Assembly: GCA_019459285.1 (NCBI GenBank)
Contig: JAIBEL010000045.1
Coordinates: forward strand, 26,149-58,148
Direction: 5' to 3'
Source: Rhizobium sp.
GTDB lineage: Bacteria > Pseudomonadota > Gammaproteobacteria > Burkholderiales > Thiobacillaceae
DNA length: 32,000 nucleotides
The position numbers were made by a program, and so were the translations under genes. The notes beneath the pieces were generated by a model that saw only the letters and a program-made list of their open reading frames with translations, was not told the DNA's origin and did no database searches. This document shows positions 1 through 32,000 of the stretch, in pieces. The first letter of the stretch is position 1, and every line of letters starts with the position of its first letter.

Positions 1-132
1 CTGGCGGCAGCCCTGGTGGTGCTGGGTGGCGTATTGATGGCCCTGGCGCCCGAAATATGGGCGGGGCTGGTGGTGCTTGCACTGGGCGTGGTCGTCGAGT
101 TGGCCGGAATTGCACTGGAACACAAGGCCTAG
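1..132 (+). CDS. 3' end of a CDS that begins upstream of the window; hydrophobic C-terminus, probable membrane protein (partial)
   Basis: Frame 1 is open from base 1 to TAG at 130-132. The translation LAAALVVLGGVLMALAPEIWAGLVVLALGVVVELAGIALEHKA consists of hydrophobic segments. No family assignment is possible. Confidence 0.35.
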   Translation: MAAALVVLGGVLMALAPEIWAGLVVLALGVVVELAGIALEHKA

Positions 133-271
133 CCGGCCACGACGGCGGGGGCAGGCGTCGCTTCCCTTGCCCGGGCCTGCTGAAGCCGTCGCGGTGATTC
201 GCGCGTCCTAATATGAATAACGAGAGCGTTTTTTTACATACGGACCGCGTCCATCATGCCGGCGCAACAAC

Positions 272-1168
272 ATGAAAAAAATTCGGCTTGCCATCATCGG
301 GCTGGGGCGTCTGGGGCGCAAATGTGCCGAGGCCATCGCGGCCGATCAGACCGCTGAACTCGCAGGCGTGGTGCGGCGACCGGAGAGCGCAACGGAACCC
401 TGGCTGAAAGCCCCTCTCGTGACCCATGTCAGCGAACTCGACAACGTGGATGCTGCGCTCATCTGCGTTCCGGTCGATGCGGTCATGGGCGTCGCGCAAG
501 ACCTGCTGCGAAGCCGCATTCCAGTGGTCGAATGCGCCCGCCTTCACGGCGAATCCTTCCTTGGCCACAAGGCGGAGATCCACCGTGACGCGCTGCGCCA
601 CAAGGTGTCCGCCATCGTCGGCGCAGGCTGCGATCCCGGCGCCCTCTCCCTCTTCCGCAGCCAGTTCGCGCTGCTGGCGCCGCGCGGACATACAGAAACC
701 AGCCTGCACACCGGGAGCAGCCTGCACCACACCCTGGCCGCGGCAGGCATCAAGGGGGTGAAACAGGCGCTGGCGACAGAACGCCTGTCCCGTACGGACA
801 CCCCCCAGCGCTATGTCTATGTCGAACTGGAGCCATCGGCCGATGCGGCCGAAGTCGAGAACGCCCTCGTCAATGATTCCCTCTTTCGCGATGAGGAGAC
901 GCTGGTGTTTCCCGTACCCAGCATTGCCGCGCTGGAAGAGACCAACCGTGGCGTGGTGCTTGAACGCCATGCTGCAGCAGGTGAAGCCAGCCATGCGTCC
1001 TTCCTGCTGGAAGCCCGCTACGACGAGGCGGGGCTGGCTGCGCGGATGATGCTGGCCGCCGCGCGCACATTGCCGTCGCTGCAGGCAGGCGCCTATTCCC
1101 TGCTCGACCTGCCACCGGGCGCACTGTGGGGCGAACAGCGCCCTGTCGCGGAAAAAGAGTGGATGTAA
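272..1168 (+). CDS. NAD(P)-binding dehydrogenase, meso-diaminopimelate D-dehydrogenase-like family
   Basis: 298-aa ORF with ATG at 272. It has an N-terminal Rossmann motif (IRLAIIGLGRLGR). The central GAGCDPGALSLFR resembles the GWDPG-FS motif of Ddh enzymes. The antisense 321-aa ORF is treated as a GC shadow. Confidence 0.65.
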   Translation: MKKIRLAIIGLGRLGRKCAEAIAADQTAELAGVVRRPESATEPWLKAPLVTHVSELDNVDAALICVPVDAVMGVAQDLLRSRIPVVECARLHGESFLGHKAEIHRDALRHKVSAIVGAGCDPGALSLFRSQFALLAPRGHTETSLHTGSSLHHTLAAAGIKGVKQALATERLSRTDTPQRYVYVELEPSADAAEVENALVNDSLFRDEETLVFPVPSIAALEETNRGVVLERHAAAGEASHASFLLEARYDEAGLAARMMLAAARTLPSLQAGAYSLLDLPPGALWGEQRPVAEKEWM

Positions 1169-1202
1169 GCAGATCTGTTTGTCATCACTGAAGGAGCGCA
1201 AC

Positions 1203-1697
1203 ATGAAAAACAAATTCACTGAATTTCATCCCGTCCGTCGCGATCGCCTGATCGATGAAACCCGACACGACGCCTACAAGACCAAACACAAACTGCCTGA
1301 ACCGACGGTTTGCCCGCAATGCGGCGCGGTGTTCCACGACGGTCGCTGGCAATGGCTGGCAAGGCCTGCCCAAGCCCACGAGGAAATGTGCCCGGCGTGT
1401 CACCGCATCCATGACGACTACCCGGCCGGGTATGTGAGTGTGAACGGCCCGTTCTTCAAGGACCACCGCGAGGAATTGCTGCACCTGGCCAGAAACGAGG
1501 AAGCGCACGCCAAGGCCGAGCATCCGCTGAAGCGGATCATGAAGATCGAGGACGAGGATGACGGCCTCCTGATCACCACCACCGACATCCATCTCGCCCG
1601 CGGCATCGGCGAGGCACTTCATCACGCCTACCAGGGTGAACTGGCATATCACTACAACGAGCAGGAGAACCTGTTGCGCGTAGTGTGGGCGCGCTAG
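1203..1697 (+). CDS. Small zinc-ribbon protein (CPQC...CPAC), NMD3-N-like / BCAM0308-type hypothetical; first gene of the amidoligase operon
   Basis: ATG at 1203 lies 6 nt after AAGGAG (1191-1196); the TTG at 1179 in the ORF track lacks an RBS. There are two CxxC pairs. The family name is recalled from memory, not searched. Confidence 0.65.
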   Translation: MKNKFTEFHPVRRDRLIDETRHDAYKTKHKLPEPTVCPQCGAVFHDGRWQWLARPAQAHEEMCPACHRIHDDYPAGYVSVNGPFFKDHREELLHLARNEEAHAKAEHPLKRIMKIEDEDDGLLITTTDIHLARGIGEALHHAYQGELAYHYNEQENLLRVVWAR

Positions 1698-1757
1698 GCC
1701 TGCACCGACCCCGTCTTCCGAACAAGGCACAAGACTCTTCCTGGGGAGGATCGTTTC

Positions 1758-2492
1758 ATGCATCCCATCACGCTGCGCCTGCCGCTCACGATGCTGCCGC
1801 AGCCGGACGAGACGACCTGCGGCCCCACCTGCCTGCAGGCCGTCTACAACTACTGGGGCACGGACGTTCCGCTTGCGGACGTGATCGCCCGCACCCACAA
1901 GCTGGAGCACGGCGGCACCTTCGCCATCTTTCTGGCCTGCGATGCCCTGCGCCAGGGCTACGAGGCCACCCTTTACACCTACAACCTGACCGTGTTCGAT
2001 CCCACCTGGTTTGTGCCGGGGGTGGACATCGCCGAGCGCCTGCGGCAGCAGCAGGTGGAGAAGAAGCATGATGCGAGGCTGCAGCGCGTCACCGAGGGCT
2101 ACCTGGAATTCCTGCGCCTGGGCGGACGCCTGCGCCTGACCGATCTCTCGCGCCCGCTGATCCGCGGCCTGCTGCGCCGCAATCTGCCCATCATCACCGG
2201 CCTCAGTTCCACCTACCTGTATCGGGCGGCGCGGGAATTCGGGCCGGACGACGTGGCGGACGATATTCGCGGTCTGCCAGCCGGCCACTTCGTCGTGCTC
2301 GCGGGCTACGACCGCAAGAAGCGCAGCGTGCTGGTGGCCGACCCCTACTGGCGCCACCCCTATAGCCCGTCGCACGAATACTGGGTCAACATCGATCGCC
2401 TCATCGGGGCGGTGCTGCTCGGCATCGTGACCCACGACGCCAACCTGCTGCTGGTCTACCCGCCGCGGGCGGTGCCCCGGGACGATCTGTGA
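1758..2492 (+). CDS. Papain-fold cysteine peptidase, peptidase C39-like
   Basis: ATG at 1758 follows GGGGAGGA. The putative catalytic Cys lies in QPDETTCGPTCLQAV, the His in GHFVVLAGYD and the Asp in LVADPYW, which is the order typical of C39-like domains. Confidence 0.65.
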   Translation: MHPITLRLPLTMLPQPDETTCGPTCLQAVYNYWGTDVPLADVIARTHKLEHGGTFAIFLACDALRQGYEATLYTYNLTVFDPTWFVPGVDIAERLRQQQVEKKHDARLQRVTEGYLEFLRLGGRLRLTDLSRPLIRGLLRRNLPIITGLSSTYLYRAAREFGPDDVADDIRGLPAGHFVVLAGYDRKKRSVLVADPYWRHPYSPSHEYWVNIDRLIGAVLLGIVTHDANLLLVYPPRAVPRDDL

Positions 2493-3958
2493 GCATCCTC
2501 ATCGTCGTCGACAACCCGGACGACTGGCCGCTCGACATCCCCGGCGTGAGCGTCGTGTCGGCGCGCGCCTACCTGACCGATCCCGCCTATGGCGAGGGGC
2601 GTTCCGTCAAGGCGTTCAACCTGTGCCGCTCCTATCGCTATCAAAGCCTGGGCTACTACGTCTCCCTGCTGGCCGAGGCGCGCGGCCACAAACCGCTGCC
2701 CCGGGTGAGCACGATGGAAGACCTGCAATCGCAGAACCTGGTGCGACTGCTCACCGAGAACCTGGACGACCTGGTGCAGAAGTCGCTCGCGCCCATCAAG
2801 TCGGATGCATTCGAGCTCAGCATCTATTTCGGCCGCAACGTGGCGATCCGCCACGATGCCTTGAGCCATCGGCTTTTCAGCCTGCTGCAGGCGCCCCTGT
2901 TGCGCGCGCATTTCGAGCGCCACCGCGAGCATTGGCGCCTGCATAGCGTGCGCGCCATCGCCACCAGCGACATCCCGCCACACCATCAGGATTTCGTGGT
3001 GGAGGCCGCCACCGCGTATTTCATGGGGCACCGGCGGCGCACGCACAAGCGTCCTGCACCGCGTTTCGACCTGGCCATCCTGCACGACCCCGACAATCCG
3101 GAATCGCCTTCCAACGCGCGTGCCCTGCAGAAATTCGAGAAGGCCGCGGAGGGCGTCGGACTCGACGTGGAATTCATCACCCGCACCGATCTTGCCCGGC
3201 TACCCGAATTCGACGCCCTGTTCATCCGCGACACCACCTTCGCCAATCACTACACGTACCACTTCTCGCGGCGGGCAACCGCGGAAGGCCTGGTGGTCAT
3301 CGACGATCCGGACTCCATCCTCAAATGCAACAACAAGGTCTATCTCGCCGAGCTGCTCACCCGACACCACATTCCTGCGCCACGGACGCTGATGGTGCAC
3401 CGCGACAACGTCGAACAGATCATCCCCAACCTCGGGCTGCCGTGCGTGCTCAAGCAGCCGGACAGTTCGTTCTCGCTCGGCGTGGCCAAGGTGGAGTCGG
3501 AACAGGAACTGTTCGAACGGGTCATCGCGCTGCTGCAGAAATCCGAGCTGATCGTCGCCCAGGAATTTCTCCCCACCGAATTCGACTGGCGCGTCGGCAT
3601 CCTCGACCGGCGGCCGCTGTTCGTGTGCAAGTACTTCATGTCCGCCGGACACTGGCAGATCGTCAGGCGCGAGGCGGGGCGCACGGGCTACGAGGAAGGC
3701 CCGGTCGAGGCCGTGGCGGTGGCCGAAGCGCCGGAAGAGGTGGTGAAGATTGCGCTCAAGGCGGCCAACCTGATCGGCGACGGCCTCTATGGTGTCGACA
3801 TCAAGCAGGTGGGCAACCGCTGCTACATCATCGAGGTCAACGACAATCCCAACGTCGATGCCGGCAACGAGGACGGCGTGCTGAAGGATGCGCTCTACCG
3901 CGAGATCATGGGCTCGTTCGTACGCCGCATCGAAGCGCGCAAGCGGGTGAGCGCCTGA
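2489..3958 (+). CDS. RimK-type ATP-grasp amidoligase with an N-terminal extension of about 200 aa
   Basis: The GTG start overlaps the upstream stop (GTGA). The C-terminal half has ATP-grasp/RimK hallmarks (PCVLKQPDSSFSLGV, LIVAQEFLPTEFDWRVGIL, LYGVDIKQ...YIIEVNDNPNVD). Confidence 0.8.
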   Translation: MSILIVVDNPDDWPLDIPGVSVVSARAYLTDPAYGEGRSVKAFNLCRSYRYQSLGYYVSLLAEARGHKPLPRVSTMEDLQSQNLVRLLTENLDDLVQKSLAPIKSDAFELSIYFGRNVAIRHDALSHRLFSLLQAPLLRAHFERHREHWRLHSVRAIATSDIPPHHQDFVVEAATAYFMGHRRRTHKRPAPRFDLAILHDPDNPESPSNARALQKFEKAAEGVGLDVEFITRTDLARLPEFDALFIRDTTFANHYTYHFSRRATAEGLVVIDDPDSILKCNNKVYLAELLTRHHIPAPRTLMVHRDNVEQIIPNLGLPCVLKQPDSSFSLGVAKVESEQELFERVIALLQKSELIVAQEFLPTEFDWRVGILDRRPLFVCKYFMSAGHWQIVRREAGRTGYEEGPVEAVAVAEAPEEVVKIALKAANLIGDGLYGVDIKQVGNRCYIIEVNDNPNVDAGNEDGVLKDALYREIMGSFVRRIEARKRVSA

Positions 3959-5193
3959 TGCGTACGCCCCCTGCGCTGCACGCCTTTGCGGGCTACGGCA
4001 TCGAGCTGGAATACATGATCGTGGATCGCCAGACGCTGTCGGTCATGCCGGTCGCCGACGCCCTGCTGCGGGCGGCCTCCGGAAGCAATGGTCTGGACGT
4101 CGATCGCGGACGCTTCGGCTGGTCCAACGAGATCGTGCTGCATCTCGTCGAGCTGAAGAACATCCGCCCCGAGCCCGCGCTCGAACCCCTTGCCACGGGG
4201 TTCCAGGCCGAGGTCGGCGTCATCGACCGGCTGCTGGCGCCCCTCGGTGCCCGCCTCATGCCGGGCGGCATGCATCCATGGATGGACCCCGCTGCCGACA
4301 CGCGCCTGTGGCCCCACGACCACGCACCCATCTACCAGGCTTACGACCGCATCTTCGGCTGCCGGCAGCACGGCCAGGCCAACCTGCAAAGCATGCACCT
4401 CAACCTGCCCTTCGCCGGCGATGACGAGTTCGCCCGCCTGCATGCCGCAGTGCGACTGGTGCTGCCCATCCTGCCCGCGCTCGCCGCGAGTTCGCCCGTT
4501 TCCGACAACGTCCCGAGCGGCTATCTGGACACCCGCATGGCGGCCTACAGCACGGCCGTCCAGCGCATCCCCACGGTGATCGGCCAGGTGATCCCGGACA
4601 CCACCGGTAGCCGCGCCGACTACGAGGCGCAGGTATTGGCGCCGATGTACCGCGACATCGCACCGTTCGATCCCGAGGGCGTGCTGCGGCACGAATGGCT
4701 CAACGCCCGCAGCGCGATCCCGCGCTTCGACCGCAACGCCCTCGAGATCCGGGTGATCGACGTGCAGGAATGCCCGCAAGCCGACCTTGCCATCGCCGCC
4801 GCCGCCACGGCCGTCATTCGGGCGCTCTACGACGGCAAATGGTCGCCGCTCGCCATGCAGCAGGCTTTGGGCACGGATGCCCTGGCGAACATCCTGTCCG
4901 CCTGCATCCGCGACGCTGACGAGGCGATGATCGACGATGCCGCCTACCTGCGGCTGCTGGGCTTTCCCGGCCGTTCATGCCAGGCCGGCGAACTCTGGCG
5001 GCACCTCGTCGAAACGGCCGCGCTGGACCATGACGGACCCTGGCACGCGCCGCTGCGCGTGATCCTGGAACAGGGGCCGCTGGCCCGCCGCATTCTGCGG
5101 GCGATCGGGGCGGACGCTTCGAAAGCGCATCTGCAGACGGTCTACCGTGCGCTATGCGACTGCCTGGAAACGGGCCGAATATTCGTGGTCTGA
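3958..5193 (+). CDS. Carboxylate-amine ligase, glutamate-cysteine ligase family 2 (GCS2/YbdK-like)
   Basis: ATG at 3958 overlaps the RimK stop (TGATG). The N-terminus MRTPPALHAFAGYGIELEYMIVD is the typical GCS2 start (G-E-E-x). The 211 codons upstream in the ORF track are Arg/Pro-rich read-through of the previous gene in another frame. Confidence 0.8.
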   Translation: MRTPPALHAFAGYGIELEYMIVDRQTLSVMPVADALLRAASGSNGLDVDRGRFGWSNEIVLHLVELKNIRPEPALEPLATGFQAEVGVIDRLLAPLGARLMPGGMHPWMDPAADTRLWPHDHAPIYQAYDRIFGCRQHGQANLQSMHLNLPFAGDDEFARLHAAVRLVLPILPALAASSPVSDNVPSGYLDTRMAAYSTAVQRIPTVIGQVIPDTTGSRADYEAQVLAPMYRDIAPFDPEGVLRHEWLNARSAIPRFDRNALEIRVIDVQECPQADLAIAAAATAVIRALYDGKWSPLAMQQALGTDALANILSACIRDADEAMIDDAAYLRLLGFPGRSCQAGELWRHLVETAALDHDGPWHAPLRVILEQGPLARRILRAIGADASKAHLQTVYRALCDCLETGRIFVV

Positions 5194-5197
5194 AGCC

Positions 5198-5908
5198 ATG
5201 GCGCACACAGTTCACGTCCTGATCACCTGCGAGCACGGCGGCAACCGCATCCCAACGCGCTACCACTCCCTGTTTGCGGGCTTCGAGGCCCTGCTGCATA
5301 GCCACCGCGGCTACGACCCCGGCGCGCTGGCTGTGGCCCGGAAACTGGCCCGGGTGCTGGACGCTCCCCTGTTCGTCTCCACCACCAGCCGCCTGCTGAT
5401 CGACCTCAACCGCTCGATCGGCCATCCGAAGCTGTATTCCGAGGCCACCCGGGACGCGCCCGCCGCTGTCCGCCGCGAAATCCTGGACAGGCATTACCTG
5501 CCCTACCGGACCGCTGTCGAGGCGCATGTCGCCGCAGCGATCGCGCGCGGCAGCCGGGTGATCCACCTCGCCTCCCACAGCTTCACGCCGGTACTCGACG
5601 GCATCGTCCGCAACGCCGATATCGGCCTGCTCTACGATCCGGCACGTGCCGGCGAGGCCGAACTGTGCCGCCGCTGGCAGGCCCGGCTGAAGTCACAGGC
5701 ACTCGAATTGAAGGTGCGCCGCAATTACCCCTATACGGGCAAGTCGGACGGCTTCACCGCCTTCCTGCGCCGCCGGTTCCCGTCCGACCTGTATGTCGGG
5801 ATCGAACTGGAAATCAATCAGAAGCATGTATTGCCTGGCGGGCGCCGCTGGCTCGCAATGCAGGATATCGTGGTCGGGACTTTTCACGCTGCCACGATCG
5901 AATGCTAG
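5198..5908 (+). CDS. N-formylglutamate amidohydrolase (FGase) family hydrolase
   Basis: ATG at 5198 lies 4 nt after the GCS2 stop. VLITCEHGGNRIP near the N-terminus, LIDLNRS and HLASHSF fit the FGase family pattern. Confidence 0.7.
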   Translation: MAHTVHVLITCEHGGNRIPTRYHSLFAGFEALLHSHRGYDPGALAVARKLARVLDAPLFVSTTSRLLIDLNRSIGHPKLYSEATRDAPAAVRREILDRHYLPYRTAVEAHVAAAIARGSRVIHLASHSFTPVLDGIVRNADIGLLYDPARAGEAELCRRWQARLKSQALELKVRRNYPYTGKSDGFTAFLRRRFPSDLYVGIELEINQKHVLPGGRRWLAMQDIVVGTFHAATIEC

Positions 5909-6019
5909 GGCGCCGGGAAGCATGCATTCCACGAAATCCGGTCGCCTTTGAAATAGGATATTGCTATCCTTAGATTAAAGGCGGGTCCTGATCCAATCAC
6001 AACATGCGCAGGAGGTTTG

Positions 6020-6418
6020 ATGACCGTACTTACCCACCCCCAGCTTGAACAGCTGACCCGGAAACTGAAAGAGGATTACCAGACACTATTGCGTGAGGTG
6101 CGTGACGAACTGGAAAACTCGGGCAACCAGCATCGCATCGACCTGCTCAACAGCGAGCCGGGCGACGCCGGCGACGAGTCGATGGCGAATGCGCTGGCGG
6201 ATTTCAACCTCACGGTTCTGGATCGTCATATCGACGGAATGCGGGATATCGAGTCCGCCGAGCAGCGTATCAAGAATGGTGAATACGGCGTGTGCATCGA
6301 CTGCGGGAATGAGGTCGGCTTCACCCGTCTGCAGGCCTATCCCACCGCCAAGCGCTGCATCGTCTGCCAGGAACAGCGCGAAAAGCAGTACGGACAGGAA
6401 GGCCACCCCAAAATGTAA
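6020..6418 (+). CDS. DksA/TraR family C4-type zinc-finger protein
   Basis: AGGAGG at 6010-6015, then ATG at 6020 (the TTG at 6017 is too close to the RBS). A coiled-coil N-terminal half is followed by CIDCGNEV...RCIVC, the four-Cys DksA/TraR finger. Confidence 0.85.
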   Translation: MTVLTHPQLEQLTRKLKEDYQTLLREVRDELENSGNQHRIDLLNSEPGDAGDESMANALADFNLTVLDRHIDGMRDIESAEQRIKNGEYGVCIDCGNEVGFTRLQAYPTAKRCIVCQEQREKQYGQEGHPKM

Positions 6419-6464
6419 GCAAGGCAGAACTGCCCTGCCGCCATTCCAACCTAATGGAGCCACC

Positions 6465-6770
6465 ATGAAAACCCCGCTTCAAATCACCTTCCGCGACATG
6501 CCCCCCTCCGACACGCTGGAGGCGCACATCCGTGAGAAGGCGCAAAAACTCGAACAGATTTTTTCCGACATCATCAGCTGCCGCGTCGTGGTCGAGCAGC
6601 CTGCGAAACACCAGCAGCAGGGCAAGCCGTTCAACATCCATATCGACCTGGGCGTGCCCGGGAAGGAAATCGTGGTGGACAGGCAGGAGAACGAGGATGC
6701 TTACGTCGCTCTGCGCGACGCCTTCGACGCTGCCAAGCGGCAACTGGAAGACTACGCACGACAGTTGTGA
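6465..6770 (+). CDS. Ribosome hibernation factor, HPF/RaiA (S30AE) family, short form
   Basis: ATG at 6465 follows GGAG. MKTPLQITFRDMPPSDTLEAHIREKAQKLEQ...VVVE...F.I.I.L..PG is the classic HPF/YfiA pattern. Length is 101 aa. Confidence 0.85.
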   Translation: MKTPLQITFRDMPPSDTLEAHIREKAQKLEQIFSDIISCRVVVEQPAKHQQQGKPFNIHIDLGVPGKEIVVDRQENEDAYVALRDAFDAAKRQLEDYARQL

Positions 6771-6794
6771 GTTGCCCCGTCCGGACGCACAGAC

Positions 6795-8330
6795 ATGAAT
6801 GATTCCTCTGGATCGATGCAGGAGTTGACCGAACTGATCCGCAGCCTGCGCGACCCGGCCTGCTACGATCACCCCGCCGGCCCGGTGCAGGTGATCGAAA
6901 CGCATATCTCCTACGTTCTGCTCACGGGCACGTTCGCCTACAAGATCAAGAAGCCGCTGGATCTCGGCTTTCTCGATTTCAGCAGCCTCGGCAAGCGCCT
7001 GCACGCCTGCTGCGACGAAGTTCAGCTCAACCGGCGGCTCGCGCCCGACATCTATATCGACGTCGTCCCCATCACCGGCACGCCGGCCGCCCCGCGCCTC
7101 AACGGCAGCGGCGAGACATTCGAGTACGCCGTGAAGATGCGCCAGTTCCCGCCCGATGCTACGCTCGACCGGGTCGATGCGGCAGGTCGAATGTCGGCGC
7201 AACACGTCGAAGCCATCGCCACCGTCCTCGCCCGCTTCCATACGGACGGCTGCGCACGTGCCGGGCAAGACAGTCCATGGGGCAGACCGGACGCCATCTG
7301 GAACCCGGTGGCCCAGAACTTCGCCCCGCTCGCGGCCCACCTCGACGACCCGGCCGACCACGCGCAACTCGACGCCCTGCGGCGCTGGAGCGAGACCGAG
7401 CACACCCGGCTCGCCCCGCTGATGGCAGCCCGCAAGGTCGACGGCTTCGTGCGCGAATGCCATGGCGACCTGCATCTGGGCAACCTCGCCTGGGTCGATG
7501 GCCGGCTGCTCGTGTTCGACTGCATCGAATTCAACCCCGAGTTGCGCTGGATCGACATCCAGTCCGAGGTCGCGTTCTGCTACATGGACCTGCTGCAGCG
7601 CGGCCATGCCGAGTGGGCCTGGCTGTTCCTCAATACCTGGCTGGAGCAGACCGGCGACTATGCCGGGCTCGCCCTGCTGCGCTACTACGCCGTCTATCGT
7701 TCACTCGTGCGCGCCAAGATTGCCACCATCCGCGCCGCCCAGACCGCAGGCCCCGAACGCGATGCCGCGTTCGCCGAGATGCGCGCGCTGCTGCATCTGG
7801 CGACGACGCTGACCCGCCCCCTGCCCGCCCGGCTCGATATCACGCACGGCCTGTCTGGATCGGGCAAGACCACCGCCACCCGCAAACGGATGCAGGCCCC
7901 GGGCGCAATCCGCCTACGCTCCGATGTCGAACGCAAGCGCCTCGCCGGGCTCGATGCCCTGGCCCGCAGCGGATCGGGCATCGGGCAGCAGCTCTACGGC
8001 GCCGATGCCACCCAACGCACCTACGCGTATCTCGCCCGCCTGTCCGGCGCTCTCCTGGACGCCGGCTGGCCCGTCATCGTCGACGCCACCTTCATTGCCA
8101 GCTGGCAGCGCGACCTGCTGCGCGAGACGGCGCAATCGCACGGTGCCGAATTTCATATTCTCGATTTTCCGGTGCCCGTCGCCACCCTGCGCGAGCGCAT
8201 CGTCGAGCGCGCTCGCGCGGGCGGCGATGCGTCGGAGGCCGACCTGTCCGTGCTGCAACATCAGCTCGACACCCACGAACCACTGGGGCCGGACGAGCTG
8301 GAGCAGACCCTCAATTACGCACTGCAATAG
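6795..8330 (+). CDS. Fusion protein: N-terminal aminoglycoside-phosphotransferase-like kinase domain plus C-terminal P-loop (AAA_33-like) kinase domain
   Basis: 511-aa ORF. The APH-like catalytic region is RECHGDLHLGNLAW..FDCIEF. The Walker A motif is GLSGSGKTT at about aa 350. Confidence 0.75.
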   Translation: MNDSSGSMQELTELIRSLRDPACYDHPAGPVQVIETHISYVLLTGTFAYKIKKPLDLGFLDFSSLGKRLHACCDEVQLNRRLAPDIYIDVVPITGTPAAPRLNGSGETFEYAVKMRQFPPDATLDRVDAAGRMSAQHVEAIATVLARFHTDGCARAGQDSPWGRPDAIWNPVAQNFAPLAAHLDDPADHAQLDALRRWSETEHTRLAPLMAARKVDGFVRECHGDLHLGNLAWVDGRLLVFDCIEFNPELRWIDIQSEVAFCYMDLLQRGHAEWAWLFLNTWLEQTGDYAGLALLRYYAVYRSLVRAKIATIRAAQTAGPERDAAFAEMRALLHLATTLTRPLPARLDITHGLSGSGKTTATRKRMQAPGAIRLRSDVERKRLAGLDALARSGSGIGQQLYGADATQRTYAYLARLSGALLDAGWPVIVDATFIASWQRDLLRETAQSHGAEFHILDFPVPVATLRERIVERARAGGDASEADLSVLQHQLDTHEPLGPDELEQTLNYALQ

Positions 8331-8338
8331 TGTCGCGC

Positions 8339-8368
8339 TTGACAAGTCCCGAAACGCTCGAATAAAGT
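8339..8368 (+). promoter_or_regulatory. Possible sigma70 promoter for the rhs gene (TTGACA-N18-TAAAGT)
   Basis: TTGACA at 8339-8344 and TAAAGT at 8363-8368, about 100 nt upstream of the rhs ATG. This is a pattern match only. Confidence 0.25.
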
Positions 8369-8465
8369 CCGGCCATCATCACGGCCCGCGCAACGCACGC
8401 GAGCCGACTCTGCGGAAGAACAAAACAAAACAATTCAAAGCGAGGCCCGAAGGGGAGGGTTAACC

Positions 8466-11400
8466 ATGTCGAATGGGATGCGTTCGTGCGCTCAAGGCAT
8501 GCGTTGGGTTAGGTGTTTAATTAAGGATCGCACCTCACGAAATCTCGGCTTGCTGAAAAGGACATTAAAGCAAAGCCTGATCCACACATTCCTTACTACG
8601 ATTTTTTTCTGCCCTATTGTTCAAGCAGAATCGCTGGCGATCCACCCGATTATTGCAGCACCGACAGACAGTCCAGTTATCCCTGATCTGAATATTTACA
8701 ACGGCTGCTCGCTTATTCCCGTCGGTGGATATGGGGTTGATTTGTCCTCCGGCTTCTCTTACACCGTCGTAGAGCGCTGCGATGCGACGGCCAGTGCAAT
8801 TGGGCCGTTTCTTTCAAGCGGATGGCACGCAGAAAACAACTGCACCCCATTCAATTCTAGTTTCACTCCGTGCAATGGATACTGGCCTGTTTTATTGGAT
8901 AAAACACCGAAATGCCCTGCAGGCTATTCCATGGGTTCTGGAGTGTGCATTTCAAATGGGAATCCTGTTCCAGATAAAAATCTAGGTTCTGGACTTTGTA
9001 TAGGGAACCCCATCAATGCAGCCATGGGTGTGAAATATCAGAATGAGGTAGATGTCTATCCAATCTCATATGGAGGCTTGAGTTTTGAGCGAAGCTACAA
9101 CAACATTCAAAGTCAGTTCATTCCAATCAAATTGGAGAGTAACTATTGGCGTCACAATTATGATGGCCGTTTAATCATCAAAAATTGGCAAGGGACTACA
9201 GCAACCGTGGTTGCTGCCCGACCAAACGGAAAGAGTTTTTACTTCACGTTGGTGGGTGCTCTCTGGGCGGTAGATAGTGACATTCCCGATCATTTAACCG
9301 AACTCAAAGACACCAACAACGTCCGCACTGGCTGGCGCTACACTATCGCTGCTGACGACTCCGTCGAGACCTACGATGTTACCGGCAAGCTGCTTACCAT
9401 TGCCGAACGTTCCGGTCACACCCAAACCCTCACCTACGGGCGGCACCATCACCTACGGCTACGACGCCCAGAACAATCTCATCTCCGTCCAATACCCCGA
9501 CGGCAAGACCAAGACCTACCTCTACGAGAACCCCATCTTCCCCCATGCCCTGACCGGCATCGTTGACGAGAACGGCGACCGCTACGCCATCTACCGTTAC
9601 GACAGCCAGGGTCGTGCCGATGACGAAGACCACGGCGGCTCCGTCGATCATTACAATCTGGCCTACACTACCGACGCCTCAGGCACCCCGGTCAGCACCA
9701 CCGTCACCGACCCCCTCAGCACCCAGCGCACCTATAACTTCCAGACCATCCTCGGCGTCGTCAAGAGCACCGGCGTCTCCCAGCCCGGCGGCTCCGGTTG
9801 CAGCGCTTCGTCGTCCGCCATCACCTACGACCCCAACGGCAACGTCGCCAGCCGCGCCGACTTTAACGGTCATAAGACCTGCTACGCGTATGATCTGGCT
9901 CGCAACCTCGAAACCGCCCGCGTCGAAGGCCTGGCCTCCAGTGCGAGTTGCCCGAGCGATCCTGCCACCTACACCCCGGCTGCCAACACTGCCGAGCGCA
10001 AGATCCTCACCCAGTGGGATACCCGCTTCCGCCTGCCGACCAAAGTCACCGAAGCCGGCCGCGAGACCACCACCGTCTACGACAGCCACGGCAACGTCAC
10101 CAGCCTCAGCATCAAGGACACAGCCAGCGGCCAGACCCGCACCTGGACCACCAGCTACACCTACCACGCCAGCGTCCCCGGCGTCCTCGTCCAGACAGTC
10201 GAAGACGGCCCCCGCACCGACGTGGCGGATATCACCACCACCGACTACTACGCCCCCGACGAGAACTGCGTCGGCGACCCCTTGGGCTGCCGTGGCCAGG
10301 TCAAGCAGATCACCAACGCCCTCGGCCACATCACCACTTATAACGAATACGACGCCAACGGCCGCGTCCTCCGGACCACCGACCCCAACGGCCTCGTCAC
10401 CACCTTCGGCTACAGCCCGCGCGGCTGGCTCACCAGCCGCAGCGTCGGCAGCGAGACCACGTCGTTTGACTACGACGGCGTCGGTCAGCTCACCAAATTC
10501 ACCCGGCCCGACGGCAGCTATGTCAGCTTCGAATACGACCCCGCCCATCGACTCACCGCGATCGTCCAGCAGGACGGCGGTCGCCTCACCTACACCCTGG
10601 ATGCCATGGGCAACCGCATCCAGGAGGAGATCACAGGTCTGGGTGGCCACTACATCCAACGCCACACATTCGATGCCTTGGGCCGGCTATGGAAGGACAT
10701 CGGCGTTTACAACGACACCATTACCTACAGCTACGATGCCAAAGGCAACCTTACCGGTGTCGACGGCGCCCGTACCGACGTTGCCGACGTCACCAGCCAC
10801 AGCTACGACGCCCTCGACCGCCTCACCCAGACCCTCAACGCCGACGGCGGCATCGAGCAAATCAAGCCCAACGCCCTCGACCAAGTCACCCAGGTCGTCG
10901 ACCCCGCCAACCAAGCCACCACCCAAACGGTCGATGCCTTCGGCGAGGTCACCCGGACCGTCAGTGCCGACACCGGCACCACCACGCGTACCTACGACGA
11001 AGCCGGCAACCTCAAGACCGAGACCGACGCCCGCAATGTCACTGTCAGCTACACCTACGATGCACTGAACCGGCTTACCCAGAAGCAAAGCAACCAGAGC
11101 GGCAGTCCTGTCTACCAGTATTTCTACGACGACTGCGGCGCCGGCTACCTGTGCTGGACCTGGCGTAACAGCACACTCAACAACTACTTCAACTACGACG
11201 CGATGGGACGACTGAGCTACCGGCTGGATTTCGGCGGCGTCGGGGCATATTCCGACTACGCCTACCACCCCGGCGGCCAGCTTGCCACGCTGACCTATCC
11301 CACCGGCCGCAGCGTCACCTACAGCTACGATGCCCAGGGCCGTATCAGCCAGGTGGCCACCCAGCCTGCAAGCGGCAGCCCTGTTACCGTGCTGGCCCGC

Positions 11401-12744
11401 AATATCACCTACTACCCCTACGGCCCCATCAGGAGCTTCACCTACGGCAACAACCAATATTTCCAGCTAGGGCTCAACCTGGCCTACCGCATCGACTCCT
11501 TGGGCGATGGCCCCGTCTTCAACGGCCACGACTGGAACCCCGACGGTACGCTGAGCCGTTTGGGCACACGCCGAGGTACCCAGACCTTCAGCATTCCCTA
11601 CACCTACGACGCCACCGGCCGCCTCGTCTCCGCCCTCGATAGCGGTGTCGGCGGCTACGGCAGCCTCACCTGGGTCTACGACAAGAACGGCAACCGCCAG
11701 AGCGAAACCCGCAACGCTGGCACCATGCCCTACGCCTACAGCCCGCCCAACTGGCTCTACCAGAAAGGCGGCGAGACCCGGCCACGCACCGCCAACGGCA
11801 ACACCCTGAGCACGAGCACGGCCACCTTTACTTACGACGGCTACAACCGCCTCGCCACCAGCCAGACTGCAAGCGAGACCACCACCTACAGCTACAACGC
11901 CTTCGGCGAGCGGATGAAGAAGATCAACCAGAATGGTCTGTCCACCGTCTTCCACTACGGCCCCGACGGCGAACTGCTGTGGGAGAAGGATCAGGCCGGC
12001 AACAGCAAGGTCTACGTTTGGCTCTATGGACGGCCCTTGGCCCGGATCGACAACGACGCGCAGATTGTCTACTACCACGTCGATCGACTGGGTACGCCGC
12101 AGGCGATGACGGACGCAACCGGAACCGTCGTGTGGAAGGCTTACTACGATCCTTTCGGCAGTGCGACCCTAAGAGTCAACACGATCGAGAACAACCTCAG
12201 GCTGCCCGGCCAGTACTACGACCGCGAGACAGGGCTGCATTACAACTACTTCAGGGATTACGATCCGACGACGGGACGGTATGTTGAGGCGGATCCGATT
12301 GGGTTGGCCGGGGGGACAAACCTCTATGCGTATGTTGGTGGCAATCCTATAAACGCCACCGACCCACGGGGATTGGTCAAACTTTATGGAAGTTGGTGCG
12401 GTCCCGATTGGACTGGTGGGTTTTCGAAACAATATGACCAACTAGATGATATCGAGCGGTCGATAATGCTTCCGCCTGTTGACGATCTTGATCGGTGCTG
12501 CCAAGTTCATGACATTACATACGCATCGTGTCGTAAACAATTTCCTTGTGACCCAGAGGCAAGAAAACAGTGTTTCAAGAATGCGGATAGATCGTTAAAC
12601 AGTTGTTCGACGAATTCGCATGGTGATGCGTCCAGCCAGATATTGCTCTTTGGAAATGCCAAGAAACGTATTGCCGACTACATGAAAGAGTCCGACCCAG
12701 GCCCTGGTTCTAATGCCTCTAATTGTTCCTGTTCAACGAAATAA
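8466..12744 (+). pseudogene. rhs: Rhs/YD-repeat polymorphic toxin, reading frame broken at about 9440 (fragments 8466-9566 and 9376-12744)
   Basis: ATG at 8466 follows GGGGAGGG. There is an N-terminal hydrophobic signal-like segment. GNPINAAMGVKYQNEVD marks the start of the Rhs region, followed by dozens of YD repeats. The C-terminal Rhs core ends with YDPTTGRYVEADPIGL...NPINATDPRGL. The frame switches (+1) between ...GHTQTLTY and GGTITYGYDAQNN. Confidence 0.85.
12376..12741 (+). other. Rhs C-terminal toxin domain, phospholipase A2-like
   Basis: This domain begins immediately after DPRGL. YGSWCGPDWTGG (12385-12420) resembles the W-C-G-x-G calcium loop of secreted PLA2. DRCCQVHDITY (12496-12522 covers CCQVHDITY) matches the CCxxHDxxY catalytic motif of secreted PLA2 (compare bee-venom group III). 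Composition is AT-rich relative to the Rhs core. Confidence 0.55.
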
Positions 12745-12759
12745 AAGTGAACAAATAAG

Positions 12760-13098
12760 ATGAGACTCTCGCGAAAAATTGGATTGGCACTAGCCGGAAT
12801 TCATCTTGCAGTGTTTGTTGTGTTCTTGATCTACCTACAGTCATCTACGAATGGGCAGGTACGCTTGCTTTGGACTCTCTGGTTACCTATTGACTTTCCA
12901 ATCTCCTATGCCGTGATATTTGGCTTGGAGAGAATCCCCGATACAGTACCTGTTGGTGCATTCTTGCGCACATACCTTCCTCATGTTGTTCATGGGATAT
13001 GTGGAACTCTGTGGTGGTTTTATCTGCCAAGCCTAGTTGCCATGTTTTTCTCGTGGCTCGGGAAAAGGGCTCGTCCCACGACACCCGATAGTCGTTAG
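12760..13098 (+). CDS. Small polytopic membrane protein, candidate cognate immunity protein (RhsI)
   Basis: 112-aa ORF starting 15 nt after the rhs stop, with the same AT-rich composition as the toxin tip. Three or four hydrophobic helices are visible. The immunity role is inferred from position only. Confidence 0.5.
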   Translation: MRLSRKIGLALAGIHLAVFVVFLIYLQSSTNGQVRLLWTLWLPIDFPISYAVIFGLERIPDTVPVGAFLRTYLPHVVHGICGTLWWFYLPSLVAMFFSWLGKRARPTTPDSR

Positions 13099-13127
13099 TC
13101 CGCACCCAATCTAACGAGCCAGGCTTA

Positions 13128-13184
13128 CACATCAGGGGTCAGGCTCACATCCGGGGTCACACATCCGGCACATCCGGGGTCAGA
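13128..13184. repeat. Cluster of direct repeats of the 15-mer CACATYMGGGGTCAS (three full copies plus one half copy); a further copy lies at 13358-13372
   Basis: cacatcaggggtcag at 13128-13142, cacatccggggtcac at 13146-13160, cacatccgg at 13160-13168, cacatccggggtcag at 13170-13184, cacattcggggtcag at 13358-13372. Confidence 0.8.
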
Positions 13185-13362
13185 TACCGTCTTGAATTGC
13201 AACCCCTTTCATAGCGAAATTCGCATCAAATGGTTTTCCTGATTTCACCACCCCGTAGATCAAATGGGTGAGTTTGCGCATCGCCGCGCCTACAACAGCC
13301 TTTGGTGCCAGGCCGTTCGCTTTCATACGTGCGCCAAAGACCTGCAGAATCGCATAGCACAT
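13180..13362 (-). pseudogene. C-terminal remnant of an IS110-family transposase
   Basis: The 60-aa ORF ...GLAPKAVVGAAMRKLTHLIYGVVKSGKPFD... resembles the conserved C-terminal helix of IS110/IS116/IS902 transposases. The catalytic N-terminal part is absent. The fragment is bracketed by two copies of the 15-mer repeat. Confidence 0.55.
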
Positions 13363-13445
13363 TCGGGGTCAGGTCTTGCAAAACAACATCTCTATCACCC
13401 CTCGGGTTTGGAGAGAATGTGTTATTACAAGACCCCGATGTGCAG

Positions 13446-13964
13446 TCACTCGTCCTCCCAATAATCTAGGGTGCCACTCTCGCGTCCGACGAAGATGAAT
13501 CGTTGCGGTTTGCCATCCGCACCCGCAGCGAATTCGGCCAGGACGCCAAATTTCCCCGAATCCGGATACTCGCAGATTTCGGGCGAGAGCTTGGTGCTCA
13601 CCGCCAGATAGCGCAGCTCCTCCGTGCCGGTATTGGTGATCTGGTGTGCAACTTCCTTGCCGCCAGCCGGACATGCGATCACGTCACCTTCGCGGACGGG
13701 ATAGGTGTGTGTCCCGATTCTGGCCTCCCCCGTGCCTTGCAGAATGAAGAACATCTCTTCGTTTACCTGGTGATTGTGGAAAGGAAACGCCCGTTTTCCG
13801 GGCGGTACGGCCGTGATGTTGTATCCGAGCTTCTGCGCGCCGACACGCGGGCCGATAAAACCCATCCTCGCATCAAAGCGCTCTGCGGCGGTCCCCGTGG
13901 GTGCGAATGCAGAAGGGCGCGGTTCAAGTTCGACATCAGCAATGTTGATGATGGGCTTGGCCAT
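13446..13964 (-). CDS. Cupin domain protein
   Basis: 172-aa ORF with GGAGAG before its ATG. The cupin motifs are PPGKRAFPFHNHQVNEEMFFILQGTG and GDVIACPAG...H.I.N. Confidence 0.8.
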   Translation of the reverse strand: MAKPIINIADVELEPRPSAFAPTGTAAERFDARMGFIGPRVGAQKLGYNITAVPPGKRAFPFHNHQVNEEMFFILQGTGEARIGTHTYPVREGDVIACPAGGKEVAHQITNTGTEELRYLAVSTKLSPEICEYPDSGKFGVLAEFAAGADGKPQRFIFVGRESGTLDYWEDE

Positions 13965-14230
13965 GCAGTCTCTCCAGTTGTTTCAATGAAATCCCGCGTA
14001 GTGGCGCCGATCACACGCCGGCGGACGGGCAAGGCGCCTGAGTCCGGACGCCAACCGGCAGATGGAACGCGTCCATCTGCGTTTTTGAATGATGCCGTTG
14101 TTTGGCAGTGTCCGCCACTCTGAAAAAAGGAACTTCTTCAGACCCGATCCCTCTTAAACTGCCGGCAAATTGTCGTCCATTCCGGCCTGCCGCAGCGGGA
14201 GGCCCAGTGTTTGCAATACGGGGAAAAACC

Positions 14231-15067
14231 ATGGCCTGTAGTGTTGACGTTCTTAAAGAAGTCCCACTGTTTTCATTGCTCGACGACGAAGAACTCGCCG
14301 TCCTCGCCAGTCAGGTCGAGCTGCGCAAATTCACGCCGCGCCAGCGGATCTTCAAGATTGGCGACCAGAGCGAACGCGCGTTCATCATGGTCTCGGGTTC
14401 CGTCGAGGTCACGACCATCGACGAGGACAACCAGGTCGTGCTTCTCGACATGCCCAGCCATGGCGATGTATTCGGCTTCGCCTCGATGCTGGCGCAGACA
14501 CCGCACCAGACCGAAGCCACGGCCGTCGAGGAGACTGAATGCATCGAAGTGGATCTCCATGACATCACCGTTCTCCTGAGGAAGAAACCGGACGCCGGTC
14601 TGGACCTGATGACCGTCATGGGCAAGCAGTTCCATGCCGCGGAAAGACTGGTCCGCCTCCGCGCCGCACGCAACCCGAATGATGTGATCGAAGAGGCCGA
14701 GACGCTGGGCGAGCGGATTGCCGACGTCGTGGCCTCCTTCGGCGGCTCGTGGACGTTCATCATGGCGTTTGCCGTGGTCCTTGCCGTGTATTCCGCCATC
14801 AACGTCGAACTGGGCAGCAAGGCATGGGACCCCTACCCCTTCATCCTGCTCAACCTTTTTCTTTCGATGCTTGCCGCGATACAGGCCCCCATCATCATGA
14901 TGAGCCAGAACCGCCAGGACAAGAAAGATCGCCTACGGAGCGAACTCGATTTCGACGTCAACCGCAGGGCGCATGCCGAAATCCAGGGACTCGCCCACAG
15001 GATCAACATGCTGCATGACAAGATCGACGATGTCGGGGAAATGGTCCGTACGCCCAAGGCATCATGA
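14231..15067 (+). CDS. Cyclic-nucleotide-binding domain protein fused to a DUF1003-type membrane domain
   Basis: ATG at 14231. The 43 upstream codons in the ORF track look non-coding. The N-terminal cNMP-binding fold is LKEVPLFSLLDDEELAVLA...GDVFGFASML. The C-terminal part has two TM helices and QNRQDKKDRLRSELDFDVN, typical of DUF1003. Confidence 0.75.
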   Translation: MACSVDVLKEVPLFSLLDDEELAVLASQVELRKFTPRQRIFKIGDQSERAFIMVSGSVEVTTIDEDNQVVLLDMPSHGDVFGFASMLAQTPHQTEATAVEETECIEVDLHDITVLLRKKPDAGLDLMTVMGKQFHAAERLVRLRAARNPNDVIEEAETLGERIADVVASFGGSWTFIMAFAVVLAVYSAINVELGSKAWDPYPFILLNLFLSMLAAIQAPIIMMSQNRQDKKDRLRSELDFDVNRRAHAEIQGLAHRINMLHDKIDDVGEMVRTPKAS

Positions 15068-15145
15068 CGCCGAACAGGCTGAATGGGATCGTCAGATCCC
15101 GGCCAAATCCTTCCGGCCCGGTTCAAGGCTTAAGGGTAGCGAGTA

Positions 15146-15165
15146 CCCAGAATAGTGGCGGAGGA
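15146..15165. repeat. Distal att repeat of the selC island (displaced copy of the tRNA-Sec 3' end)
   Basis: tggcggaggaagtgggagtc matches tggcggaaggaagtgggagtc at 26582-26602 with a single 1-nt indel. Confidence 0.8.
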
Positions 15166-15231
15166 AGTGGGAGTCACAAAATACCTTGAGAATGTCTTGT
15201 TTAAATGGGTGTATGAAATACGCCCTATACT

Positions 15232-15252
15232 GTTACCCCCAGAGTTACCCCC
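15232..15252 (+). promoter_or_regulatory. Two GTTACCCCC repeats, candidate integrase/excisionase arm-type binding sites (distal arm)
   Basis: gttaccccc occurs at 15232-15240 and 15244-15252. The same motif is clustered at 26420-26478 next to int. Confidence 0.45.
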
Positions 15253-15325
15253 TACGGCATATGTCACCCTATTGCATGGGGTGGTTTCAGGCAAATCATC
15301 CCCACTCACGAGCACGTACTCAACC

Positions 15326-15865
15326 CTATTGCGCAAGCGCTTCGACCAATTTGATGGCTATCCGCTGATGGTCCTCAGGCAACGCTCTGAACGCAGCAAG
15401 TAGTCTGACTTCAGCGGCTGAGCCGCATTGCTCACCTTGCACCATGCCAAATAGCTCCTTGGCATCAAAACCCAAAGCCTCGCCTAACCTTATCAGATGA
15501 TTTCCTCGTGGGATTGCCCTTTTGCCATTCTCCCAGGTGGCGACAGCAGTTTGCGAAACACCGACAAAGATAGCGAGTTGTTCCTGAGTAAGGCCACGGC
15601 GGAGCCTGAGCGTCTTGATCCGCTCAGGGAAGGTCATGCCATCGAATACTTCGATTCCGTCCAGGTACCCAGATGGCATGCCATATTCCCGTTCGATCCG
15701 ACGGGCTGCATGTGAGCCAAATACTTCCTTGCCGAGCAGAAGTTGCCCGAGATAGCCCTTCTCTTTTCGTGGCATCGGCTTGCCATCAAACCATTCCTTG
15801 AGCTTCGACTGCCTAACAGTCATGAGCGCCCTGTCAGGATGATCTTCGATATTTTTGTTGTTCAT
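15326..15865 (-). CDS. XRE-family helix-turn-helix transcriptional regulator (two HTH-like halves)
   Basis: 179-aa ORF. The canonical HTH_3 segment is LRLRRGLTQEQLAIFVGVSQTAVATWENGKR. The N-terminal half (GYLGQLLLGKEVFGSHAARRIEREYGMPSGYLD) resembles a second, degenerate phage-repressor HTH. Confidence 0.8.
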   Translation of the reverse strand: MNNKNIEDHPDRALMTVRQSKLKEWFDGKPMPRKEKGYLGQLLLGKEVFGSHAARRIEREYGMPSGYLDGIEVFDGMTFPERIKTLRLRRGLTQEQLAIFVGVSQTAVATWENGKRAIPRGNHLIRLGEALGFDAKELFGMVQGEQCGSAAEVRLLAAFRALPEDHQRIAIKLVEALAQ

Positions 15866-16144
15866 CTAGTGCTTCTCCTCCCCCAACCCACTGAGTACGT
15901 TGCCCAGAACGCCGACCAGAGTCTCCATCCCAGACGCCATTAGTTCAAGCTGCTCGTTATTTGGCTCCGCAGCATCCAGGATAGCCAGAGTTTTGCCAAG
16001 CGGCACTTCGCCGTAAAGTCCTTGATAATGAGCCAGATTCAATGCCAGCAGCCGAGCACACTCGGCAAGTTGTTCCTTGGTGGCCTGCTCGATTAGCAGA
16101 TCAGCCAGCTTGTAGTACTGTTCGAACTCCGATGGGTCGGCCAT
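15866..16144 (-). CDS. Hypothetical small helical protein, translationally abutting the HTH gene
   Basis: Coding-like ORF whose TAG is followed immediately by the ATG of the HTH gene. The start was chosen at MADPSEF (16144), with an alternative ATG at 16159. Longer extensions would overlap the divergent nuclease gene. Confidence 0.5.
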   Translation of the reverse strand: MADPSEFEQYYKLADLLIEQATKEQLAECARLLALNLAHYQGLYGEVPLGKTLAILDAAEPNNEQLELMASGMETLVGVLGNVLSGLGEEKH

Positions 16145-16163
16145 ATGAGGGCACTGCATCAAA

Positions 16164-16670
16164 ATGTGGAAGTCAGACTTTACCCGAGCACGACTGCTCC
16201 TTGGCATCCTGCTGGCATCGATCAGCATGGCTGCGACAGCGGGAACCCTAGTCGGGAGCGTGATTGGCGTCACAGATGGCGACACCTTGACTCTCCTGGT
16301 TGATCGTCAGGCTTACAAGGTACGGATTGCCGGGATCGACGCCCCTGAGAAACGACAAGCCTGGGGTGAGAAGTCGAAAACCAACCTGAGCAGGCTGGCT
16401 TTCAATCAGGAGGCGGTCGCAGAATGTCCGAAGGTTGACCGTTGGGGGCGGCAGATATGCAAGGTCTCAGTAAATGCTGTTGATATTGGCCTGGAACAAA
16501 TTAAGGATGGCATGGCTTGGTGGTACAGGAAGTACGCCAAAGAGCAATCCTCGGATGACCAATCAGCCTATGAAAACATGGAATTGATGGCAAAGCTTAG
16601 AAGGCTTGGGCTATGGAGTGACACAAACCCCATACCACCTTGGTATTTCAGATCGGAATCAACCCGATAA
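16164..16670 (+). CDS. Exported thermonuclease (staphylococcal nuclease, SNase-like)
   Basis: The signal peptide is MWKSDFTRARLLLGILLASISMAATA. The SNase motifs are VTDGDTLTLL...VRIAGIDAPEK...DRWGRQIC...GLEQIKDGMAWWYRKY. Confidence 0.8.
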   Translation: MWKSDFTRARLLLGILLASISMAATAGTLVGSVIGVTDGDTLTLLVDRQAYKVRIAGIDAPEKRQAWGEKSKTNLSRLAFNQEAVAECPKVDRWGRQICKVSVNAVDIGLEQIKDGMAWWYRKYAKEQSSDDQSAYENMELMAKLRRLGLWSDTNPIPPWYFRSESTR

Positions 16671-16721
16671 CAGAAAAAATTACAGGTTGCTAAAACGGCA
16701 ACTAGAAGGAGGGGGGATGAA

Positions 16722-16973
16722 ATGGAAAGCGACTGCAGCACTGGATGGATTGCCGCAGCAATCATTTTTGCTGTTGCCTATTGGGGTTCATTCTTTGACG
16801 ACAATAAAGAACCCGTTTACGGCGAAGAGCTTCACCTGCCTGTGAATTGTAGAGCTTACGTTCAAGCATCCGTAGATGGCTTCAGGAGCGGCGAGTATGA
16901 CGCAAATTCGGCCATGAACGGACTAGAACGTAATTGCGGCGCGAATGGCGCGGCATGGAAGAATAATCGCTAG
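16722..16973 (+). CDS. Hypothetical small membrane-anchored or exported protein
   Basis: AAGGAGGGGGG at 16706-16716 precedes ATG at 16722. An N-terminal hydrophobic helix (WIAAAIIFAVAYWG) is followed by a soluble domain containing Cys residues. AT-rich. Confidence 0.5.
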   Translation: MESDCSTGWIAAAIIFAVAYWGSFFDDNKEPVYGEELHLPVNCRAYVQASVDGFRSGEYDANSAMNGLERNCGANGAAWKNNR

Positions 16974-16998
16974 TCGGCAGCATCAGAGGGAGGAAATA

Positions 16999-17622
16999 GT
17001 GAGCAACATAATTATTGCAACGCTGGTTGGCTTTCTTGTTACACACCAAGCTTTCGCCGACACCGCGTTAAAGGGCATCCTTACTGCGCAGCCTCAAATA
17101 ATGATGAAGGACGGCAAAGTTGACGGTTGCGGCGTCCGCATCATAGGCATGGAAGAAACAACTTCTATGGATGCGCGCGTATCAAACTTTGATGTGTCAT
17201 TCGCTCTCTACGCTAGTGGCATCGCAGGTCTAAAAGGCTTGGCTTTAGATGACGTTTCTATGCGTGATGTTGCGAAAGCTAAAGCAGCGGGAAAGCCGCT
17301 CAGCCTAAAGTATGTTCCGCTGGAATCATTCTGGATTAAGTCGCCCGGGAATAGCGCCACCACCCCTATAAATGGCAAAGTGGTTTCGGGCGAAAACGGA
17401 CCGTCGTTACTTTACGTCGCATCCTTCCCCCTAGTTGCCGAGTTGTTTCAACCGGTGTTTGACCAGACAACAATCCAAGTAGGCATAAAACGCAAAAGTG
17501 ATAGGGTTGGATATATCTATTTTGGGGTGCCAATGATGTCAAAAGAGGAACTCAAGCAACTGTCTATGTGCATTGACGAATTCAAATCGAACTTGGCGAG
17601 TGAAGAGCCACTACGCAAGTAG
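16999..17622 (+). CDS. Hypothetical secreted protein
   Basis: GTG at 16999 follows GAGGGAGGA. The signal peptide is SNIIIATLVGFLVTHQAFA/DT. No recognisable domain. AT-rich. Confidence 0.55.
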   Translation: MSNIIIATLVGFLVTHQAFADTALKGILTAQPQIMMKDGKVDGCGVRIIGMEETTSMDARVSNFDVSFALYASGIAGLKGLALDDVSMRDVAKAKAAGKPLSLKYVPLESFWIKSPGNSATTPINGKVVSGENGPSLLYVASFPLVAELFQPVFDQTTIQVGIKRKSDRVGYIYFGVPMMSKEELKQLSMCIDEFKSNLASEEPLRK

Positions 17623-17647
17623 CATCTCTAGGACGTTGTCCCCCTAC

Positions 17648-17857
17648 TTACCGGATTTGCTTCAATGCCTCGGCTTGCTCCCGCAGCAGCCGCGCCAGCT
17701 CGCGCAACAGTTCGCGGGTTGCCCCCTTATACCCGCGCATGGCGGATCGCCGCTTACCCTCTTCGGACTTCGGCCCGGTCGCCTTCTCCCAAGGCTTCCA
17801 GCGTCGGATTCGTTCGGCCTGTTTCGCCCGATGCTCGGGTGTCCGGTAGTAGCTCAT
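17648..17857 (-). CDS. Hypothetical small basic protein (69 aa), last gene of the primase operon
   Basis: ATG at 17857 follows AGGAGG. The sequence is MSYYRTPEHRAKQAERIRRWKPWEKATGPKSEEGKRR... It overlaps the 3' end of the upstream ORF by 104 nt in another frame. Confidence 0.55.
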   Translation of the reverse strand: MSYYRTPEHRAKQAERIRRWKPWEKATGPKSEEGKRRSAMRGYKGATRELLRELARLLREQAEALKQIR

Positions 17858-18416
17858 GGCTTCCTCCTGATAGTTGGGTTTGCTCGGTTTCAATTTCTCG
17901 CGCCTGCGTAGGGGCAGGAATGCCGTTGTTAACTTGCTGGTGTCCCGCCGCAAAGTTCGCCTGCTTCGCATAAACAATCGGTGGATTCTTGATCGTCGCC
18001 AGCGTTTCCAGTGTTGCCCGGCATTGCGATTGCGACCGTAGTGCCAGCCGCATGAATCCCTCAATGTTTGGCATATGGGTTTGCTCCATCGCCCGCTCTG
18101 AAAGCCGCACAAACAAGGCTTGTAACGATGATGCCTGATTGATAAGCATCGCCTCGGCATGGGCCATATCGCCACGCCGTACCGCCGCCGCTTGATCGCG
18201 CAAGGTCGCCAGCATTGTTGGCGTGTCTATTTCATCCGCAATATTCTTCGGTTGCATCATCGCTATGACGCGATGCGCGGCAAGCTCGGGGGATGTTATG
18301 ACGTTCGCAAAGCTTCGCCCTTTCTCGTCGTTGCTTGGGCCTGATACGCAGGGGATCGCTTTTCGCGGGTATGTCTCGGCTTTCGGTGCCGCCGGTTTCT
18401 TAGGTTTGCTTGCCAT
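17754..18416 (-). CDS. Hypothetical island protein (220 aa)
   Basis: The ORF sits in the primase operon 11 nt after the upstream stop. It has a helical middle part (MLINQASSLQALFVRLSERAM...CRATLETLATIKNPP) and a disordered tail. Confidence 0.6.
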   Translation of the reverse strand: MASKPKKPAAPKAETYPRKAIPCVSGPSNDEKGRSFANVITSPELAAHRVIAMMQPKNIADEIDTPTMLATLRDQAAAVRRGDMAHAEAMLINQASSLQALFVRLSERAMEQTHMPNIEGFMRLALRSQSQCRATLETLATIKNPPIVYAKQANFAAGHQQVNNGIPAPTQAREIETEQTQLSGGSHELLPDTRASGETGRTNPTLEALGEGDRAEVRRG

Positions 18417-18427
18417 TGGTCAGCCTT

Positions 18428-18775
18428 TCAAAACTCGCACATTTCGATGCATTCGGAATCCGGCTCCGCACTTGCCTTCGGCGGGTCATACGGTTCAGCC
18501 ACCAGCACGCCGGGATAGCGTTCCAGTACTTCGCCCCTTGATGCATCGGGATGGAAATAAACGATCAGGTGTTCGGTTTCGGAGAAGGCGAGCCACCAGC
18601 ACCACGAAGCCGCATCATTTTCGGTTTTCGCTTCCGTGGGGTTTGCTACTGCTACTGTTGCTATTCTTGCTACTGTTGCCGCCCCCTCATTGGGTTGAGT
18701 AGCAGGAATAGCAGGAATAGCAGTAGCAGCCTTCCGGGTTTCACGTTTTTGGATCAGCGCCGATAACAGGCTCAC
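18428..18775 (-). CDS. Hypothetical protein with an Ala/Thr/Ile-rich low-complexity N-terminal half
   Basis: The GTG start overlaps the primase stop (GTGA). It contains in-frame 9- and 18-nt DNA repeats (18645-18730). Confidence 0.55.
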   Translation of the reverse strand: MSLLSALIQKRETRKAATAIPAIPATQPNEGAATVARIATVAVANPTEAKTENDAASWCWWLAFSETEHLIVYFHPDASRGEVLERYPGVLVAEPYDPPKASAEPDSECIEMCEF

Positions 18776-21318
18776 GGTGCCACCCCCACTAACGCCGGAT
18801 TGAGTTGGATGGTCAGCCGCTTTCCTTCCTTCAGCAGCCGCAGCCGTTCAAGCTCGGCAAGCTCGCGGATCGCCGCATCAAGTCGCGCCCCGTCCCGCAA
18901 TGGCCCATGCTGGCGGACGTGATTCTTGCTAATGGAATGCCTCTGCTCTCGCTGCCCGTAATCGACCAGCCAGGTATCCAGACGCGCCGCGTCTGCCAGT
19001 TCCGCAGGTAGGGCAAGCTCGCCAAAGAATCGCCGTGATTCGTTCAGGTGCCATGCTGCAATCCGGCTTGCCGACTCGAAGCATTCCAGCCCGACAGCGC
19101 CGCCCATTCCCTGCTCGAATATCTGGAACAGCGCCGCCAGCCGTGCCGCGTTGTCGGCGGACTTGCTCGCCACGTCTCGCACGTCGTAAAGCTCGCCACC
19201 GCTGGCTAGTTCGCTCTCGATTGCATCGTGGAAGGCTACCCATGCCGCCTTTGCTTCAGGTGCCAGCATCATCAATGCGGGGGATAGCGCCCCATCCTCA
19301 TCAATCGGAACGGGGTTCGCCAGGATCGCCGCAATGCGTTTATGGAATGTGGCCAGGTGCGGCCAGTTCTCCGGGGCTTCGGTGAAGGGTCGAAAGCCTT
19401 GCGTCGATTCAGGCCACGCCACCAGAAACCGGGCTAGGAATCCAGTTCCACGCGCCAGCCCGCCGGATTTGTCGAAGAAACTCCGCAGGGTCATTTCCTG
19501 AATCTGCAAAGCCACGGTCAGCCGCGCCCCTTTGACGGTGAAGGATTCCGAAGTCCGCCGCCCGACTGAATGCGAACCGCCATCCCATAGCACGTTCAAC
19601 AGCCCAAGATTTCGCATCACTGAATCGCCGCTCATGCCGTGCGCCCCGAAAACAATCCCGGCCTCGGCAGAAACCACGCCCGCCGACGGCCAATGCTTCG
19701 CCAACCCCCAAGCCAGGTTTTCCGGGGTTTCGTCGCCAAGCAACAGCCTCGGCACTCTCGGCGCTTCCGGCTTGTCGCGTTGAAGGTCGGCAAGATCGGC
19801 CCGCAGGTTTTCGGTTGATTTTCCTAATTTGGCCGCGCCCTTGATCGCCGACAGAATCCCGTCGCGTTCGGCTTCCCATGCGGCAATCGCGGCCCGATAT
19901 TCCTTGATCGCCGGTTTCATCGCCTCGGCTTGCTCTTCCTGATACTGGCGGATTGCCGACGTAAAGAATCCGTCGCAGGTTGATTTGCGTTCGCCACTGT
20001 CGGCGATGGTCAGCAGGAATAATCCGACTGGACCTTGCAGCCGTTCCGCCCGCTTCGCGTCGATATGCGCTTGCGTTGCCAGTGAAAGCGCGGCCAGTGC
20101 CGACGATGCCACCATCGGCAACGGCGCTTTGACGAAACCCGCCACCTCTTCCACCGCCGCCCGGATGGTTTTGGGTAGGGCGTCGATTGGGTAAGGCTCT
20201 GGTGCCGCCTTCGCGGTCAACGGTTGCGGCTCCGGCCAAACTTGCCCCGCCAGGATTGGCACTGTTGCGTTTTCTTGTACTAGTTGATGCGATGTCCCAT
20301 CCGGCTCGCTTGCGTTCGCTATGGCGCGTTTTACGGCGTCCGCGCCGAGTAGCGCCGCCATGTCGTTGAAGTCCGTCGCTCTGTCCGGTCGGTCGGTACC
20401 GAAGTCTGGAATTGCCAGCTTGCCGCCGACTGATTGCGCTGCCTCGACTGCATGGGGATCAGGTGCGCCTGTCGCCTTCACCAGATCGGCCAGAATCACC
20501 AGCGCCGCCGACGGGTAGCGTTCGCGCATCGCCTTCGCCACCGCCGACAGGTTGCCCGCCGACAGCGCCGCGATTGCTAGGTGTCCGCTGGCTTCCTTCG
20601 CCGTTAGCATGGTCGCCACCCCTTCGCCGATTAGCAGGGTCAGGCCGTCGCCTTCGGTTAGCTGTTGCGCTGCCCAATATCCGCCAGCCTTCGCGCCGCC
20701 ATAGACGGCGGATTTGCGTCCCGCTTCATCGATCAGTTCCAGCGTTGAAAGCCCGTCACCGACTTTGACGGGTGCCACCAGCAAGCGCCCGGCCAGGGAT
20801 TCGCCGCTCGACTTCGGCGCATAGCCCAGGATCGCAACCGCCGCGCCCGCGTCAATCTCGCGCAGGGTTGCTACCGGCGAAACCTGTTTGCGGACAAGGT
20901 AGGGATGATCGGGCTTCGCTTCGGTCGCCGCCTTCCAAACTGCCGCCGATTTCTTCGCGGCTTCGGCACGTTCCAGCGCAGTCCGGGCCTCTTCGCGCGC
21001 GTGCGCGTATTGCTCAATTCGCTTACGCTCCGCAATCTCTTCGGGTGTCGGCTTCTGGTGCGTTCCATCATCGCGCCAGCCGTTCGCCTTGGCCTCATGG
21101 AACAGCGTTCCCGCCGTCACCTTGCCATTGATGCGGATACTCTTCCACACGTCCCGCGCATCTTTGGCGTTGAAGGTGTCGGCTTGCTGGCTCCAACCTT
21201 CCCACAGGTCAAAGCCCGCGTCCCCGACTTCGGACTTGATCGCCATGCCCATCTTCACCCAGGTACCGCGGTCACTGGCAGGGATGAATTGCAGCGCTTC
21301 CCGGATGCGGGCGCTCAT
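18772..21318 (-). CDS. Island replication protein: PriCT-like N-terminus, Toprim domain and DUF3987 (YfjI-like) C-terminal domain
   Basis: ATG at 21318 follows GGGAGG; the upstream 13 codons in the ORF track are not needed. IPASDRGTWVKMGMAIKSE..FDLWEGWS fits PriCT-2. LLIGEGVATMLT fits the Toprim glutamate motif. The large C-terminal domain resembles CP4-57 YfjI. Confidence 0.8.
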   Translation of the reverse strand: MSARIREALQFIPASDRGTWVKMGMAIKSEVGDAGFDLWEGWSQQADTFNAKDARDVWKSIRINGKVTAGTLFHEAKANGWRDDGTHQKPTPEEIAERKRIEQYAHAREEARTALERAEAAKKSAAVWKAATEAKPDHPYLVRKQVSPVATLREIDAGAAVAILGYAPKSSGESLAGRLLVAPVKVGDGLSTLELIDEAGRKSAVYGGAKAGGYWAAQQLTEGDGLTLLIGEGVATMLTAKEASGHLAIAALSAGNLSAVAKAMRERYPSAALVILADLVKATGAPDPHAVEAAQSVGGKLAIPDFGTDRPDRATDFNDMAALLGADAVKRAIANASEPDGTSHQLVQENATVPILAGQVWPEPQPLTAKAAPEPYPIDALPKTIRAAVEEVAGFVKAPLPMVASSALAALSLATQAHIDAKRAERLQGPVGLFLLTIADSGERKSTCDGFFTSAIRQYQEEQAEAMKPAIKEYRAAIAAWEAERDGILSAIKGAAKLGKSTENLRADLADLQRDKPEAPRVPRLLLGDETPENLAWGLAKHWPSAGVVSAEAGIVFGAHGMSGDSVMRNLGLLNVLWDGGSHSVGRRTSESFTVKGARLTVALQIQEMTLRSFFDKSGGLARGTGFLARFLVAWPESTQGFRPFTEAPENWPHLATFHKRIAAILANPVPIDEDGALSPALMMLAPEAKAAWVAFHDAIESELASGGELYDVRDVASKSADNAARLAALFQIFEQGMGGAVGLECFESASRIAAWHLNESRRFFGELALPAELADAARLDTWLVDYGQREQRHSISKNHVRQHGPLRDGARLDAAIRELAELERLRLLKEGKRLTIQLNPALVGVAP

Positions 21319-21557
21319 ACCAGCCTCCCAAACCGCAGCAAGGCCAAAGCGATGCACGCCCCGGCCTCTTTCCAGAAATTCCCACTGGCCGCATGAAGCT
21401 GGCGGGACTCTTCAAACTCATAGCCCATTAACCAAATGCGCCGCTTGATCGCTGACAGCATGGAAATCAGGTGCGCCGGTGCGGTAATATCTTGCTTGTG
21501 TGTAGTTTCTTGGGTCGCCTGGTGCCAGCCAGCGCGGCCCGTTGTTTTTGTGGTCAT
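21315..21557 (-). CDS. Hypothetical protein (80 aa), translationally coupled to the primase gene
   Basis: Its stop overlaps the primase start (ATGA). It starts 10 nt after the alpA stop. Confidence 0.5.
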   Translation of the reverse strand: MTTKTTGRAGWHQATQETTHKQDITAPAHLISMLSAIKRRIWLMGYEFEESRQLHAASGNFWKEAGACIALALLRFGRLV

Positions 21558-21567
21558 GTCGCGCCCC

Positions 21568-21783
21568 TTATTTCAAAGACTCGACCAGGGCACGGATAGA
21601 TTCAACAGGCCACGCCGTCACACGCGGCCCAAGTTTTACCGGCTTGGGGAAGCGCCCGGATTTGACGCCGCCCCACCAGCAGGATTTTTTGACAGGGATG
21701 ATTGGGGGGATCGGCGGTTCCGCTTTTGGGTCGCCGATAATTTGCGGCAGACGAAGGAAGCCGGTTTCGGGAAGTTTGTTCAT
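21568..21783 (-). CDS. alpA: AlpA-family phage regulatory protein / excisionase-like HTH
   Basis: 71 aa. FLRLPQII....PIPPIIPVKKSCWWGGVKSGRFPKPVKLGPRVTAW..ESI fits the AlpA/Phage_AlpA signature. Confidence 0.85.
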   Translation of the reverse strand: MNKLPETGFLRLPQIIGDPKAEPPIPPIIPVKKSCWWGGVKSGRFPKPVKLGPRVTAWPVESIRALVESLK

Positions 21784-21869
21784 TGCAGATTGCTCCTATC
21801 CAGTGGTGGCCATCGCGGGCCGATAGGTGCAATCGTCGTTCCGGTGTCGCCCCGGATATGAGCAAAAAA

Positions 21870-22784
21870 TCAGCCGAATTTGGATGAATTATTTCCTTGG
21901 GTTAATAAGGCTTTCGCCAAGGCTTGACTATGTTCTTGCCGCGAGCCTTTTAGTTGTTCGGTGATCGTTCTATTTGAATATGGGCACCCCACCATCCCCG
22001 CTAACGACATCACGATTTCGGGAGAGACTTCGCCGAAATGGCGTCGTAGCGCCTTAGCAAGAAGTCCGATGTAGACTCGATAGCGGCGATTCTTGCCGCC
22101 GGGTTCTGCGCGATCGTTTACCTGAACATCGAGTTGATCGGATAGTTCGGTAAGCAGGGCATGCAGCCGGGATTGCTTCCCATAATCGCGCAACTTGACT
22201 CCACCCTTGTCGAAAGCATCCAGCACTTCCCATATGTGCCCTTGGGCCTTGACTACGTCCTTCTTGTTCGGCGTGGGCCAGTCGAAGGCCTTGCCGTCGG
22301 TCAAAAGAAAAATACAGGCGTTCGAAGCAACTGCTTCAAGGAATCGGAATTCAGCATAGGCATGTGCGTATAGAGCGCTATCCTTAGCGGTGGCTCTCTT
22401 TTGTTCGAAAACAGCCTTGGCCTTTTTGAAGTTGGCATCCGCGCTCAGCCATTTGAAAAGCATGTTCGATTTGATCGCCTGCCAATGCTCGGCGACACGT
22501 CCCGCTTGTTTAACTCGTTCGCCCTCATAGTCAATGAACTGCGGCTCAAATCTGAGCGGCCCACCTTCTAGAAGCCCGCCCCCTGCTTGTTGCATAGGTG
22601 GGTTGAAATTTGGGTGTAGTGGGTGGGAACTATGCCCCAATAGATTGCCCATTAGGCCCATATCGGGGTTTTCCTCGGACACCGGATAAAAGACTTTGTC
22701 CAAAGTCATGTCCGACACTAGAGCGATAAACTGGGTGAAATCTTGTATGGGTAAATCACCCCATTTATTCGTTTTCGTCGCCAT
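21870..22784 (-). CDS. Hypothetical protein (304 aa), island cargo gene E
   Basis: Clean ORF with ATG at 22784. No motif recognised. GC content is visibly lower than the backbone. Confidence 0.6.
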   Translation of the reverse strand: MATKTNKWGDLPIQDFTQFIALVSDMTLDKVFYPVSEENPDMGLMGNLLGHSSHPLHPNFNPPMQQAGGGLLEGGPLRFEPQFIDYEGERVKQAGRVAEHWQAIKSNMLFKWLSADANFKKAKAVFEQKRATAKDSALYAHAYAEFRFLEAVASNACIFLLTDGKAFDWPTPNKKDVVKAQGHIWEVLDAFDKGGVKLRDYGKQSRLHALLTELSDQLDVQVNDRAEPGGKNRRYRVYIGLLAKALRRHFGEVSPEIVMSLAGMVGCPYSNRTITEQLKGSRQEHSQALAKALLTQGNNSSKFG

Positions 22785-22881
22785 TGCCGCGCCCTTTCGC
22801 GCCGCCCTTGATTGGGTGCCACGCCAGCCGGGTAAGGGTGTCCCGGTTTTCGCCCCGTCGGGCTAGGCGTGGCGTAACTGT

Positions 22882-23880
22882 TTACGCGGTCTGCGCTGGT
22901 CGGAATGGAACTACGTTTCCGCCGTAGGAGGATCTAGCCGCGAGCAGTTCGTCCGCGATGCAAGCCGGGGTGTGCTTTTCTTTGAGCGCAATATCTTCCA
23001 CGATGGCACCGGCCTTGATCAGTCCGATGATTTGATCAACCAAGCGCTCTATCTTGTGCGTCGTGGCGTCGTTGTACCGCCATCCGCCGCTCTCGCCATC
23101 GAATAGTTTGGCTTCCAGCATGCCGAAACAAAGATCGGCTGTAGTAGTGGCCGACTCACGGAATGCCGTGGATGACTTGTACCAGGAGGCCACTAGTTTT
23201 TTTGCGGCCTCAATTTCCTTACGTTCCTGGTTGGTGCGGCACAGTGGTGCCGGCCGTGGCAAAGACATCATCCGGTTTTCCCACTCTCTTTCGGCACGAG
23301 AATGCTCATCACAGCGGCGCTGCTCCTCTTCATCCGATACCCGAACACATACTTCGTACAGCGCCTTTGATTTTCTGGAAACTCTTATTGTTCCTGGTTC
23401 TCGATACTCGCGATGGTTAGCGGTTGGTGCTCCCTTAGGTAACGAGCCATCCGGCAATATCGTAACGGTCACCTTGCGCATCCCCGGCTGGCCTGGTAAT
23501 TGGTTGCGTCGCACAAGTCCGGCAGAACTAAGTGATTCAGCGGAGCCAGTAAAGATGTCACCCCATGGGGTTTCACGCTTGCTGACTCCAGGAGCAAAAT
23601 CAGTAACAGGCCCGTACTCAGGGCAATCGCGCCCCGGGAATGAAATACTCGCACTGAAGATTCCCTCTCCCTTGTAGCTAGAGTCCTCTACCTTTGTGAT
23701 GAAGCCGCGCGGGTCTGTAACTCGAAGGCTGCGCTTCGGCCCGTCTGGCTCGCCAGGAAACGCCATTCCGGCAGCGATTCCGATACTCTGTAACTGCTCC
23801 TTCGTGCCATAGATGAGGTCACCCCATGGGCGCTGATCGTATTCAAGCACGCTGGGTGGTTTAAGATTCGTTACAGTCAT
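22882..23880 (-). CDS. Hypothetical protein (332 aa) with a duplicated N-terminal PWGD module, island cargo gene D
   Basis: ATG at 23880 follows AGGAGATTGCAC. The internal repeat is PWGDLIYGTKEQLQSIG...PGEP versus PWGDIFTGSAESLSSAG...PGQP. A charged coiled-coil-like middle is followed by a helical C-terminal domain. Confidence 0.6.
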   Translation of the reverse strand: MTVTNLKPPSVLEYDQRPWGDLIYGTKEQLQSIGIAAGMAFPGEPDGPKRSLRVTDPRGFITKVEDSSYKGEGIFSASISFPGRDCPEYGPVTDFAPGVSKRETPWGDIFTGSAESLSSAGLVRRNQLPGQPGMRKVTVTILPDGSLPKGAPTANHREYREPGTIRVSRKSKALYEVCVRVSDEEEQRRCDEHSRAEREWENRMMSLPRPAPLCRTNQERKEIEAAKKLVASWYKSSTAFRESATTTADLCFGMLEAKLFDGESGGWRYNDATTHKIERLVDQIIGLIKAGAIVEDIALKEKHTPACIADELLAARSSYGGNVVPFRPAQTA

Positions 23881-23897
23881 GGTGCAATCTCCTTTCG

Positions 23898-24365
23898 CTA
23901 ATATGTTGCATCGTTCGCCGCTTCCACATCCAGCCGCCTTGCCGACCATGCCCTAATCTTGATCAAAGCGTCAGCCCACTCCTGGGGCGTCAGCACTCGC
24001 CAAGACCTTTCCGGGCTAGGCCACATCCTACGGACTCTGAACTGCCGAATATCCCGCCATCGAGCGTCAGCCGGATTCGCATCGTTGGTCAGCGCATACA
24101 GCAGGCAGTAACAAGGCACGCCAGCACGCTTGGCCAGTCTCTTCGTCACAGTAGCCGACTTGTACCCCTGCCCCACGTCCAACGCAGTTTCGATGAGTGC
24201 CAATGGCTCTTTACTGCCGTTGTCGTACTCAACATACAGCGCCGCATCCAGATCAATCATGGCGAGCAACTGAGCTCGATCGATACCAATGAAACGGCGG
24301 GTAGACATCCGCCTATGCCAAGCTGAATAAGCGCGATCCCGAGTGCCGTAGGTTTCTTCTTGCAT
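23898..24365 (-). CDS. Hypothetical protein (about 155 aa), island cargo gene C
   Basis: The ORF is open to 24461. The start was chosen at ATG 24365 (GGGGAA upstream), with an alternative at 24386. The strand pattern AMIDLD...LALIETA...K is weakly reminiscent of a restriction-endonuclease-like fold. No confident call. Confidence 0.5.
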   Translation of the reverse strand: MQEETYGTRDRAYSAWHRRMSTRRFIGIDRAQLLAMIDLDAALYVEYDNGSKEPLALIETALDVGQGYKSATVTKRLAKRAGVPCYCLLYALTNDANPADARWRDIRQFRVRRMWPSPERSWRVLTPQEWADALIKIRAWSARRLDVEAANDATY

Positions 24366-24412
24366 GATTTTCCCCAGCCGCCCCATTTGCCTGTCAGGCG
24401 GGGCGGGATCGT

Positions 24413-24694
24413 TCAAATGTGCAGAGCTAGTTCGTTGCACTCTTTGGCCAGCATCGAGCACGCCCAGAGATAGTTCCCTTTGATTTCGTCAGACCAGTTA
24501 TCAAAAGACTCGAAACCATCACCGGTTGTTGTCACCAACATAGCGTACAACTGCGAAAGCCTGGTGCTCAATTGAGTTTTGATGTCAACGGGCGTTGCAT
24601 CAGGATGAAGCTGATAGAGCGGGGTCGAAATCGAAAACGCGAAATCGATTGTGCGATCGCTGGGTTGGGTTTGCGTAGAATTGCTGCCAGCCAT
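24413..24694 (-). CDS. Hypothetical small protein (93 aa), possibly DUF3077-like, island cargo gene B
   Basis: ATG at 24694 follows AGGAG. The protein begins MAGSNST. The DUF3077 resemblance is from memory of the family pattern and is low-confidence. Confidence 0.5.
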   Translation of the reverse strand: MAGSNSTQTQPSDRTIDFAFSISTPLYQLHPDATPVDIKTQLSTRLSQLYAMLVTTTGDGFESFDNWSDEIKGNYLWACSMLAKECNELALHI

Positions 24695-24722
24695 GATGTG
24701 ACTCCTGTTCACGTTGTGGTCA

Positions 24723-24756
24723 GGGCCGGTCAGGTGCTGTAACACCCCACTGGCCC
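24723..24756 (-). promoter_or_regulatory. Leader hairpin 2 (13-position stem with 2 mismatches and 1 G-U wobble) between cargo genes A and B
   Basis: The minus strand reads GGCCAGTGGGGTG-ttacag-CACCTGACCGGCC, flanked by CAGGCAAAGCG on the 5' side and CTGACCACAA on the 3' side. Confidence 0.4.
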
Positions 24757-24785
24757 GCTTTGCCTGTTGCTAAGGTATCGCTTCA

Positions 24786-25106
24786 TCAATCATGCGATTC
24801 GTCATTTCTGGCACGCGTAGCAATAACATCTGTCAGCAAATTCGCCACCCCCAGAGCGAACAGCGGATCACGATACCCAGCCCCAACGGCGTCAACGATG
24901 CAGGAATGGTGTTTATGCATCCCGCCGTACACGAGTCCGATGAGTTCGCCTTTTCGCGCCTCGTACAACAGGTACTCGAGTGCATCTATCGTGTCTTGGC
25001 AAATGTAATTTTTAACCAATTTCAGGCTATGAACGTTAGTCCGTTCTATTGGCGCGTTTCTAATCCGGCGTTTAACGCCCACAGTGCTACTCTTGATTCC
25101 AGCCAT
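24786..25106 (-). CDS. Hypothetical small protein (106 aa), island cargo gene A
   Basis: ATG at 25106 follows AGGAGATTGCAT. The protein begins MAGIKSS. No motif recognised. Confidence 0.5.
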   Translation of the reverse strand: MAGIKSSTVGVKRRIRNAPIERTNVHSLKLVKNYICQDTIDALEYLLYEARKGELIGLVYGGMHKHHSCIVDAVGAGYRDPLFALGVANLLTDVIATRARNDESHD

Positions 25107-25141
25107 GATGCAATCTCCTAGACGGGTTGCTTTGTGGTTAG

Positions 25142-25172
25142 GTAGCCGGGGATGTTGACGCATCCCGGCTAC
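25142..25172 (-). promoter_or_regulatory. Leader hairpin 1 (11-bp stem with 1 bulge) between int and cargo gene A
   Basis: The minus strand reads GTAGCCGGGAT-gcgtcaac-ATCCCCGGCTAC, flanked by CAGGCAAAAGCG on the 5' side and CTAACCACAA on the 3' side. There is no U-tract on the transcribed strand. Confidence 0.4.
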
Positions 25173-25190
25173 CGCTTTTGCCTGAGACCG

Positions 25191-26417
25191 TCAGGCGGCG
25201 GTTTTCCCGTGCAGCGGTATTACTTCTGCCCCGGCCTGCAGCCCATCCAGATAGTCCGCCCATGCCTGCATCATCTTCCTGCGCTCAGCCAGATACTCTG
25301 AACGATGGTAAGCAGCCCGCACCTTGTTCCGCTCAGCGTGGGCAAGCTGACGCTCGATGACATCCGGCTTGAAGCCCATTTCGTTCAATGCGGTGCTGGC
25401 CACCGCCCGGAATCCATGCCCGGTCATCCGTGAGTGATAGCCCATGCGGTACAGCGCAAAAAGTGCCGTGTTCTTGCTCATGGGCCTGGATGGATTACGC
25501 CCGGGGAATACAAAGCGGTAGCCGCCATTGATTTCCTTCAACTGGCGCAGAACATCAACCGCCTGCTGTGAAAGGGGGACGAAGTGCGCTTCTTTCATCT
25601 TCATGCGCTCAGCAGGAATCCGCCATTCGGCGCGGTCTAGGTCAAACTCCCCCCATTCGGCTTCCCGCAGTTCTCCGGTTCGGACAAAGGTGAAAGCCAG
25701 CAGCTTGAGCGCCAGCTTGGTTTGCAGGTCCCCCCCACCTTCGCTGTCATAGGCCTCGATCTTCCGCAGTAGATCGGGAAGCTCATTGATAGTCACCGCC
25801 GCTCGGTGTTCTACCTTGGCCTTGGCCCTCAGCGCTCCGCGCAGGTCGGCCGCAGGATTGCTCTTGCAGCGTGCGGTGGCGATGGCGTAGCGGAATACCT
25901 GCCCGCAAGCGCGATACACCTTTCTGGCTGTTTCGTCGGCTCCCTTTTTCTCGACCTTCCGCAGCGCTGCCAGCAGTTCGGCTGCGTCCACCTCGACAAC
26001 TGGCCGTGCTCCCAATTCGGGGAATATGTAGATTTCGAGTCGCTTGAGGGTGTCGGCGTAATGCCGGGGCGTCCATTTGTGGCGGATGTTCTCCAGCCAT
26101 TCCCGTGCAACCGCTTCGAAGGAGTTCTCGGCGCTTAGCTTCTTCTGGCGCTCCTGCGCCTTGCGATGCTCGCTGGGGTCGATCCCATCTGCAAGCAGTT
26201 TCCGGGCTTCATCGCGCCGTTCCCGGGCATCCTTCAGGCCGACATCAGGATAGACGCCGAGGGACAGGAGCTTTTCCTTACCCCCGAATCGGTACTTGAG
26301 TCGCCACCACTTACCCCCGGCAGGGGTCACCAGCAGGAACAGGCCTTTTTCATCGGCCATCTTGCGTGGCTTGTCGGTGGGCTTGGCACTTCGGATAGCT
26401 GAGTCGGTCAGGGCCAT
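25191..26417 (-). CDS. int: Tyrosine recombinase / integrase, P4-type (DUF4102 N-terminal arm-binding domain plus phage integrase catalytic domain)
   Basis: The start was chosen at MALTDSAIRSAKP (26417), the canonical N-terminus of this family. GKWWRLKYRFGGKEKLLSLGVYP fits DUF4102. The C-terminal HGFRAVAST...LAH......AYHRSEY carries the catalytic H-R-H-Y residues. Confidence 0.9.
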   Translation of the reverse strand: MALTDSAIRSAKPTDKPRKMADEKGLFLLVTPAGGKWWRLKYRFGGKEKLLSLGVYPDVGLKDARERRDEARKLLADGIDPSEHRKAQERQKKLSAENSFEAVAREWLENIRHKWTPRHYADTLKRLEIYIFPELGARPVVEVDAAELLAALRKVEKKGADETARKVYRACGQVFRYAIATARCKSNPAADLRGALRAKAKVEHRAAVTINELPDLLRKIEAYDSEGGGDLQTKLALKLLAFTFVRTGELREAEWGEFDLDRAEWRIPAERMKMKEAHFVPLSQQAVDVLRQLKEINGGYRFVFPGRNPSRPMSKNTALFALYRMGYHSRMTGHGFRAVASTALNEMGFKPDVIERQLAHAERNKVRAAYHRSEYLAERRKMMQAWADYLDGLQAGAEVIPLHGKTAA

Positions 26418-26419
26418 CT

Positions 26420-26478
26420 GGGGGTATCTCCAGGAGGGGTAACTCAAATTACCCCCAACGTTACCCCCACCTACCCCC
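26420..26478. promoter_or_regulatory. Cluster of five TACCCC(C) motif copies (two inverted, three direct), candidate arm-type sites in the int-proximal arm
   Basis: gggggta at 26420-26426 and ggggtaa at 26436-26442 are inverted. ttaccccc at 26449-26456, gttaccccc at 26460-26468 and ctaccccc at 26471-26478 are direct. Confidence 0.45.
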
Positions 26479-26581
26479 GGATGTCAATGGACATTACCGG
26501 AACACCTTGGGCAGTGAAACGGCGTATTTACCATTTATTTCAAGATACTCCTGGCATTAATGGAACTCCCCGGATGTGAAT

Positions 26582-26677
26582 TGGCGGAAGGAAGTGGGAG
26601 TCGAACCCACCCGGGAGCGACTGACACCCCCAACCGAATTTGAAGTCCGGCCGCACCACCAGGCACGCTTCCCTTCC
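26582..26677 (-). tRNA. selC: tRNA-Sec (UCA anticodon)
   Basis: The reverse complement reads GGAAGGGAAGCGTGCCTGGTGGTGCGGCCGGACTTCAAATTCGGTTGGGGGTGTCAGTCGCTCCCGGGTGGGTTCGACTCCCACTTCCTTCCGCCA. It has an 8-bp acceptor stem, a 6-bp D stem, a CTTCAAA anticodon loop, a long variable arm, a GGTTCGACTCC T-arm and an encoded CCA. It parallels E. coli selC. Confidence 0.95.
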
Positions 26678-26707
26678 AATTGAAACCCGATTCTCCAGTC
26701 GATCGCT

Positions 26708-28612
26708 TCAGGCAGCATGATCCATCCTGCCGAACAGATCGGCATTGCGCAATCGATGCGCTTCGCGCACGCGGCGTGTGTAGCCCACCCTGTCGAAAAA
26801 TTCCAGCACCTGCACCGCGCGCTTGCGGCTCAGGCCGCTGCGGTCGCGGAATTCGGCGGCACGCGTCTCGCCGCTCACGTGCTCCAGTTCCTGCACCAGG
26901 GCGGCCAGTTGCGCCACGCTTTCGGGCAGGTAAAACAGATCGCGCACCACTTGGTACAGCTTTCCCTGGCGCGCCTGCTTTTGCATCAAACGCCGCATCG
27001 ACGCCTCGTCGCGCCCCGCGCGTCGGGCCAGATCGCGCACCCAGGGCGGGTCGAAGGCACCCTCTTCCAGCCAGGGGAGGATGTGCTGATAGAGTGCATC
27101 CTCTTCGCGGCTGAGCGCAACGCTATGCGTCGGCACATGCAGCCAGGGACCGCTACGCTGCAAAACGCCCGCCGTCAGCAATGTGTCCGTCAACGCGGTG
27201 AACACGGCAGCCGGGAGCGCCGGCAGAAACATGCGCCTGGCGCGCGTGGCATCGGGACCCAGCTCGTCGGGGAAACGTTCGTGAAACGCCGCGAGACCGG
27301 TGCGCAGATTGTCTTGCAGGCTCGTCCAGTGCGCGGCGGAAAACGCCCAGGTGGCGTGACCGGCACGCACCAGCGTGCAGTCGATCGGCAGGCGCGCAGC
27401 CGGGTCCTTGTCGTTCCAGTGGATGGCGAGCCGGCCCAGGTCGAGCCCACGGAGAGTGAGCAACCGATGCAACCGCTGCGAGGTGTCGGGGATATCCAGC
27501 GCGGCGAGTTCCGCCAGCCGCTGCGGCGTCTTGCGCTTGCGTGCGGGCGCATCGGGATCGAGCACCTTGCCGCCGCCGATCGTGTGGCGGGCATCGGCGT
27601 CGCGCAGAATGAAGCGGTCGCCATGGAGCGCGCCGAGCGGGCGGTCCGTGACCAACTGCGCCAGCGCGCTGCCGCCCGGAGACAGGCTTTCGCCTTCCAG
27701 CAGCGCCACGCGCGCCCTGACATGCGCCGCGCCCAGATGCAGATGGACCGGCGCCCAGTGCACGAGGGCCGCAGGCGCCTGCAGCGACAGCGTCAGCCGC
27801 ACGTCGAACCGTGCGGTCGGCGCGTGCAGACGCGGTGCCACGATCCAGTCGCCACGCGCGATCTCGTCCTTGCCCGCGCCGTGAAGGTTCAGGGCGCAGC
27901 GCTGTCCGGCCTGCCCCCACTGTGATGGGCGGTTCATCACATGCAGGCTGCGCAGGCGAACTGGCCGACCGGATGGCGTCACCATCAGATCGTCGCCCAC
28001 CTGGACGCTGCCGGCGAATACGGTGCCGGTGACAACGGTGCCCGCGCCTTTCAAGGTGAAACTGCGGTCGACCGCAAGCCGGAAACCGCCGTCGGCTGTC
28101 GCCGAAGGCATGGCCTGCGCGGCTTCGTGCAGATGCGTGCGCAGGGCATCGATACCCTGCCCGTCCGGTGCGACAACCGGAAATACTGGTATGCCTGCGA
28201 GCGCCGTTTCGGCCAGCAGTCGATGCAGGTCGCGCTCGACTTCGGCCAGGCGCCCGGGCTCGACCCGGTCGATCTTGGTCAGCGCCACGGCGCCGCGTTC
28301 GATGCCGAGCAGGTGGAGGATGTTGAGATGCTCGCGCGTTTGCGGCATCACGCCGTCGTCCGCGGCCACGACCAGCAGGGCAAAGTCGATCCCCGCCGCG
28401 CCGGCGAGCATGGTGTGGATGAAACGCTCATGACCGGGTACGTCGACAAAACCCAGCACCCCGCCGCCGGGCAAGGGCTGGTAGGCGTAACCCAGTTCGA
28501 TGGAAATTCCGCGCAGCTTCTCGGCGGCGAGCCGGTCGGTGTCGACACCGGTGAGCGCATGCACCAGCGTCGTCTTGCCGTGATCGATGTGCCCGGCCGT
28601 ACCGACGATCAT
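26708..28612 (-). CDS. selB: Selenocysteine-specific translation elongation factor SelB
   Basis: The start MIVGTAGHIDHGKTTL carries the G1 motif, followed by DVPGHERF (G3) and TKID (G4). Length is 634 aa with winged-helix C-terminal domains. The gene sits next to selC and selA. The upstream part of the 1000-aa ORF is Arg/Gly-rich read-through. Confidence 0.92.
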   Translation of the reverse strand: MIVGTAGHIDHGKTTLVHALTGVDTDRLAAEKLRGISIELGYAYQPLPGGGVLGFVDVPGHERFIHTMLAGAAGIDFALLVVAADDGVMPQTREHLNILHLLGIERGAVALTKIDRVEPGRLAEVERDLHRLLAETALAGIPVFPVVAPDGQGIDALRTHLHEAAQAMPSATADGGFRLAVDRSFTLKGAGTVVTGTVFAGSVQVGDDLMVTPSGRPVRLRSLHVMNRPSQWGQAGQRCALNLHGAGKDEIARGDWIVAPRLHAPTARFDVRLTLSLQAPAALVHWAPVHLHLGAAHVRARVALLEGESLSPGGSALAQLVTDRPLGALHGDRFILRDADARHTIGGGKVLDPDAPARKRKTPQRLAELAALDIPDTSQRLHRLLTLRGLDLGRLAIHWNDKDPAARLPIDCTLVRAGHATWAFSAAHWTSLQDNLRTGLAAFHERFPDELGPDATRARRMFLPALPAAVFTALTDTLLTAGVLQRSGPWLHVPTHSVALSREEDALYQHILPWLEEGAFDPPWVRDLARRAGRDEASMRRLMQKQARQGKLYQVVRDLFYLPESVAQLAALVQELEHVSGETRAAEFRDRSGLSRKRAVQVLEFFDRVGYTRRVREAHRLRNADLFGRMDHAA

Positions 28613-29706
28613 GATGGCGCCGTGATTTCCCTGGAGGTGATGCGGTAGCTGAAGCTCGACGCGTCCAGGCTGTCCAGCATGCCGTCCGCGGTTTCGGCCT
28701 GCGGATACATGAGGAAAGGCAGCGTGACGTCGCGGGAGCCGGGCAGCGGCAGGTCGTGCGCGGTGTTGTAGGCCAGCCAGTTCATCTCCCAGGAACCGAA
28801 CAGGCGCTTCCTCGCATCGACCACCATTTCGTCGGTGAGGCTGCGGCCGCCGGGCTGTTCCTCCAGCATCACCTTGCGCACGTCGGCGGGATCGACCGGC
28901 ACCCAGCCGTGTCCGGAGAGCCATACCTCGGCACGGCAGTGCTGGGCCTTGCTGATGTCCCCGCTCTTGCCCAGGCTCTTGTAGCCGAAGCGCGAATCCG
29001 CCACGCGGATGCCGTAGACATCGCGCGCCGGCAGACCTGCGGCGCGTGCCAGGCCGACGTAGAGGGAATTGAGATCGGCGCATTTGCCCGTCAGGTCGCC
29101 GGTTCCCAGCATGAAGCGGATATCGCCGAGGCCGCAGCCGCGGGTCTTCGGGTTGCGCGCCGTGTTGTCGACCACCCACTCGTAGATGGCCCGCGCCTTG
29201 TCCTGGTCGGTTTTCGCCCTGCGGGTGATGTCGCGTGCAGTCTTTCTGACGATGCCGTCGGTGGGCAGCAGCTTCGTGGCCCGGGTATAGCGGCGGTGCA
29301 TCGAAGCAGACAGCGGCGCCGCCTGCCCGGCGCGGGCCAGATCGATGGCGCGGTCGCGTGTGGCGAATCGGCTGGTCACTTCCAGTACCGGCCTCTTCTC
29401 CGGCGCCCATTCGCCATAGAGCATATCGACGCCACGCTCCCGGTCGCGCAGCAGTTGCGCGCGGTCGGCATCGCCTTGCCACAGATTGCCCATGGGCCGG
29501 ATCCAGTCCTGTTCCTGCATGGAGGGAAGCGGCAACCAGACACGGGTTGCACCGTGCGGCTTGAGCACCTCCACCCGGTGTGTCACCTCGAACGTTCGCC
29601 AGCCAGCGTCTGGCGACGGATCGAATGCCGCCATGGCCTGGCTGGCTGGCCACACCACCCCTGCAGCCATTGCAGCAGAGGTCATCAGGAAATCGCGTCG
29701 TTGCAT
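28609..29706 (-). CDS. Tat-exported transglutaminase-like cysteine peptidase family protein
   Basis: ATG at 29706 follows GGAG. The twin-arginine leader is MQRRDFLMTSAAMAAGVVWPASQAMA. The transglutaminase core has Cys in GKCADLNSLYVGLARAAGLPARDV and His/Asp in HCRAEVWLSGHGWVPVDP. Its stop overlaps the selB start (ATGA). Confidence 0.75.
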   Translation of the reverse strand: MQRRDFLMTSAAMAAGVVWPASQAMAAFDPSPDAGWRTFEVTHRVEVLKPHGATRVWLPLPSMQEQDWIRPMGNLWQGDADRAQLLRDRERGVDMLYGEWAPEKRPVLEVTSRFATRDRAIDLARAGQAAPLSASMHRRYTRATKLLPTDGIVRKTARDITRRAKTDQDKARAIYEWVVDNTARNPKTRGCGLGDIRFMLGTGDLTGKCADLNSLYVGLARAAGLPARDVYGIRVADSRFGYKSLGKSGDISKAQHCRAEVWLSGHGWVPVDPADVRKVMLEEQPGGRSLTDEMVVDARKRLFGSWEMNWLAYNTAHDLPLPGSRDVTLPFLMYPQAETADGMLDSLDASSFSYRITSREITAPS

Positions 29707-29731
29707 GCACTGCTCCTTCTCTCTCACGTGA

Positions 29732-31135
29732 TCAGGCGGCCAGCTTCGCGAGCTGGCCGATGAAATCCGCTTCGTCTGCCGCAGACAGACAACGCACATC
29801 CAGCCGCAAGGCGCCGTCTGCGATTCGGCCGATCACCGGTACGGGCAGACCGCGCAGCGCCGCTTCGATCTCATGCAGCACGCCGCTTTTCCGGGTGCGG
29901 GGCCGCACGACCAGCGCATGGCTCGGCAGGCGGTCGATCGGTAGCGAGCCGCTACCGATCTGCGACAGGGCCGGTTCGGCAGACACGCTCAACGGCCAGT
30001 TGGCAAGCGCCTGTTGCATGCGAGGCAGCAGGCGCTCGGCCTGGGCCTGGATGTCGTCGAATGGCCGGGTCAGCAGACGCAGGGCCGTCAGCCGATCGGC
30101 CAGACGGTCGGGATCGCGGTACAACCGCAGCACCGCTTCCAGCGCCGCCAGGGTCAGCTTGCCGACGCGCAGCGCGCGCTTGAGCGGGTTCTTCTTGATG
30201 CGCTGGATCAGCGCGCCGCGGCCCACCAGAATGCCGGCCTGCGGTCCGCCCAGCAGCTTGTCGCCGCTAAAGCTCACGAGATCGGCCCCGGCTGCAATCG
30301 ACTCCTGCGGCGTCGGCTCGTGCGGCAGGCCGAAGCGCGCCAGGTCGACGAGCATGCCGCTGCCCAGATCGATCACGAACGGCAGTTCGTGGGCATGCGC
30401 AAGCTGCGCCAGGTCCGTCTCCGGCACACTGGCGGTAAACCCCTGGATGGCATAGTTGCTGGCGTGCACCTTCATCAGCATGGCGCTGCGCGGGCCGATG
30501 GCGGCCTCGAAGTCGGGCAGGTGCGTGCGATTGGTGGTGCCCACCTCGACCAGCTTGGCGCCCGCGCGGCTCATGATGTCCGGCACCCGGAAGGCCCCGC
30601 CGATTTCCACCAGTTCGCCGCGCGAGACGATCACCTGCTTGCGCAGGGCGAGCGTGTTGAGCAGCAGGAAGACCGCCGCTGCATTGTTGTTCACCACGGT
30701 TGCCGCCTCGGCCCCGGTGAGCTCGCACAGCACCGACTCGACGACGTCGTCGCGGTCGCCGCGGCCACCGGTCTCGAGGTCGTATTCCAGCGCACAGGGA
30801 TGGCGTGCCGCCAGCAGCAGCGCCTCCACCGCCTCTTCCGGCAGCGGTGCGCGCCCCAGGTTGGTATGCAGCACCGTGCCGGTGAGATTGAATACCCGTT
30901 TCAGGCGGGATGCATTGTGCTGCGACAAATGCATTGCAAGCTGGGCCGTCACCGCAGGCTCGGTGTAATCGACCCGGTCGCCGCTGCGCGCTGCCTGGCG
31001 TGCGCGGTCGAGCACGCTGCGCACGCCGGCAAGCACCGGATCGCGGCCGTATTCGGCAATCAGTGGAGAAACAGCCGTCCAGTTGAGGACGCGATCGATC
31101 GAGGGCGGATGGGGGGCGCTATGCACGATAGACAA
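29732..31135 (-). CDS. selA: L-seryl-tRNA(Sec) selenium transferase SelA
   Basis: 467-aa [11 protein letters not shown] aligns with E. coli Sel[23 protein letters not shown] and [14 protein letters not shown] (PLP lysine) are present. The start is TTG at 31135, with an alternative GTG at 31126. Confidence 0.9.
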
Positions 31136-31141
31136 TCCCTT

Positions 31142-31211
31142 AGTGGTGAGTGGTGAGTGGTGAGTGGCGAGTGGTGAGCAGTAAGCGGTAAGTGGTGAGC
31201 GGTGAGTGGTC
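31142..31211. repeat. Tandem heptamer repeat, 10 copies, consensus AGTGGTG (CACCACU on the transcribed strand)
   Basis: The units are agtggtg x3, agtggcg, agtggtg, agcagta, agcggta, agtggtg, agcggtg, agtggtc. The array fills the whole fdhE-selA spacer and overlaps the fdhE stop codon. Confidence 0.9.
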
Positions 31212-32000
31212 AGACGGGGCCGTGGATCAGGTACCAGTTTATTCCGCTGCGGGTAAAGCCCGCCTCGTCCATGAGCAGGTCCAGCGTCAGGGTGGCGAGG
31301 TCATCGGCCACCGGGTCGGCCAGCGGATCTTTCTCCTGCTGGACGACTTTCAGATAGGTCTGGCACGCCGGGCAGCTTTCGGCCTGTACGATCCGGTCCT
31401 TCCCTTCCAGATGATAGTAGGTGATGCTGCGGGTGTTGTCGCAGTTGCTGCATTTGGCGCGGACCACATGCCATTCCGAACTGCACAGCACACAATGCAG
31501 ATAGCGCAGGCCATTCGCGCCCCCGCCGATGCGCACCACCGAACTGACCGGATGCGAGCCGCATACGGGACACAGATTGGGATGCTCGGGCCGCGCCACG
31601 TGCCCGGGATGGAGCTGGCGCGCAAGGTGCGTCCAATGTACCTGCAGGGCCGCGCCGATCACCGGCGCGATGGCGGCATCGAGGTCCTGCGTATTCCCCT
31701 CGAGCAGTCGCGTGGCCTGCGCATCCAGCCAGGCATCGTCGCTGCCCGGAATCGATTCCAGTGCCGCCTGGCCTGGCGCCGGCAAACCCGGCTTGACCGC
31801 CTGGGCCAGGAGTCGGGCCGTATCGCGCCAGCCTGCCGGCAAGCCGAGGCCGGCAGGCGCCAGCGGCGGCATCTGATACTCGCGGCACTGCGCAAGCCTG
31901 TCGGCCGCAGGCGGCTCTCCCGGCGGACCGGCGTCCAGCGCCGCCTGCTGGGCGTGGGCGAGACGCGCGACAAACCGCAAATAGTCGCGGAGGGGGTGGC
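31210..32000 (-). CDS. fdhE: Formate dehydrogenase accessory protein FdhE (5' end beyond the window)
   Basis: [15 protein letters not shown] aligns with E. coli FdhE LGDYLRFAALIAHAQ. CPVCGS...[23 protein letters not shown]...[11 protein letters not shown] are the FdhE Cys clusters. The frame stays open to the window edge. Confidence 0.9.

Follow-up and report, generated by a model that had tools for sequence, protein, structure and literature searches.

The five co-directional genes A-E that fill the interval between int and alpA of a genomic island are best read not as one functional module but as a mosaic of separately swappable cargo and island core, in which a structured RNA leader (leader-1) precedes cargo genes and a conserved protein, C, is found with D-like proteins. 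We put the probability of this reading at about 0.6. New anti-phage systems are known to come from the variable, integrase-adjacent cargo of small int-alpA islands, and the comparisons described below bear on this cargo in several ways. The boundary of the slot can be located, with cargo lying between int and the int-alpA RNA in the 9 loci that have this RNA. The Rfam "sRNA" int-alpA is reassigned to the site immediately preceding a gene for a variable protein. The newly noticed leader-1 precedes unrelated cargo in at least 15 elements and marks one observed cassette indel, and it would offer a concrete mechanism for filling such slots and for silencing their cargo. Finally, two uncharacterised families, C and the D-like WGD-module proteins, replace an ill-defined five-gene block as the target.

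The genes lie in an 11.4-kb island of lower GC content within the window (the whole 32,000-nucleotide stretch analysed here), with the gene order int, A-E, alpA, orf80, PriCT2/DUF3987 primase. The island is inserted downstream of selB at tRNA-SeC (selC; 26582..26678, minus strand; ARAGORN, and Rfam tRNA-Sec at 74.5 bits), the 3' end of which forms attL. At the far end, a k-mer search recovered an attR-like repeat of this 3' end, GACTCCCACTTCCTCCGCCA (~15155..15176, minus strand). This copy is degenerate, with one indel, and no full-length direct repeat of the tRNA-SeC 3' end with three mismatches or fewer was found. The integrase (25191..26447, minus strand) is of the P4-type tyrosine class and carries the Pfam domains Arm-DNA-bind_3, Phage_int_M and Phage_integrase. 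The AlpA-like regulator (21568..21783, minus strand) scores 20.8 bits against Pfam Phage_AlpA, for which the cut-off is 21; its homologues in sister islands are 77-94% identical, and the protein at the alpA position in locus L047, which tblastn left unmatched, carries PF05930. Next comes orf80 (21315-21557, minus strand), which precedes a PriCT_2/Toprim_3/DUF3987 primase-helicase (18772..21357, minus strand; DUF3987 E 1e-95, PriCT_2 E 2e-20). The GC content of the A-E block is 0.54-0.56, compared to 0.65-0.70 in the flanking chromosome, as the original prediction had claimed. The 15 island proteins scanned, which include only some of the small ORFs, gave no PHROGs or Pfam match to the psu, delta or sid capsid-size and transactivation genes, and no packaging or capsid genes were recognised in the island.

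All five ORFs are on the minus strand, A at 24786..25106 (106 aa), B at 24413..24694 (93 aa), C at 23898..24365 (155 aa), D at 22882..23880 (332 aa) and E at 21870..22784 (304 aa), so that their described arrangement, between int and alpA on the integrase strand, holds. An AGGAG ribosome binding site had been ascribed to each of them; it is present for A, B and D but not for C, which has GGGGA, nor for E, which has no clear SD because the region upstream is occupied by the int-alpA RNA. The five proteins gave nothing beyond noise at E<=1 in Pfam, PHROGs, PADLOC or NCBIfam. This agrees with the earlier failure to recognise a known enzyme or defence signature and with the expectation that PADLOC would return no match (0 families at E<=1 with the PADLOC-DB 2.0 system HMMs). 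The hint that B is DUF3077-like was not upheld: B has 0 Pfam families at E<=1, and so no match to PF11275. A sigma-70 promoter scan across the block yielded no sites. The genes of the block are real. Between the window and L055, the nearest relative, C has a dN/dS of 0.048 and D one of 0.22, purifying selection also acts on alpA and the primase, and B shows 3 synonymous changes against 1 non-synonymous; the homologues counted number 563 for C, 248 for D and 12 for E. A forms a singleton cluster, present on 13 contigs and with no homologues found beyond it, so its coding status rests on just the leader, the SD and the ORF. Pattern scans for A and B in metagenomes were empty, and neither A nor D had a match in cultured phages and plasmids.

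Comparison of neighbourhoods by tblastn and jackhmmer showed that the int-alpA interval is indeed a variable cargo slot, as had been proposed. Sister islands that share alpA, orf80 and primase at 87-94% identity (87-93% for the primase) differ in what the interval contains: E alone in L045-L051, D and a non-homologous gene in L052 and L054, and B-C-D-E without A in L055. The last is of the same element lineage as the window, with 91-92% nucleotide identity, and is the only other locus in which B-C-D recur. In it B is 99% identical, and E is 52% identical to the copy in the window where the flanks are ~90% identical. A second relative of B, 42% identical, lies upstream of C in L018. A-E were found together in no other locus compared.

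The int-alpA RNA motif (Rfam RF02996; 22805..22873, minus strand) matches with 78.8 bits, compared to a cut-off of 35.8, over model positions 1-71 of 71, and ends 20 nt before the start of E. The motif is reportedly due to Weinberg et al. 2017. Its placement is the same in 8 related loci, with a variable protein gene following after ~10-20 nt, and all cargo lies on its int side in each of the 9 loci in which the motif was found. Rfam types RF02996 as an sRNA; its place here, before E or non-homologous alternatives, hints at a 5' leader acting in cis or at a boundary between modules. E itself belongs to a rare family with divergent alleles and is the usual occupant of the place just upstream of alpA; it shows no relationship to the proteins that take its slot in L052 and L054, nor to E. 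coli YfjH (hhalign probability 0.2%). Given its coupling to the int-alpA RNA and alpA, E probably belongs to the island itself and not to the cargo, perhaps as a regulator or a helper sensor. The int-alpA RNA, the E-slot gene, alpA, orf80 and the DUF3987 primase, in this order, make up a conserved regulatory and replication core, and cargo, here A, B, C and D, accumulates between int and the RNA.

Leader-1 is a leader of ~100 nt with three hairpins that lies upstream of both A (copy 1, 25103..25204, minus strand; CM R1 91.2 bits, RNAfold z = -3.97) and B (copy 2, 24691..24784, minus strand; CM R1 76.1 bits). In copy 1, the first hairpin, P1, overlaps the stop codon of int, the second, P2, is a 13-bp stem of variable sequence, and the third, P3, encloses the SD while pairing with the AUG of A. 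The leader contributes the SD and start codon of the cargo gene together with its first few codons. The three-hairpin fold was obtained for 9/9 sequences folded. Compensatory changes were seen in 12 of 25 pairs, a level reached by none of 500 shuffles. With 18 copies the count becomes 16/25, in an alignment that was itself fitted to the model, and 87% of cells are paired, compared to 30-46% when the partner is slid. These 18 copies come from 15 loci, and 7 of them lie outside the training set (E 1.6e-14 to 1.6e-3). The genes that follow leader-1 are unrelated to one another and include some for large proteins, D being one of them in L002, L052 and L054. The absence of A from L055 corresponds to a 417-bp indel that falls exactly between two leader-1 copies, with both breakpoints inside them.

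In 14 of the 18 copies, an antisense -10-like box is fixed (TACTCT at copy 1, TAGAAT at copy 2), which suggests a SymR-like cis-antisense RNA; that of copy 1 would start near 25101 on the plus strand. At the A leader, the Rfam symR model (RF01809) matches the plus strand with 44.5 bits, below its cut-off of 61 (E 4e-7 over 651 nt), and the match begins at the predicted antisense transcription start. A larger search did not recover a symR match at the other leader-1 copies, and the leader-1 model applied to the E. coli symE leader gave a non-significant 11 bits (E 0.11).

C belongs to a large family of phages and integrative elements, comprising 673 clusters at 50% identity and ranging from Betaproteobacteria prophages to SAR11 phages, with relatives in IMG/VR contigs and in 19 pelagiphages. 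In these 19 lytic or temperate pelagiphages it lies in the early region, near genes for an SSAP, a nuclease and a replication initiator, and in prophage-like elements it stands between int and DnaB-type replication genes. Of ~32 lineages, 11 have a ParB-type DNA methylase beside C, in viral-type loci where C directly follows a ParB-HTH-N6/N4 methylase; the methylases concerned all belong to one close lineage, to which a single fusion protein can be added. A "putative methylase" beside C in pelagiphages was dropped as independent support for a C-methylase association because it had no Pfam match and no methylase motifs on reading the sequence. One unnamed viral match to C was recorded (E 1.9e-6), plasmids gave none, and distant homologues, pelagiphage ones included, found nothing in PHROGs.

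The residues W16, H17, R18, D38, D40, E59, D63 and K69 are invariant in C. The D...E...K pattern noted earlier as a possible sign of a restriction-endonuclease-like fold exists (D38/D40, E59, K69), but no fold match supports a nuclease. C may resemble the alpha-beta-beta-beta-alpha-beta core of the PD-(D/E)xK superfamily in its predicted order of helices and strands and in having the conserved D38/D40...E59 on adjacent strands. It differs in that the motif reads E59-T-A61, with alanine in place of the canonical (D/E)xK lysine and K69 invariant 10 residues after E59, and in lacking a Pfam or NCBIfam family and a significant structure match. The structural comparison proposed for the AlphaFold models of C and D gave confident models and no significant PDB match for either: for C, all Foldseek matches had E >= 0.14, those to HincII, SwaI and a SPARDA assembly being low-ranking and not significant. 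Profiles of C, D and E found nothing meaningful in the PDB by sequence. The nuclease-like motif in C is putative.

The duplicated module and long helix earlier noticed in D were confirmed. Two tandem WGD modules (~residues 10-90 and 93-180) are followed by a long helix (183-206), a helical C-domain and a conserved tail. A D-like protein adjoins C in 8 of ~32 lineages, and these are 8 independent contexts with differing integrases and replication modules and with both gene orders. D occurs without C in 3 lineages (L002, L052 and L054) and C without D in ~24, so the pair is facultative. Thus homologues of the five genes do not recur elsewhere as a unit, whereas those of C and D do recur as a pair; judged from gene neighbourhoods, C with a D-like protein is the sole association of the block to survive. 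Our best guess is that C and D form a nucleic-acid-targeting accessory pair. C is probably the functional core of the cargo, as a very conserved protein that would act on nucleic acid and have a restriction-endonuclease-like D...E...K core; D would be its partner, regulator or targeting subunit, and the pair would take part in conflict between mobile elements or with phages.

These data can be set against other explanations. The original idea, that all five genes constitute one undescribed system for defence, helper interference or toxin/antitoxin function, has in its favour that the genes are co-directional, closely spaced and unmatched by any known annotation, that satellites hold defence genes in slots of this type (PMC9122126, PMC12595487), and that L055 retains B-C-D-E as a group. 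That locus, however, comes from the same element lineage, lacks A and has the divergent E. E and D each occur alone, C stands without the others in most loci, the int-alpA RNA lies between E and A-D, E is inherited independently and A is a strain-specific indel. The neighbourhood data make a single system very unlikely and go most of the way to refuting it. It is even harder to credit that some or all of the ORFs are decaying or spurious frames in a degenerate island. A is an orphan without detectable homologue and C is missing from the Logan gene-call list, but the frames are intact and have SD sequences or leaders, all five genes are annotated by NCBI, full-length homologues of C, D and E are numerous, and purifying selection acts on C, D, alpA and the primase.

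It is possible that C, alone or together with D, does housekeeping as an early gene in phages and integrative elements and is not a defence that benefits the host. It would then act in recombination, processing of replication intermediates or anti-restriction, and be carried in an early-region module subject to exchange. Its place in the pelagiphage early region, behind the ParB-type methylases and between int and DnaB-type genes favours this account, and a dN/dS of 0.05 fits interaction with a conserved substrate. On the other hand, C is dispensable to this island type, being missing from sister islands whose replication core is the same (L045-L054), and it is unlike known resolvases, exonucleases and SSAPs in Pfam, PHROGs and the PDB. 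We consider it unlikely that the leader-1 cassettes are SymE/SymR-type type I toxin-antitoxin loci in which A and B are toxic, antisense-silenced and stabilise the island. The symR match to the antisense strand of the A leader, the fixed antisense box, the sequestration of SD and AUG by P3 and the small proteins (72-130 aa) behind many copies are all consistent with such loci. Yet the symR score is below the Rfam cut-off, in the reverse direction the E. coli symE leader gives no significant match, A has neither a SymE_toxin nor any other Pfam match, no SymE-family toxin was found downstream of leader-1 (A and B having no Pfam or NCBIfam match), and large unrelated proteins also follow the leader. 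In the mosaic that we favour, leader-1 opens each of the first two cassettes, A and B, recombination between its copies would add or remove cassettes, and a SymR-like cis-antisense RNA might block translation of the cargo until activation of the island. A stronger version, which we regard as rather doubtful, makes leader-1 an undescribed, portable cargo platform of int-alpA islands that combines a SymR-like antisense silencer of whatever gene follows with a recombination joint, and makes C and the D-like protein, as the cargo it would carry most often, a new two-component, nuclease-type system against phages or other mobile elements.

Among known elements, the cryptic prophage CP4-57 of E. coli K-12 (intA - yfjH - alpA - yfjI[DUF3987] - ... 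- abpAB) has the same type of gene order: a P4-type integrase beside a tRNA-like gene (tRNA or tmRNA), one gene of ~300 aa between int and alpA, and a DUF3987 protein after alpA; it too carries accessory and defence genes. It differs in that yfjH is on the opposite strand and unrelated to E, in that both the int-alpA RNA and leader-1 are absent, and in that abpAB, its defence cargo, is found past the DUF3987 gene and not beside int. Minimal satellites of the PICMI/PICI type have a core of int, alpA and DUF3987 primase with high-turnover accessory genes of unknown or defence function (PMC10803314). The present island is likewise small and has the int, alpA and DUF3987/DUF5906 primase genes of the SatelliteFinder model (PMC10803314). 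PICMIs, however, are elements of Vibrionaceae that integrate at fis, with iolg overlapping int and a hotspot between prim and fis (PMC10803314); the island at tRNA-SeC lacks the fis-adjacent integration with its mandatory Fis. The integrase and AlpA-like regulator of P4-like satellites are both present, AlpA at 20.8 bits against the cut-off of 21. As in P4-like satellite hotspots and tmRNA/int-alpA islands (PMC9122126; PMC12595487), integrase-adjacent cargo varies among similar elements, although here it matches no catalogued defence system. Exchange at a conserved structured leader, apparent here, is not described in the available portions of PMC9122126 or PMC12595487.

The leader itself resembles the SymE/SymR and R1162 (IncQ) countertranscript RNA regions in its succession of a hairpin, a CUAA(C/U)CACAA box, an SD and AUCAUG, and an antisense RNA would, as in these, begin a short way into the coding sequence and span the SD and AUG. 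The scores are below the Rfam cut-offs (44.5 vs 61 for SymR, 23 vs 55 for R1162), and, unlike SymE/SymR, the leader is reused before many unrelated genes and has no SymE-like protein. An integron cassette array, with an IntI-type integrase and cassettes bounded by attC, is not supported by the P4-type integrase domains or by the nature of the repeats, which are 5' leaders with SD and AUG rather than 3' attC sites. Were leader-1 to act as a portable cargo platform, it would be a functional analogue of the integron that operates without IntI or attC.

The island lies between the tRNA-SeC gene (26582-26678), beyond which selB is located, and a second, degenerate repeat of that gene's 3' end (~15155-15176), which gives it a size of ~11.4 kb. 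The window derives from a metagenome-assembled genome that carries the label Rhizobium sp. and whose relatives are Thiobacillus-like Betaproteobacteria. As originally predicted, five minus-strand ORFs, A (24786-25106, 106 aa), B (24413-24694, 93 aa), C (23898-24365, 155 aa), D (22882-23880, 332 aa) and E (21870-22784, 304 aa), separate the P4-type integrase gene int (25191-26447, minus strand) from an AlpA-like gene (alpA, 21568-21783, minus strand); the lower GC content ascribed to them was also found (0.54-0.56 versus 0.65-0.70 in the chromosome). After alpA come orf80, a PriCT_2/Toprim_3/DUF3987 primase-helicase and two unknowns (115 and 220 aa); an SNase-like nuclease and then an XRE-type HTH protein complete the order. 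At this far end, the product of the nuclease gene (16164-16670, plus strand) is a staphylococcal-nuclease homologue that looks secreted (Pfam SNase, E 5e-18), and the XRE-type protein, encoded on the opposite strand (15326-15865, minus), may be the island's repressor. A second low-GC patch (~8466-13100, plus strand, GC 0.48-0.57) contains a 1122-aa ORF with many YD/RHS-like repeats and a distinct C-terminal end, followed by a small membrane-protein-like ORF; read from the translation, the two look like a putative Rhs toxin/immunity pair.

Scans of Pfam, PHROGs, PADLOC and NCBIfam returned no match to any of A-E, in agreement with the first reading, which had recognised no known signature in them and had expected PADLOC to give no hit. 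Selection was measured by comparing the window with L055, the relative closest to it, at 91-92% nucleotide identity. C showed 40 synonymous versus 8 non-synonymous changes (dN/dS 0.048) and D had a dN/dS of 0.22; the reference values for the same pair were 0.057 for alpA and 0.14 for the primase. In B, 3 changes were synonymous and 1 was non-synonymous. C is more conserved than any other gene of the block and has 563 homologues, the best 120 of which are all at least 64% identical; at the 50% identity level its family splits into 673 clusters. We counted 248 homologues for D and 12 for E. A stands alone in its cluster, which was seen on 13 contigs, and we found no relatives of it in pattern scans of metagenomes, in cultured phages and plasmids, or in the compared loci. 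C is missing from the Logan gene-call list of the window contig (L001), yet NCBI annotates it as K0M39_09180; gaps in the Logan tables do not show that a gene is absent.

The proposal that A-E form one module did not hold when sister islands were compared, since the contents of the int-alpA interval differ among them. These islands share with the window alpA (77-94%), the primase (87-93%) and orf80; their integrases are only 29-47% identical to that of the window. E alone occupies the interval in L045/46, L047/48 and L049-51, the last of which have a Toprim + DUF927 replicase, and L052/53 and L054 carry D together with a non-homologous protein of 275 or 355 aa. In L055 we found B (99%), C (95%), D (89%) and an E with just 52% amino acid identity (window 21870-22784, L055 2730-3647). 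This divergence of E amid flanking genes that are 89-99% identical, together with uneven synonymous divergence between the two islands (B 0.05, C 0.48, alpA 0.67), points to a probable replacement of the E allele by recombination. The C-terminal two-thirds of E are conserved, and a hypervariable stretch lies near residues 60-100.

The D-E spacer contains the Rfam int-alpA RNA (RF02996; 22805-22873, minus strand; 78.8 bits, cut-off 35.8). In eight related loci this RNA lies directly 5' of the gene preceding alpA; that gene encodes E or, alternatively, a protein of 207-355 aa without homology to it, and the cargo lies entirely on the int side of the RNA. E thus belongs with the int-alpA RNA and alpA, apart from A-D. 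The position of the RNA directly upstream of a variable gene would suit a leader acting in cis, or the boundary of a module, better than an sRNA that stands by itself.

Upstream of both A (25103-25204, minus strand) and B (24691-24784, minus strand) lies another RNA element of ~100 nt, leader-1. It consists of a hairpin, P1 (CCUGA..UCAGG), overlapping the int stop codon, a 13-bp hairpin of variable sequence (P2), a CCUGACCACAAAG box, and P3, whose loop contains the SD and in which CCA is paired to the UGG of AUGG. This architecture was seen in each of the nine copies that were folded. Compensatory changes occurred in 12 of 25 pairs of a MAFFT alignment, a count reached by 0/500 shuffles, and slid controls on that alignment were 20-49% paired. 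A covariance model identified 18 copies in 15 integrase-linked loci, seven of them outside the training set; 16 of the 25 pairs covary on the 18-copy alignment, which is itself fitted to the model. The 16 copies beyond the window are in L002, L003, L005, L007 (two copies), L008, L009, L011, L012, L014, L015, L016, L025, L052, L054 and L055. Wherever it occurs, leader-1 lies in front of the first one or more cargo genes, and these are unrelated to each other, their products having in common the N-terminus MAG/MAV..N.S/T. The model did not find leader-1 in cargo-free sister islands, viral methylase loci or CP4-57, and no Rfam family corresponds to it. At the C-D junction (23879-23914, minus strand) the start region of D (AGGAGATTGCACCATGACTGTAACGAATCTTAA) retains the P3 half and an antisense TAAGAT box, with the 3' end of C in place of P1 and P2; this junction scored a non-significant 5 bits with the model. 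Upstream of C only a P1-like remnant is present (CCTGACAGGCAAA).

L055 lacks A, which is carried on a 417-bp indel (window 24767-25183, minus strand; L055 744-757) with identical flanks in L055. At either end of the indel is the direct repeat CAGGCAAA(A)GCGG, which belongs to two adjacent leader-1 copies. Since it spans one copy to the next, we infer that recombination between copies is a route of cassette gain or loss. In 14 of 18 copies an antisense, -10-like TAnnnT box lies at a fixed place inside codons 5-7 of the downstream gene, and a putative antisense RNA from the predicted start would begin AGCCAUGAU. In the copy before A the box reads TACTCT (~25088-25093, plus strand) and the predicted start is near 25101; for the copy before B it is near 24689 (both plus strand). 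The Rfam symR model begins its match exactly at this predicted start (44.5 bits against a cut-off of 61); other leader-1 copies were not recovered by symR in a larger search, and any relationship is tentative. Conversely, the leader-1 model scored just 11 bits on the E. coli symE leader, albeit in the right place and strand. Leader-1 also resembles R1162 ctRNA, likewise below threshold.

The expectation that the block would recur outside this genome failed for the five-gene unit and held for C with a D-like protein. D, or a single-module D-like protein, adjoins C in 8 of ~32 C lineages; these differ in integrase and in replication genes (DnaB type), and either of the two genes can come first. 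D occurs without C in L002, L052 and L054. This association is therefore the sole one that recurs independently, and it is facultative. In prophage-like elements (L003, L005, L002), D and C stand downstream of HicAB or HigBA toxin-antitoxin pairs, and beyond them come replication genes of the DnaB type together with giant polyvalent proteins (LPD38, InPase); in L003 a 194-aa single-WGD-module protein lies between D and C. Unrelated tyrosine integrases directly precede C in other elements. A ParB-HTH-N6/N4 DNA methylase (~450 aa) precedes C in 11 mostly viral loci (L017, L023, L024, L027-L031 and L033-L035), with a gap of ~8-12 nt in ten and ~500 nt in L035. All 11 methylases form one close lineage, so the adjacency may reflect shared ancestry rather than functional coupling. 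The sole C-methylase fusion seen is the metagenomic protein P0247 (357 aa), in which C is joined to a DPPY-motif methyltransferase-like domain. Distant homologues (27-33% identity) are present in the early regions of 19 Pelagibacter (SAR11) podophages, including Lederberg (L056 5001-5372) and HTVC203P (L057 4989-5369). One of them is annotated 'putative oxidoreductase'; a 'putative methylase' adjoining C in pelagiphages had no Pfam match and no methylase motifs on reading of its sequence.

The AlphaFold model of C (pLDDT 84) comprises a helix, a short strand, two strands, a helix, two long strands and a helix, with W16, H17, R18, D38, D40, E59, D63 and K69 invariant. The nuclease-like pattern suggested originally was upheld as to conserved D/E/K residues. 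The modelled fold may resemble a restriction-endonuclease-like core of minimal size, although alanine takes the place of the canonical lysine and Foldseek found no significant PDB match; in BFVD the sole match was an unnamed phage protein. C is a candidate nuclease. The model of D (pLDDT 87) bears out the duplicated module and long helix: two beta-rich tandem WGD modules precede the long helix and a helical domain, and the PDB gave no match. Single-module relatives conserve a C-terminal tail, ..F[QR][RS]F[ML].., and D ends GGNVVPFR, which hints at a docking peptide.

We favor, at a probability of about 0.6, an account in which the interval is a mosaic of cassettes; it takes in the slot structure, exchange by way of the leader, and a functional core of the cargo made up of C and D. 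The anatomy is observed directly. Cassettes would be exchanged via leader-1 copies, and an antisense RNA from leader-1 would silence the cargo, a plausible if tentative step. C with D would have a nuclease-type conflict role, which is a guess and rather doubtful. C and D might instead be housekeeping early genes of mobile elements; the podophage early regions fit this, the absence of C from sister islands that have the same replication core speaks against it, and we consider it unlikely while giving it some weight. Leader-1 cassettes could also be type I TA-like, given the predicted antisense start, a reading that we find improbable beside cargo genes of such diversity. That A-E are a single system is very improbable: B-E do stand together in L055, and elsewhere the interval is filled differently. 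Junk ORFs would fit the orphan status of A, and are hardly credible beside the dN/dS of C.

The genes of the island are ordered as in E. coli CP4-57 (intA, yfjH, alpA, yfjI [DUF3987]), whereas the RNA elements differ. PICMI satellites (PMC10803314) share the island's core gene set, but their attachment site and host clade are different; the island has no known helper phage. Integrase-proximal cargo hotspots with defence systems are established in P4-like satellites and tmRNA-linked int-alpA islands (PMC9122126, PMC12595487). New, it seems, are the leader-1 cassette, the two protein families (C and D-like) and the placement of the int-alpA RNA as an element at the 5' side of a variable gene.
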